The notes below the pieces were generated by a model. The model did no database searches, had not been told where the DNA came from, and saw nothing but the letters and a program-made list of their open reading frames with translations. From assembly GCA_963833985.1 (NCBI GenBank), contig CAWIAD010000001.1, positions 3,136,001 to 3,200,000 of the forward strand: 64,000 bases of DNA. Direction: 5' to 3'. Positions 1 to 64,000 of this stretch are shown one piece after another. The DNA is from an uncultured Planctomycetaceae bacterium (GTDB taxonomy: Bacteria > Planctomycetota > Planctomycetia > Isosphaerales > Isosphaeraceae). The position numbers and the translations under genes were made by a program. Within the stretch, counting starts at the first letter, position 1. Each line of letters begins with the position of its first letter.

Positions 1-481
1 ACCTCTATTACCGGCTCAACGTGATGCCGATCTACATGCCGCCATTACGCTCGCGGATCGAGGACGTGCCTGACCTCTCCCGGGCGCTCGTCAGTCGTAT
101 CGGCACGCGCCAGGGACGCCAGTTGCTCGTCACGGATTGTGCGCTGCGGCTCTTGATCCAGTACGATTGGCCCGGGAATATCCGTGAGCTCGAGAACGTG
201 CTGGAGCGCGCCGCGGTCATGGCCGAGGACGGCATGATTGACCATGAGGCCCTCACGCTGAGCGGTCTCGAGGACCGCATCCTCTCGCGCGGCGGAAATC
301 TGATCCAGCTTCAGCCCAAGGTGAACTTCAACGACCCTGACCTCGACGAGCGCGAGCGCATCGTCTCGGCGCTGGAGAGCCCGGCTGGGTTCAGGCCAAG
401 GCCGCCCGCCTGCTCGGGATGACTCCCAGGCAGATTGCCTACCGGATCCAGCAGTTCAACATCAAGATGAGACGGCTCTGA
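1..481 (+). CDS. nifA: NifA-type sigma54-dependent activator, 3' part (AAA+ end and HTH); 5'-truncated by window; frameshift near 378-382
   Basis: [35 protein letters not shown], then in the frame starting at 383 [32 protein letters not shown] (stop 479-481), the characteristic NifA C-terminal HTH. Confidence 0.85.
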
Positions 482-517
482 TCGCCGCGGCCCCAGAACC
501 GTGCGCAGCGAGCGAGC

Positions 518-1836
518 CTAGCGGCGCTCGCCCATCGGCATGTAGGCGCACGGGATGACCCGGTGTAAATCTGCCTTGGCCGGCCGATGCGCCGGTCCGG
601 ATCGCGGTAGAGCTCGTACCAGTGAGCGATCCACCCCGGGATCCGTCCGATGGAGAACATCACTGTGAACATGTTCACCGGGATGCCGATCGCGCAGAAT
701 GATGCCCGAGTAGAAGTCGACGTTGGGATACAGCTTGCGCTCCAGGAAGTAATCATCCGAGAGGGCGATTGCGGCCAGCTCCTCGGCGATCTCCAGCAGC
801 GGATCAGCCACCCCCAGGGTGGCCAGCAGCTCCTCGGCGGTCTGCATGAGGATCTTGGCCCGAGGGTCAAAGTGCTTGTAGACGCGGTGGCCAAAGCCCA
901 TCAGGCGAAACTTCTTCGCCTTCACCTTCTCGACGATCGATCGAGGACTCTCGCCCCCCTTGTGGATCTGCTCGAGCATCTCGATCACGGCCATGTTGGC
1001 GCCGCCGTGCGAAGGTCCCCAGAGCGCACAGACTCCGGCCGCGACGCAGGCGAAGACGTTCGCGACCGACGAGCCGACCATGCGCACGGTCGATGTTGAG
1101 CAGTTCTGTTCGTGATCGGCATGGAGGATCAGGAACCGGCTCGCGCCTTGACGACCTGGGGCGTGGGCTCGTCGCGCCGGTGCGGCTTGGAGAACATCAT
1201 GTGCAGGAAGTTGCGGCAATAGCTCAGGCCCGGATCGGGATACTCCACGCGCTGGCCCAGCGTCATCTTGTAGCTGAACGCCGCGATCGTGCGGACCTTG
1301 CTCATGAGAATGGCCACGGCGGCCAGGAAGTGGTCCGGGTCCAGGTCGGTATCCAGCAGCTCGGGATGGTAACAGCCGCAGGCGTTGATCATCGCCGAGA
1401 GCATGGCCATGGGATGCCCGTGGGGCGGGAAACCCTCGAAGTGGTTGCGCATCCCCTCGTGCAGCAACTGCTGCTCGGTCAAGAGCTCACGGAAGCGGGC
1501 AAGCTGAGCTTCACTGGGCAGCTCGCCGTAGATGAGCAGCCAGGCCGTCTCGATGAAGGTGCTGTGCTCGGCAAGCTCCTCAATCGGGTAGCCACGGTAA
1601 CGCAGGACGCCGCTCTCGCCGTCGATGAACGTGATCTTGCTTTCACAGGCCCCCGTATTGCTATACCCGGGGTCCAGCGTGATGTATCCGGTCCGGTCGC
1701 GCAGGGTCGTGATGTCGATGGCCAGCTCATCCTCGGTTCCCGAGAGGATCGGCAACCGGACCTCTTCGCCGGGGATCTGGAGTACGGCCGTTTTGAGCTC
1801 GGGTTTGTGACGTGGATGTTCAGGAGAGATCAACAT
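518..1836 (-). CDS. gltA: Citrate synthase, split by about three frameshifts (~1140, ~695, ~560)
   Basis: [100 protein letters not shown] across successive frames. Confidence 0.93.
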
Positions 1837-2102
1837 GATGACCGCCTCGCCAGGGTGTGGCTCAGGCCGGCATCGCCTGAGTCTGAAGTACTGAAGTCTT
1901 TTTGATGCAACCAAATTAGCAAAAAGCGCACCCAAGTCCCCGTGGCGGATGTGGGACGATCAACCCGTGAGACGTTCCTGCGTTTCATCGACTCCGGACG
2001 TTCCGCGCAGTCCGTTCCCGACCGGCTCGCCGTGTCCACACACGCGGGTGCTTCACGACGAGCGGTTGACTTCCTGCGCATTCGTGATCGATCCTCAGGC
2101 AC

Positions 2103-2783
2103 TCACGCCGAGCGGTCAAGCCTCCTCCGGCGATGCAGGACAACCCCAAGGCAGGCGGCGCCGGCCCAGCCTGCGAGGATCCAGGCCGGCGGCTCGGGAA
2201 CCGCCACAGCCGCGACGAGCAGGGACAGATCCGTGGGAACACCGGGTGCATGGGCACCGCGGAGGAATGCGGTGACGTCAAAGAACCCGCCCGGCGGAGT
2301 GACGAAGAAGACTCCGGGGCCCGGATCCAGGGAACCGGAGAGGAGACCGTCGAAGGCCACACTCACGGCGGTATTCTCAAGCGGTGTGGGATCGTTCAAT
2401 CCCGAGATGGTGACCTCGGTCGAGGCCACGCCAACCGGATTGCCGGCTGCCCCGGAAGGTTCCAGAAAGATCACGGTGTAGGTCACCGATTGACCCGGGC
2501 CCGGAGCATCCTTGCTGAGGTAATCCCCGCTAAAACTTGCCTGCTGGAGCACCCCGCTGGAAAAGCTGCCGGCGGCGGAGAACCCGCTCGAGGAAATCGA
2601 AATGGGCTGATCGACGTCATCGACCCAGATCGTGCCCGCGGTCACCGGAGTGCCCAGCAACCCCAGCAGCAAGAGCGAGCCGAGACCGCTCACGAGGCGG
2701 ATCGAGATTCCCGGGTCCTGCGGTTCTGATGAGTCCGCCGGGGGCGGCCCGAAAGCCGATGCCACTGCCGAATACCGAGGCAC
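2103..2783 (-). CDS. PEP-CTERM sorting-domain protein; true start may be GTG at 2693
   Basis: Hydrophobic signal LGSLLLLGLLGTPVTA; C-terminal VPEPPAWILAGWAGAACLGVVLHRRRR. Confidence 0.8.
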   Translation of the reverse strand: MPRYSAVASAFGPPPADSSEPQDPGISIRLVSGLGSLLLLGLLGTPVTAGTIWVDDVDQPISISSSGFSAAGSFSSGVLQQASFSGDYLSKDAPGPGQSVTYTVIFLEPSGAAGNPVGVASTEVTISGLNDPTPLENTAVSVAFDGLLSGSLDPGPGVFFVTPPGGFFDVTAFLRGAHAPGVPTDLSLLVAAVAVPEPPAWILAGWAGAACLGVVLHRRRRLDRSA

Positions 2784-3811
2784 CCACCGAGCACCAGGAT
2801 GCCCATGGCCATCTCCAGGAATGACGCGGGCTCCGGAACCAGCACGCCGCCGGTGTAAACGCCGATGGTCGGGGGCGGCCCGCTCAATCCGCTCGACGCG
2901 CCGAGCTGGATCCGCGAGCCGGGATCGGAGATGAGAGTCAGGTACGCATCGATTGACACCGTCATGTTCGCGCTCAGCGTGACGGAACCGAAAGTCTGAT
3001 ATCCCTGAATGTTGTAGATTCCCGGAGCGGTGGGAGTTTCGCCCATCATGGCGGTGCCCGTGTTCATCGTGCTGACCGTACCACCGTTGTAGCCCAGTGC
3101 CGAGATACCGGTGAACGAATCCGTTGCGACCACTTGATGGCTCGAATTCCTGATCACGATCGTTCCTTCCTCGCCGAGCACGACAAAGCTCCCCGCCGTC
3201 TGGCTGAGCGTGGCGTTGGCGTTGATGAGCATGCCCGGAATGGCCTTGAAGGCGGTGCCGCTCGCCAGGAAATCGGAATGCAGGTGCGTGAAGCTGACGG
3301 CGGCCGTGTTGGGAGTCATGATTGCCGCGCTCTGGAGATAGCTCCCCGAGTTGAACGAGATGCCGGTTTTCTGGTTCACGTCGGTGCCGTCATTGGGCAG
3401 GCTGACGGCCGCCTGCGCCGCAATCGCGGCCGTACCGAAGCTGGCTGGCAGGGGAGTCAAGAACGAGGAATTCGGCAGCGGGTTGGTCTGGTTGGCCGCG
3501 ATGACCTGTGTGTACGCGCCCTGGCCGGTGGGCAAGCTATAGCTTTGCGTGTTCCCGCTGACCGCGTTGAGTGCGGGGAACAAGGCGCTCCCTGTCGAGG
3601 TCAGCAAGCCGTTACTATTGAAGACGGGAGACCCCTGGCTCCCGGCCACCGTGCTGTACAGGGAGAAACTCAGCGACTCGGTACTTGTGGTCTGGACACT
3701 CAGTGTGCCGCCCAAAGTGCGGCGCGGCGGTGCGGCGAGGATCGCAAGGGTCCCCAGCAGCAACACCATCGACATCCTGCAAACCCGCCTGCTGCATCGA
3801 TTTTCACTCAT
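2690..3811 (-). CDS. PEP-CTERM sorting-domain protein, Ser/Thr/Gly-rich
   Basis: Signal peptide MSMVLLLGTLAILAA; C-terminal VPEPASFLEMAMGILVLGGCLGIRQWHR plus basic tail. Confidence 0.82.
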   Translation of the reverse strand: MSENRCSRRVCRMSMVLLLGTLAILAAPPRRTLGGTLSVQTTSTESLSFSLYSTVAGSQGSPVFNSNGLLTSTGSALFPALNAVSGNTQSYSLPTGQGAYTQVIAANQTNPLPNSSFLTPLPASFGTAAIAAQAAVSLPNDGTDVNQKTGISFNSGSYLQSAAIMTPNTAAVSFTHLHSDFLASGTAFKAIPGMLINANATLSQTAGSFVVLGEEGTIVIRNSSHQVVATDSFTGISALGYNGGTVSTMNTGTAMMGETPTAPGIYNIQGYQTFGSVTLSANMTVSIDAYLTLISDPGSRIQLGASSGLSGPPPTIGVYTGGVLVPEPASFLEMAMGILVLGGCLGIRQWHRLSGRPRRTHQNRRTRESRSAS

Positions 3812-4163
3812 GACACAACCTCCCCGACCGCCCGGGATGAGGGTTCGGTCGATCCGGAGAAACAATGGACCCGCGCACCCGCTCCCTGCTCGCGTGAGCG
3901 TGTCTTCATCAATCGCCCGTGAGTGAGGGCTCCGTCCCCAGCATGCGATCAAGGTGCGAACAGTGAGATGGTAATCACTCATCGGCCCGCACTGCAAGCG
4001 TCAGAAACGTGCGTTCACCGCTGCGAGATGATCACAAGCGTTGTTTGAACCACTCTTTTCGCCCGTTTGTAAATTCACGCGGGCGCATTGACTGGACCGC
4101 AACGCAGCGCATATTTACAGGGGATTCCACGCCGCTCTGGACCGGGGCCCTGCGGATCGAGAA

Positions 4164-7100
4164 ATGAGCAGAAGACGACGACGACAGCCGACTCGTGATC
4201 ACCGTTTCGCAGCCTGGGGCGAGCGAGTCGAGCAACGACTTTTGCCGGCAGCGTTTTTCGTGCAGAACACGTTCGATTCCGGCTCCGGATCGCTGCGCCA
4301 GGCGATCATCGACTCCAACGGCGTTCCCGGGAGAAACTCGATCTCCTTCAACATCACGCCGTCGGCCGCCTCATACGTCATCGATGTTCAGAACGCCCTG
4401 CCGGCAATCACGAACCCCGTACTCATCGACGGTACGAGCCAGCCTGGCTATTCGGGAATCCCCATCATCACGCTCAACGACGTCGGGACCGGCGCGGGGC
4501 CCGTGGGCGACGGCCTGCTGCTGGCCCCCGGCTCGGACGGGAGCACCATCGAGGGGCTGGACATCGCCAACTTCCAGGACCCCAACACCGGCGCGGGCGT
4601 CCACATTCAGTCCAGCGGCAACCTCGTCGCGGCGAACTCTCTGGGAACCAATCTGGCAGGCACGCTGGACGGACCTGGAAACCAGATCGGGGTCTTCATC
4701 GACGGCGGTTCGCAGAACACCATTGGCGGTACCGGATCGCTGGGCAACCTGATCTCCGGCAACATCAGCGTCGGCGTCTTGATCCAGGACGGCACCCAGC
4801 TCGCCACCGGCAACCTGGTCATCGGCAACAAGGTCGGCACCGACGCCAGCGGCACGGTCGCCGTGCCCAATCAGGGAGACGGCATCGACCTGTACGCCTC
4901 CGGCAACACCATCGGCGGTACCATTACCGCTGCTGCCAACCTGGTTTCGGCCAATCTCGGGTACGGCATCAACATTTCCAACATCATTAACCCGGCGGAC
5001 GACAACACGGTTGAAGGCAACCTGGTCGGCACCGACATCTCCGGCATGATCGCCCTGGGCAACGGCAGCGACGGCATCACGGACAACTCGGATGCCGGCA
5101 ACACGATCGGCGGCACGGCCTCCGGAGCCGGCAACCTGTGCTCCGCGAATCAGGGCCAGGGCATCAGCCTTTTCAGCGTCTCGAACGATCTGCTCGCCGG
5201 CAACATTCTCGGCACCACGCCCGGCTCGATCACCGACAACCCATCCCGGTTCCATCGCCTGGGCAACGCCGGCAACGGCATTCTCGTCACCGCACAAAGC
5301 ACAAACAACGTGATCGGACTCCCGGCGCGGGGAACCTGATCGCGGCGAACGCGGCCAACGGCATCGACATCGGTCTGGGGTCCGACTTCAACACGATCTC
5401 GGGGAACGCGATCGGCACAACGCTGGCTTCCGGCTCATCGGTCATCATCGGCGCGCCCATCAACCTCGGCAACCAGCAATTCGGTATTCTGCTCCGGAAC
5501 GTGTCGGCCAATACGGTCGGCGGCGTGGATACGCTCAATTCCGCTGGCCAGTTCACTCAGTTCGGCGGCAACATCATCGCGCAGAACGGTCAAAGCGGAA
5601 TCGATCTGCTGGGGAACGATTCCGGTGTGACCGGCGGCACGGCGAACCTGGGGAACGCGATCGCGGGCAACCTGATCGGCACCAGCGCCGATGGCTCGCG
5701 AGCGGTGCCCAACGCCGGTGACGGCATCCTCATGAGCGGCACCACGGACAACACGATCGGCGGTACGAACGTCCTGAACTCCGATGGCTCGCTGAGCAGC
5801 TTCTCCGGCAACCTGATCTCGGGCAACGCCGGAACCGGGTTGCTCCTGAGCGCATCAAACCAGAACCTGGCCGAGGGGAACTGGATCGGCACGAACCTCG
5901 CGGGCACGGGCAGCGTTCCTAACGCCGTCCTGGGAGTGCTGATCTTTTCGGGTGCGTCCGGCAATTCCATCGGCGCGGCGAACATCGACGGGTCGGCCGC
6001 CAACCTCGTCTCCGGCAACGCGCAGGCCGGCATCGAGATCCAGGGCGCCGGCACATCCGGCAACGTGGTGCAGGGCAACCGCGTCGGCCTGGCGGCCTCC
6101 GGTACCGCAACGATTCCCAACCTGAGTGACGGCATCGTCGTCAGCGCCGCCAGCAACATCATCGGCGGCACGGCCACCGGGGCGGGCAACGTGATATCGG
6201 GGAACCTGGGATCGGGCGTCCGCATCACCGATTCGCTCCCTTCCTTTGGCACGACCAGCGCCGATGACAACCAGCTTCTGGGAAACGTCATCGGATTATC
6301 TCCTGCCGGAACCTCCGCCGGACTGGGCAACGTGCAGAACGGCGTGGAGATCGATAACGCCGCGGGCACCACGATCGGAGGCGCGACGGCCACGGCTGGC
6401 ACTGGCGCCGGCAACGTGATCTCGGGAAACCGCCAGTCGGGCATCGCGCTCTCCGGGTCGACGACGGGCTCGCTGATCCTCGGGAATCTTGTCGGCCTCG
6501 ACGCCAGCGGGGCCGCGACCCAGGGGAACTTCATCGCCGGCATCGTGCTCAGTGGCGTATCGGGCAATACGATCGGCGGCGCCATCCCCGGGGCGGGGAA
6601 CGTGCTGTCAAACAACGGTACCGCGGGGCTTCAGATCGACGCGGGTGCGAACAACCTGGCCGAGGGCAATCGCATCGGCACCGACCGGTCGGCCACAGCG
6701 GCCGCAGGCAACCTCCAGAACGGCGTGGACATCAATCACAGCTCGGGCAACACGATCGGCGGCACCACCGGCCTGGCCGGCAACATCATCTCGGGCAATA
6801 ACCTGTCGGGTATCTACATCTCGGGAGCAGGGGCAACGGGCAACGCCGTGCTGGGCAACCTGATCGGGACCGACCGCTCGGGCACTCTGGCGGTGCCCGA
6901 CGGGCAGGACGGGGTGGTCGTCGACTCCGCGCTCTCGAACACGATCGGCGGCATCATCCCCGGCGCGGGAAATGTGATCTCGGGGAACCGGTCGCACGGG
7001 GTGGAGCTTCGTGGCACGACCTCCACGCCGGCCCAGCTCAACGTGGTGGAGGGAAACCTGCTGGGCACCGCCGTGAACGGCCTCACGGCTCTGGGCAACG

Positions 7101-9464
7101 CTCAGGACGGGGTGTTCCTCTCCGCCGGGACCAGCGGCAATCGCGTGGGCGGCACCGTTTCCGGCGCGGGCAACGTGATCTCGGGGAACCTCGCCAATGG
7201 CGTGGAGCTGGTCCCAGGCGCCACCGGTAACCTTGTGGCCGGCAACCTCATCGGCATCGATCTGACGGGCACTCAGCCCGTGGGCAACAGCAATGTCGGC
7301 GTGGTCGTCTACGACACTGCCGCCAATACGATCGGCGGCACCGTTTCCGGCGCGGGCAACGTGATCTCGGGGAACCGCTCCAGCGGCGTGCTGATCACCG
7401 GCGTCACGTCGACGGGCAACCAGATCGCCGGCAACCTCATCGGCACTGATCGCAACGGCTCCTTCGCGGTGCCCAACGCGTCCACCGGTCTGACCATCGA
7501 CAGCGCCGGACAATGTCATCGGCGGCGACGTCCCAGGCGCAGGCAACGTCATCGCTGGCAACCGCGCCTTCGGCGTGTTCCTCCTGGGCACCAGCGCGAC
7601 CGGCAACCGCATCGCGGGCAACTTCATCGGCACCAATCGGGCCGGTGCAAGCAACCTCGGCAACGCGCTCGACGGCCTGATCCTCAGCGACGCCCCGGGC
7701 AACACGATCGGCGGCACCGTCGCCGCGGACCGGAACATTATCTCCGGCAACGGCGGCAACGGCGTGAACATCCTCAACATCGCCGGCCCGGACCGCGTGG
7801 CCATCCTCGGCAACTTCATCGGTACCAGCCCGTCGGGCCTGGCCGCGCTGGGCAACGGCATGTCCGGCGTACTGCTCAACGGCGTGAGCGGCACGGTCAT
7901 CGCCGGCGCGGCCCTCCCGAATGTGATCTCGGGCAATGGCGGCAACGGGATTTACGTTCTGGGAGCCAGCGCCGCGGGGACCATCATCGAGGGGAGCCTG
8001 ATCGGCATCGGTATCACCGGAACGGCCGCACTTGGCAATGGCGGCGACGGAATCGCGCTGGAGGGCGCGCCAGGCGCGACCCTCGGCGGCACGACGGCCG
8101 GCCTGGGGAACCTGATCAGCGGCAACGCGGGCAACGGCATCCATCTCTACGGCGGCACGGCCGATGGCAACCTGATTCTGGGGTCAACCATCGGAACGGA
8201 CGCGGCTGGTGAGGTCTCGGTCCCGAACGGCGGCTTTGGCATCTCGATCGAAGGCGTGGCCGACAACCTCGTGCAGGCGAGCCTGATCTCGGGCAACTCG
8301 TCCGGCGGCGTTCAGATCAGTCTGCTGGGTGCAGGGGGCAACCGGATCTATGGCTGCACGATCGGCACCGACCGCACCGGGCAGTTCGCGCTCAGCAACG
8401 GCGCCGCGGCGCAGGGAAACGGCGTCGGGGTCTTCATCAATGGAGCGGCGGGCAATGACGTCGGCGGAGCCGCCCCCGGCGAAGGGAACATCCTCTCGGG
8501 CAACGCGACCGCGGGCGTTTACCTCTTCGGCCGCTTCGCCTCGGCCAACATGGTCCAGGGCAACCTGATCGGCACGAATGCCAGCGGCCAGCGGCCCATC
8601 CTTCAACAAGGGGGATCGACACCGAGCCAGCAGCTTGGTGTCCTGATCAACCAGGCTCCCGGCCTGAACCTTCAGGATGTAAGTCCCGGCGCAGGCAATA
8701 CCATCGGCGGGGCGAGCAGCGGAGCGGGCAATGTCATCTCGGGCAACATCGTGGGTATCGAGATCAGCGGCTCCGAATCGAGCGGCAACGTGGTTGCGGG
8801 GAACCTGGTCGGCCCGAGCGCCAGTGGCGGCGCCGGGGCGGGCAACACGGTGGGAGTCTACATCAACGGTGCGGCGGGGAACCTGATCGGGGTCGGCGGA
8901 GGCAATGTGATCTCGGGGAACAGCGACGTCGGTATCTACATCCTGGGAAGCGTTTCCTCGGGCAACATCGTTTCCGGGAACCTGGTCGGTCTGGCTGCCG
9001 ATGGCGTTAGCCGGCTACCGAATCAGACCGGCATCTACCTGGAGAACGCGCCCGCCAACCAGATCGGCGCCCCGTCGCAGTCTTCGGGCAACGTGGTTTC
9101 GGCCAATACCTCGGTGGGGGTTTACGTTCTGGGCGGACAGTCCGTGGGCAACGTGATCCAGGGGAACACAATCGGCCTGACGGCCGCCGGCGGCCGCGCC
9201 GGAAACGCCCAGTACGGGGTGCTGCTCTACAACGCGCCTTCCAACACGGTCGTTCGCAGCGGTCCCAGCAGCAACCGGATTTCCGGGAGCGGCATCGCCA
9301 ACTTCCGCGAGTTCACCGGCCGCCCGGTCTACGCCAATTCCTCCAGCGGCCAGACCGCACGCCAGAGGCGTTCCACGCGTACCAGCAACGTCGCAAGCGG
9401 CGTGCTGCTCGGACACGCGGCTCCCGCCGGACCTCGGAGCTGGAAGAGTCTGGTCCGGCCCTGA
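4164..9464 (+). CDS. Large secreted right-handed parallel beta-helix repeat protein; frameshifts near 5330 and 7505
   Basis: N-terminal planctomycete extracellular signal (MSRRRRR..ERVEQRLLPA), DSGSGSLRQAI, many GNxIGT / NTIGG / GNVISGN repeats across ORFs 4164, 5138 and 7575. Confidence 0.85.
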
Positions 9465-9501
9465 CGCTGGCGCCAGGCATGGACTGAGGCCTGCCTCGCG
9501 C

Positions 9502-9933
9502 TCAGTGCCGGAGCAGGCCGAGTAGCCTCTCGATTTCCTCGTGCACCTCGGGCGTATGGCGGATGATGAGCGCCGGAGGCAAGAGCCAGGGGATCACCGC
9601 ACCGACGGGGCGGGCAGCCCCGAACCCCTGGGCACTCCTCGCGCGGCGCTGCCGGCGCTTCTCGACCGTCTGGCGGATGGAATCGCGATACGCCTGGCTT
9701 GGCTCTTTGCGCGGCTGGGCCGCTTTCTGTACGGCCTGCCCGGCACGGTTCGCGCTCTTGCGATTGGCACCGCCTGGTTTCGCCTTCGCGGTCGCCGGTG
9801 CGGTCGCGGTGGACGCGCCTGGGCCGGCCGACTGAGCACTGGCGTCCTGCGTCGCCGTCACGAAGAGCCAGACCGCCAGAGAAGCGGCGAGCCCGTGCGG
9901 CAAGAATTGGAATCTAAGCGCGGTACGCGCCAT
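9502..9933 (-). CDS. Hypothetical secreted basic protein
   Basis: Signal-like N-terminus ending ASAQ; C-terminal WLLPPALIIRHTPEVHEEI; collinear with upstream genes. Confidence 0.65.
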   Translation of the reverse strand: MARTALRFQFLPHGLAASLAVWLFVTATQDASAQSAGPGASTATAPATAKAKPGGANRKSANRAGQAVQKAAQPRKEPSQAYRDSIRQTVEKRRQRRARSAQGFGAARPVGAVIPWLLPPALIIRHTPEVHEEIERLLGLLRH

Positions 9934-10080
9934 GGGCTTCGCCCTCCGTGATCACACCCGGACCGGCCCTCAAACGTTCGTTGCCGTATGCATTCGTAGA
10001 CTACCCTGGCGACTTGGGCCGATCAAGGACCCCAGCCGCCGGCAGTACAGACAGAAGGTGGAGTAACCACCCGGCAGACC

Positions 10081-11553
10081 TCAACCGCCGATGATGGGCG
10101 GAGCCGCGTACGAGCGCGAGCGGCCAAAGCGCCAGTTCAGGAGCACGATCGCCTCGTAATTGAACGGCCGGGGTCCGGTGACCGGAGTCACCCAGCCGAA
10201 GGTGATGACTGACTGCCGGTAAAAGGTCACGTTCAGGCCGTAGGTCAGGTCCACCACGTCGGCCGTGCCAGTGGGATCGTTGGCGTTGAACCAGTCGCGA
10301 TGTGTCAGCGGGTCGTTGACGTGGACCTCGAAGGTGGGCGCGATGCTCGTGAGGGCATTGTTGGGGTCGCTCGCCCGGAAAAGGAAATAGCCAATGCCGA
10401 TGTCGTTGTAGACCATCGTCACGTCGCGGATCGAGGACGGGGCCGAGAGCGACAGGAAACCGTGGAGGTAGAACCGGTCGCGGATCAGCAGGTAGCCGAT
10501 GAACGGCTGGATCTCGGTGCTATGAATACCCTGGATGTACTTCGCCCCCGCGAACTGGCTGGGGCCGGTCGGCAGCGTCATCTCCAGGCCGACCGAGAGC
10601 AGGCTGCCGGTCGCTGGATTGGCCTTGATGACGTACTTGGTGAAGAGACTCAGGTCGTTGAGCGACGTGCTGGTGCCGCCCGGCTTGTTGAAGCTTCCCG
10701 AGACGGTCGAATCAGCACTCAACTGGTCCAGCGGCAGCCTCGCCCCGAACGAGCCGTAACCCTCGTCGAAGGTTTTCTCGAAGCCGAAAATATAGCGATA
10801 GCCGGTGAGATTATTGACCGGCGACTCGAACCGGCGGTTGAGAGCTCCGTTCAGGTCCGAGAAATAGTTGAAGGTGAAGAAAACGCGGTCTTGCGGCTGT
10901 GGCGACTGGTTTTCGGCGATCTTGAACCCGCGCACCGACGGGACGATCGCCGAGGCAAGACGCGGGCTGGGTGGCGGAGGGGGCGTACCGGGCGGAAAGG
11001 GCTGCGGCAAGCCCGGCACCGCGGCCTGGTGGAGCACCGCAGGCGCCTGGTCGCCGATCATCTGAAAATCGGGGCCGGAAGTCAGCCTGCGTGTACTCAA
11101 GAGCCCGGAAGAAACCGCGGGGCCTTCGCCGAAGAGCGAGGCATTCGCGTTCGAAAAGCTGGTCACGGCGGGACTGCCGGCCATGGCCGAGGAGAACATT
11201 CCTTCGGTGCCGCCGAAGGGTGGTGCCACTCCTGCCGGCTGGCCGGGCAGTGGCGGAACGGGCTGCGCAGGGGGGACTGCTGCCGCGGAGGCTCCAGCCC
11301 TGGGAGTCGTGGCGGCCGGAGATCCCGAGGTGGGCGGCGTCGCTCTGCCGGGCACGGCCGGCACCTGCGAGGGTCGCCCCGGAACAGCGCCGGAAGCCGT
11401 TGGCGCTGGACGTTGTACAGGCCGGTTCGGCACGGCTGTGGAAGTACCCAGGCCAGGCGGCAAGGGCGGCAAATCGGGAACTTGCCCGCAGGCGTTGGCC
11501 CAAACGCACCAGAGGCCCAGGCTGAAGCCCCCGAGAACCGACCTCACCTGCAT
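10081..11553 (-). CDS. Planctomycete-type exported protein: Pro-rich N-terminus plus putative outer-membrane beta-barrel
   Basis: FKIAENQSPQPQDRVFFTFNYF followed by amphipathic beta strands ending YEAIVLLNWRF. Confidence 0.7.
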   Translation of the reverse strand: MQVRSVLGGFSLGLWCVWANACGQVPDLPPLPPGLGTSTAVPNRPVQRPAPTASGAVPGRPSQVPAVPGRATPPTSGSPAATTPRAGASAAAVPPAQPVPPLPGQPAGVAPPFGGTEGMFSSAMAGSPAVTSFSNANASLFGEGPAVSSGLLSTRRLTSGPDFQMIGDQAPAVLHQAAVPGLPQPFPPGTPPPPPSPRLASAIVPSVRGFKIAENQSPQPQDRVFFTFNYFSDLNGALNRRFESPVNNLTGYRYIFGFEKTFDEGYGSFGARLPLDQLSADSTVSGSFNKPGGTSTSLNDLSLFTKYVIKANPATGSLLSVGLEMTLPTGPSQFAGAKYIQGIHSTEIQPFIGYLLIRDRFYLHGFLSLSAPSSIRDVTMVYNDIGIGYFLFRASDPNNALTSIAPTFEVHVNDPLTHRDWFNANDPTGTADVVDLTYGLNVTFYRQSVITFGWVTPVTGPRPFNYEAIVLLNWRFGRSRSYAAPPIIGG

Positions 11554-11677
11554 ATCCGGCTCCGTGCCATGGGGGTCACTGCTTCCGCGGCGCCACACCG
11601 CCAGATAGTTCCTTCGTCAAGATCGGCAAAAATGGCCTAGACGTTAAGAGTTCTCTCCCGCTCCAGCCAGATTTCGA

Positions 11678-14600
11678 TCAGCCGCGCAGCGGATTCAGTC
11701 CGTTGCGGAGCTGCTCGAAGAGCTTTCTGAAGTCCGGTCGCTCGCGTAACGGCTCAAACTCCTTGGACCGGAGCGGATCCGCGGAATCGAGCAGCCCGCG
11801 CTGGACGGCCTGTCGCAGCAGTTCCACGGCGCGCCGGGCATACGTTTCGGCGCTGTGCCTGGGGTCAGACACACGGTTCTGGTCCGCGAGCAGCGCGCAC
11901 TGGGCCAGGCCCTCCGCGACCGTCAGGTAATCGCTCAGTCTGCCAGGCAAGACCCCGACAAGCCGCTCTGCGCAATCTCCGGCACGCTCGACCTGCTTCA
12001 GCTCCAGAGCTATCAACATCTGAGAGGTCAATGCCTCGTAGCGGTTCCTGGTGTAGATGCGGTTGCCCGGGTCACCTTGCAGCGCCTCTTCGAAACGTGT
12101 CACGGCCTGGTTGAGGAAGTCCGACGCGCGGACCGAATCGCCCAGCTCGATGAGCCGCTTGCCATAATCGAAAAGGTTGCGTCCCTCTGAGTTGCGATAA
12201 TCGGGCACGTCCGGATAGTCGGCAATCAAGCGGGCCTGATCCACAAGCACGCGCTGCAATTCCGCCGCGGCGCCGGCCGGGTTCTGGGCCAGGTCCTGCA
12301 GTGCGAGCTGGAAGCGGGCGATGGCCAGGTTCTGGCGGTAATCGGGGACCTGCGGATAATCCTCCGCCAGCGGCTGTAGCAGTCGGACCGCCTGGCGGAA
12401 GGCCTCCTGCGCCTGCCTGGAATCGTCACGCAAACGAGCCAACCGTCCCAGGTTATGCCAGGCCGACGCAAGCTCGCGGCGATACTGCACGATGCCGGGG
12501 AACTCAACGGACAGGCGATCGAACTCGTCGCGTGCCTGGGTCAGGAGCTGCTCCGCGGCCTGGCTCTCCGGCTGCTTGCTGGCCGCGAGCGATCCCAGAT
12601 TGCTGCATGCCCGGGCGTGCTGCCAGCGTGCCGCGGGCAGGGTGCGGTGAATCGGCTCCAGACTGCCCAGGAGCTCAAGGATCTTGCGGTACTGGGCCTC
12701 GGCGCGTGCGGGATCGGTCCTGGCCTGGAGGATCGCCAGGTTATTGAGATACTGTGACAGCTTTACCCGGTTCTGGGGCAGGTCAGGCTTGGAGGCCAGC
12801 AGCGCCTGCTGGTCCTGGATGGCCTGTTGATAGAGCTCGCGGTCCGCCGGGCTCGGATCCGCCAGACGCGCGAGCAGGGCGCCCAGGTAGTAGCGGCTCT
12901 CGGCCAGGGCCTTGACTGCCGCGGCATCCTGGGCTGACCGGTCCGAGAGCTGCTTGCGCAGCGTGATGGCCTGCCGGAACCGGGACTCGGCGTCCTTGAA
13001 GCGGTTCATCCTGTAATCCAGGACGCCGAGCCCGTGGCTGGCTCGAGCCAGCGCTTGCAGGGGCCGGTCGTCGCCGGGCAGGCGGTCCTTCAAGTCCTCC
13101 AGCGAGGCGATGGCGGTGCGATCGTTCTGCTGGGCGTCGCTGTACAGGCCCAGCATCTCCAGCACGTCGCCCAGTCGGGCACGGGTGCGGGCTTCCAGCA
13201 GAAGCACCTCCGGATCGCGGCTGCTTTGCTCCAGCAGCTTCTGGAACTGCACCCGCGCCGTCTCCAGCAACTGCCGGCGAACGCCCTCCATCTGCGGGAT
13301 GTCCGCAAGGTCGACGTCGCCCACGTGGCTGAGCATCGTCTCGGCCGCTTCATAGGCGTAGCGATAGTTCTTTACCGCGAGCGCCCGCTCACGCTCGGTG
13401 CGGGCGCGTTCCCGCTCCAGGGCGATCGAACCGGCCGACAGTCCCACGACCGCAGCGACCAGCAGGGCCGCGGCCGTGGCCACCGCGGTCTTGTGGCGCC
13501 GCGCGAACCGGCCAAGGCGGGTCAGCCAGGGGTCGCGGTAGGCCGAGACCGGCTCGTCGGCCATCCAGTGCTCGATGTCGACGCGGAGCGCCCGGGCGCT
13601 CGGGTAGCGGTCGGCCGGGTTCAACGCCATCGCCTTGAGCACGATCGCTTCCAGCGCCCGGGGTACCGACGGCTTGACCCTGCGCGGCTTTGGAAAATCG
13701 CCCTCGATGACCCGCACCAGGGTCTTGGTGAGGTCGGTGCCGACGAAGGGTGGCCTGCCAGTAATAATGTTGTAGAGCGTCGATCCCAGGCTGAAGATAT
13801 CGCTGGTCGGCCCTAGCTCATCGGTCCGGCCGGCGGCCTGCTCCGGGCTCATGAACGAGGGTGTACCGACGAGTGTGCCGGCGACGGTTTGCGCCGTGCG
13901 GCCCATCGAAGGCGGCATCAACGGCTGTTCGGTGTGGGACCGGGCAGCTCCCGGACTGGATCTCTGTCCCGCCGGCAGCGCTGGCGGCCCCTCGCCATGG
14001 GGGCCGTCGAGCGTGGTGGTCCGGTCGTCGGCGTGCTCGGTATCGCCGTCTGGTGCACTCGACCGTTCCAGCACGGACAGGAAAGCCTCCGGCGAAGCGG
14101 CATCTTCCTGCGGAAAACAACGGCCGAGAGGCTTCGCCAGGCCCCAGTCCACCACCAGGGTCTCACCGTACTTTCCCAGCATGATGTTGGCTGGCTTGAT
14201 GTCGCGGTGCAGCACGCCACGGCTGTGCGCGTAGGCGATGGCGTCGCAGACGTCCAGGAAGTGGGACAGTAGCCTCCGCAGGCCGAGGGCCCGCTCGCCG
14301 GAGTTGCGATCGCGCGTGTCGGACTTGTAATAGCTGGCGATGGCTGCCTTCAGACTGACGCCCCTGATAAACTTCATGGCGTAGTACGGCCGGCCGTCCT
14401 GATGATGGCCGAGTCCGTAAACCGGCACAACTCCCGGGTGCTCGAGCCCGCCGGTGACCTCGGCTTCCACGACGAACCGCAAGCGGTTCTCCGCAATACG
14501 CGCGTGGCGGTCGTGCATCTCCTTCAGCGCCACCTCGCGGTGCAGCTCCTCGTCGCGCGCCACGGAAACCACGCCCAGGCCGCCCTCGGCGTGGGGTCGA

Positions 14601-15310
14601 AGCACGCGATAGCGCGGCGGAGCGATGTACGGCCCCGCCCCGGCGCCGGGCGGATGACCGCCGCGCGGACCGTCGGGCGGTAGCTCCGTCCGCCCGCGAT
14701 CACCGTTGCCGCCGTTCCAGGTCTCGGTCACGGGCATGCCGGGCGTCTCCGGCAAGTGGACGGGACGATCGGGAGAGGCGGCGGGCACGTTCGGTCGCTG
14801 TCCATCGTACTCCAGCAGAGCAGTCGCCTCCGGGTCGGCGGCACCTGCATTCCCGGGCAAACCGACCGTGACGTCACGCAGGGGTGGCGGCTCGGTCTGC
14901 TCGGCCTCCGAACCACCCGGTTCGGGCCCATCGCCCACCATCGTCAAGCTACCGTCGTGCGAGTCCTCAACTCCCACGCACGCGGCGGCGCGGATGAGCT
15001 GCAATCGCCATGCAGAATCACTCAGCTCCGGCAGCAAACGCGCGAGCAGCTCCCACAGGGCCACGGATTGAAACACCTTGATCGGGTCGGACTCCCGCCT
15101 GTTCAGGATGCCGCGCGCCGCCTCCTCGATCCTGAGCGCCACATCGCCCGGAATCCCTGCTGTTTCGCGCAGGATCGCGCCGAACGACTGCTCCGGCCGC
15201 CTTCGCCACACTTCCATCGCGGCCAGCCATTGCGGCCGCGAGAGTACCCTCTGCTGCAAGGCCAGCAGGCCCCAGACAAGCTCGTGCCCCATGCGGTCGA
15301 GGGAATCCAT
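11678..15310 (-). CDS. Serine/threonine protein kinase with TM segment and TPR-like C-terminus
   Basis: GGLGVV, VALKE, HRDIKPANIM, DWGLAK, GTPSFMSPEQ, SDIFSLG; TM AVATAAALLVAAVVGL; helical repeats. Confidence 0.92.
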   Translation of the reverse strand: MDSLDRMGHELVWGLLALQQRVLSRPQWLAAMEVWRRRPEQSFGAILRETAGIPGDVALRIEEAARGILNRRESDPIKVFQSVALWELLARLLPELSDSAWRLQLIRAAACVGVEDSHDGSLTMVGDGPEPGGSEAEQTEPPPLRDVTVGLPGNAGAADPEATALLEYDGQRPNVPAASPDRPVHLPETPGMPVTETWNGGNGDRGRTELPPDGPRGGHPPGAGAGPYIAPPRYRVLRPHAEGGLGVVSVARDEELHREVALKEMHDRHARIAENRLRFVVEAEVTGGLEHPGVVPVYGLGHHQDGRPYYAMKFIRGVSLKAAIASYYKSDTRDRNSGERALGLRRLLSHFLDVCDAIAYAHSRGVLHRDIKPANIMLGKYGETLVVDWGLAKPLGRCFPQEDAASPEAFLSVLERSSAPDGDTEHADDRTTTLDGPHGEGPPALPAGQRSSPGAARSHTEQPLMPPSMGRTAQTVAGTLVGTPSFMSPEQAAGRTDELGPTSDIFSLGSTLYNIITGRPPFVGTDLTKTLVRVIEGDFPKPRRVKPSVPRALEAIVLKAMALNPADRYPSARALRVDIEHWMADEPVSAYRDPWLTRLGRFARRHKTAVATAAALLVAAVVGLSAGSIALERERARTERERALAVKNYRYAYEAAETMLSHVGDVDLADIPQMEGVRRQLLETARVQFQKLLEQSSRDPEVLLLEARTRARLGDVLEMLGLYSDAQQNDRTAIASLEDLKDRLPGDDRPLQALARASHGLGVLDYRMNRFKDAESRFRQAITLRKQLSDRSAQDAAAVKALAESRYYLGALLARLADPSPADRELYQQAIQDQQALLASKPDLPQNRVKLSQYLNNLAILQARTDPARAEAQYRKILELLGSLEPIHRTLPAARWQHARACSNLGSLAASKQPESQAAEQLLTQARDEFDRLSVEFPGIVQYRRELASAWHNLGRLARLRDDSRQAQEAFRQAVRLLQPLAEDYPQVPDYRQNLAIARFQLALQDLAQNPAGAAAELQRVLVDQARLIADYPDVPDYRNSEGRNLFDYGKRLIELGDSVRASDFLNQAVTRFEEALQGDPGNRIYTRNRYEALTSQMLIALELKQVERAGDCAERLVGVLPGRLSDYLTVAEGLAQCALLADQNRVSDPRHSAETYARRAVELLRQAVQRGLLDSADPLRSKEFEPLRERPDFRKLFEQLRNGLNPLRG

Positions 15311-15552
15311 GAACCGACGTCCTCCCAGGCGCAATGAGCGACGCGCAGCGCCAGACGGAACGAGACCTTGCCACTGATCCGCAACGGACCGACCTCCGGC
15401 GCCGCCGCAGCGAGCGCGAGAGCGGCGTCGACAGCGCCGGGAGTCGTCCACAGGCGGCAGGGGAGGTCGCTTCGCCGCACCCGTCCGCCCTTGCTGAACC
15501 AGCTCAATCCGTTCCAGGTCAATCCGCCCAGCGGCACTGATCCCGGTTCGGT

Positions 15553-16890
15553 TCAGGCCCGGACCGGTACGACGAACGGCTGCCGGTACTTGCGAGTGAG
15601 CATCGAGTCGGCTTCCGGGTCGGCGATGAACGACTCGTTTGCCGGGTTGATATGCAGCTTACGTCCCAGTCGATATGCAATGTTGCCCAGATGGCAATAC
15701 GCACTCGAGAGGTGCCCCTCCTCGATGTCGGCTGCGAGCAGTGTGTGATCGCGCGACTTGACGGCCTTCACGAAGTTGGCGAAGTGATCACCGCCGCCCG
15801 TGCCGGCCGGGCCCCGCTCCAGGTTCGGCCCGAAGTAGGTTTGCCAGTTGGTGTAGCTGGTCACCGCGAGGATGCCTTCGGTGCCGTAGAAAATATCTCC
15901 GATCTTGACCTTCAGCTCGTCGTTGGTGGGCAGGCCGCGGACCTCGAACTGAAGCTCGCAGTCGTCAAACTCGTAAGTGACGTGCAGCGTGTTGGGAGTC
16001 TGGGCGTCGTCGGAATAGCCGAACCGGCCCCCCGAGGCAAGCACGGCACGGGGGAACTCATGCTTGTTCAGACCCCAGCGCGCCACGTCCATCTGGTGAA
16101 TGCCCTGATTGCCCAGGTCGCCGTTGCCGTAGTCCCAGAACCAGTGCCAGTTGTAGTGGAACCGGTTGGGGTTGAACGGCCGCTCGGGTGCAGGACCAAG
16201 CCAGAGATTGTAATCGACACCGGCGGGAACCGGCCCGTCGGGCTTATGGCCGATCGATCCGCGCGGCTTGTAGCACAGCCCCTTGGCCATATAGATCTTG
16301 CCCAGCTTGCCGGAGTGGACGAACGCCATGGCATCCTGGATGCCCTTGTGACTGCGCAGCTGCGTACCGGTCTGGACAATGCGATTGTACTTGCGGGCGA
16401 ACTCCACCATCCGCCTGCCTTCGGTCACGTTGTGGCTGACCGGCTTCTCCACGTAAACGTCTTTCTCAGCCTGGCAGGCCCAGATGGTCGCCAGCGCGTG
16501 CCAGTGGTTCGTTGTGGCCACGGAGATCGCATCGACCTCCTTGTCGTCGAGCAACTGGCGGATATCCTGATAGTATTTCGGTGCGGTGCCGTAAAGCTGC
16601 TCGATCTCGTGCCGGGCCGAGCCAATCACGTTCTGATCGATATCGCAGATCGCGGTGATCCGCACGTCCTTCTGATGGCCGAACCCTTCGATGTGGTCCA
16701 TGCCCCGTCCATGCACGCCGACAACCGCCACCCGCAGTGTGTCATTGGCGCTGGCGGTTCTTCCCTGACCGCCATTCGTACTGGGCTCCGCGTTCCCGCC
16801 GGCCCGAGCCGATCCGGCCGGAAGGGCGGCGATGGCAGCCGCCAGCGCGGCAGTATCTTGAAGGAAACGACGGCGATCCGGTGAGCGCAT
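15553..16890 (-). CDS. Gfo/Idh/MocA family oxidoreductase, Tat-exported
   Basis: DRRRFLQ twin-arginine signal; GVHGRG; DVYVEKP; GDLGNQGIHQMD. Confidence 0.92.
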   Translation of the reverse strand: MRSPDRRRFLQDTAALAAAIAALPAGSARAGGNAEPSTNGGQGRTASANDTLRVAVVGVHGRGMDHIEGFGHQKDVRITAICDIDQNVIGSARHEIEQLYGTAPKYYQDIRQLLDDKEVDAISVATTNHWHALATIWACQAEKDVYVEKPVSHNVTEGRRMVEFARKYNRIVQTGTQLRSHKGIQDAMAFVHSGKLGKIYMAKGLCYKPRGSIGHKPDGPVPAGVDYNLWLGPAPERPFNPNRFHYNWHWFWDYGNGDLGNQGIHQMDVARWGLNKHEFPRAVLASGGRFGYSDDAQTPNTLHVTYEFDDCELQFEVRGLPTNDELKVKIGDIFYGTEGILAVTSYTNWQTYFGPNLERGPAGTGGGDHFANFVKAVKSRDHTLLAADIEEGHLSSAYCHLGNIAYRLGRKLHINPANESFIADPEADSMLTRKYRQPFVVPVRA

Positions 16891-17006
16891 GACTATGCTC
16901 CGGAGTAGGCCAGGGGCCGGTTAGTTCGGTGACGAATGCTCCCGCTATCACACAGCGCCGCCCCGCGCAGGTCAAGCAGGGTGCACAGGCGTGACGCAGG
17001 TCTTCG

Positions 17007-18024
17007 TCAGCTTGCGGCAGGGAAGCCGAGGGAGAAGAGTTTCTTGATCGCGTGGCTCACCTTCCAGGTCCGGCTTCCCTGGAACTGGGCCACGGCAGCG
17101 GAGAGTCGGGCATTCTCGCGGTCGAGGTGGTGCACCCTGGCCTCGAGTTCCAGGGAGCGGGCGGCCTGAACGGTCAGACCTGATATGTGCTCATACAACT
17201 GCTGGTTCGTCTGCTCCAGTGAGGAACGCCTGGCCCGCTCCTCGTGCCAGCCCGCGGTGCACTCGACCAGCTCCTGGTGCCGCCAGTCCACGGCACGCGA
17301 GGAGACGTCGATCATCGTCGACGACGGGGCTTCCCCGATCGGCTCATCAGAGGCGATGGCCACGACGTAAAGCTGCTTCTCGAGCATCCTCGCTCACGGG
17401 AGTGAAGCCCGTCGGGCCAAACTGCAACTGGCAGAACTCGCTCCCCTGGCCGTGATCCAGGGGCCAGAGGAATGAGGCAGGGTACACCCTTTGACCCAGC
17501 AACGTCACATGCTGAAACCAGCGCTTCAAGAAGTCATAGAATTCGCTGGTGTAAAATTCTTTGACGTGAAAAGGATTTTGGCGATTCGGTACGTCGGAAT
17601 AGAGATACCTGTTCGGCGTCGAGATCAGGAGCCGGCCCTCGGGCTTGAGCAAGCGCTTGATCTCTTGCAGCAGGCGGCCTTGCGTGGCCGTGTCAATGTG
17701 CTCGATCGTTTCGAATGAGGTGACGATGTCGAAGAGCGACCGGCCCTGGATCGGCAACGACTCGGCCGAGCCCTGCAAGAAGCACAGGTTCTCTGCCGGG
17801 TAGCGAGCACTGGCGTGGGAAATCGCCTCCGCGGAGTTGTCCACGCCAACGACCTCGCGAGCCAGGCGAGCCATCCACTGGCAACCATAGCCTTCCCCGC
17901 AGGCCACATCCAGGACGGACTTGCCGGCAACCAACCTCTCTGCGTACACGTAGCGATGCCAGTGTTCGTAGGAGATTTCCGGCCAGTCCAGTTCCGGAAT
18001 GTATCTCTCTCCCGTGAAGTCCAT
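17007..18024 (-). CDS. Class I SAM-dependent methyltransferase with coiled-coil tail (surface-polysaccharide type); frameshift near 17385
   Basis: FTGERYIP, EHWHRY, VLDVACGEGYG, SFETIEH, NPFHVKE; second frame ends SRTWKVS after a coiled coil. Confidence 0.82.
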
Positions 18025-18423
18025 GGGCGCCTCGACGATCCTGTCCAGGGAGCCGTCTCGATCTGCTTCGGGGCATGGCGACTGCCCCCACTCCTCACTC
18101 CACGCATTGGTGTGAGGTTTGGCCCGAGACCGCCGGTTTATACGCGAATCCCTTCCGCAGGTAAAGCATACCTGGGTTTCATTACGGTGCTGAAAAGGGA
18201 TCCGCGTGAAGCCACCGGACTCAGAGCTTCAGAAGCGTCTGTCTGCATCTGGCTGGCACTTCGTCGGATCAGCCTTCCAGCGAGCCACCATTACTCAGAA
18301 TCGATGGATCGGTCAACGCGGATTCCAGATCTCCTGGAGGATTGGAGGATCTGGAATTCGTGGGCCGCCGCTCACGCAGGCCATGCGCGGGACAGCCAGT
18401 CGCGTATCAGCGCTGATGCGGCA

Positions 18424-19530
18424 TCACCGCGCCAGGATCCCGCGCGAGATGGCCGAGGGGTCACGGCTGACGCGGTCGGCAAAGGCCCGGAAGGAGGTGA
18501 GAACCAGCTTGAGCTGGGCCAAAGCCGACGTCCCGCTCAGGGCCAGGTTATTGAAGTTGTCGTACAGGTCCGATTGGAGAAGCAGCTTTTGCAGCGAGCC
18601 GTCCGTGTTCAGCGCTCCCTTGCGGTTGCGGAGTGCGGCCGTCAAGAGCTCCAGGTCGGCGACCACGCGATTGAACCGGCGCACGCTCTGGCCGAAATCG
18701 GTGGCGGGGGCGTGGTTCACGGGCGCGCCCAGGTCCTTGAGCAGCGGGTTCACGTCCGCCAGGCCGGCGTCCAGACGGGCCGAGGCCGACGAGATCCGGG
18801 CGACAGCGGTCTGGAACGAGTCCTGGGTCTCGGGGCTCAGAGTACTGTTCAGCTTGTCGCCCACCTTCTTGAGATTGGCGATGGTGGCGCGTAGGTCGTT
18901 CTCGTTGTTCTTCAGAAAGCCGTCGATGGCAGCGGACGCGTCGGAAACGTCCTGCCCCGTCTTGGTCCAGGTCTTCAGGAAGTCCTCCACGCGCTCGGAG
19001 TTCTTGGACAGCTTGGCCAGTCCGCTGGCCGCCTCGTTGATCGTCTTCAGCGTGTCGCCCACCTGGTCGAACGCCTGGGTGGCCGCGGCCAGCGCCTTGG
19101 ACGGGTCGATGGCCACCTCACCCTCGAGCACAGGGGCTGTCTCGGGGGTCCGGCCAAGCACGAGGTCGGCCTGTCCGGTGCCGGGCAGCATATCGATGGT
19201 CACATCGCCGATCAGGGACCGGGACAACCGCGGCACCGAGCCCTCGCGGATGGAATACCTGCGCTCGATGGCCAGGGTCACCAGCACGCCGTCGGGCTGA
19301 TTGGGGCGATGGTCGAAGGCGATGGCCGCCACCTCGCCCACCCGGATGCCGCTCTTGCGCACGGCCACTCCCTCCAGCACGCCCGGAGCGTCCGCATAGC
19401 GGGCCTTCAGGTAAACCTGGTCGCGGAGCAGCGCAGGGGACTCGCCAAACCAGACGATCAACATGGTCAGGACCAGGCCGGCCACGATCACGAACATGCC
19501 GATCCGAAATTGCATGACGCGTTCGTTCAT
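18424..19530 (-). CDS. mlaD: MCE/MlaD family substrate-binding protein
   Basis: FRIGMFVI TM, APGVLEGVAVRKSGIRVGEV, helical C-terminus; operon with ABC ATPase and permease. Confidence 0.88.
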   Translation of the reverse strand: MNERVMQFRIGMFVIVAGLVLTMLIVWFGESPALLRDQVYLKARYADAPGVLEGVAVRKSGIRVGEVAAIAFDHRPNQPDGVLVTLAIERRYSIREGSVPRLSRSLIGDVTIDMLPGTGQADLVLGRTPETAPVLEGEVAIDPSKALAAATQAFDQVGDTLKTINEAASGLAKLSKNSERVEDFLKTWTKTGQDVSDASAAIDGFLKNNENDLRATIANLKKVGDKLNSTLSPETQDSFQTAVARISSASARLDAGLADVNPLLKDLGAPVNHAPATDFGQSVRRFNRVVADLELLTAALRNRKGALNTDGSLQKLLLQSDLYDNFNNLALSGTSALAQLKLVLTSFRAFADRVSRDPSAISRGILAR

Positions 19531-19599
19531 CTTGTCACTGCCCCCTGACTTGATGGTTCCCGCTCTGGCTCCAGGTGTGGCTCATCGCCGGTCAACTCC

Positions 19600-20442
19600 T
19601 CATCCATTCGCGTCGGCCCGTTGCTGGGCCAGCTCGCGGAGCCGTTCTCCGGCCTCCCCGCGCACGAACTGACGGACCCGCGGGTCCTCGGCGTCCTCGA
19701 TGTGCTCCGGCGGACCGTCGTAGATGATCTGGGGCTCATCGGGCGCCAGCCGCGCCAGCGGGTAAAGCATGACCACGCGGTCGGCCACCTTGGTCACCGT
19801 TTTCATGTCGTGAGTCACCACCACGCCGGTGGTCTTCTTGCTCTGCTGGGTCATCAGGATCAGCTCGTTGATCACGTCGCTCATGATCGGGTCCAGCCCG
19901 GTGGTGGGTTCGTCATAGAGCATGACCTCGGGATTCAAGGCCAGCGCCCGGGCCAGGCCCACGCGCTTGCGCTGGCCGCCGGAAAGCTCGGCGGGCTTCT
20001 TCTGTTCCAGCCCCGCGGGCAGGCCCACCTCCTGAAGCCGCTCGGCGACAATCGTGCGAATCTCGTCCTCGCGGCGAAGATGGTGCTCGCGCAGGCCGAA
20101 GGCCACGTTGTCGTAGATGGTCAGGCTGTCGAAGAGCGCGGCCATCTGGAAGAGGAAGCCGAACCGCAAGCGCAGCTTGACGAGCTCCTTGCCGCCCAAT
20201 CCCGCGATATTCGTGCCGTCGAACCGGACGCTTCCCTGGGTGGGATGAAGCAGGCCGATGATCAGCTTGAGCATGACGGTCTTGCCGCAGCCGCTCTCGC
20301 CGATGATGCAGACAGTCTCGCCCTTGTGGATTGCCAGGTTGATGCCGCGGAGCACGTTCTGCGTGCGGAACCGCATGCTCACGCCGCGCAGCTCGATCAG
20401 ATCCCTGCCTTTCACGCCATCGAGCGCCGACGCGTCGCTCAT
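19600..20442 (-). CDS. mlaF: MlaF-type ABC transporter ATP-binding protein
   Basis: GESGCGKT, FQMAALFDSLT, LSGGQRKRVGLARA, YDEPTTGLDP. Confidence 0.92.
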   Translation of the reverse strand: MSDASALDGVKGRDLIELRGVSMRFRTQNVLRGINLAIHKGETVCIIGESGCGKTVMLKLIIGLLHPTQGSVRFDGTNIAGLGGKELVKLRLRFGFLFQMAALFDSLTIYDNVAFGLREHHLRREDEIRTIVAERLQEVGLPAGLEQKKPAELSGGQRKRVGLARALALNPEVMLYDEPTTGLDPIMSDVINELILMTQQSKKTTGVVVTHDMKTVTKVADRVVMLYPLARLAPDEPQIIYDGPPEHIEDAEDPRVRQFVRGEAGERLRELAQQRADANG

Positions 20443-21326
20443 AGCAACCCCTGGGCCTGGGGCCAGATCGAGCGGTAAACCGTGTTCCAGCCCAGCCCAA
20501 GTACGAAGTCGAGGAAGAGGATGGCGATGAACGAAAAGACGAAAGCCTCGGTCGCTGCTTTGCCCACGCCCTCCGCTCCCGCGCTGGAGTTGAACCCGCG
20601 GTGGCAGCTGATCAGCGCAATCCCAGCTCCGAAGAAGTAGCTCTTGAAGACGCCGGCAAAGATGTCCAGGCTCTCCACGAAATCGCGCGAATGCTTCCAG
20701 TAGGCGAAGGAATCGACGCCAAGAATCTGCGTCGCCACCACGGCGCCGCCGATCACCCCCATGAAGTCAGCCATCAAGGTCAGAAGCGGGATCAGCAGCA
20801 GGCAGGCCAGAAAGCGGGGGGTCACAAGATAGTAAATCGGGTTGGTACCCAGCGCCGTCAGGGCGTCGATCTGCTCGGTGACGCGCATCGTGCCCAGCTC
20901 GGCGGCCATCGACGAACCCACCCGTCCCGCCAGCATGGTTGCCGCCAGCACCGGTCCCAGCTCCTTGACAATGGAAATATTGATGACAGAGCCCAGCCGC
21001 GTGGCCAGCCCCATCATCTGGAACGAGTGATAGGCCTGGACCGCAAGGACCATACCGATGAACGTGCCGGTGATGGCCACCACCGAGACGCTCTGCACGC
21101 CGATGGCGTAAAAGATCGGTACCAGCACGGACCAGCGGGGCCGCTTGCGGACGATCCAGGTCACCGTCTGGATCGAGAATTGCCCCACGTCGCCGATCTC
21201 GGCGACCGTATCGAAGACCTGTTCGCCCAGCCGGTGGACCGGGGTCTCCTGGGGTCCGGACAGATCCGCATCCGCACTGCTACCGGCTGTGGCAACGGCC
21301 ATCCAGCGACGACTCCCACGCGCCAT
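20439..21326 (-). CDS. mlaE: MlaE family ABC permease
   Basis: ELGPVLAATMLAGRVGSSMAAELGTMRVTEQIDAL. Confidence 0.93.
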   Translation of the reverse strand: MARGSRRWMAVATAGSSADADLSGPQETPVHRLGEQVFDTVAEIGDVGQFSIQTVTWIVRKRPRWSVLVPIFYAIGVQSVSVVAITGTFIGMVLAVQAYHSFQMMGLATRLGSVINISIVKELGPVLAATMLAGRVGSSMAAELGTMRVTEQIDALTALGTNPIYYLVTPRFLACLLLIPLLTLMADFMGVIGGAVVATQILGVDSFAYWKHSRDFVESLDIFAGVFKSYFFGAGIALISCHRGFNSSAGAEGVGKAATEAFVFSFIAILFLDFVLGLGWNTVYRSIWPQAQGLL

Positions 21327-21579
21327 TCACCGGTCGACGGATGGTCGCCAGACGGCCTTCCCTCAACCACGAAAACCACGTCACTTGCCAGCACGCTTCA
21401 TGTTGAAACATCCCGACCATGTTCATTCTTGGCATTTCCCAGCCACTTGGCAAGGCCGACTGCGGGAAGCCCGGCAACGAGCAGAGAGGCCGGCGTATCA
21501 ATCTCTCTGCCAAAGACTTACGGCTGGACACGGGCGCACGGAGGCGTCGAGTGGCCGGACCGCCGCGAGGGGGCCTCGT

Positions 21580-22714
21580 TCAGAGTCCAAGCTGCTTGAG
21601 CCGGGCTTCGAGCATCTGCTCGATCATCTGCGCCGTCTGGCGGTAGGTGTGATGGTCCGAGCCGATGGGGTCGGGAACGTCGCCGCCCTCGGGATCCAGC
21701 AGGTAAGCGTGGTCCTGGACCTCGGGAACAGCCTCGAGCAAAGCGTCCAGATGGTCGGCGGTCATGGCGAAGATGCAGTCGGCCTGGCGCACCATCTCCA
21801 GCGTGGCGCGCCGGCTGCGATGGTTCTCCAGCGTTCCCCCCATCGAGCGGAGCACGTCGACAGCATGGGACGCCGCCGGTGATCCGCTGGCCGCGGCCAC
21901 GCCCGCTGACTGCACCACGTAGCCTTGCTCCTCGATCTGCTCGAGGTCACAGTGCAAGCGACGCGCAATCATCAGCCGGCAGATGGCCTCGGCCATCGGA
22001 CTGCGGCAGGTGTTCCCCGTGCAAATGAACAGAACAATCAAGCCCGACATCTGAAGCAGCGTCCGCGCAGTCATGGCCCCTGCATGCACCACGGTCCAGC
22101 CGTCCTGGTCGACCCGCACCCATGTGCACTGCTGTCCACAGGGAGTCGGGCCGGAGTCAATGACCAGGTCCAGGTCCGCCAGGCCCTGGAGAGAATCAGC
22201 CGTGGTCGCGAGCGTCTTCCCGTCCGGCATGAGCGGACGAAGCACGAGCGGAGCCGGAGTCAGGTCCAGCACGTCGCGCAGGAACGGCTCGGCCGAACTG
22301 CGCAGGCGCCAACTCACCCGCCGGCGCGATGAGACCGCGGACGGGCAGCGGAAGGCGGCTGAACAGACTCGATCGGGCACTCGAGGGGAAGACCAGCGTC
22401 AACGGTCCCGGCCAGAGCCGCGCAGCCAGGCGGCGACCGACCAGTGAGATCTCCGGCACCCAGTCCTGGCATTCCTGTGCACTGCGGACGATGAGCGTGA
22501 GCGGAAGGGAATCCGTGGTGGCTCCGATTCCGCGGAGCCGCTCCAGCCCGCTGGGATGAAGGGCACTGGCCGCAAGCGAGTATTCCGTCTCGGTGGCCAG
22601 GCCGACTACTCCCCCCTGAGCCAGGCAGGCCACCGCCTGATGGACCACGTCGCGCGGGTCGTCGCAATGGACAAGATCGATCGACTGTGCAGTGACTCGG
22701 GCGTCGGCCATCAA
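21580..22714 (-). CDS. Sua5/YrdC (TsaC-like) domain fused to low-molecular-weight protein phosphatase; frameshift near 22305
   Basis: GGVVGLATETEYSL, LWPGPLTLV, then CTGNTCRSPMAE and DVPDPIG. Confidence 0.8.
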
Positions 22715-22886
22715 ATACCATCATCGCGGCGCAGGAAACGGGACCTTGGTTCCGCTCATGGTTGCATGACGGGAGGCAACACCCTCCATCGAGCAACAGG
22801 AATGCATCATACCCGTGCCGTCCGGCGGAGCAAACGCTCTGGTGACGATCCGGGCTCTTTCATGCTCCCAGGTGCATGGAAATCCA

Positions 22887-23225
22887 TCAGAAGAGAAGCG
22901 TGAGCCCTTCAATTTCGCGGACTTCCGCGTAGATGGTCCGCACCTGCTCCGCATTCTGAACCGAGACATCGAGCGTCAGCGCCACGTGGCGGCCGCCTGG
23001 CGTTGTGCGGACCGAGTAATCCAGGTCAGACCGCGCGGGAAGCTGGGCGACAACTGTCTCGATGACGCGGTTCTCGAAGTCATCGTCCGTCCGGCCAATC
23101 GCCTTGATGCGGTAAACGCCGGGGAACGGGTGGATCGATTCGAGAAGTTCCACGGAGGGCCGATGATCGACGCGAGGACGGACAGGGACCTGCCGATCGC
23201 CTGTGGGTTCCATGGCGCGCTCCAT
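22887..23225 (-). CDS. DUF493 (YbeD-like) protein
   Basis: LLESIHPFPGVYRIKAIG..GGRHVALTL..EQVRTIY. Confidence 0.8.
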   Translation of the reverse strand: MERAMEPTGDRQVPVRPRVDHRPSVELLESIHPFPGVYRIKAIGRTDDDFENRVIETVVAQLPARSDLDYSVRTTPGGRHVALTLDVSVQNAEQVRTIYAEVREIEGLTLLF

Positions 23226-23475
23226 GCCAATACGAAGAGCAACATGAACTGATCTCTACGTATTCTATCGAACCGAGGAACGCCGCGACACGTCTATCCC
23301 AGCATTTTTCCGGATTCGTCCGCGCAGCAAACAGCCCCGGCCCTCGTGCGCTGGGGGCGCGGGGCTCATGGGCTGCCTGTAAGCGGTTGCTGTCCTGAGA
23401 CCGTCGTCGAGATGGATCTGGAGGGGCAGGCTCAGGGCCCGGCGGTGCCCGGGCGGCGGAAAAGCGGCGGGTGAG

Positions 23476-23565
23476 CTACTTCTTGCGGTGTCGGATCCGG
23501 CTCCGCATCCGGCGTTTCTTGCGGCCGACCTTGCGGCGGCCCTTACCTCGGCGACGGCTGGCCAT
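23476..23565 (-). CDS. 29-aa Arg/Lys-rich small protein MASRRRGKGRRKVGRKKRRMRSRIRHRKK (below the ORF-track cutoff)
   Basis: ATG 23565, TAG 23476-23478, AAGGAG Shine-Dalgarno just upstream; 18 of 29 residues are R/K. Confidence 0.78.
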   Translation of the reverse strand: MASRRRGKGRRKVGRKKRRMRSRIRHRKK

Positions 23566-23643
23566 GCGTTCTCCTTGGGTTCACGAAGCGATTGCGTGCA
23601 CGACGGACCCGCGAGACGGATGAATCTCGCAAAGCAAATCACC

Positions 23644-23672
23644 TTTGTAACGAAAAACTCGCCCGGTCTCAA
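23644..23672 (-). promoter_or_regulatory. Putative sigma70 promoter for the small basic protein
   Basis: Minus strand TTGAGA-17 bp-TACAAA. Confidence 0.45.
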
Positions 23673-23798
23673 GAGCTACATGACCACGGAAACAGGGCAA
23701 CAGGGCAGGCGGCCAGGCCGTCGATGCTGGATCGGACTGCGGGACACCGGTTGCAAGCCACAAGCTCAACATGGTCTCGGTTGCGGTGCGCAGCTTGG

Positions 23799-24758
23799 CT
23801 ATCCTACCAGCGCGAATGCCCGGTCCATGGCTTTGCTGGTCAGCTCCAGCACCTGATCAGCCGGCATGCGGCGGAGCTCCGCCTTGAACGGCTCGGCGCG
23901 CACGGGACCGTCGTAGCCAATCTTCACCAGGGCGGTCAGGAACGTCTTCACGTCGATCACGCCGGTGGCGCAGGGGAGGTCGCGCACCAGGTCTTTCTGC
24001 TCGTCGGTGGCGATGCCAGACGGGGCGTCGTTCAGGTCGCAGGCGATCACGTCCGATCCCTTGAGGCCCAGCAAGTCCGCCTCGGTCTCGTGCGCCGTGT
24101 ACCAGTGCCAGCTATCAAGCACAAGTCCCAGGTTCGGCCGGTTGATCGCGGCGATCAGCTCGCGCACCTCGGCCATGGTGTGCACGAACGGGTACCTCAT
24201 GGTGGACCAGGAGGTCTTGGGACCCACGTATTCCAGGCCTAGCCGCACGCCGTGGTCGCCCAGCACGCGGGCGACCTCGCCCAGCCGGGCGACGTGCTGC
24301 TTGAAGTTGGCCGGATAGGTGAGGTGGTTGTGGCCGGGCGTCAGCCACGTTCCCACGCGCGATGCGCCGGCGCGCTGAAGGGCCTTGGCGTCCTCGCCAA
24401 GCTTTTCCATGCCGCTCTTGAATGCGGACTCGTCGCCTCGGAAGTTCACCGATAGACCCGCCGCGCCCCAGACCAGCTTCTTCGCCTTCAGGTCGCCCAG
24501 CAGCTCATCAAGCTGGCTGTCCGAGATGGACCTGAGATATCCGGAATCCGGCGCGACCGATTCGAAGCCGTGCCGGTGCGCCAGCGCGATGGCTTCTGGC
24601 AGTGGCACACTCAATCCAAGGTTGCCGCAGACAAGGTCCTTGGTGAACTTCCGGCTGACGCGCTGACCCGCCCGCACCCCGGTCGTCCCCAGAAGAAACG
24701 CGGAACCGGCCGCACCGCGAAGCAGATCCCGACGGGACAGTGCACGTGACATGATCAT
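23799..24758 (-). CDS. Sugar phosphate isomerase/epimerase (AP endonuclease 2 TIM barrel), Tat-exported
   Basis: SRRDLL signal; LGLEYVGP, LVLDSWHWY, GYDGPVRAEPF. Confidence 0.88.
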   Translation of the reverse strand: MIMSRALSRRDLLRGAAGSAFLLGTTGVRAGQRVSRKFTKDLVCGNLGLSVPLPEAIALAHRHGFESVAPDSGYLRSISDSQLDELLGDLKAKKLVWGAAGLSVNFRGDESAFKSGMEKLGEDAKALQRAGASRVGTWLTPGHNHLTYPANFKQHVARLGEVARVLGDHGVRLGLEYVGPKTSWSTMRYPFVHTMAEVRELIAAINRPNLGLVLDSWHWYTAHETEADLLGLKGSDVIACDLNDAPSGIATDEQKDLVRDLPCATGVIDVKTFLTALVKIGYDGPVRAEPFKAELRRMPADQVLELTSKAMDRAFALVG

Positions 24759-25051
24759 GACAGTCCTCGAACCCGTGGTTCGTCAAGGAATTCTGAGCCG
24801 GCGCCGACGCGGGGCGAACCGCCCCCGCCTCTTCCGCCAATGTATCGGAGCACCAACCGGAATCAAGGACCTGGTCCGGCCAAGGGATGGTGGATCTTTG
24901 CGAATTCTCAAGCGACTTGAACGAATCACTTCTGGTCACTCGTCTGTTCGTCTACAATCCGGCCCGCCGGGACGGCCGCGGAGGTTCATCGCTCCCCAGG
25001 AAGTCGGCGCTCGGTCCTGACGATTTCACGTTCACATGAAGGATAACGACG

Positions 25052-26186
25052 ATGTTGATGACCGGACTCTCCGGTAACGAGATCTACTGCCTGGCACAGG
25101 TCGGGTTCAGCCCGGGGAACATCGTGCTGGGTAATAGCGTGCACTCGCTGGGGCTGGTGCGGGGCATCACCAGCGGGCTGAAGACGCTCTCCGGCGGAGA
25201 GATCCGCAGCGTCACCGAGCTCATCGTCGACGGCCGCCACGCCGCAATCAATCGGCTGGAGAGCGAGGCCCAGGATGAGAAGGCGCGCGGGCTCACGGGT
25301 GTGACCTCCGAGCTCAGGCAGATTGGCAACCTCATGGAATTCATGGCCATCGGCTCGGCGGTCAACGACGAGAGGAAAAACGGCACGTTCTTCTCGACAG
25401 CCTGCACCGGGCAGGACCTGTTCTGCCAGATCGATTCGGGCTACGAACCGAGGCACTTCGTGATGGGCAACGTGGCCTACGCACTGGGCGTCGGCCGGGG
25501 CATCTCCGGCGGACTGAAGATGATCGCGCGGCGCGGGGAGATCAAAGAGTTCTCTAATATGTACAACCACACGCGGCACCTGGCGCTCGAGCGGCTGGAA
25601 GCCGAGGCGGCCGAGCGGGGCTGCAACGCCGTGGTCGACATCATCACGAAAATCCTGCCGTTCGGGCCCGGTGTCCGCGAGATGCTCATGGTTGGTACCG
25701 GCTCTTACAACCCGGCGCTCGGCCATCCCAAGGTGCCCTACACCTCTGAGCTGACGGGCGAGGAGCTCTGGAACCTGACCCAGTTGGGCTACGCCCCGTT
25801 GCGGCTTGTGCTGGGCACCAGCGTTTACGCCCTCGGGCTTGCCGGCGGCCTCACGGCGTTCTTCCGGTCGTTCGCCCGAGGTGAGATTGGCGAGGTCACC
25901 CGCCTGGTCTACGACGCGCGTGAGAACTGCCTCGATCACATCCGCATCGAGGCCGAGGAGCTCAAGGCCGACGGCGTGATCGGCGTGAAGGTCTTCATCT
26001 ACGAGGCTCGGCGGAGGACTGGTCGAGGTGATGGCGATCGGTACCGCCATCCGCAAGCACGCGAGCGTCTCGACTCACAGCGATCAGCTCATTCCCCAGG
26101 CCATCATCCGCGACCGCGACACCTTCTTCGACCAGCCTCCCCTGCTGCCGGGCGCGCCGAAGCCGAAGAGCCTGGACCGGACGTGA
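25052..26186 (+). CDS. Heavy-metal-binding (YbjQ/UPF0145) protein with three tandem domains; frameshift near 26005
   Basis: Three units of the type V(L/M)GxxVxxLG..GEI..R..(A/C)..A..GxxxVxxV; corrected C-terminus LVEVMAIGTAIRK..LIPQAIIRDRDTFF..SLDRT*. Confidence 0.8.
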
Positions 26187-26263
26187 GGCCGCGACTCCTG
26201 CGCAGGCGCAGAGCTTGAACACTCGGTCGCCCGTCCGGTGAGTCTCTGCCTCAGCGGAAGTAC

Positions 26264-26292
26264 AAAAAAAGGCGGAACGCGTGGGTTCCGCC
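26264..26292 (-). terminator. Rho-independent terminator of the apbE-doxX-oxidoreductase operon
   Basis: Stem GGCGGAAC/GTTCCGCC (26271-26292) with A7 at 26264-26270 (U-tract on minus strand). Confidence 0.75.
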
Positions 26293-26338
26293 GGGATGGC
26301 GACCTGGTGGCTTGCCGGGTGTGCGGCGGTCCCGCTGC

Positions 26339-27910
26339 TCAGGTGCGGCGGGCCACCGCCGGGGTCGCCGTTGCAGGGGTGTCGGGCGCCTTGTCCGACT
26401 TGTAATCGAACCAGGCCGGGTCGAATTCGATGCGCCGGTTCTGCCGCATGGCCAGGTTGCTGGTCAGCGCGATGACGGCGTCGGCCAGCGCCACCTCGCC
26501 ACGGCAGCGCGGCTGGTGGTCCTTGTCCTCGTGGTAGTTCTTCGGGTCGCCGTGGCGCAGGCAGTAGGCGAAGTGCTCGAGCTCCTCGCGATAGCCGCGG
26601 GAGGGGTCGACGGTGGCCAGTGTGCCCAGGGCCGACGCCGTGCTCGGGCCGGCCAGGCTGGGACTCGTCTCGAGCACCGGCTTCTTGCCCACGGTCTCCA
26701 CCGACACGCTCGTCTGCCGGGACGTGTAGGCGTTGCCGGCCTCCTTGTAGAGCAGGATCTCCTTCTCCTGGCTCACGAGCATCGTTCCCCGCGAGCCCAT
26801 GACCATCTCGCCATAGCCGTCAAATGAGTTGGTATTGATCGAGGAGTAGGTCACGATCACCCGGTCCTTCTCGTCCTTGCCCGAGGGGAATTCGTACGTC
26901 ATGAAGACGTGGTCGTCTACCTCGCGGCCGTCCTTGTAGAAGATCGTCCCGCCCACGCCGGTGACGGCCAGCGGGTGCTTCTTGCCCAGGAAGATCGAGC
27001 AGGCGTCCAGCTGGTGGCTGCCCAGCTCGGCCATCAGGCCGGCCCCTGTGCGGTTGTAGAGCCGCCAGTGGATGAGCTCGTCCAGGCTCTTGTAGCCGTA
27101 CTTGGTGTAATCGACGTTCAGGTCCTTCTCGGGGATCGGCCGCTTCCAGCTATCCTGGTAGACGATGTTGCCGCTTGAATCCCGCTCGTACTCGGGCAGG
27201 CCCGTTTTGGGGTCGTAAATGGTGTTCTTGTCCTTGTCCTTCTTGACCAGGGGTTGGGCGTTATTGCGGTGCCAGAGAGCACGGATGTGCCGCACGTCGC
27301 CCAGCACGCCGTTCTGGAGCAGGAAGTTGGCGTTGTCGTAGAGGGCCGAGTAATGCCGCTGATGGCCGACGGCCAGCAGCCGGTTCTTCTCGCGCGCCAC
27401 CCGGCACATCTCCTTGCACTCGGCCACCGAGTGCGCCATCAGCTTCTCGGTGAAGACGTGCTTGCCGGCCTTCATCGCCTCGATGGCCACCGGGGCGTGC
27501 AGCCACAAAGGAAGCGCGATGACGATCATCTCGACATCGGGGTCGGCCAGCATCTGCTCCTTGGTCTCGTATTGCTTGAGCTTCTTGACGTCCGCCGCGG
27601 TGTACTGCTTGTGGTTGGAGAACTCCTTGACCGCCCGCTCCTGCTGCGACGGGCGGATATCGCAGAAGCCGATGTAGTTCAGGTAATCGCGGTTGTGAAA
27701 GCGGATCATCGCCTGGCAGCCCTCGTCGCCGGTGCCGATGATCGCGGCCTTGACCGGAGGCTTGCTGCCCATATCTTTGTAGCCGAAGTAAAACCCCGCG
27801 AGCGCGGGGGTCGCGGAAGCGGCAATCAGCCAGTCGCGACGGGTCACGCCGAGAGCCCGATCCGCGTTCTCGCGTCCCAGGATCCGTTCTTCGGGGGTCA
27901 GGTTCGTCAT
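26339..27910 (-). CDS. Gfo/Idh/MocA family oxidoreductase, Tat-like signal
   Basis: TRRDWL; IIGTGDEG; HVFTEKLMA; GAGLMAELGSHQLD. Confidence 0.9.
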   Translation of the reverse strand: MTNLTPEERILGRENADRALGVTRRDWLIAASATPALAGFYFGYKDMGSKPPVKAAIIGTGDEGCQAMIRFHNRDYLNYIGFCDIRPSQQERAVKEFSNHKQYTAADVKKLKQYETKEQMLADPDVEMIVIALPLWLHAPVAIEAMKAGKHVFTEKLMAHSVAECKEMCRVAREKNRLLAVGHQRHYSALYDNANFLLQNGVLGDVRHIRALWHRNNAQPLVKKDKDKNTIYDPKTGLPEYERDSSGNIVYQDSWKRPIPEKDLNVDYTKYGYKSLDELIHWRLYNRTGAGLMAELGSHQLDACSIFLGKKHPLAVTGVGGTIFYKDGREVDDHVFMTYEFPSGKDEKDRVIVTYSSINTNSFDGYGEMVMGSRGTMLVSQEKEILLYKEAGNAYTSRQTSVSVETVGKKPVLETSPSLAGPSTASALGTLATVDPSRGYREELEHFAYCLRHGDPKNYHEDKDHQPRCRGEVALADAVIALTSNLAMRQNRRIEFDPAWFDYKSDKAPDTPATATPAVARRT

Positions 27911-27957
27911 GCCTCGCTCCTTGTGAACGAAGGGTTGGTGTTGAGATCAGATCGGTG

Positions 27958-29004
27958 TCACGATCGGGTCGCGAGAGGTTCCGTTTCCCGGGGATGCATC
28001 GAGGTGGCCTTGCCGGTCGTGGTCAGCCCGTACTTCTCGGCCAGCCGGGCCTCGTACCGCGCCCAGCGGCGCCGGCGGCGGGCGCCGAAGAACAGGGCGT
28101 CGAGGCCGAACCAGTGGCCGCTGGCCGTCACCGCGATCAGCAGGCAGGCGATCAATTCAATCAGGTTCTTGCTCACGATCCAGTAATGCCCCTCGGTCTT
28201 GGGATTGGGCGGCAAGCCGGGCCAGGGAGGAATCGAGAGGTAGATCATGGCCAGGAACGCGGCCGCGCATACCGCCGCGAAGGGCGTCAGGAATCCGAGG
28301 ATCAGGCACACCCCGATCGCGCACAGGCCGTACATCGTCAGCCAGTTGGCCATGTCCAGGAAGGTGAGCGGCGCCTTGTAATCGCCAGCGGAGGCCTGCT
28401 GCTCGGGGGTCTTGAGCCCGATCACGCCATCGACCAGTGCCTGGGTGCGCGTCACCAGCGGCTCGGTCAGTTTCCGGCGGTCGCTCTCCAGGGTGCGCCG
28501 GGTTTCCCACGCCCGCTCCCGTTCGTACGACAGAGCGTCGGTGCTTTGTTCGGTCTTCTGGATGACATCCAGCTCGTGCAGATACTTTTCCCGTGCTTCG
28601 CGGTTGTCATAGGCGTTGAACCAGACGTCTGCCCAGACGTTCGCCTGGTCCAGCAGCCCCTTGGCCTTGGCCTTCTGTTCCTCATTGAACTGGTAATGGT
28701 CCCCGATCCGCGTCACGGTGTCGCTCCAGCCGGTCTTGAGCTGCTCGGGGTCCAGCAGCGCCAGGCCATCGGCATCCGGCAGCATGCGGCGAAACTGGGG
28801 CGCCAGCGGACCGGCCGCATTCCTGAGGTAGATCTCGGCCGAGAACGGCTGCTTGCCGTAGAGCGTCGACTCCACCTTGTCGAGCCCCTCGGTGAGGAAA
28901 TGCCAGCCGATGGCAACCCGGAGCAAGACCAGGAAGAGGGCGCCGAGGAACCCGGGATAGTTACGGGACGATAAAATCCCCGGCGGGATGGAAAGGGTGG
29001 GCAT
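27958..29004 (-). CDS. DoxX family membrane protein with large soluble insertion
   Basis: LVLLRVAIGWHFLTEGLDK; GVCLILGFLT; GHYWIVSKNLIE; GHWFGLD. Confidence 0.85.
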   Translation of the reverse strand: MPTLSIPPGILSSRNYPGFLGALFLVLLRVAIGWHFLTEGLDKVESTLYGKQPFSAEIYLRNAAGPLAPQFRRMLPDADGLALLDPEQLKTGWSDTVTRIGDHYQFNEEQKAKAKGLLDQANVWADVWFNAYDNREAREKYLHELDVIQKTEQSTDALSYERERAWETRRTLESDRRKLTEPLVTRTQALVDGVIGLKTPEQQASAGDYKAPLTFLDMANWLTMYGLCAIGVCLILGFLTPFAAVCAAAFLAMIYLSIPPWPGLPPNPKTEGHYWIVSKNLIELIACLLIAVTASGHWFGLDALFFGARRRRRWARYEARLAEKYGLTTTGKATSMHPRETEPLATRS

Positions 29005-29088
29005 GATTCTCGGTCCTCTTGCGTCGGCCAGGCAAGCGGGACGGCCAGCAAGCCGGGGTCACCGGCGTGGGCCGCGCTCGCATGTTCT

Positions 29089-30190
29089 TCATCGTTGCGT
29101 CATCGAGTCTATCGCGTTCTCGTCGATCAGAAAATCCTGCGGGCCCAGACCGAAGGTCAAGATCCGCGGCGCGGCATGTGCGGCATCGGCCTCGACCAGC
29201 ACCACGCCGATCTCGGGATGGCGTTCGACATGGTCGCGGGCGGCGTCCGGACCAAGCAGGTAGAACGCCGTCGAGAGCGCATCGGCATCGGCCGCCGTCG
29301 GTGCCAGCACGGTCACCGAGAGCGGTCCGCCGCACGCCGGTTCGCCCGTTCGAGGGTCCAGGATATGACCGTACACCTTTCCATCCGCCACGAACTGCTG
29401 AAAGGCGCTTCCGGAAGTCCCCAGCCCGCGGTTGCGCAGCCGGACCAGGCCCAGGGGCGTTTCCGGGCGCAGCGGATTGCGCACGGCGACTTCCCAGCGG
29501 CCGCCCAGCCGGCCAGGAGGGGAGCCAAGCGCGTAAACGCTCGATTGCCCGCCGTGGATGAGAGCTGAGGTCGGGAACCAGTGGCGGCCGATCACCGCCG
29601 CGGCGCAGTCAATCGCGTACCCTTTGCCAATGCTCCCGAGATTGATCTGGATGCCAGCCCGGTCAAAGGCCACCGTCTGGTCCTCGCGGTCGAGCCTCAG
29701 ATGCTGCCACCCGGTCCGGGCCCGGGCCTCGGCCAGCGCTGCGGCATCGGGGACACGCTTCGGCCCGCGCACGAACCCCCACGCCAGCGAGAGCGCCCCC
29801 GAGGTCACGTCGTACGCCCCGCCGGTCTGCTCGCTGAGCGCCACCGCACGCTCGAGCAGCGCGAAGAGTCCTGCGCTCCACGGCCACCGGTCGCAGATGG
29901 GCCGTCGCGTTCAGCCGGCTCACCTCCGACTGGTCATTATAGATGGTGAGCTGGGCCTCCAGCTCGTCAATGACATCGAGTGCGCGGCTTGCCAGGTCGA
30001 CCGCGCCGGGAACTCCGGCCCCCAGCCGCACCTCGAAGTACGAGCCCATCCCCTGCCGGTGCGCCCGGATCAGCTCGCCGCGTGCTTCCGCTGCCGGAGG
30101 TGGAACCGAACCGGGCTTCGCCGGACCGGCGGTCGTTCGCCGCAGCCGCAGGAGATCACGCCGATGAAGGCCAGTTCGCGGTGGTTTCAC
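29089..30190 (-). CDS. apbE: FAD:protein FMN transferase; frameshift near 29870
   Basis: GMGSYFEV, SEVSRLN, TGGAYDVT, NLGSIGKGYAID, GTSGS, GHILDPRTG, ADALSTAF. Confidence 0.9.
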
Positions 30191-30401
30191 AGACGGCCTC
30201 GAGCAATGGGCACGGGGCGGGGCCGCAGGCAGGCAACATGTCGATTATACCCGGCGTGAGACCGCTGCAAAGAGGTGACGCACCCGTGCGCGTCGGGCCG
30301 ACACTTCCCCGGCTCATTGCGCAATGGCCAGACCATCTCACACGAGCACGCGACCGCTGGCCCGACTCGCCCGAAATGGCTTCGTTCCGTCCATCCGGCA
30401 T

Positions 30402-30465
30402 CGAAGCCATCGGACGCTAACCCTTTGTCTGATTGAAGTTAAACATCCATTTTCGATTGGCTTCG
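30402..30465 (+). repeat. 64-bp element bounded by CGAAGCCA/TGGCTTCG, copy 1
   Basis: Gapless 46/64 match (hand count) to the reverse complement of 33435-33498. Confidence 0.75.
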
Positions 30466-30700
30466 ATTTTCGCATTTCTTTCTCGGGATGTCCTGAGGCG
30501 GGCCAGAAATCACTTGGGCCAGCGCGACGCCTGGCTGCGGAGGCGCCGCGCTGGTTTGAACTATCGACCGAATTGTCAAAGAGTCTCGGCACAGTGCCGT
30601 CTCATTCAGTCTACGATCGGAACGGCGGGCGCCTGCGAGATTCCCCGCGGTTTGCTCTTCTTGTGCCGGCGCGGTCTTATCACTTGACCTGAGGTGCTCC

Positions 30701-30811
30701 ATGCGCTTGCCCTTCTCGTCGGTTCACTGTGACCTGGACCCCTCCGACGACGCGGCGGTGTGCACGCGCGAGATGCTGGAACTGCTGGCGGCGCGGGGGC
30801 CTCGGGCGTGA
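30701..30811 (+). pseudogene. Truncated glycosyltransferase-like N-terminus (36 codons)
   Basis: GAGG RBS; MRLPFSSVHCDLDPSDDAAVCTREMLELLAARG resembles planctomycete GT4 N-termini (recognition from memory); stop lies inside a REP-like hairpin. Confidence 0.55.
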
Positions 30812-31022
30812 GCCCGACCTGCACGTCGCGGCATCGCACGCAAGGCCTCTGCGCTGGTCCGCCGGTCCCGGCGTTCGTGGCGCATGGCCAGGTGCGCCAG
30901 CGCCCTGGCGTCCGCGGCGTATGGCCACGTGCGCGAGCGCCCTGACGTCCGGGCGCATGGCCACGTGCGCGAGCACGTGGTTTTCACGGGCGCAGCCCCC
31001 AACCTCGGGCGTGAGCCCGACC
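30800..31022. repeat. Two identical 20-bp REP-like hairpins enclosing a 36-37-bp tandem triplet
   Basis: CCTCGGGCGTGAGCCCGACC at 30800-30819 and 31003-31022 (stem TCGGGC/GCCCGA); GCGYATGGCCASGTGCGCSAGC units at 30880, 30917, 30953. Confidence 0.85.
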
Positions 31023-31045
31023 AGCACCGCGCCGCATCACGCTCA

Positions 31046-32098
31046 TCACCTCACCGCGCACCCGCCCAGGTTCGCCAGGTGATGCCGGCCCAGACGCCCG
31101 GCCACGTCCCGCAGCCGCTCCCGGCTTGCCGCGAAGAACCGGCCCAGCAGCCGACCCCCGGCCAGCTTCAGCAGCCGTGCTTGCCAGCTCTCGGCATTGC
31201 TTCCCAGCCGCTCCAGGATCCCGGCCAGCTCCGCCGAGATCGCCGCCTTCCCCTCGCGAAACAGCCGCCCGGTGTACTCTACCAGCAGCAGATAGCTGCC
31301 CAGCGAGAACCCCTCGACCATCCCTTCGCGACCGAGACCGCGACCCGAGTCCGAGTCCAGCCTCCTGCGGTCCTCGATCGGGCACAGCCACAGACCCTCT
31401 TCCAGCCCCTCCGCCGCTTGCGACCCCGCCACGCTGCCCGCCTTTGCGGCGTTCAGGTCCTCGGCCCGCCCCTGCTCCTGAGCATGCTCGACCCGCTGCT
31501 TGATCGACGTGTGGGCACTCGCCTCGGGCACCTCGGCGATGCCCGCGGCCACCGGGTTCAGATCGATGTAAGTGCAAGTGGCCAGCAACGATTCCTCATC
31601 GAGGATCGCCACGCTCTGGAACCGCCCCTCGAAGAACGCCCCGCGGGTGTTCTCCTCGCGGTTGGCCATCCGCGACAGCGGCTCCTTCAGGCACTTCATG
31701 AACCAGCTCAGGCTTTGCAGCCGCTGGCGTGCCATCACCACCCACTTCACGTCTTTCAGCCGTTCCTTGACCCACGCCTCCGAGATCGCAACCGCCCGCC
31801 GCGCCTTGTCGCGGGGCGGAAAGAGCCTCCCCCAGCGGCGAACGACCTCCTCATCCGACCACCCGGTGGCGACATCAGGATCGAGCCGCACCAGCAGGTG
31901 CAGGTGGTTGTCGAGGATCGCGAACCCGCCCACGGCGATCGAGAAGATCTCCGCAAGTTCCCGCAACCGCCGTTCGATCCATTCTTTACGGTCGAGATGC
32001 CCCTCGCCCAGTAGGAACGCCCGCCGCACACAGCGGCTGACGCAGTGATACCAGCGGGTGACCGACGGATCCACCAGATGCGCACGGGCAATCGTCAT
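31046..32098 (-). mobile_element. Intact HUH/Y1 (IS200-like, RAYT-type) transposase, 350 aa
   Basis: WYHCVSRCVRRAFL, HUH motif NHLHLL, GAFFEGRFQS, catalytic-Tyr motif YIDLNPV. Confidence 0.9.
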
Positions 32099-32099
32099 G

Positions 32100-32308
32100 C
32101 ACGGACCTCCCAGCTAGATCCGCACAAGCTACACGATCCTACTGCCCGCGTCAAGATTGCATTGCCTGTCCTTTCTTTCTTTTCTCACGGACCTCCCAGC
32201 TAGATCCGCACAAGCTACACGATCCTACTGCCCGCGTCAAGATTGCATTGCCTGTCCTTTCTTTCTTGTTTCTTTCTTGTGTCCTTTCTTTCTTGTCCTT
32301 TCTTTCTT
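32100..32308 (+). repeat. 82-bp tandem duplication (period 86) of the transposase upstream end, plus GTCCTTTCTTTCTT micro-array
   Basis: 32100-32181 equals 32186-32267; 14-bp units at 32254, 32281, 32295 and a partial at 32268. Confidence 0.92.
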
Positions 32309-32309
32309 T

Positions 32310-32548
32310 GGATCGCCGGCCATCGCGGCAAGAAGCGAGCCGCCGTCGCGGTCGCGCACACGATCCTCGTGATCATCTACCATATGCTGATGGAGGGGAC
32401 CACATACCGGGAGATCGCCGAGACCGAGGCGGCCTGAACTCAGTGAGGACTCGTCGCCAACGAGGGTCGCATCCGATACCACCGCGAAGGTGACCACGTT
32501 CGTCGTCCGCCTAGTCCTTCGCCCAGCCTGGCGGGATTTTCTGAGCAG
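32310..32548 (+). pseudogene. IS110-family transposase C-terminal remnant with probable right end
   Basis: IAGHRGKKRAAVAVAHTILVIIYHML..YRE (stop 32437); TTTTCTGAGCAG at 32537-32548 resembles ends seen in this IS110 subgroup. Confidence 0.7.
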
Positions 32549-32574
32549 TTCAGTTTTCGGGCACCTCTGGCCGA

Positions 32575-32793
32575 TGCCGATTGCTCCTTTCGTGGCCGGC
32601 CTCGCGGGCGCGGGGTCAGGTTAATGCCCAATCGGGTCGCGACTCCCTCAATCCAGGCGGGAGAGCCCAGGGGGCGTCCGGTCCGCAGCGACTCACGTAC
32701 GGCCGTCAGTTCGTCCGGCCTCTGTGCCGACCGCAACTTTGCCCGCCACCGCCGCCTACGCTCCGCCTCGGACGGGCCGAGATGCTCCCACTC
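32575..32793 (-). pseudogene. C-terminal remnant of a second-type RAYT-like transposase
   Basis: EWEHLGPSEAERRRRWRAKL..ELTAVRESLRTGRPLGSPAW..RLGINLTPRPRGRPRK. Confidence 0.7.
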
Positions 32794-32795
32794 GG

Positions 32796-33130
32796 AAGAA
32801 ACGAAAGGACAGACAACGTGATCCTGCCCGGACCGATCTTGCAGCGTGCGCTGGTCTTGCCAGGAGATCTGCAGCGTGCGCTGGTCTTGCCAGGAGATCC
32901 GGTCATGACACTCGCACCTGGGTATCTGGGGATACGTCTGTCGCTTGCTGGTACCACTGCATCACCCTCGAGACACCCTTGAATTTGCTGGCGAGGCGTG
33001 ATCCAGACGTCGCAGCGGAGCCGTCGAATGAGGAGGTCGTGCGGCGCCAGGAACGGCTGCGGAAGATTGCCGGGCGGTTGAACGTGCATCGTCTGGCAAA
33101 CCTGGACGGTCGCGCGGCACGCTGGGAAAA
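32796..33130 (+). mobile_element. Miniature, internally deleted copy of the 31046-32098 HUH transposase with its upstream end
   Basis: DTSVACWYHCI / LLARRDPDVAAEPSNEEVVRR / ERLRKIAGRLNVHRLANLDG match the start, middle and end of the intact protein; homologous 5' region; 30-bp tandem duplication 32840-32899. Confidence 0.85.
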
Positions 33131-33434
33131 ACGTGCCGCAGCCTCGGCCACGCACGTGCTGCCATGACGTCGCCTGGTCGGCTGGACGGTCAGAGCGCTG
33201 GCGGCTGCGTACGTGGCCACCGACCCTGCGCTGGTGGATGGAGAAATCGGCAGGCGGGTTCGCAGGATCGCCGGTGTTTCCGCCGTAGACTGAATAGGAC
33301 GGTGCAGTGCGGAGGCTCCTTGACAATGCGGCGGATGGTTGGGACCAGCGCCGGCCCGGCGACGCGCTGGCTCCGCTCTTTTGCAGACCAGATGGCACGG
33401 TCCACCGGACGTTCTGCATTCACAACTCGGGGAA

Positions 33435-33498
33435 CGAAGCCATTGAAAAAACGATATATAACTCGCACGCACCAAAGGAGTAACGTCCGATGGCTTCG
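33435..33498 (-). repeat. 64-bp element bounded by CGAAGCCA/TGGCTTCG, copy 2 (inverted relative to copy 1)
   Basis: Same length as 30402-30465; first 15 and last 8 bases identical. Confidence 0.75.
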
Positions 33499-33820
33499 GT
33501 TGTATGGTGCCGAGAACGAACCCAGATTCTCCCCTGCCTGAGGGCGGACGCGCGACACGACCAGGTGGGCCAGTAAACGGCACGAACGCCGGGGCCAGCC
33601 GCGCTCGGCGGACCAGGGGCTGAAGCCGCGAGGGCGTGCTTTTCACGCGGAAAACCCGCAACGAACCCAATTGCAAATGGAACTGCAAGTCCATGATAAG
33701 CAAGGATTAATGGCCAGAAAGCACCATCGGAAGGGACCGAAATCGAAGCCAATTCGGCAGCAATCCCAGGACGTGCGACGGACGGTCTCGAGGAAGATCA
33801 TCAAAGGGAAGACGGGGACT

Positions 33821-33896
33821 AAGATTGCATTGCCTGTCCTTCTGGCCTGGTCCTTCTGGCCTGCTCCTTCTTGGCCTGCTCCTTCTGGCCTGTCCT
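33821..33896 (+). repeat. Orphan copy of the transposase end motif followed by a 13-15-bp micro-tandem array
   Basis: AAGATTGCATTGCCTGTCCTT (33821-33841), then GCCTG(N)TCCTTCT(T)G units at 33832, 33845, 33859, 33874 and a partial at 33888. Confidence 0.9.
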
Positions 33897-34242
33897 CCGC
33901 ACTTCCGAAGACCCACGTGTCTCGTCGCCGCTTCTGCTCGCTGTCGATCAATAAGCTTCAACAAAAAAGAACAAAGGCAACGGAGGGTTGGGACGGAACA
34001 GGGACGGGAACGGGGCTCAAGTAAACTAGAAGCGGCCATGTTTCCGCTCTCCGGTTCCTGATGTTCTTGTTCCGAACCCCTGACGCTTTCGCTCGGGTCT
34101 CTATTCCGCGCGGCCGTCGGTTGAACGTGCATGGCTCGCAGGCGATAATCCACAGCCAGGCCAAAGCGGGCTGGGGTTTTGGCCATCGATCAAATCGGCC
34201 GCCTCGTCTCGCAACTCGTCCGCATCTGTCGCGGAGCCGCTC

Positions 34243-36620
34243 GTGGACCGACTGAAGATCCTCCTGTTCGCGGCCAATCCGTTCAGGGACTTGAACCTGG
34301 ACGAGGAGATCCGCTGCATCCGGGAGGCTGTGGGTTCCGCGGGCCAGCGCGGGATCATGCTGGTCCCCTTCACTGCCACCCGGCCTGGCGACCTGATCGA
34401 CGCGATCGACGACGAACGTCCCCAGGTCGTGCATTTCTGCGGCCATGGAATCCGCTCTCGGGGCGACGCGCAACGGGACCACGACACCAACCGCTCAGGC
34501 GATGAGCAAGAAGCTGTGCGCACCGGCCGTGACCTGATCGCCACGCCTGAGAATCAAGGCGCCATCCTGGTCATCGGCGAGGACGGCCGGCATCGTCCGC
34601 TGGGTCCTGCCGGTCTGGTCGACCTCTTCGAGCATCACAGCGAGATGGTCAAGATCGTCGTCCTGAACACCTGCTGGACCGAGAAGCAAGCCCAGGCGAT
34701 CGCCCAGCACATCGCGTGCGTCATCGGCACGACCCGAGAGATCCGCGACGAGGCCGCCCGGATCTTCTCGAAGCGGCTCTACAGGGCGCTCGCGAGGGGG
34801 GAACCAGTCGCGACCGCGCTGCAGAAGGCGAAGACCGATATCAAACTGCACGGATTCGACGATCAGGCCGCCATCCCTCAGCTCTGGACCAAGCCAGGCA
34901 TCGACGCCAGCCGGGTCTACCTCGTGCCGCCGGAACCGAAGCCGGAGCTGAAACCGGAGCCGAGGCCAGAGCGGGAGCGACAGCTCGAGCTGAAGCCTGT
35001 CCAGGAGCTGGAGATCGAATTCGCGCCGCAGGTGGAGCTGGGTCAGGATGAGAATCCGGCTCCTTCGTCTGTTGTGATAGGAATGCATGGGCTCGACAAC
35101 TCGATAGCCGGGATCCTGGCATCGACCCAAGAAGAGCAAGTGGAGGATGAGAGAGCCAAGGAGGATGACAACGGGGTCTTCGCGAGCGAGAAGCCGAGAG
35201 ATCCCGTGGACGACTTCGGGAACGTATTTACTAAGTTTATTAACTTGTTAATCCACATCTGTACATATTTCATGAAATTGTTCCGCGACACCAAGCAGAG
35301 AAAACTGGTTCAGGACACCAAGCAGAGAGCGGAGGAGGACAGGGAAGCGGAGGACGACGATCAGGACTATTTCGAAATTGAGGAACTGAGGCTCGCACGA
35401 GGAGGACGCCGAGACCGACAGCGATCAGGGGGTCTTCGCCCTCATTGAGGCGCTGAGCTCGCACGAGGAGGACGCCGAGACCGACAGCGATCCGTTCCAG
35501 CACATTCCTCCGGCCTGGACAGTAAACGCCAAGCAACTCGAGACGCAGGCCGAAACCACGCCGGCGAAGACGGCGCCACCGAAGAAGACGTTCTTGGAGC
35601 GCCTTGGCCTGAAGCGCATGTGGGATCAGGGAGTGGATGCGGCGGCAAGACTCGTGCTGGCTGTACTTTCAACCCTGCTCATCATCATCGTACTCATCAT
35701 AACATCCGTGATAATAGTCGTTCAACTGGACAGAACGCTAAGTTCCAAGAACGACCCGGCCAAGAAAGTGCTTGAAAAGGGCGACGAGGAAATCCCAGGC
35801 CCCCCAGCCCCCGCACCGTCCGCTGCCGGTCCCAAGAAGTCCCTGCCGGCCGAGACAAAGACCGCGCCTGCGGTGAACGACGCCGCCTGCACACAGCTTC
35901 GCGAGGGCTTCCGGGAGCTGTTCAGCAACAGTCGCACCGTTCGGAATCCGATCGGCGTGGCCCTGGTGCTCAACGAGCACGTCACCGCGGCTGATCTGGC
36001 GGGCTTCATCGAGCCGGCCCGGCGGGCCAGGGTAGCGATCACGGCGGTTATCGCCGTCCCGGTACGGATCGGGAAGGATCGTCATTTCGTGGACCTGACG
36101 GACTGCCCCGTTGCCGTCGGCCCGATCGCGGTTGGAACTCTCTATGAGGAACTCAAACGTGCGCTCAACCGCGATGACGTGGACATTGTCGTCTTCGTCG
36201 CTCCGCTCAAGGAAAGTCTCGTTGGGAATCACGCAGACGGCCAGGAACACTCGTCACAAAGGGAGCTGATGCGTGTTTTGAATGCGAGCCTCGAGGCGAC
36301 GATGGATGTCTACGTCTCGTCGACGAAGAAGGATGCCGTGGTCTGGCGCAGGAAATCTCCTGGAAGGCAAGCCCGCTGGTACAGAAACGGGCAAAGCACC
36401 GGATGTGTCACCCAGCCCGATGGAGACATTGTCAATAACGAGTCAAATCACCGCCATGGGCGGCAGGGACTGGGAGGACTTCGCCGAATTCCTCCAGTGC
36501 GTGAAGTCCCGCACCCAGCCGAAGAACGCGTTCAGCAACCCGCAGGCTGCTCCCGCGCCCAGGCCGCCGGCTCCGGTTTCGAAGCAGACCGAGACGGCGA
36601 AGAGCACGAGGGACGAGTGA
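34243..36620 (+). CDS. CHAT (caspase-like) domain protein with acidic repeats, TM helix and C-terminal domain; frameshifts near 35390 and probably 36420
   Basis: KILLFAANP, LNLDEEIR, VHFCGHG, VVLNTC, VIGTTREIRDEAARIFSKRLY; the SSHEEDAETDSD duplication shows one extra G in copy 1; TM LVLAVLSTLLIIIVLIITSVIIVV. Confidence 0.78.
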
Positions 36621-36632
36621 AACGGAGGTGCG

Positions 36633-36726
36633 GAAACGGGGACGCAATTCGTTCTCGATTCGAGTTACGTCCTGTTTCAGTCTCCCGTCCCCGTTTCGGT
36701 TCTCTAGCTACGTCCGCGTTTCGGTT
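36633..36726. repeat. Palindromic GGGGAC/GTCCCC element with three CGTCC(N)GTTTC units
   Basis: GAAACGGGGACG 36633-36644 pairs with CGTCCCCGTTTC 36686-36697; related units at 36668 and 36711. Confidence 0.7.
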
Positions 36727-36850
36727 CCTTTGGCGAGCGTTGCTGGGAGAAGTTCAGTTCGTCGAAAGAAAACTGGCGGTCCCCTCTCCTTGGCCGGCAC
36801 CATCGGCTCAGATTGAGTCCAATCCAAGGCCCAGGAGAGAGGGGGACGAG

Positions 36851-39027
36851 ATGACGATCATGAGCGAGCATCGAATCGGGGCATCGCGGCATTTTCGGAC
36901 CGTCTTCGAGTCGGGGCGCTCGGCTCTCTGGCCGATGGTGCATTGCTGGAGCGGTACCTGGCCGGTCGGGGCGACGAGAACTCCGCGGAGGCGTTCGCGG
37001 CCCTGGCGGAGCGGCACGGACCGATGGTCCTGTCCGTCTGCCAGGCCGCGATGGGCAACCCGCACGACGCCGAGGACGCGGCCCAGGCCACGTTCCTCAT
37101 CCTCGCCCGTCGGGCCGGCTCGATCCGCCGGGCCGAGTCGCTGGCAAGCTGGCTCTTTGGCGTGGCGCTGAAGGTGTCGGCGAAGGCGCGGGCACAGAGG
37201 GCACGCAGGCGGGCGATCGAACGACGGGGGGCCGAGATGAAGGCGCAGGCCGCCGGATCCGACGGGTTGCTCGAGACCCGATCAAACGTCTACGAGGAGC
37301 TGGAACGGCTGCCGGAGCGGTTCCGGTCGCCGATCGTGTTGTGCCACCTCGAAGGGCTGACCAACGAGCAAGCGGCCAGCCGGCTGGGCCTTCCGGTCCG
37401 GACGGTGCAGCGCCGGCTGGCGGCAGGCCGCGAGCGTCTGAGGCATCGGCTGACCGGCCGAGGGCTCGCGCCGGTCGCGGGCGCGGACCTGGGACTGCTC
37501 GGCCCGGTCACCGGGCGGGCGTCGGAGGCGTGGATCGAGGCGACGGCGAAGGCGGCCGCGGGCCTGGCCGCCGGCCGGGCGGTCGGTGCCGTTGCCTCGG
37601 CGCCGGTGGCGTCGCTGGTGAAAGGGGCGACGGCCATGATGTTCGTGGGCCGGCTGAAGGCCGTCGCGGCAGGGCTCTTGCTCTCCGGAACCGTCGCCGG
37701 GCTGGCCGGCGTCGGCTGGCTCTGGTCTGCGCGGCAACAGGCCCCGCTGCCCGCGGCCGGGCCCCAGGTCAAGGGCGTCCGGCACGACCCCGCGCCTGCG
37801 CCGGTCGGCAAGGCCGGGAGCCGGCTCAAGGGCGTCGTGGTCGACGAGGGGCGCCAGCCGGTCGCCGGAGCGCGGGTCCGGTCGCTGTACACTGCGTCAC
37901 GCCAGACTGCGACCACCGGCGCCGACGGCACGTTCGACCTTCCGAACGAGATGCGGAACGCCCTGGAACATGGCCTCATCGCAACGGCGGACGGCGGTGC
38001 GCTGCAAGGGATGTGCCTGTTCCAACCTCCGGCGGTACCCGACGGACCGGGCAGCCTGGCGGGGATCATGCTCCATCCGGCTCACGAGGTGGCCGTCACG
38101 GTCGTCAATGGGCGCGGGGCCCCGGTCCCGGATGCGGCCGTTTTCGTCCTGGACCTCAACTTCCCGGCCGCCGATGCAAGGACCGACGCGCGTGGCAAGG
38201 CCGTCATCCGCGTCCCGCGGGAATTGAGGTCCACCTGGATCGTCGCGATCAAGCCGGGCGTCGGCTTTGACTACTTCGAGAATTACCAGACCGATTCGCC
38301 CACCACATTTGCTCCTCCTCCGCGCGAGGCTCGGCTCGTCCTCAGCGGAGTTCTCCGCAACGTCCGCGTTCGCGTGGTCGACTCTGAGGGGCAACCCGTG
38401 GCGGGCGTCGAGGTCCACCCCGTGACAATCGACAAGAGGGGCAAGTATCGGTTCGCCAACCTCGCCCCGCTTCCTGTCGACCCTCACACCGACGCCAATG
38501 GGGTCGCGACATTCGACTGGCTACCCGCGGACATCACCGCCGCCTCGTTCAGTCCAGTCACCTCGGCCTACGCGCTGCCCGGTCCGTGTGCCCTGGACCC
38601 CAGCAAGCCCGACGCCTTGCTGACAGCACGCGTCCGCCGCATGACACGAGTCTCGGGCAAGGTGACCTTCCCCGACGGCTCGCCCGCGCCCTGGATCCGC
38701 GTCGAGGCCAGCGGTTCCGGAGGCCCGGGGATTGCCAAAGGCTGGGCGTTCGGGAGCCGGGACACGACGGCCGCCGATGGGTCGTATGAGATGCAGCTCA
38801 TGCCGGGACAGTCCTACACGATCAAGGTGGTTGACCCGGAAGGGGCCGGGCCAGGTCTCGGCGGGGTCGAGGTTCGCGAGGGTGTCCCGCGAACCGGGCT
38901 CGACCTGTCCCTGGTCCGCGGACCCAAGGACCAGGGCTCGGCCCCGGCGCTGCCCGCTCCCTCGGCGAACCAGGCCCCGGCGCCACCCCCGCCCCCACCT
39001 CCGCCCTCCGCGGGATCGAATCCGTAG
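36851..39027 (+). CDS. ECF sigma-70 factor with TM and carboxypeptidase-regulatory-like C-terminal repeats; frameshift near 36920
   Basis: AFAALAERHGPMVLSVC, DAEDAAQATFLILARRA, LPERFRSPIVLCHLEGLT; repeated GxVVDxxGxPVAGAxV. Confidence 0.9.
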
Positions 39028-39223
39028 CCCAGGTCACCCGCGAGGATGGAGACTGCCGGTGACCTCGCCCATCCACCACTCTCCCGGGATGGACGCCCGG
39101 CTCTCGGGTACGCAGTGAGAGGCTGTCTGGGAAAGCTCCATGAGTCCCCATCATGGTTTCCCGGACGGTCTCTCGTTCGACAGCCGCAGTTGTTCTTCAG
39201 CGTTCAAGCACATACGGTACTTT

Positions 39224-39389
39224 CCGCAGAGAGCACGGAGAGAAACCTCCGTGGGGATCGAGACAGACGCACCTCTGGATTCGATCTTGCTCGAACTCTT
39301 GGGCCCCCGGCCGATCAATGGTCCCGTTGGGGTTTCGTTGTCAATCATTTCTGCCGCCGTCCATCGTCTGTTCTTCGTGCTCTCTGTGG
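39224..39389. repeat. Intergenic inverted-repeat element
   Basis: CCGCAGAGAGCACGGAGA (39224-39241) vs reverse complement of 39372-39389, 16/18 match. Confidence 0.6.
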
Positions 39390-39612
39390 TTTCTTGGCTT
39401 TCCTGATCGCGCCTGGGAAAAGGGAATCGTCGAGTGTCCGGGTCGCCGACGCGAGCCCGTGTTGAACCACTGGCGTGAATGACACAGCCCTGCCCGTGTA
39501 CGACGGTCCGAGCCGGAGCCCTCGATTGACCACAGCGTGTCCTAAGCTAGCAACAAGAGGCATGGGCCGGCGGAGAGTGCCCATGCCCCAGGAAGGCCGG
39601 GGCAGGCTCAGC

Positions 39613-41109
39613 ATGGGTGAAGACCGCCACGACTCCGTTTTCCGGCGCTGGTTCGTGCCCCAGCCGAGCGACCTCGTGTTCGCACTTGTGCTCGTCTCGG
39701 TCCTTGCCAGCAAGCCGGAGTCGCTGCTGGACGATCCGGGTACGCCCTGGCACCTCCGGCTCGGACGCGACATCATCTCGACGCGCAGCGTCCCGCGATG
39801 CGATACGCTCACCTTCACGCGCGGGAACGCACCCTGGGTGGACCAGTCCTGGGGCTTTGACGCGCTCCTGGCCCTGGTCGTCGACGCAGCCGGATGGACC
39901 GGCGCATCGGCTGCCACGGCACTGCTGCTGGCAGCGGTCTACGCGGCGCTCGCCAGAGGCCTGATGCGAGACGGGACCTGCACGCTCGCCGCGCTTTTCA
40001 CGACCCTGCTCGCCGTCTCCATCGGCCACATTCACTTCCTGATCCGGCCGCACCTCTTCACGCTGGCCCTGGTCTACGTGACGTTCCGCCTCTGCCAGAA
40101 GCAGCACGAGCGCCAAGGCTGGACCATTGCCGGAGTGCCAGTGCTCACGGCCATCCTGGCCAACCTGCACGGTGGGTTCGTCGTGTTGCCGGTCATCGTG
40201 GCGACCGCAGCCCTCGGCCATGCGACCTCCGGACCGCTTGACGCCGGCCGCAGGCAAAACCTGGGGAAGTTTTGTCTGGCTTTCCTGGGCTGCTGTCTTG
40301 CGGGGCTGATCAATCCGTACGGCCTGGACCTGTATCGCCACGTCGGCAAGCTGCTCTTCTCGAGCGGCGTGACGTCCTTGATCCAGGAGTATCAGCCCGC
40401 TCCGTTTGGAACCACGCAGGCCGGCACGCTCGAGATCGTGCTGCTGGCACTGGTGGGGCTGCCGGCGATCGTGAGCCGCAAGACCGACCGTTACCACCTC
40501 GCGCACCTGCTTGTCTGGCTGCATCTCGCGCTCACCTCGATCCGCAACGCACCCCTGTTTGCCCTGGCGGCGGCGCCGACCGTGGCTGCCTTGCTCGACG
40601 GCCTTCCCTTGCCGTTCCGCAACGCGTGGCCCGAGCGGTCCTGGCGATCGATCTGGCGGCCCGTGTTGACCGCTTGCGTCCTGCTCGTGGCATGCACCGG
40701 CATCACCATCGGCGGGTTTGACAGGGCGAAATGGCCGCTCGAGGCACTCGCTGTCGTCGATCGGCAGCAGCCCTCGACACGCATCTTCCACGAGCAGGAC
40801 TGGGGCGGGCTGATCGAAGCCGAGTGCCTCCCCCGGCGGCTGGCTTACATGGACGACCGGTTCGAGCTCTTCGGCAAGGACGCGGTCATCGAATACGCGC
40901 AGGCGTTATCCGGAGGTCCGACGTGGGACACCGTGCGTGATCGAGACCGTATCGAGCTTGTCTGGATCAGGCCCGATCGCGGGCTAGCGAAGCGACTTGC
41001 CGCTGATGAGGCATGGACCGAGATCCACAGAGATGCCGTGTCGACGCTCTTCGGGCGCGAGCCGACGAAGACGATGGCGGGAAGTCTCACGGCTTCGTCT
41101 CATCCTTGA
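39613..41109 (+). CDS. Polytopic membrane protein, GT-C glycosyltransferase-like
   Basis: DDPGTPWHLRLG, WVDQSW, RPHLFT, ANLHGGF, INPYG, WGGLI, DDRFELFG. Confidence 0.75.
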   Translation: MGEDRHDSVFRRWFVPQPSDLVFALVLVSVLASKPESLLDDPGTPWHLRLGRDIISTRSVPRCDTLTFTRGNAPWVDQSWGFDALLALVVDAAGWTGASAATALLLAAVYAALARGLMRDGTCTLAALFTTLLAVSIGHIHFLIRPHLFTLALVYVTFRLCQKQHERQGWTIAGVPVLTAILANLHGGFVVLPVIVATAALGHATSGPLDAGRRQNLGKFCLAFLGCCLAGLINPYGLDLYRHVGKLLFSSGVTSLIQEYQPAPFGTTQAGTLEIVLLALVGLPAIVSRKTDRYHLAHLLVWLHLALTSIRNAPLFALAAAPTVAALLDGLPLPFRNAWPERSWRSIWRPVLTACVLLVACTGITIGGFDRAKWPLEALAVVDRQQPSTRIFHEQDWGGLIEAECLPRRLAYMDDRFELFGKDAVIEYAQALSGGPTWDTVRDRDRIELVWIRPDRGLAKRLAADEAWTEIHRDAVSTLFGREPTKTMAGSLTASSHP

Positions 41110-42574
41110 GCTTCCGCCGCACGGCCGTCGTCAATTCATCGGGCAGGTGGATGGTCCATGTGTTGTCAACGTCCTTCCTGGCTTCGAAGCGCTGCGGCAA
41201 AGCCGTCGCGGTGATCACCTGAAGCTGCCTCAGGATAAAGCTGCCGGCCAGGCCGATGGAGTTCACCGCGCCGGGGGGTGGATCCGGGTAGTCTGGAACT
41301 TGCTCGTAGGCGGCCTGGTTCAGAGAAAACAAATCCACCAGTTCGAACCGCTTCGCGTTATTTCCCGGAGAAAGCTCCTTCCCGGCCCTGACGATGATGA
41401 GCCTTCGAAGCTCATAGCGGCCATGAAGCATCGGGATCGCGCCCGGCTCGCCACTCCGATCGATCAAGGACGCATCGACATAGACCTGGCCCAGCTTGTA
41501 TTCTTTCGGCTCTGGAGACGGGGCGACGCCCTTTGGCAAGCTGACAACTGGGGCCGTGCCGGGGCTCATGCCCGGCGGGCCATAGGTGGATTCAGCCCGG
41601 CTTGCGTAGCTCCAGAAGCCAGGGCTGCCGCGCTGGAGCCGCCGGGCCGTGCCGGCCTTGGGACCGCAGAGCACGTGGCGAGTCCCAGCGCTGAGCTCGG
41701 AATCAAAATCGTGCAGCTCGATCCAGTGCAGGGGCGGCTGATAGGTGAAACCCTCATGCTTCAGGCTGGCGACGACGGATAATCCCTGGTCGGCCAGGTC
41801 CGGCGGCCAGTCGATCCGGAGGACGACCGGTGCCGTCGGCTCGTCTTTCGCAGGAGAGACGATTGCTTTCTCGATCGAAGTTCCGGGCAGCGCGCTCAAG
41901 TAACCGTTCGCGATCCAGGCCCCATCCTTCATGGGCCGCCGCAGGTTAAAGGACCAGTCTCCCGGCTGGATCACGCCGAAATCGATCATCCCCTTGTCGT
42001 CGGATTCGCGCAGGATCGCGTCTTCCTTGTCGGCTCCATGGCTACCGCGTCCGAGCAGGGCCTGTACGCCGACGGCAGGAGGGCCGTCAGGCGTGTTCCG
42101 GGTCAGCCTGAAGGAGACGGGGATCCAGACAGGCGACTTGCTCGCGGACGCGCTTTTGGAAAGCGACTGCAACTGCTCGAGCATCTGCTTGCGGGCCAGC
42201 TCGGCCTCATGGCGAGCATGTTCGAGCTCGGCAAGAGCCATTCTCCGCGACTGCATCGCCTGATTCCACATCAGGAAGGCGAGCGACAGGCTGACCATCG
42301 TGAGCACGATGCAGCAGACCACCAGGATGCGCTGGGTCATGATCTTCCCTCTCATCGCATCGAACCAGAGCCGGCGCGCGAGGAGCGCCGGGTCGCCGAA
42401 GTGTTCCAGAACCCGCTGTTGTGCCGTCGCCGCGTCGGCCCCGCGCAGCAATTCCCGCCGGTACGCGCAGGCCAGGTGGTCGGCCAGCTCATCGAAAATG
42501 TCGTTGCGCAGGCTGGCCGGCTCGTCGTCGCGCGGCGAGGGCAGCTCGGCGGAGAGACCGTCACGAAAGCTCAC
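41087..42574 (-). CDS. Membrane-anchored protein with N-terminal HAAS/permease-prefix-like domain
   Basis: LRNDIFDELADHL..VLEHFGDPALLARRLW, then one TM helix; directly downstream of padR. Confidence 0.72.
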   Translation of the reverse strand: MSFRDGLSAELPSPRDDEPASLRNDIFDELADHLACAYRRELLRGADAATAQQRVLEHFGDPALLARRLWFDAMRGKIMTQRILVVCCIVLTMVSLSLAFLMWNQAMQSRRMALAELEHARHEAELARKQMLEQLQSLSKSASASKSPVWIPVSFRLTRNTPDGPPAVGVQALLGRGSHGADKEDAILRESDDKGMIDFGVIQPGDWSFNLRRPMKDGAWIANGYLSALPGTSIEKAIVSPAKDEPTAPVVLRIDWPPDLADQGLSVVASLKHEGFTYQPPLHWIELHDFDSELSAGTRHVLCGPKAGTARRLQRGSPGFWSYASRAESTYGPPGMSPGTAPVVSLPKGVAPSPEPKEYKLGQVYVDASLIDRSGEPGAIPMLHGRYELRRLIIVRAGKELSPGNNAKRFELVDLFSLNQAAYEQVPDYPDPPPGAVNSIGLAGSFILRQLQVITATALPQRFEARKDVDNTWTIHLPDELTTAVRRKLKDETKP

Positions 42575-42607
42575 GGCTTCATCCTTTTGCCCAGTGCCGG
42601 GCGCCCG

Positions 42608-42952
42608 TCATGTGGCTTCCGCCCAGCCAGCCTGATTGGTTCCCAGTACGCCGTTGATTCCCGCTGCGAATCGGAGCCACGACTGCTTCCGCACCGCCAG
42701 TTCGGCGCGGCCGGCGTCCGTCAGCTCGTAATACTTCCTGCGCCGGCCGTCGGCCTCGCGCCAGAGGGCCTTCAAGAACATGAGCCGCTCCAGCCGGTGC
42801 AGCGCGGGATAAAGCGAACCTTCCTTCATGGCGAAGGTCCCGTTCGATCGCCCGGCCACGGTCTGGGCGATCTCGTACCCGTAGCTGGGTCCCTGGGCAA
42901 TCACCTCCAGGACCAGCATCTCCAGAGCACTTCCCGGCAGCAACGAGTCCAT
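42608..42952 (-). CDS. PadR family transcriptional regulator
   Basis: GPSYGYEIAQ, EGSLYPALHRLE, GRRRKYYELTDAG; AGGAGG RBS. Confidence 0.92.
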   Translation of the reverse strand: MDSLLPGSALEMLVLEVIAQGPSYGYEIAQTVAGRSNGTFAMKEGSLYPALHRLERLMFLKALWREADGRRRKYYELTDAGRAELAVRKQSWLRFAAGINGVLGTNQAGWAEAT

Positions 42953-43010
42953 ACCTAGTCCTCCTATGTATCGACAGTCTATGTATAGACTCTCGAGGTA
43001 TGGGTGTCAA
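42951..43010 (-). promoter_or_regulatory. padR promoter with 15-bp-periodic operator-like palindromes
   Basis: TTGACA (43010-43005)-17 bp-TATACA; perfect IR AGTCTAT-GT-ATAGACT 42976-42991; A(T/G)GTAT at 42966, 42981, 42996. Confidence 0.6.
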
Positions 43011-43018
43011 TAGGCTCC

Positions 43019-44758
43019 GGGTGTAAGACACGGTTCGTTTTTCTGAGGTCCTACGCCGCTTTCCCAGTTTCCCTGGCTTTATAGTTGCGGAAGGGGCTGC
43101 TGGGCCTCTCTTTGAGGTACCGATCCAGGCGTCCGTCCTCCGAGAGGAACGACGCTCGAAGCTGAAGCATCGTCTCGGCACCGGCGTCGCTCCAGAATTT
43201 CTCCGACCCCTTGACCCGCCGGTTGAAGATCTTCACGGTCGACTCCACGTGACTGCTCGTCCACGGCAATCCCCCGCGTCGATAAGCAGGGTAGTCCATC
43301 CGCTCTCGATTATGCTCCAGGTAGCCGAGTTCTTGGGCGATGATCTTGCGCGGGTCATCGTCGGCCAGCCGTTCGAGCTCGTCTCCGGATAAGGACGCCT
43401 GGGCATCTCGCAGGGTACGGAGTTCCTCAATCACCTGGCCCACGCGTCCCTTCCAGCAGGCCTCCGCCCATGCCTGGAACAACTCCCAGCGGCCTTCGGT
43501 CTCGATCGCCGCAGCCTTGGCGGCCGCGAACAGGTGACCCAGGGCGTGGAGAAAATCAACGATGGCCAGAAAGGTCGGAAAATGCCGTTGCTGCAATTTC
43601 CAGATCCAGGCCGAGCCGTCCCCCAGGAACGCCCGATGAGCCGCTTTCATGAGATTGCGTCGCCACGCCTCCGCGGCCACCATCGGCCCGAATTGCTCGC
43701 TGGAGCAGGTGCTCGCCACGTAAGTCCGCACCACCAGTTCGGGCCTTTCCCTCGGCTCGGACCGATCCCCGGGGGACGGCAGAGATGCTTCGTCGATGTT
43801 CTCCGCCGGGGCCTCCTGTAGGCCCATCGAGCTCGACCCGCTGATCCCGCCGACAAGCTTCTCGACGTATCCCCGGTCGCGGTAGCAGGCGGGCAACTCC
43901 GGCTCCGGGTCGCAGTCCGAGACGACATTGGCCATGGTGGCCAGAATCGCGATCTTGTCCTCACGCCAGGACGCATCATGGGCACCGGGCCCTTCCCCCT
44001 GGCCGCGAATCTGCAGCCGGCCGCCGTCAACCTCGACCACTGCCAGAGCCGGCCGTGTCTCGACTCGCGGCTCGAGCTTATGGGCTTGAAGTTCGCTCAC
44101 ATGCTGATCTCTCTCGGCCTGCAATTGTTGGCCGACCTCCTGGGCGATGCGGCCGATCTGCCGACTGCCGATGGTCACCTCGGCCAATTCCGCCATCGCC
44201 TCGGCCGCCTCCCGGAAGGAGGGCTCCAGGGCACCGCAACGGACGATCTTGCGCAGCACCGAAGGGCTGTAGTCATGTGGCGTGAGGCGCAAGGCCGGAC
44301 GCTGAGGGAAAAAAATCCCGGCGACATGCCGGGCAGTGGCACTTCGGTTCGGCGTAGGTGACCTTGCCTCCCCAGAATTCAATGGTTCGATCGTTGCGTT
44401 GCACCGGACAGAGCCGCTTGCAGTTGGGACAAGGCTGCTCGGCCCCCAAGAGGGAGGCTTTCTGCTTCAGGAGTTCCTCGATGGTTCCCTTGGCCACGGC
44501 ACAGGCCGCGGTCATGGCCATTTGTTCCATGTCGTCGGCATCGAGGTCCAGGTCAGGCCCAACTTCTTCGTGGACCCGTCGCGCCACAATTTTCCCCCAC
44601 CCTTTGGCCATCTGCTCGACCCCGGTGCGATCCATCGATGGTGACTTACGGAAAGGCATAGCAGGTCCCTCCTTGGACTTCCGGTGACGGACAATTTGGG
44701 AAACTTGACTTGACATGCTACCACCGGCCTCGGGCGGCGCGAACCGCGTCTTACACCC
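43019..44758 (-). mobile_element. Complete ISKra4-like insertion sequence (1740 bp)
   Basis: 19-bp terminal IRs GGGTGTAAGAC(A/G)CGGTTCG, 18/19 match; 9-bp target duplication ATAGGCTCC at 43010-43018 and 44759-44767. Confidence 0.93.
43051..44659 (-). CDS. ISKra4-family (UPF0236) DDE transposase, two ORFs joined at a probable programmed frameshift
   Basis: orfA with CPNC..CPAC RRDFFP; slippery GATTTTTTTCCC at ~44306-44317; orfB VEVDGG, FLGDGSAWIW, VDFLHA, SSHVESTVK. Confidence 0.88.
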
Positions 44759-44872
44759 ATAGGCTCCGGAGCGCCGAAACCGCGTTTTTAGTGCCTGGCA
44801 AGGTGTGATAGAATGGCGCGAGAGTGAAAAGTCCTTTTCCGCTGGGTCAAGAGAGAAGAAGGAAGCCCTCGC

Positions 44873-45553
44873 ATGAGCCTTTCGCTCGCTCCTCCTTGGC
44901 GTCCGGGCTTGATCTACCCAGAAAGCGACGGTGAGCCGATCGCCGAGAATACACTCCAGTTCGAATGGATTGTGACGATCAAAGGGAACCTGGATTACCT
45001 GTTCTCGGATCGGCCGGATGTGTTTGTCGCGGGAGACTTGCTGTGGTACCCGGTGGAAGGCGATCCCAAGACACGGATTGCACCTGACGCCATGGTGGCC
45101 TTCGGGCGTCCCAGGGGATACCGCGGATCCTACAGGCAGTGGGACGAAGGGGGCATCGCACCCCAGGTCGTGTTCGAGATCCTCTCACCGAGGAATCGCG
45201 CCTCTGCGATGATGCAGAAATTGAAGTTCTACGAGCAGTACGGAGTTGAAGAATACTACATCTACGATCCCGACGAGATCACCTTGTCGGGTTGCCGCCG
45301 GACTGGCAATGAGCTGGTCGCCATCGAGCAGATGAACGGCTGGACCAGCCCACGACTGGGAATCCGATTTGACGTATCGGGAAGTGTACTCGTGATCTAC
45401 CGCCCCGACGGTCAGCCGTTCTTGACGTTTAACGAGGTCTCTCAACGTGCCCAAGAGCGCGACAAGATTGCACAGGAGCTCCAGGCCGAGCGTGAACGCG
45501 CCGAACGACTCGCGGCTCAACTCCGAGCACTCGGAGTTGAACCGCAGTCGTGA
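44873..45553 (+). CDS. Uma2 family (DUF820) PD-(D/E)XK endonuclease-like protein
   Basis: YPESDGEPIAENTLQFEWI, APDAMVAFG, VFEILSP, YGVEEYYIYDP; extended -10 TGATAGAAT at 44806-44814. Confidence 0.92.
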   Translation: MSLSLAPPWRPGLIYPESDGEPIAENTLQFEWIVTIKGNLDYLFSDRPDVFVAGDLLWYPVEGDPKTRIAPDAMVAFGRPRGYRGSYRQWDEGGIAPQVVFEILSPRNRASAMMQKLKFYEQYGVEEYYIYDPDEITLSGCRRTGNELVAIEQMNGWTSPRLGIRFDVSGSVLVIYRPDGQPFLTFNEVSQRAQERDKIAQELQAERERAERLAAQLRALGVEPQS

Positions 45554-45562
45554 ACGGCGGCT

Positions 45563-46779
<1,217 letters not shown>

Positions 46780-46867
46780 TTCCTCCCATGCGTGGGACAA
46801 GATTCGAATTCAGTGATGATAAGAACGCATTCAAGAGACACGATGGGAGTCTTGCCCCAAGACCATG

Positions 46868-48192
46868 TCAAACCTGCGGCAACGCCCACGGCCTGCGATA
46901 TTCCTTGGTCAGGAACCGGTTGGCCTCGGGGTGGTTCACGAACGTCTCCGAAGCCGCGTCCCACTTCAGCTTCTCACCCGATAGCAGGGCAATGTTCCCA
47001 AGCTGGCCCACCGAGCTGAGCCGGTGGCCATAGGCGAAGTGGCACGAGCACTGCGCGCGGGTCTTGATGGCGTTCAGCCACTCGCGATGATGGCCCACCG
47101 AGCGTGGCAGTGTCTTCGGCGGCTCGTGCAGCGCGCGGCCATGCTCAGGGATCAACCTGTAGGTGTCGTAATTCGCCACCAGTGTGCCCTCGGTGCCCTG
47201 GAACATGATGCCCAGGCCCATATCCTCCAGGCCGTGCGTATTCGCGTCGGTGTGGCTCCAGACCAGCAGGAAGTTCTGGCCGTTCTTCTCGTACTCGTAC
47301 GTGACCTCGAGCGTGTCGGGCGTCTCGGCGTTATCCACCAGCCCGAAGCGTCCGCCACTGGCCGTCACCGTCCTCGGAGCCTCAACGTCCATCGCCCAGT
47401 GCACCAGGTCGACGATATGGCAGCAGAAGTCCATGAGCAGCCCGCCGCCGTAATCCCAGTACCAGCGCCAGTTGAAATGATACCGGTTGGGGTTGAACGC
47501 GCGCCGGGCGCGGGGCCGAGCCAGAGGTCGTAATCGCAGCCAGCGGGCGGATCGCAATCGGCCGGCCGGCCCAGCCCGCTGCGGTCCGCGGCCATCCAGA
47601 CCCGTGTCTTGGTGATCGTCCCCAGCATGCCGGAGCGGACGATCTCGACCACGCGATGGTAGTTCTCGGTGGCGTGGATCAGGTTCCCCATCTGGGTGAC
47701 GCGCCTGTGCTTCTCGGCCGCGGTCACCACGGCCCGGCCCTCGGCGAGCCGGTGCGTGAGCGGCTTCTCACAGTAGACGTCCTTGCCTGCCTGGCAGGCA
47801 AGGATCGTGGGAATGGCGTGCCAGTGGTCGGGCGTGGCGATGACCACGGCATCGATGTCCTTGCGGTCGAGCAGCTTGCGAAAGTCATGATAAACCTCGG
47901 CCTTGTTCGCGGTGACGCTGGAAGCGCGGCGCGCGTGGGCCTCGTCGACGTCGCAGACCGCGGCGACCCGCACATCGCCATGTCCCTTGAACGTGTCCAG
48001 GAGTCCGCTCCCCATGCCGCCCACGCCCACGAACCCGAGCACGATGGACTCGCTGGCAGGCGGTGTTTTTTTGGTTGCGTCCTTGTCCTTGCCGTCCGGT
48101 AACTCCGCCGTCAGGCCCCTGCGCCCGGCCAGGCTCGCGGCCCCCAGCGCCGAGGCCGCCAGCAGCTCACGTCGCGTCCACGTCTCCATCAT
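46868..48192 (-). CDS. Gfo/Idh/MocA family oxidoreductase, Tat-exported; frameshift near 47505
   Basis: TRRELL; GVGGMG; ATPDHWHA; DVYCEKP; WLGPAP, then NWRWYWDYGGGLLMDFCCH. Confidence 0.9.
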
Positions 48193-48288
48193 GGCACCTC
48201 CGCCTGTCGGAATCTCTGTTCAACCTTTGTTGGTAACAGACACGCGGACCGATCTCAAGGACCAAGCGTCCGGCCGATGCTCGGGGTA

Positions 48289-48654
48289 TCAATAATATCG
48301 TCTCACCGCTGGATCCACCTCTTGCGAGTACGCGTCGATGCCTCCCTTGAGATTGAGAATGCCGGTCAGGCCTCGTTCGCCCAGCCAGTGCGCGACGTTG
48401 CGCGAGCGGATGCCGTGATGGCAGTAGACGACGAGCGGACCACGCGTCAGCGCCGTTTCAATCTCGTCGAGGTGTGCGGGGATCTCACGCATCGGGATGT
48501 GCAGGTCGACCGCGCAGGAGGGAACGGGGATGGCACAGAACGAGCGCTCGGACGGCTCCCGCACGTCGAGGAGTATCAATGCCTCACCCCGATCAAGGCG
48601 CTCGCGCAGCTCCCGCGTCGGCAGCTCTGGAATCGGAGTCGGCGGAATGGGCAT
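48289..48654 (-). CDS. Rhodanese-like domain protein
   Basis: LLDVREP, VVYCHHGIRS, NLKGGIDAY. Confidence 0.9.
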   Translation of the reverse strand: MPIPPTPIPELPTRELRERLDRGEALILLDVREPSERSFCAIPVPSCAVDLHIPMREIPAHLDEIETALTRGPLVVYCHHGIRSRNVAHWLGERGLTGILNLKGGIDAYSQEVDPAVRRYY

Positions 48655-48687
48655 GATCGGCGCGTTCCGGTTGGCAGGGGACGGAGG

Positions 48688-49698
48688 TCACTTCGCCGCC
48701 AGCGGGATGCCGAAATCGCCGAGCATGTTCCGCCAGATCGAGTGGATGTGGTTGGCACCGTTCTGGGTATTGTTGAATTCGATCAGGAACGTGGGGCCCT
48801 GCACGCGATAGGCATGGCCCTGGGTGCGATCGGCGGGGCCGGTCCATGAGAACTTGATGCCCTCGGGCCCGGCGCGGCGGATCTCGTCGAGCCAGGCCTT
48901 GGAGACCTCGCCGGGCATGTCGCCCGCGTACGACTCCACCAGGGCGCGGAGCAGCTCGCGCTGGTTGCTGTTGAGCTCGGAATAAGCGATGCCGGGCGCG
49001 GACTCGGTGGGCGGCTGGGGGGTACCCGCGGCGCGAATCTCGTGCGGGGCCTCGTCCGAGACGACGGCCGTCTTCTTCTGATTGCCGTCGAGCGCCTGCA
49101 CCAGCCGCAGGGCCGTGTCCTCGCGGTCGGCCAGGGTGCGCAGGCCCTGGCGCGGCCCCTGGCGCACCTCGGCGGGGTTGGAGCCGAAGAACGTGGGCGT
49201 GGCGGCCGCGATCTTACCGTCCTCGAGGACGAAGTTGAGCGAGAGGTGGTGCCCCTCCACGCGCCAGCCCCACTTGCCGCGGTCCGAAGGCGTGCCGAAG
49301 ATCGTCAGGAAATAGCGCTCGGGGTCGCGCACCGGGCCCTTCCCTTGCTCCATCTCCTTGAGCACTGCTTCCAGGCTCATGATGGTCGTGGCCTTGAGAT
49401 AGCCACTGCCGGCCAGGCCGGTCGAGATGAGCCCGAACGCCAGCGCGCGCTGCTCGGACGATAGGTCCTTGATGGGCAGGCCGAACCGATCGCGCGGGAT
49501 GAAATGCCAGTTGAGGCGCTCGGGCGCGTCGAAGCGGTAGACAGCCTTCTCGGACTTGTCCCGCGGCAGCGAATCAATGAAGCGCGATGCCGCCAGGGCC
49601 ATGCGGCTTCCCGTCTGATCGAACCGGGCACTCGCGTACACCGCGCAGCCCACGATCGCCACCGCGGCGAGACCAACGCTAAGCCTGATCCGATTCAT
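48688..49698 (-). CDS. DUF3500 domain protein (secreted)
   Basis: WHFIPR, WGWRVEGHHLSLN, PTFFGSNP, YRVQGPTFLIEF, NHIHSIWR. Confidence 0.88.
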   Translation of the reverse strand: MNRIRLSVGLAAVAIVGCAVYASARFDQTGSRMALAASRFIDSLPRDKSEKAVYRFDAPERLNWHFIPRDRFGLPIKDLSSEQRALAFGLISTGLAGSGYLKATTIMSLEAVLKEMEQGKGPVRDPERYFLTIFGTPSDRGKWGWRVEGHHLSLNFVLEDGKIAAATPTFFGSNPAEVRQGPRQGLRTLADREDTALRLVQALDGNQKKTAVVSDEAPHEIRAAGTPQPPTESAPGIAYSELNSNQRELLRALVESYAGDMPGEVSKAWLDEIRRAGPEGIKFSWTGPADRTQGHAYRVQGPTFLIEFNNTQNGANHIHSIWRNMLGDFGIPLAAK

Positions 49699-49744
49699 GT
49701 GCGGGCTCCTTGATTCGATGCGAGTTCCTGTTCGGCCGCCTCAG

Positions 49745-51280
49745 TTACTGTGCAAAGTACTCCCGCAGGAACGGCAGGTCGATCTCGGGATACACCGGGA
49801 ACGACTGTAGCAGGGTGCTGGTGCGGGCGTGGGCCGCGCTGCGGACCTGTTCGTCGAGCTTGTATCTGGCCTTGTCACGCGCGCCCGATTTTGTCCTGGC
49901 CGGGACGATGTTCTTGAGCACGAGCGTGACGATCGACGCGATCTCGTTCATCTCGAGAGGGCCCATGCCCAGCGTGGTCACGGCCGGGGTGCCGAAGCGC
50001 AGGCCACTGGTGTACCAGGGACCATTGGGGTCAAACGGGATGGGGTTGCGGTTCAGCGTGATGCCGCAGGTGCGGATGGCCTCCTCGGCCTGACGGCCCG
50101 TGATCCCCAGCGCCGAGGCGACGTCGACAAGGACAAGGTGGTTGTCGGTCCCGCCGGTGCTGATCTTCAGACCATTCGTCACGAACGCCTCGGCCAGGGC
50201 CTGGGCGTTGCTGACGATCTTTCGCGAGTACTCGGCGAATTCCGGCCGCAAGGCCTCGGTGAAGGCCACGGCCTTGGCCGCCATCACGTGGGGCAGGGGA
50301 CCGCCCAGCACCAGCGGGCAGCCGCGGTCCACGTGGTCTTTGAACGCCTCGGTGCAGAGCACCAGCCCCCCCCGCGGGCCGCGCAGGGTCTTGTGCGTGG
50401 TGGTCGTGACGATATCGGCGTAGGCAACCGGGTTCTCCTCGCCGGTGAGCACCTTCCCCGCGACCAGGCCCGAGAAATGGGCCATGTCGACCATCAGCAC
50501 CGCGCCCACCTTGTCGGCGATCTCGCGCATGCGGCGATAGTTGATGTTCCGCGGGTAGGCGCTGAAGCCGGCCAGGAGGATGAGCGGCTTCACTTCCACG
50601 GCCTGCCGCTCGATGGCGTCGTAGTCGAGCAGGAAGGTTTCGCGGTCCACCGTGTAGCCGTGTGATTCGAACATCTTGCCGGAGGAGTTCAGGCGGTAGC
50701 CGTGAGTGAGATGGCCGCCGGAGGCAAGGTCCATGCCCAGCAGCCGCTGATTGCCCAGCCTCTGCCGGACCACATTCCATTGCTCGGGCGTGAGCTTGTA
50801 CCAGTCGGCCGGCACGAGTGCGCCGGGGCCCTCGGCACCAAGCAGCTCGGCCATGGCGGGCAGCTCGACGCGTGACCGTAAGATTGCCCAGAAGGCCACC
50901 AGGTTCGCATCGGCGCCGCTGTGGGGCTGGGCGTAGGCATGGTCCGCGCCGAAGAGCTCGCGGGCGCGGCGGTTGGCCAGGTCTTCAACCGTGTCGACAT
51001 TGTCGCAGCCGGCGTAGAAGCGGTGGTGGGGAATGCCCTCGGCGTACTTGTCGGTGAGCAGATTCCCCATGGCGCACTGGGTGGCCAGGGACGAGTAGTT
51101 CTCGCTGGCGATCAGCTTGATGTTGCCGCGCTGGTCCGCCAGCTCGGCGACGATCGCCCGCGCCATCTCGGGTGAGACGGTTGCGACCGTCTGGAGATTG
51201 GCCAGGTAGGCCAGGAACCCCGGTGCGATCTCCGCGCCCGGCTTGCGGCCCAGGTAGGTCTGGATTGGCGAATCCTGCAT
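49745..51280 (-). CDS. glyA: Serine hydroxymethyltransferase (long form)
   Basis: KLIASENY, YAEG, QPHSGADAN, GGHLTHG, DMAHFSGL, TTTHKTLRGPRGG, GGTDNHL, SGLRFGTPA. Confidence 0.96.
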   Translation of the reverse strand: MQDSPIQTYLGRKPGAEIAPGFLAYLANLQTVATVSPEMARAIVAELADQRGNIKLIASENYSSLATQCAMGNLLTDKYAEGIPHHRFYAGCDNVDTVEDLANRRARELFGADHAYAQPHSGADANLVAFWAILRSRVELPAMAELLGAEGPGALVPADWYKLTPEQWNVVRQRLGNQRLLGMDLASGGHLTHGYRLNSSGKMFESHGYTVDRETFLLDYDAIERQAVEVKPLILLAGFSAYPRNINYRRMREIADKVGAVLMVDMAHFSGLVAGKVLTGEENPVAYADIVTTTTHKTLRGPRGGLVLCTEAFKDHVDRGCPLVLGGPLPHVMAAKAVAFTEALRPEFAEYSRKIVSNAQALAEAFVTNGLKISTGGTDNHLVLVDVASALGITGRQAEEAIRTCGITLNRNPIPFDPNGPWYTSGLRFGTPAVTTLGMGPLEMNEIASIVTLVLKNIVPARTKSGARDKARYKLDEQVRSAAHARTSTLLQSFPVYPEIDLPFLREYFAQ

Positions 51281-51493
51281 GAAAGGTCCTGAACAGAGAA
51301 AACGCGGCGAAGGCAGTCACGATCGGCGTGTGGCAACTCTCTGTCGCCGCCCGCCGGGGCGTTATAATCGGGACCATGTTTTGGCGTCCTGATTGTACTG
51401 GCGGCGCGCCGGCTCCCTCAAGAGAGGAGAGCGACGGGCTCCGGTTCTGGCACAACGCCCTCAGTCCTTTTTACTTTCATGCTGGAGCTTGCC

Positions 51494-52417
51494 ATGGCGT
51501 TCGACCTCGCACCGGGCAAAACACGAATCGGCTGGGTAGGTACGGGCGTCATGGGCTCGTCGATGTGTGGCCATCTGATCGCGGCCGGCTACCAGGCCAC
51601 GGTGTATAACCGCACGCAGGAGAAAACCCAGGCGCTGGCGGCCAAGGGGGCCAAAGTGGCTGGCTCGGTGGCCGAGCTGGCATCGGCCTCGGACGTAGTG
51701 TTCACGATCGTCGGCTACCCGCGCGACGTGCGCGAGGTGGTTCTGGGCGGCGACGGCATCATCGCTCATGCCGCGCCTGGGTCCGTGCTGGTCGATATGA
51801 CCACCAGCGAGCCCGCACTGGCTCACGAGATCTTCCAGCTCGCGGAGTCGAAGAAGATGCACGCCATCGACGCGCCGGTCTCCGGCGGCGACATTGGTGC
51901 CCGGGAGGCCCGCTTGTCCATCATGATTGGCGGCGACAAGGCCGTTGCCGAAGCCGTGCGGCCGCTCTTCGAGCTCATGGGGAAAACCATCGTTTACCAG
52001 GGCCCGGCCGGGTCGGGCCAGCACACCAAGATGGTCAACCAAATCCTCATCACCACGAACATGATCGGCGTCTGCGAGGCGCTCCTGTACGGCCACAAGG
52101 CCGGCCTTGACCTGGAGACCGTGATGCAGAGTGTTTCCAGCGGCGCGGCGGGCTCGTGGAGCCTGAGCAACCTGGGGGCGCGAATGATCGCCGGTAATTT
52201 CGAGCCGGGCTTTTTCGTCGAACATTTCCTGAAGGACATGGGCATCGCCCTGGCCGAATCGCGGCGCATGGGCCTGGCGCTCCCCGGCCTGGCCCTGACC
52301 GAGCAGCTCTACCGAGCCGTGGCGGCCCAGGGCTACGGCCGCAAAGGAACTCAGGCACTGCTGCTGGCCCTCGCCGACTTGTCGCGTGTCGACTGGCCGA
52401 AGCGGCCGGCCCGATGA
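51494..52417 (+). CDS. NAD(P)-dependent beta-hydroxyacid dehydrogenase (3-hydroxyisobutyrate DH family)
   Basis: [39 protein letters not shown]. Confidence 0.93.
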
Positions 52418-52744
52418 TCGGCCCGGCGATCGCAGCAGCTTCCTCGAGGGCGAGACCGGTCGCGTTACGGTAGTGGGCATGCTCGGCACGATCAAACACG
52501 TGGGATACCACGGACGGGCCACGGGCCGTGAGCCGCTTCGAACGCATGGCACGGGAGTTCGAGGAATTCAAGTGCGCTCGTCCGGTGCGCCGCGCAGCTT
52601 CGGCGGTCACCTGGCTTGATCTCCGGCACAGCCACCCGTCGACCCGCCAGCTCTGATGGTGAGGCTCGCCCGACTGTGCGACATCGCCCATCTCCCCGGC
52701 GCTCTCGGAGAGCAGCCGGGCTGGAGCGATGCAGAAAATGGCTG

Positions 52745-52908
52745 AGAGGGAGCTTGGAAAGCTGCTTGGCTTGGGCAGTGGCAAGCCGGCTCACCATAAA
52801 GTTGATCATAACCATATGCATTATTGAAGAGTACGCTTCTGGACGGAACTCATAATCCTTGCTCATTCTGCAAAATCGTCCTAACCAGGGGAAGGTTCGC
52901 TCCACGAC
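52745..52908 (-). pseudogene. IS5-family (IS1031-like) transposase C-terminal remnant
   Basis: [29 protein letters not shown]; degenerate end CTTTCCAAGCTCCCTCT. Confidence 0.72.
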
Positions 52909-52928
52909 CCAGCGGCGGGGCAGGAGCT

Positions 52929-53379
52929 TTACGCGGCGTGAGATGATCCTTGTCCGGCCTGGTGTTGCGTTCCGGGCTCCTTGCCCGACGTCGGTTCACG
53001 GCTGACTTTGGGCTGGGGGGGGTTGCCAACTGCTCCACATCTCGTCCAGCGTCAACACCACAAACCGCACCAGTGTTCGACGGCGCCGCCACTTGTAGCG
53101 CCTCCTTCTCCAGAAAGCGAAACATCCGGTTGGTACGCTCCACGTGGTTGCTGGTCCGGACGCGCTCGCTGAGTGGGTTGTCGAGGAAAGCCATCAGCTG
53201 GGCAGGGGGCCTTCTTGGGAGCGCAGAAAACCGGTATAAAGAGAGTCTTGGGTGCATCCGTGCCCATGCTTTCGTGCTGAGGCCAGGTAACCTCATTCAC
53301 GGGGACGCAAGCCCTATCTTTCAACCCCAAACGCCTGACCTGTGCCACCCTCCTCGGTGGAGCTCAGCGAGGAGTGTCG
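52929..53379 (-). mobile_element. MITE-like internally deleted IS, copy 1 (one terminal IR missing)
   Basis: Near-identical to 60812-61270; MGTDAPKTLFIPVFCAPKKAPCP joined to MAFLDNPLSERVRTSNHVERTNRMFRFLEK. Confidence 0.85.
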
Positions 53380-53616
53380 GAAAAAGCCAGAAAGACTCGC
53401 GCTCTCGGAATGATCAAAGACAGCGCTGATTTCGTGATCGGTCCCACCAGCCTCACGGCAGCCGGCTCGCGCAGGCGTCAGGACGGGTTTCCCACCCCCG
53501 CGCCAGGTGGATGTCGCAGGTATCGAGGCTGTCAGGGCGATCAGGGGCGAGCCCCCTTCCTGGGAGGCCGGGTCCATTCTGCCTTGATTTTCCGTCCGCC
53601 TCTACCGATCTTAGGG

Positions 53617-53982
53617 ATGAGGGGGTGGTCTCGGATGCGGCGTGTCGCGGGATTGATGGCCATGATCGCTGCCTTGACGGGCACGCCGCTTCGGCAGGCG
53701 GAGGCCGCCGCCGATTTCTGCCGGTCGATCATCGAGTCGCCGCAGCCGGCCAGCATCGAGATACCCGATGGTGGCGTGGGAGACGATTCCGGGGTGGGCA
53801 ACCTGCCCGGACTGTCCGCCTTTTCCGCTGCCGATCTCCTCGGCCCGGTTGCTCCGCTGTTCCTGCCGCCCATCGCGGCCCGGTCGCCTGCGAGCACGCT
53901 TGAAGCGCTGCGCGAGGTTCTCAGGCTGCCGCCGCTTCCACCCAACCTCCGCCACGCCTGGCTCCAGATCTTCCTGTTCTGA
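53617..53982 (+). CDS. Small hypothetical exported protein upstream of efflux operon
   Basis: MRRVAGLMAMIAALTGTPLRQAEA..PDGGVGDDSG..RHAWLQIFLF*; position like leader genes of metal-efflux operons. Confidence 0.6.
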   Translation: MRGWSRMRRVAGLMAMIAALTGTPLRQAEAAADFCRSIIESPQPASIEIPDGGVGDDSGVGNLPGLSAFSAADLLGPVAPLFLPPIAARSPASTLEALREVLRLPPLPPNLRHAWLQIFLF

Positions 53983-54167
53983 GGGCGTTCGGAAGACGGC
54001 CGATGGCCGGCATGCGCCGGCTGGCAATGAAGCCTGGACCGGCCAGCTCGTGTCTTGAACCGCCCGCGGGTGCGGGCACATCGGCCACCCCGAAGACTCA
54101 GTCCCCACGCGTTCCCGGCAAGAGCCCGATCGCTGGAATGGTACGAGCGCCCCGGGAGGTGTGTTGC

Positions 54168-55898
54168 ATGCCGAGGCGAATGTTCCCGGTGCTCGTGACC
54201 TGGTCGGCAGCGCTGGCCGGCTGGATGGTTGTCGGCCGGGCCGACGGGCCACCCGGCTCGGCCTCGTTGACGGAGCCTCAGGGACGCACCAGCATCGCCG
54301 GGGTCCGATTGCCGCGACGTAAGCCCGCGGCGCCCCCCGCGGCTCCTCCCCGTGCGGCGACGCCCGGCGTCCCGGCCCACCCCGCAGCCACGCCTCCGCG
54401 GGCGTCAACCTCGACTGGCGACATGCGGGACCTCCGGCCCGCCGGCACCCAGGTTCGCGAAGGCGTGCCGTCAGCCTTGCCACTGCCGGCTACGGCTGCT
54501 GCGCCGGCGCCTGCGCCATCCTCGGCCCCGGCCCCCTCCGAGAAGCCGATCGTCCCGCGCGCCGATGCGGGACGAGCCGCCGGACCGGCTCCACTGTCTC
54601 TCCTCGACCTCGAGAAGATGGCCCTGGGCAACAACCCAACCATCAAGGCGGCCGAGGCGCTGGTGCTCCAGCAACAGGGCTTGCTCCGCCAGCTCACGCG
54701 CTACCCGAATCCCACCGCTGGCTGGGTCCAGTCGACGCCTTCCCGGATGTCGGAGGGAGCCACGCAGGGTGTGTTCATCAGCCAGGACATCGTCACGGCA
54801 GGCAAGCTGCGGATCGTGGGCCGGGCGGAACGCGTCGAGGTCGAGTGGCGTATTCTTCAGATGAACGCGCAGGTTGGCCGCGTTCTCAATGACGTGCGGA
54901 TCCGTTATTACGAGGTCCTGGGCGCCCAGCAGGCGATGGCCACCGCGGAGGAGCTCGCGCGGCTGGCCGCGGACGACCTGACGACCGTTCGCCAGTTGCT
55001 GGAAGCCAGGCAGGCGTCCCGCCCGGACCTGCTTCAGGCGGAGATCCACCTCAGCGCCGTGCGCGCCTCGTTGCAGGACGCGCGGCTGCGGCACCAGGCC
55101 GCCTGGCGGCAGCTCGCCAACGTCGTCGGCGTCGCCCGCCTGACGCCGGCCCGCCTTCCCGACGACATCGAGTCCAACATCCCCAGGCTCGACTGGGACG
55201 AGAGCCTGGAGCGTTTGCTCTGCGAGAGCCCGGTGCTCCGCGCCCAGGCCGCCCAGGTCCGCGAGGCCGAGCTCGAGGTGCAGCTTCAGAAACGCCTGGT
55301 GATCCCGAACGTCAACGTCCAGACCGTCATCCAGCGCGACTACGTCAGGCAATACGACCAGGTCAGCACCCTGGTCTCGGCCCCCATTCCGGCCTGGAAC
55401 CGCAACCGGGGTGCCATTATGAATGCCGAGGGAATGCTCAGCCAGCAACAGCAGGAATACAAGCGCCTCAGGCTGGCCCTGGCGGACCAGCTCGCGACCT
55501 CCTTCCAGCAGTATCAAAGTGCGCGAAATCAGGTCGAGCACCTGCGCGAGATCCTGCCGCGGACCCGAGAGAACATCGAACTGACGACGCAGGGCTTCCG
55601 GCAGGGGCAGGCCGGCTTCGACTTCATGCGGGTCCGGGACGCCCAGGACCTCTACCACCAGACGAGGACCTCGTACATCGACGCGTTGACATCGCTCCGC
55701 AAGGTCGCCATCGAGATCTGCGGCCTCCAGCTCGTTGGGGGCCTGAACCCGACGGAGATCGGCACGGCGCTCCAGGCCACGCCGGGTGTTCCGGCCGGGC
55801 TCGGCGGCGTCCTCCTGCAATTCCAGCAGCAACAGCAGAGCGGCGTGAGCGGGACGCTGCCGGGTGCCCTCCAGAGCACTGTGGCCGGCCCGCAGTGA
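54168..55898 (+). CDS. TolC family outer-membrane efflux protein
   Basis: LEKMALGNNPTI, YPNPT, QDIVTAGKL, PIPAWNRNRGAI. Confidence 0.9.
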   Translation: MPRRMFPVLVTWSAALAGWMVVGRADGPPGSASLTEPQGRTSIAGVRLPRRKPAAPPAAPPRAATPGVPAHPAATPPRASTSTGDMRDLRPAGTQVREGVPSALPLPATAAAPAPAPSSAPAPSEKPIVPRADAGRAAGPAPLSLLDLEKMALGNNPTIKAAEALVLQQQGLLRQLTRYPNPTAGWVQSTPSRMSEGATQGVFISQDIVTAGKLRIVGRAERVEVEWRILQMNAQVGRVLNDVRIRYYEVLGAQQAMATAEELARLAADDLTTVRQLLEARQASRPDLLQAEIHLSAVRASLQDARLRHQAAWRQLANVVGVARLTPARLPDDIESNIPRLDWDESLERLLCESPVLRAQAAQVREAELEVQLQKRLVIPNVNVQTVIQRDYVRQYDQVSTLVSAPIPAWNRNRGAIMNAEGMLSQQQQEYKRLRLALADQLATSFQQYQSARNQVEHLREILPRTRENIELTTQGFRQGQAGFDFMRVRDAQDLYHQTRTSYIDALTSLRKVAIEICGLQLVGGLNPTEIGTALQATPGVPAGLGGVLLQFQQQQQSGVSGTLPGALQSTVAGPQ

Positions 55899-55940
55899 GG
55901 CCTCGAGAAGCCGGCAGTCGACACCCAGGCCAGGAGACCT

Positions 55941-57332
55941 TTGATGCTTCTTCGCCGCATTCTCACGCTCTTCAAGTGGCTCATGGCCCTCGGGCTGCTC
56001 GGCGGCCTGCTCTCGGGCGCCTACTGGGTGAACAGTCAGATGCGATCCGAGCGCGTGAGGGAAGGGGAGGAGGACAGGGTCCAATCGCCACGGCGAACGA
56101 GGGCGGGTGTCGTGGAGCTGGGGATCGAGCAGGCCCGCCGGTACGGGCTGGAGGAGGCACCTGCGCAGGCGGTCTCCTGGGCAGAACGGGTTGCCGTCTA
56201 CGGGCAGGTCGTCTGGAATCCGAGGGCCGTGGTCGAGCTGCGAGCGCCTTACTCCGGCACGCTCAGGGCCGCCGCCGGTGCTCCCTGGCCGGCACCCGGG
56301 CGCTGGGTCCACTCGGGGCAGACCCTGGGCTGGATCGACATCCGCGTCTCGGCCCAGGAGCGGCTCACCCTGCAAGATAATCTCAACAACGCCCGCCTGA
56401 AGAGGCATGGCGCCGAGCAGATTGTCGCACTCCAGCGCGAGCGCGTCCGTCGCATCGACAGCGTCTCCCGGTCCCAGATCGTTCCCGGCCAGCAGCTCGA
56501 CGACGCCAAGGTCCTGCTGGCCGACGCCGAGACCCAGCTCGCGATGGCCTCGGCGGCCGTCGAGCTCTGGCAGAAGTCGCTCGAGGAGGTCGATCGGCCG
56601 GGCCACCGGGAGACGACCGCCTACAGCCAGCCGCTCGTGTCGCCGGGTGAGGGCGAGGTCACGGAGCTGGCGGCGCGGCCGGGAATGGCGATCGAGGCGG
56701 GGGGCCTGGTAGCCCAGCTCATCGATCTCCGCCGGATGCTGGCGCGGCTGCAAATCCCGCCGGAGCTGCTGACGGCTGGCCCGCCCGGCCCGTTGCGACT
56801 CCAGGCGATCGCGTCGCCGTCGGTTGCCGCGGTCGGGATCCTGAGCCCGGGAGAGCGGCCTGGATCTCCCCCGACCGTCGAGGCCACTCCGGTGGGCCCT
56901 GCACCCCGCGTGGATGCCGCGTCGCAGTACGTCGGTTACTGGTATGAGTCCGAACCGGCACGGATCGAGGACGCGGACGGAAAATCCAGGTCAGTCGCCC
57001 CGGAGGGGGACAACCCCGGGATCCCCTGGCTTCCGGGGCTTCAGGTCAAGGCCTTGATGACGCCCCTGAATGGCCGGTCACGACCGGCCGTGGCGGTTCC
57101 CGTCGGGGCCGTCCTCTTTCATCAGGGACGGGCGCTGGTCTACGTGCGGGTCAAGCCGGGCGCCTACCAGCGCCGCGAGGTGCGCCTGCTGGGCCAGGAG
57201 CCGGGTGCCTGGGTTGTCGCCGCGCGCCAGACCCCGGACCCATCGGGCCTGGATCCCGGCGACGTGGTCATTCAGCGCGGGGGCCAGATCCTGCTCTCCG
57301 AGGAATTTCGCAGTGACGTGAACGCCGATTGA
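55941..57332 (+). CDS. RND efflux membrane-fusion (periplasmic adaptor) protein
   Basis: N-terminal TM, LRAPYSG, coiled hairpin, VAVPVGAV..GRALVYV, GGQILLSEE. Confidence 0.88.
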   Translation: MMLLRRILTLFKWLMALGLLGGLLSGAYWVNSQMRSERVREGEEDRVQSPRRTRAGVVELGIEQARRYGLEEAPAQAVSWAERVAVYGQVVWNPRAVVELRAPYSGTLRAAAGAPWPAPGRWVHSGQTLGWIDIRVSAQERLTLQDNLNNARLKRHGAEQIVALQRERVRRIDSVSRSQIVPGQQLDDAKVLLADAETQLAMASAAVELWQKSLEEVDRPGHRETTAYSQPLVSPGEGEVTELAARPGMAIEAGGLVAQLIDLRRMLARLQIPPELLTAGPPGPLRLQAIASPSVAAVGILSPGERPGSPPTVEATPVGPAPRVDAASQYVGYWYESEPARIEDADGKSRSVAPEGDNPGIPWLPGLQVKALMTPLNGRSRPAVAVPVGAVLFHQGRALVYVRVKPGAYQRREVRLLGQEPGAWVVAARQTPDPSGLDPGDVVIQRGGQILLSEEFRSDVNAD

Positions 57333-57422
57333 ACAGGATTTCGACGGTCATCGCCCGCGGAACACGGTTCCCGCTCCGGCCCCCGTCGTTCACCGTCCAC
57401 CGCAGGAGATTCACGAACTGCC

Positions 57423-60400
57423 ATGCTCCAGGCCATCGTCCGCTGTTCGATCCACAACCGGGCCGTCGTCGTCGTCCTCTCCGCGCTGCTGCTGGCCTTC
57501 GGGTTCTTCGCCGTGGAGCATGCCAGGCTGGACGTCTTCCCCGAGTTCGTGCCGCCCCAGGTCGTCGTCCAGACCGAGGCGCCGGGGCTCGCCGCCGACG
57601 AGGTCGAGCCGCTCGTCACCCTGCCGATCGAGCAGGCGCTGCTGGGCATCCCCGGCCTGGACGTGCTGCGCTCGCAATCGATCCAGGGGCTCTCGGTCAG
57701 TACGCTCATCTTTCAGGACAACACCGACATCTATCGGGCGCGGCAGCTTGTCGCCAAGCGGCTCGCGGAGGTGGGCGGGCATCTCCCCAAGGGGGTTCGG
57801 CCGCCCCGGCTCGGCCCGCTCACCTCCTCCACCGGCCGGCTCCTTGTGGTCGGCTTCACCTCCACGAAGCTCTCGCCGTTGGAGTTGCGCGACTGGGTGC
57901 AGTGGACCTTGCGGCCGCGGCTGCTGGCGGTCCGGGGCGTGGCCCAGGTCTCCCTCTTCGGCGGGGGCGTCCGCGAATTCCAGGTCCAGATCGACCCGGA
58001 CCAGCTCACCGCCCACGCCCTGAGCCTGACCTCCGTCCTCGACGCGGCCCGGCGCGGCACCGGGGTTCGCGGCGCCGGCTTCCAGGAGAACGAGCACCAG
58101 CGCTCAATCGTGCGGGTCGAGGCTCAGGTCCGCTCCGCCGCCGAGCTGGGCGAGGCCGTGGTGACGACATCCGCAGGTCATCCGGTGCGACTCCGCGACG
58201 TGGCCCGCGTCGTCGAGGCCCCGGAGCCGAAGTTCGGTGACGCGGCCGTCGACGGCCAGCCCGCCGTCACGCTCAACATCTTCAAGCAGTACGGCGGGGA
58301 TACGCCCGAGACGACCCGCCGGGTCGAGGCCGAGCTGGACCGCATGCGGCCCGCCATGGAGGGGCAGGGGATCGTCTATCACCCGGCGCTCTTCCGACAG
58401 GCGGACTTCATCGCGCGCGCCGTCGGCAACGTTACGCACGCGTTGCTCCTGGGCGCGGTCCTGGTCGCGGTCGTCCTCTTCGTCTTCCTGTTCAACGTGC
58501 GGACGGCCCTGATCTCGCTGACGGCGATTCCTCTGTCGTTGCTGGGGGCGATCGTAGTGCTCTGGCTGGGCGGCGTGAGCCTGAACACCTTGACCCTGGG
58601 CGGGCTGGCCATCGCCGTCGGCGAGGTCGTGGACGACGCCATCATCGACGTGGAGAACATCTTCCGAAGACTCCGCGAGAATGCCCGGCTGGGCCAGCCG
58701 CGCTCGGCGGCGGCTGTCGTGCTGTCGGCCTCGCTCGAGGTCCGCAGAGCCGTCGTCTACGCCACCTTCATCGTCGTGCTCGTGTTCGTGCCGGTCTTCT
58801 TCCTGAGCGGCCTCCAGGGACGGCTCTTCTCCCCGCTTGGGTATGCCTACGCCCTGGCGGTGCTCGCCTCGCTGGCGGTGGCCCTGACCGTCACGCCGGC
58901 CCTGGCGCTGATCCTGCTGCCGGGGGCCGGCGGCGCCGAGGAGCCCCCGCTGCTCCGGGGGCTCCAGAACGTCTACGAGCGGCTCGTGCGCCGGCTCGAC
59001 CGCGAGCTGGCCCTGGTCGTGACCTCGGTCGTTCTGCTTGTGGCTGCCGCGGGCTGGGCGCTCGACCACTTCGGCGGCGAGTCGCTGCCGGAGATGCGCG
59101 AGAACCACTTCATCCTCCACATGCAGGGCCTGCCGGGCACTTCACTGCCGCAGTCGATGGCCGCGGGTGGCGCCCTGGTACGAGAATTGAAGAGGATCCC
59201 GGCGGTCACGAGCGTCGCGCAGCAGGCCGGGCGGGCCGAGCTGGGCGAGGATACCTGGGGCGTCGAGTACAGCGAGATCGAGGTCGGGCTCAAGGAGCTG
59301 GAGGGGGAAGAGTTCGAGGCCGTGGAGGGATCGCTCAAGGCCTCCTTGCGAGACAACTTCCCGGGGTTCTCGTTCGAGGTCTTCTCGTTCCTGTCCGAAC
59401 GCATCGAGGAGACGATCTCGGGCTCGATCGCGCCTGTCGCGGTGAAGATCTACGGCGACGACCTGGGCGAGCTGGACCGGGCCGCCCGCGACATCGCCGA
59501 GGCGATCGGCGGCGTGCCCGGCGCCGACAATGTCCGCCCCGAGCCTCAGGCCGGCCAGCCCGAACTGGTGGTCCGGGTGCGCCCGGAGGACGCCGCCCGG
59601 CACAATCTGCGCCGCGCGGAGATTCTCGAGGCCGTCCACGCCGCCTACCAGGGCGCGGAGGTCGCTCAGGCGTACGACCGCAACCGGGTCATCAACGTGG
59701 TCGTCATCCTCGACCCGAACGTGCGGAATGACCCCGAGGCACTGGCCAACCTATGGATCTCCGTACCGAGCGCCGACTCCGCGGCCTCCGCCCCTGCGGT
59801 GACGGCGACGGCGACGGCGGCATCGGCCGGCCCAGAGCCGCTGGTGGGGGCCGGAGATCGGCTCCGACTCAGGCAGGTTGCGGATGTCTTCCTCTCCGAA
59901 GCTCGCTTCCTCGTGCGCCACGAGGGCGGGCTCCGTCAGCAACTCGTGACCTGCAACGTCCAGGGGCGCGACATCGAGTCGTTCGTGGCCGAGGCCAGGC
60001 AGCGGGTCCAGAAGCTGGCCCTGCCGAACGTGACGTTGGTCTTCACCGGCGCTCACGAGATCAAGCAGGCGACCGAGCGGGAGTTGCTCCTGCTGGGCTC
60101 GGCCGCCGGCGCGGGCATCCTCCTGATCCTCTGGATGGCCTTCGGCTCGCTGCGACAGCTGATCCTGATCCTGGCCAATCTCCCGTTCGCCCTGGTGGGG
60201 GGCGTGGCCGTGGTCTACATGAGGGGCGGCGTGCTCGACGTCGGCTCGCTGGTTGGTTTCGTGACCCTGTTCGGCATCACGACGCGGAGCAGCATCATGA
60301 TGGTCTCGCACTGGCAGCATCTCCACGAGGTCGAGGGGCTCCCCTGGGGACCGGACCTGATCTTCCGCGGCGCACGGGAACGCCTGGCACCCGTGCTCAT

Positions 60401-60587
60401 GACCGCGCTGGTCACGGCCCTGGGACTGCTCCCCATCGCGGCCAGCTCGGACCAGCCGGGGAGCGAGATCGAGGGCCCGATGGCCCTGGTCATCCTCGGC
60501 GGCCTGGTGACCTCGACCGCACTGAATCTGCTGGGCCTCCCGGTGCTCTACCGTCGCTTCGGAGCCGCCCCCGGCACTGCCTCATGA
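57423..60587 (+). CDS. CusA/CzcA family heavy-metal efflux RND permease
   Basis: DVFPEFVPPQVVVQTEAPGL, LGGLAIAVGEVVDDAIIDVENI, ERLAPVLMTAL, GSEIEGPMA. Confidence 0.93.
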   Translation: MLQAIVRCSIHNRAVVVVLSALLLAFGFFAVEHARLDVFPEFVPPQVVVQTEAPGLAADEVEPLVTLPIEQALLGIPGLDVLRSQSIQGLSVSTLIFQDNTDIYRARQLVAKRLAEVGGHLPKGVRPPRLGPLTSSTGRLLVVGFTSTKLSPLELRDWVQWTLRPRLLAVRGVAQVSLFGGGVREFQVQIDPDQLTAHALSLTSVLDAARRGTGVRGAGFQENEHQRSIVRVEAQVRSAAELGEAVVTTSAGHPVRLRDVARVVEAPEPKFGDAAVDGQPAVTLNIFKQYGGDTPETTRRVEAELDRMRPAMEGQGIVYHPALFRQADFIARAVGNVTHALLLGAVLVAVVLFVFLFNVRTALISLTAIPLSLLGAIVVLWLGGVSLNTLTLGGLAIAVGEVVDDAIIDVENIFRRLRENARLGQPRSAAAVVLSASLEVRRAVVYATFIVVLVFVPVFFLSGLQGRLFSPLGYAYALAVLASLAVALTVTPALALILLPGAGGAEEPPLLRGLQNVYERLVRRLDRELALVVTSVVLLVAAAGWALDHFGGESLPEMRENHFILHMQGLPGTSLPQSMAAGGALVRELKRIPAVTSVAQQAGRAELGEDTWGVEYSEIEVGLKELEGEEFEAVEGSLKASLRDNFPGFSFEVFSFLSERIEETISGSIAPVAVKIYGDDLGELDRAARDIAEAIGGVPGADNVRPEPQAGQPELVVRVRPEDAARHNLRRAEILEAVHAAYQGAEVAQAYDRNRVINVVVILDPNVRNDPEALANLWISVPSADSAASAPAVTATATAASAGPEPLVGAGDRLRLRQVADVFLSEARFLVRHEGGLRQQLVTCNVQGRDIESFVAEARQRVQKLALPNVTLVFTGAHEIKQATERELLLLGSAAGAGILLILWMAFGSLRQLILILANLPFALVGGVAVVYMRGGVLDVGSLVGFVTLFGITTRSSIMMVSHWQHLHEVEGLPWGPDLIFRGARERLAPVLMTALVTALGLLPIAASSDQPGSEIEGPMALVILGGLVTSTALNLLGLPVLYRRFGAAPGTAS

Positions 60588-60782
60588 ACTGTGCGGATGA
60601 CCATGCGCCCACAGATCCTCCGTCCTGCTCCGTAAACTGACAATGACGGCGTGGTCCGCCCGCTTCCTCGTGTGCCCGGCGGCTTGCAGGCACCAGGACC
60701 CAGGCGCCGCCAGGGGCCCGGCGGCGCGACCCTTCCGAGGCTCACCCGCACCGCATCAGCGTGCGAAATAGCCCAAAACAAA

Positions 60783-61270
60783 CGACACTCCCCGCTGATC
60801 TCCACCGAATCTTACGCGGCGTGACATGATCCTTGTCCGACCTGGTGTTGCGTTCCGGGCTCCTTGCCCGACGTCGGTTCACGGCTGACTTTGGGCTGGG
60901 GGGGGCTGCCAACTGCTCCACACCTCGTCCAGCGTCAACACCACAAACCGCGCCAGTGTTCGACGGCGCCGCCACCTGTACCGCACCTTCTCCAGAAAGC
61001 GAAACATCCGGTGGGTACGCTCCACGTGGTTGCTGGTCCGGACGCGCTCGCTGAGTGGGTTGTCGAGGAAAGCCATCAGCTGGTCAGGGGGCCTTCTTGG
61101 GAGCGCAGAAAACCGGTATAAGGACAGTCGTGGGTGCATCCGTGCCCATGCTTGCGTCCTTTCGTGCTGAGGCCAGGTAACTTCATTCACGGGGACGCAA
61201 GCCCTATCTTTCAACCCCAAAACGCCTGACCTGTGCCACCCTCCTCGGTGGAGATCAGCGAGGAGTGTCG
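60783..61270 (-). mobile_element. MITE-like internally deleted IS, copy 2, both terminal IRs present (488 bp)
   Basis: 26-bp IRs CGACACTCC(C/T)CGCTGATCTCCACCGA at 60783-60808 and 61245-61270, 25/26 match; transposase N- and C-terminal remnants inside. Confidence 0.88.
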
Positions 61271-62109
61271 AATTTCTCGGTCACGGAAAATGGAGCGGGA
61301 CGCTCGGAGAGTGGCGCTAGCGAGGTTCCCTGGCCGCCGATGACGGGCTTGCCGTAGATGGGCTCGAGTGCGGAGAACAGATCTGTCAGTTTCTCCCGAT
61401 CACCTTCTGCGAGGAAGTAGGCGTCATGCATTTGACCCCAGAGCCCGTCTCCCCGCGCTCGAGTGAGCGGTTTCAAAAGATCCAGGCGCGGGCCGAGCCA
61501 GAGCCGGTACAGGGCGAGTTTTGGCACCTGCTTGTCCCTGCCGGCGAAGTTCTCCAGGAACGAGTTCAAGCCGCCTCCCATCGTGGCCACGCTGGGCTTG
61601 CCGCCATCGGGACTGGTGATCGTGGCGCTGTGCCGCCAAACGCTCCTGGTTCGATCGAAGATGAAGTAGCTGGCGTTCGTCGTGCCGGGCTCTTTCCCGG
61701 GTTGCTTCCGCACCAGGAAGGAGAAAGTCTGGCGCTCTTTCCAGGGCCAGAGCATGTGGGTGTGCGCGCCCTCGCCCTCGCCTCCGAAACGGTCGTGAAT
61801 CGTCTCAGGGTCGGCGAAGGTCACCCTGGGATGCAACTCGTCGCTGGTGTCCCAGATCGAAAAGATTGTCCGACGCTCGCGCGGGCCGTTGTGCTGAATG
61901 CCGCAATAACCGCCCGCCGGCTCGCCGGGATGCCAGTTCGCCCCGCAATAGTAAATGCCGGGATGCGTCGCCAGCACGGTGATCTCGCCGCAGAGCCACC
62001 GACCATCACGCTCGCCTTCCAGGTTCCACCAAAGATGCTGGGCCATGGCACTCGGACAGAGAACGCCCACCAAGACAAGAGTGAACGCCGACGTCGTCGC
62101 ACGCTTCAT
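61255..62109 (-). CDS. DUF3472-like secreted protein; stop codon lies within the MITE terminal repeat
   Basis: Signal peptide; GGYCGIQ, IFSIWD, FGGEGEG, SFLENF. Confidence 0.75.
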   Translation of the reverse strand: MKRATTSAFTLVLVGVLCPSAMAQHLWWNLEGERDGRWLCGEITVLATHPGIYYCGANWHPGEPAGGYCGIQHNGPRERRTIFSIWDTSDELHPRVTFADPETIHDRFGGEGEGAHTHMLWPWKERQTFSFLVRKQPGKEPGTTNASYFIFDRTRSVWRHSATITSPDGGKPSVATMGGGLNSFLENFAGRDKQVPKLALYRLWLGPRLDLLKPLTRARGDGLWGQMHDAYFLAEGDREKLTDLFSALEPIYGKPVIGGQGTSLAPLSERPAPFSVTEKFDTPR

Positions 62110-62181
62110 GTCGATCTCACGCAGAGGAGAGAGGTCCCCGACAGTGTATGATAGCTCCAGATCCAGCGGCGTCGCCAGCGG

Positions 62182-63636
62182 ATGCACGAGCAGACCGCGG
62201 CCATGCCGGAGAAGCGTGGAACTTCAGGAGATCGGGTCGTGCCATCCTCGAACCGGCAGGCCGTGGAGCTGCGCCCGTCGCGCGGCCGAAACCGATACGC
62301 CGTGGTTTTCTGGGCCTGGATCTTCGCGCTGTGCATGGCAGCGCTGGCGGCGACATACGTGATGTTCGTGGAGCCGCCCCCGCCCCACACGCTGGTGATT
62401 GCCAGCGGTAGCCGCGACGGAGCCTACCACCGGTTCGCCCTCGAGTATGCCAGGGAGCTGAAGAAGCACGGACTGAATGTCGAGGTCCGCGAGACGGCCG
62501 GATCGGTGGAGAACCTGGAACTGCTGGAGCAGCGCAGTTCCGGCGTGTCGGTGGCCATCGTGCAGAGCGGCGTGGCCACACCCGGGCAACTGGCGCAGTT
62601 CGATGCCCTGGGAAGCCTTTACCGGGAGCCGCTCTGGATCTTCTACCGGGGCAGTGCGCCGCTGGCGCGGCTGACCCAGCTCGCAGGAAAACGTATAGGG
62701 GTCGGGCCGACCGGCAGTGGCACTCACGCCGTCTCCATGCGGCTACTGGCCGCCAACGGGATGGCCGACACCGCAGGTAAGCCTGGATCGACTGCCGGGA
62801 CATCGTCGCCCGTCCTGGTTCACCAGGATGTTGAAACCGCTGCCAGGGCGTTGCGCAAGGGAGAGCTGGACGCCGCGTTCTTCGTTGCCGCCTTCGAGGC
62901 CGAGTACATTCTGGAGCTGCTGCATGACGACGACGTGAGATTGCTGAGCTTCGACCAGCGCGAGGCGTACCACCGCCGCTTCCGGTTCCTGTCACCGGTT
63001 ACGGTGCCCGCGGGCCTGGTGAACCTCGGCCGCAACATCCCGGACCATGACATCGCCCTGCTGGCCCCCACGGCCATGCTGGTCGTCCGCAAGGACTTCC
63101 ACCCCGCGCTCGTGCCCCTCTTGCTGATGGCTGCGGCGCGCATCCACGGCAAGGGAGACGTACTCTCCGATTCCGGTGAGTTCCCCTCCGAGGCATTCTG
63201 CGATTTCCGGCTCAGTGAAGAGGCCAGTCGGTTCTACCAGTCCGGCCAGCCGGTACTGCAAAGGCTGCTGCCATTCTGGCTGGCATCGCTCGTGGATCGG
63301 GCGAAGGTGATGGTCATTCCGCTGGTCATGTTGATGATGCCGCTCATCCGCGCCGCACCGCCTTTGCTGCGATGGCGAACCCGCAGGAAGATCTATCTCT
63401 GGTACAAGGACCTGCGGGACATCGACCAGAAACTGGCGAGCGGCCTCTCGGGCGCCGAGCTGGACCAGGAAATCCAGCGGCTCGAGGAGATCGAGCATCA
63501 GGTTGCCTATGTGGACGTGCCGCTCAGCTACATGGAAGAGTTCTACCATATGCGGCTGCATTTGGAGATGCTCCAAGAGCAGCTCGTGGAGTTGCGGTCG
63601 CGCGGCGAGCCCACGGCGGCTGTCCCGGGGACGTGA
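62182..63636 (+). CDS. TAXI-family TRAP solute-binding protein with N- and C-terminal TM segments
   Basis: IASGSRDGAY, ETAGSVENL, SLYREPLWIF, IGVGPTGSGT, LPFWLA, EEFYHMRLH. Confidence 0.85.
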   Translation: MHEQTAAMPEKRGTSGDRVVPSSNRQAVELRPSRGRNRYAVVFWAWIFALCMAALAATYVMFVEPPPPHTLVIASGSRDGAYHRFALEYARELKKHGLNVEVRETAGSVENLELLEQRSSGVSVAIVQSGVATPGQLAQFDALGSLYREPLWIFYRGSAPLARLTQLAGKRIGVGPTGSGTHAVSMRLLAANGMADTAGKPGSTAGTSSPVLVHQDVETAARALRKGELDAAFFVAAFEAEYILELLHDDDVRLLSFDQREAYHRRFRFLSPVTVPAGLVNLGRNIPDHDIALLAPTAMLVVRKDFHPALVPLLLMAAARIHGKGDVLSDSGEFPSEAFCDFRLSEEASRFYQSGQPVLQRLLPFWLASLVDRAKVMVIPLVMLMMPLIRAAPPLLRWRTRRKIYLWYKDLRDIDQKLASGLSGAELDQEIQRLEEIEHQVAYVDVPLSYMEEFYHMRLHLEMLQEQLVELRSRGEPTAAVPGT

Positions 63637-63741
63637 GGGCAAGGCCCGCAGGCAACGCCCCGAGCGATTGCAGGCGGCGAGCCGGGCCGGCGGCTGTTTC
63701 AGGTCCGCCCGCCCGGTCATCGCCGCGGTCAGGAAGCGGCT

Positions 63742-64000
63742 TCAGCCCTTCACTTTCCCGCTTTTGTCCTTCTCGGTCTTCTCTTCCTTGTTGCCCGACT
63801 CATGCGAGCTGGAACTCTCCTCGTGCTGGCCTTCCTCGTGCACGATCATGATCGAACGAGCTTCCCCGCGCATCATGCGGTGCCGGCCGTGCCGCGTGTC
63901 GCCGGTTTGCGCCTGCGACGCCTGGACGGGCGTGTACTCGATCTCGACCCGATCGCCGATCTCGAGCCGAGCCAGGTCGCACTTCTTCTTGCTTTCGCCC
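63742..64000 (-). CDS. Hypothetical protein, 3' part (truncated by window)
   Basis: Open frame ..LARLEIGDRVEIEY..RHGRHRMMRGEARSIMI..KSGKVKG* (stop 63742-63744). Confidence 0.6.
   Translation of the reverse strand, partial: GESKKKCDLARLEIGDRVEIEYTPVQASQAQTGDTRHGRHRMMRGEARSIMIVHEEGQHEESSSSHESGNKEEKTEKDKSGKVKG

Follow-up and report, generated by a model that had tools for sequence, protein, structure and literature searches.

One-sided nested tandem duplications with a fixed outer break at the ends of HUH/Y1 transposase elements in a planctomycete genome and its relatives

The window analyzed here is a 64,000-nt stretch of DNA from an uncultured Planctomycetaceae bacterium (GCA_963833985.1, CAWIAD010000001.1:3,136,001-3,200,000, forward strand), whose genome is assembled in 2 contigs. 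Between 30.3 and 33.9 kb it holds a pile of mobile-element remains (Table 1), bordered on one side by a gene that we take to be ApbE-like and on the other by a gene for a CHAT-domain protein (34243-35448), which begins right after the array at 33821. The mobile-element load of the genome as a whole is very high, with 171 near-identical multicopy intervals and one 2244-bp family present in ~20 copies. A search of 30200-34250 against Rfam gave no match.

Table 1. Features of the mobile-element pile, in window coordinates; offsets (+) are counted outward from the last C of the motif core
Feature	Position	Strand	Details
Variable downstream region of the full copy	30341..31045	-	~700-750 nt common to two paralogues
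HUH/Y1 transposase gene, 350 aa, subclass 2.3 type	31046..32098	-	H65-L66-H67, Y177
86-bp tandem repeat of the left end	32100..32267	+	81-nt duplication followed by one of 5 nt; break at +9 in each
Inner, original sub-terminal motif of the left end	32153..32171	+	core ends 73 nt from the start codon; faces outward
Outer motif copy	32239..32257	+	product of the 81-nt duplication
Nested older duplications of 11, 16 and 14 nt	32254..32308	+	breaks at +11/12, +11/12 and +9/10; flank from ~32309
IS110-like transposase 3' tail, 42 codons, abutting the element end	32309..32437	+	NF033542 partial match
3' fragment of a TIRYT (subclass 2.1 type) gene	32546..32795	-	truncated at 11 nt beyond the motif at 32807
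Left end of the miniature element	32796..32826	-	variant motif plus 11 terminal nt
Degenerate, frameshifted, internally deleted transposase copy	32905..33167	+	pieces of 72-84% DNA identity matching start, middle and end of family copies; translation
Non-coding repeat, found elsewhere in the genome without the end motif	33250..33824	+	85-93% to two other loci; match stops at 33824
Right end of the miniature element, short piece identical to the 32153 motif	33821..33839	+	
Array at the 33821 end	33832..33896	+	a single exact 14-nt duplication (+10); elsewhere 1-2 base differences have to be allowed

The intact transposase gene encodes a protein whose match to PF01797 is weak (E 2.5e-5), and its scores against NF047646 (RAYT/REP; 39.8 bits) and NF033573 (IS200; 15.4 bits) lie below the respective cut-offs of 80 and 55. 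No match was found by sequence search of the PDB, nor to any Pfam HTH, the domain that subclass 2.1 carries at its C terminus, while C-terminal helices do appear in a structure model built from 96 sequences (pLDDT 93). The closest fold to this model is that of E. coli TnpA-REP (4er8; Z 12.5, rmsd 3.3, 163 residues aligned). The protein carries NHLH at 64-67 and YIDLNP at 177, the HUH and Y motifs of subclass 2.3, with 112 residues from HUH to Tyr and a helical insert modeled at 74-126; H65, H67 and Y177 are each conserved in at least 90% of the 96 sequences. A TS motif is present at 197-198, and F156 gives FE where subclass 2.3 and the 96-sequence consensus have WE. Judged from published features, the protein is consistent with HUH/Y1 subclass 2.3 as described by Quentin et al. 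2018. Besides it, 12 near-full copies at 84-96% protein identity and many fragments are present in the genome, and both catalytic motifs (HUH and Tyr) are intact in 12 of the 13 near-full copies. By the names of the relatives, close ones are planctomycetes, and more distant ones occur in marine Gammaproteobacteria, with Alteromonadales at 32-37% identity. The family comprises 1,606 representatives at E up to 1e-30; none was found in the viral contigs searched.

Upstream of this gene lies a sequence motif with the core TGCCTGTCC, which is related to the TIRtron sequence GGGGWSAS (the last 6 of 8 positions agree; the first two are usually A). The 21-mer that the first-pass annotation placed at 32153, 32239 and 33821 is indeed identical at all three positions, all on the plus strand, and an 18-mer of it matches the window 3 times against 0.04 expected; the minus-strand variant at 32826-32803 differs at five positions, all transitions as read by eye. 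Among 80 related loci the core was found upstream of the gene in 71, the other 9 dropping out of the left-end survey with no upstream sequence (3) or no core (6). The motif had been expected 50-80 bp upstream of homologues, and the distance from core to start codon was 73 nt at 13 of the genome sites listed. A weight matrix for the motif found 52 sites in the genome versus 3 in the reversed genome. These results support its proposed role as the cognate end site of the Y1 family, sub-terminal and facing outward. The annotation had also pointed to HUH/Y1 enzymes such as IS200/605 TnpA and RAYTs, which nick and rejoin ssDNA at short guide-defined sites. Folding of 112 ends revealed no hairpin or guide structure of the IS200/605 or REP kind (mean z -0.17 and -0.23 on the two strands), and the GTAG/GTGG hairpin foot of REPs is absent from the motif consensus of these ends.

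Both arrays that had been annotated beside the motif, at 32254-32308 and 33832-33896, are present. The single ~14-bp period ascribed to them is not: 32254-32308 has none, its units being 11, 16 and 14 nt, with the 16-nt unit copying across the junction of the 14-nt unit. The 86-bp repeat belongs to the same series, and the whole left-end array (32172-32308; offsets from 32171, the last core C of the inner motif) can be unpicked into five exact events of 5, 81, 11, 16 and 14 nt at +9 to +12.

As annotated, the element ends abut truncated neighbors. The TIRYT fragment is cut at 32795/32796 relative to two intact genome copies (96.8% and 91.6%), and the IS110-like 42-codon tail starts at 32309; its NF033542 match is weak (positions 315-342 of 343, E 1e-4, far under the curated cut-off), and no second copy of it was found in the genome. 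A miniature element of 1.03 kb is bounded by the motifs at 32807 (minus) and 33839 (plus), and its right-end piece is joined at ~33824 to an unrelated repeat. A 90-nt piece of this non-coding repeat occurs in 35 genome copies, 14 of them within 1.5 kb of a family gene, and the repeat family, seen at 33250-33824 and 30341-30700, contains GAAGCCAAT-like words. Two further repeats were observed at the locus: a palindrome-rich region after the stop codon (30872-31030) holds a 37-bp tandem repeat (2.8 copies) whose copy number varies among paralogues, and a 30-bp tandem duplication, not anchored at the tip, lies inside the left end of the miniature element (32835-32899).

No outward motif was found within 3.5 kb downstream of the window's full copy, and most copies in the source genome likewise lack a recognizable right motif. 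We considered that the whole family might be one-ended, and dropped this idea after an outward-facing core turned up downstream in 42 of 65 related loci (mostly 150-330 nt past the stop; inward in 6 of 65; 15 of the 80 loci were left out of this survey); it holds true only of most copies in this genome. In a second set, drawn from metagenomes, the downstream core faced outward in 24 of 49 loci and inward in 1, and in complete isolate records a related core was present at 18 of 24 ends. Because most related loci have the outward downstream core, the element would normally be two-ended and inverted, as the TIRtron is; subclass 2.3 Y1 elements thus appear to be bounded, typically at both ends and on opposite strands, by a linear, sub-terminal, outward-facing motif.

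Where an independent neighbor copy exists, the element stops at +9, +10 or +11. No target-site duplication was found in 35 two-ended elements, a result limited by the incomplete unpicking of their arrays: the longest shared word averaged 3.54 for cognate and 3.51 for non-cognate pairs. One empty allele in Pseudoalteromonas (~78% identity) shows insertion without large loss and is too diverged to resolve the target. Three copies (contig C2:802235, 6223724 and 4164377) are followed by common DNA of 1.8-2.0 kb (93-97%), which stops close to another palindromic repeat and may have been captured as a passenger. Several smaller arrangements were also noticed. Miniature elements of 52 bp (C2:510432-510484, 3032841-3032893 and 3035175-3035227) consist of two outward motifs, each with arrays, and two of them sit in or beside broken transposase gene copies. 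Motif pieces of ~21-25 nt at C2:3201056, 1453087 and 4645509 are fused to internal positions of transposase genes and match the length of the window's 33821 piece; they may represent a minimal end or a second break site. At C2:1453097-1456720, the element end at +9 is the exact start of a segment duplicated from C2:1400133, which suggests an end-mediated rearrangement. In one isolate record (L094, near position 1115), a left-end motif is apparently split by another insertion sequence.

The window's arrays proved to be one case of a family-wide footprint. What had been described as ~14-bp repeats are nested tandem duplications of 5-557 bp, whose outer break is fixed 8-14 nt beyond the motif and whose inner break is free on the element side. 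The break had been placed at the GCCTGTCC motif itself; it lies 8-14 nt outside, set by distance rather than sequence. Exact tandem duplications of at least 8 nt with a junction at +6 to +18 were present at 38 of the 112 ends that were left or solo (source genome alone: 18 of 41). The controls gave 3 of 600 for sites with the core only, 4 of 1120 for shuffled tips, and 2 of 112 and 0 of 111 for windows placed inside and outside, respectively; the link between arrays and motif, scanned for across the genome and its relatives, was thereby upheld. The loci in these counts are related, not independent; the other 74 of the 112 ends have no exact duplication of this length, and many arrays, that at 33832-33896 among them, do not unpick fully by exact matches. 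Right ends carried duplications in 12 of 40 cases (0 and 0 in controls). In the second set, which may overlap the first (L177 repeats L043) and from which identical contexts were removed, they occurred at 19 of 73 ends (controls 0 of 73 and 0 of 58), and the interval between -30 and +7 was free of junctions. Since peeling restricts the offsets by design, claims about position rest on unrestricted junction profiles; in the first set, junctions are almost absent between -17 and +7 and most frequent at +8 to +12.

The footprint is also seen in complete isolate records, at 4 of 18 motif-bearing ends, with exact duplications of 11, 153, 178 and 205 bp; the largest case, 557 bp with a break at +11/12 and one mismatch, is in the source genome. 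Ordinary multicopy elements in the same assembly had duplications at 2 of 342 ends. A blind search of the genome returned 35 heterogeneous ladders, 27 of which match one of three Y1 end motifs: 15 lie at the motif described here, 7 and 5 at the two others, and of the 8 untagged ladders four resemble motif variants by eye.

Two of these motifs belong to other Y1 families. TIRYT ends in the source genome bear the same footprint at 28 of 51 sites, peaking at +9 to +11. A third Y1 family (39% identity, ~460 aa; C2:2518801-2521175 and C2:550942-553076) has its own GGGTGGCC-type end motif, with 53 sites in the genome; duplications within +6 to +18 were seen at 20 of these sites. Very long nested ladders, at +9 to +11, occur at both ends of the TIRYT-type genes at C2:2426978-2428400 and C2:3098582-3100100.

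The duplications are markedly one-sided: leaving out 7 outer motif copies and 2 of 60 events, element-side duplications were present at 34 of 105 sites and flank-side ones at 3 of 105. Their junctions need no homology, microhomology being at chance level in the first set (1.41 against a null of 1.17, 0.72-1.72, 58 events), at right ends (1.08 against 0.91, 13 events) and in the second set (0.92 against 1.14, 24 events); junctions with zero microhomology numbered 20 of 58 in the first set, which is the lower limit of what the null gives (27, range 20-34). No common dinucleotide was found at the unambiguous inner or outer breaks, which are mixed in sequence (20 events in the first set, 11 in the second). 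The newer units sit nearest the motif, and 7 of the 26 consecutive pairs have a newer unit that was copied from across the older junction, from which it follows that the events succeed one another on the integrated element; this bears out the earlier idea that repeats are written repeatedly in place. Two isolates share an orthologous insertion, and their versions of it differ by a 121-bp duplication at the end.

How might such a footprint arise? HUH enzymes hold a 5' end on their tyrosine and free a 3'-OH. We consider it probable that the strand is nicked outside the motif, extended by the host from the flank 3'-OH, and re-ligated to the 5'-phosphotyrosine, again and again in place. The transposase would bind the motif, nick the strand on which the order is flank, ~10 nt and GGACA, and remain joined to the element 5' end through Tyr177. 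A host polymerase would extend the freed flank 3'-OH by displacement over a variable distance, the enzyme would re-join the new 3' end to its 5'-phosphotyrosine, and replication would fix the extra copy; since the motif survives each round, the cycle could repeat at the same distance. Together, the nick, a displacement synthesis that varies in length and the re-ligation would account for all the features described above. Such rounds would amount to abortive steps of a rolling-circle-like transposition, and attack by a 3'-OH from elsewhere would yield the clean junctions to truncated neighbors, the solo ends and the one-ended copies. As copying from a 3'-OH duplicates DNA 3' of the nick, the element-side polarity would place the nick on the strand running from the flank into the motif's complement, ~10 nt before it, an assignment that assumes HUH chemistry plus 3' extension. 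At the window's left end this would put the nick zone between about 32179 and 32183. That the transposase itself does the cutting is likewise something we infer from sequence patterns, and the model offers no account of how a Y1 enzyme would open a duplex without helicase or hairpin.

Of the other explanations, the one closest to this model invokes joining between sister strands at the replication fork, where the 5'-phosphotyrosine is attacked by a nascent 3' end, or a fixed cut on the motif strand is ligated to a cut at a variable position in the sister, so that unequal exchange results with no in-place extension. It yields the same geometry and is likewise homology-free, and it draws on two published points: IS200/IS605 Y1 enzymes act on single strands at forks (PMC6006769), and the activities of TnpA-REP in vitro include cutting at a distance and recombination between sites (PMC3333891). 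However, in its variable-cut form a dinucleotide such as CT would be expected at the inner break, and the breaks were mixed (20 and 11 events); we regard this explanation as unlikely. The GC skew of the genome, we note separately, is too irregular to assign the replication strand. Less likely still is that the transposase only nicks, with the nick becoming a break and host end-joining or slip-and-fill repair writing the duplications. Host end-joining is available in the source genome, as it encodes Ku; Ku was present in 3 of 5 array-bearing genomes searched, this one included, and some junctions hold 1-2 unexplained bases. Yet break repair should scar both sides, whereas the duplications are one-sided (34 versus 3 of 105), exact copies reach 178-557 bp, and 2 of the 5 genomes, whose assemblies may be incomplete, yielded no Ku.

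Replication slippage on a pyrimidine-rich tip, either spontaneous or at a protein-stalled fork and in any case without catalysis, would accord with the T/C-rich first 10 nt beyond the motif and with the few junctions that have 3-6 nt of microhomology. We nonetheless find it very improbable, given chance-level microhomology in three sets, shuffled tips and core-only sites without arrays, one break that stays fixed while unit length varies, and the same ladders at tips that are not T-rich (L028-L040 and L050). Assembly or base-calling stutter at repeat boundaries, finally, is scarcely credible. The arrays have no raw-read cover (one run, with 5% of words and 4 of 30 bins), and the 2-contig assembly does not state its read type; against this, of 342 ordinary repeat ends in that assembly only 2 bear the footprint, it recurs both in assemblies with contig names of the short-read-assembler type and in isolate records that are complete (4 of 18 ends with the motif), and 27 of the 35 blind-found ladders match one of three Y1 end motifs.

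Taken together, these results establish that the window observation is real. The first-pass annotation had not known the behavior as a described system, and this stands in part: the protein class, a related end motif and the BIME model are in print, as the accessible portions of three papers attest (PMC6006769, PMC3733652, PMC3333891), while a description of the footprint was not found. For the ends of subclass 2.3 and for the one-sided, fixed-distance footprint, the literature searched held no description, though subscription journals, ISfinder or supplements may hold one; nor did it contain any reported activity for subclasses 2.1 or 2.3. Multiplication of repeats in vivo by RAYT-like enzymes is still an open question, and the footprint predicts a substrate, a strand and a cut position, so that a first assay can be designed directly. 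If the nick-and-extend model holds, it would describe a HUH transposase working without a hairpin, provide a dated record of enzyme activity at each locus, and explain odd repeats, at least 27 of the 35 heterogeneous ladders in the source genome. A nicking enzyme with a set cutting distance and homology-free re-joining might also be put to use as a tool.

A broader reading, which we put forward tentatively and hold to be somewhat less probable than its opposite, is that subclasses 2.1 and 2.3 together form one unrecognized mechanistic class: hairpin-independent HUH enzymes that would bind a linear duplex motif, cut 8-14 nt off it regardless of sequence, and mobilize the element by transferring a 5' end from origin-like ends on opposite strands without target duplication. 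Their abortive cycles would leave a time-ordered, heritable tape at each tip, and one-ended events would carry kilobases of neighboring DNA and seed solo ends and miniature elements. If true, the footprint would document in vivo, for the first time, the nick-extend-religate step that has been put forward to explain REP/BIME amplification.

How do these elements compare with known systems? In the portions of Quentin et al. 2018 available (PMC6006769), subclass 2.3 is described as multicopy and recently spreading, without identifiable or REP-like flanks and with undefined ends; its members are ~325 aa long, with a median HUH-to-Tyr distance of 110 that stems from a 55-aa insertion, and carry WE and TS motifs. 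The family described here resembles that account in its spacing of 112, Y-x-D-L-N-P, TS, long C-terminal tail and several diverged copies per genome, and departs from it in its planctomycete hosts, its defined ends, the presence of duplications, and F156 for the W of the class (PMC6006769, same portions). The word 'tandem' is absent from the main text of that paper. The TIRtron, whose TIRYT corresponds roughly to subclass 2.1, likewise has a Y1 gene flanked by inverted sub-terminal sites, which also occur solo, as dimers and in clusters, and its GGGGWSAS agrees with our motif at 6 of 8 positions; unlike the present protein of 350 aa, TIRYT is of another subclass and ~240 aa long (PMC3733652, in the parts accessible). 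Those parts of Di Nocera et al. 2013 note dimers and clusters, and fixed-break duplications, a cut site or a mechanism were not found in them (PMC3733652). As for the inverted ends, they are seen in relatives and in the miniature copy, not in the window's full copy or most genome copies.

The closest solved fold to the transposase, as noted, belongs to the TnpA-REP/RAYT enzymes. Figure 7B of Ton-Hoang et al. 2012, part of whose text was available, depicts a nick, polymerase extension and an attack on the first Tyr-5'P that adds a BIME unit (PMC3333891); that model shares the chemistry proposed here but has a second cut at CT, and no such site was seen in our elements. REP systems, according to the accessible parts of two papers, have GTAG plus a hairpin, a CT or CA cut, whole BIME units and a single-copy gene (PMC3333891, PMC8266576). 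Our elements, in contrast, have no hairpin, no dinucleotide rule (the inferred breakpoints are mixed in sequence and do not follow the CT/CA cleavage of the REPtron), arbitrary unit length, a fixed distance and a multicopy gene.

With IS200/IS605 TnpA (IS608, ISDra2) the family shares the HUH/Y1 fold and the lack of a detected target duplication. At the left end of IS608 the cut lies 5' of the recognition site, as we infer for this element. It differs from IS200/IS605 in having no sub-terminal hairpin, inverted ends on opposite strands, Y---NP rather than Y---Q, 350 aa as opposed to a short TnpA, and copies 84-96% identical at the protein level, not ~99%.

IS91 has one fixed and one variable end point. 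The same holds for ISCR, Helitrons and Replitrons as far as the accessible text goes (PMC10288648), and the present elements are alike in this respect; moreover, copies without a right end that share 1.8-2 kb downstream are what one-ended transposition would give, a likeness to IS91 and Helitrons. These systems use other protein families, IS91/ISCR elements having an IS91-type transposase together with oriIS and terIS ends, and Pfam and fold place our protein with Y1_Tnp/TnpA-REP rather than with IS91-type transposases. Unlike in IS91/ISCR, Helitrons and Replitrons, both ends here are origin-like and, in relatives, inverted (42 of 65), while the variable end point loops back to the same end.
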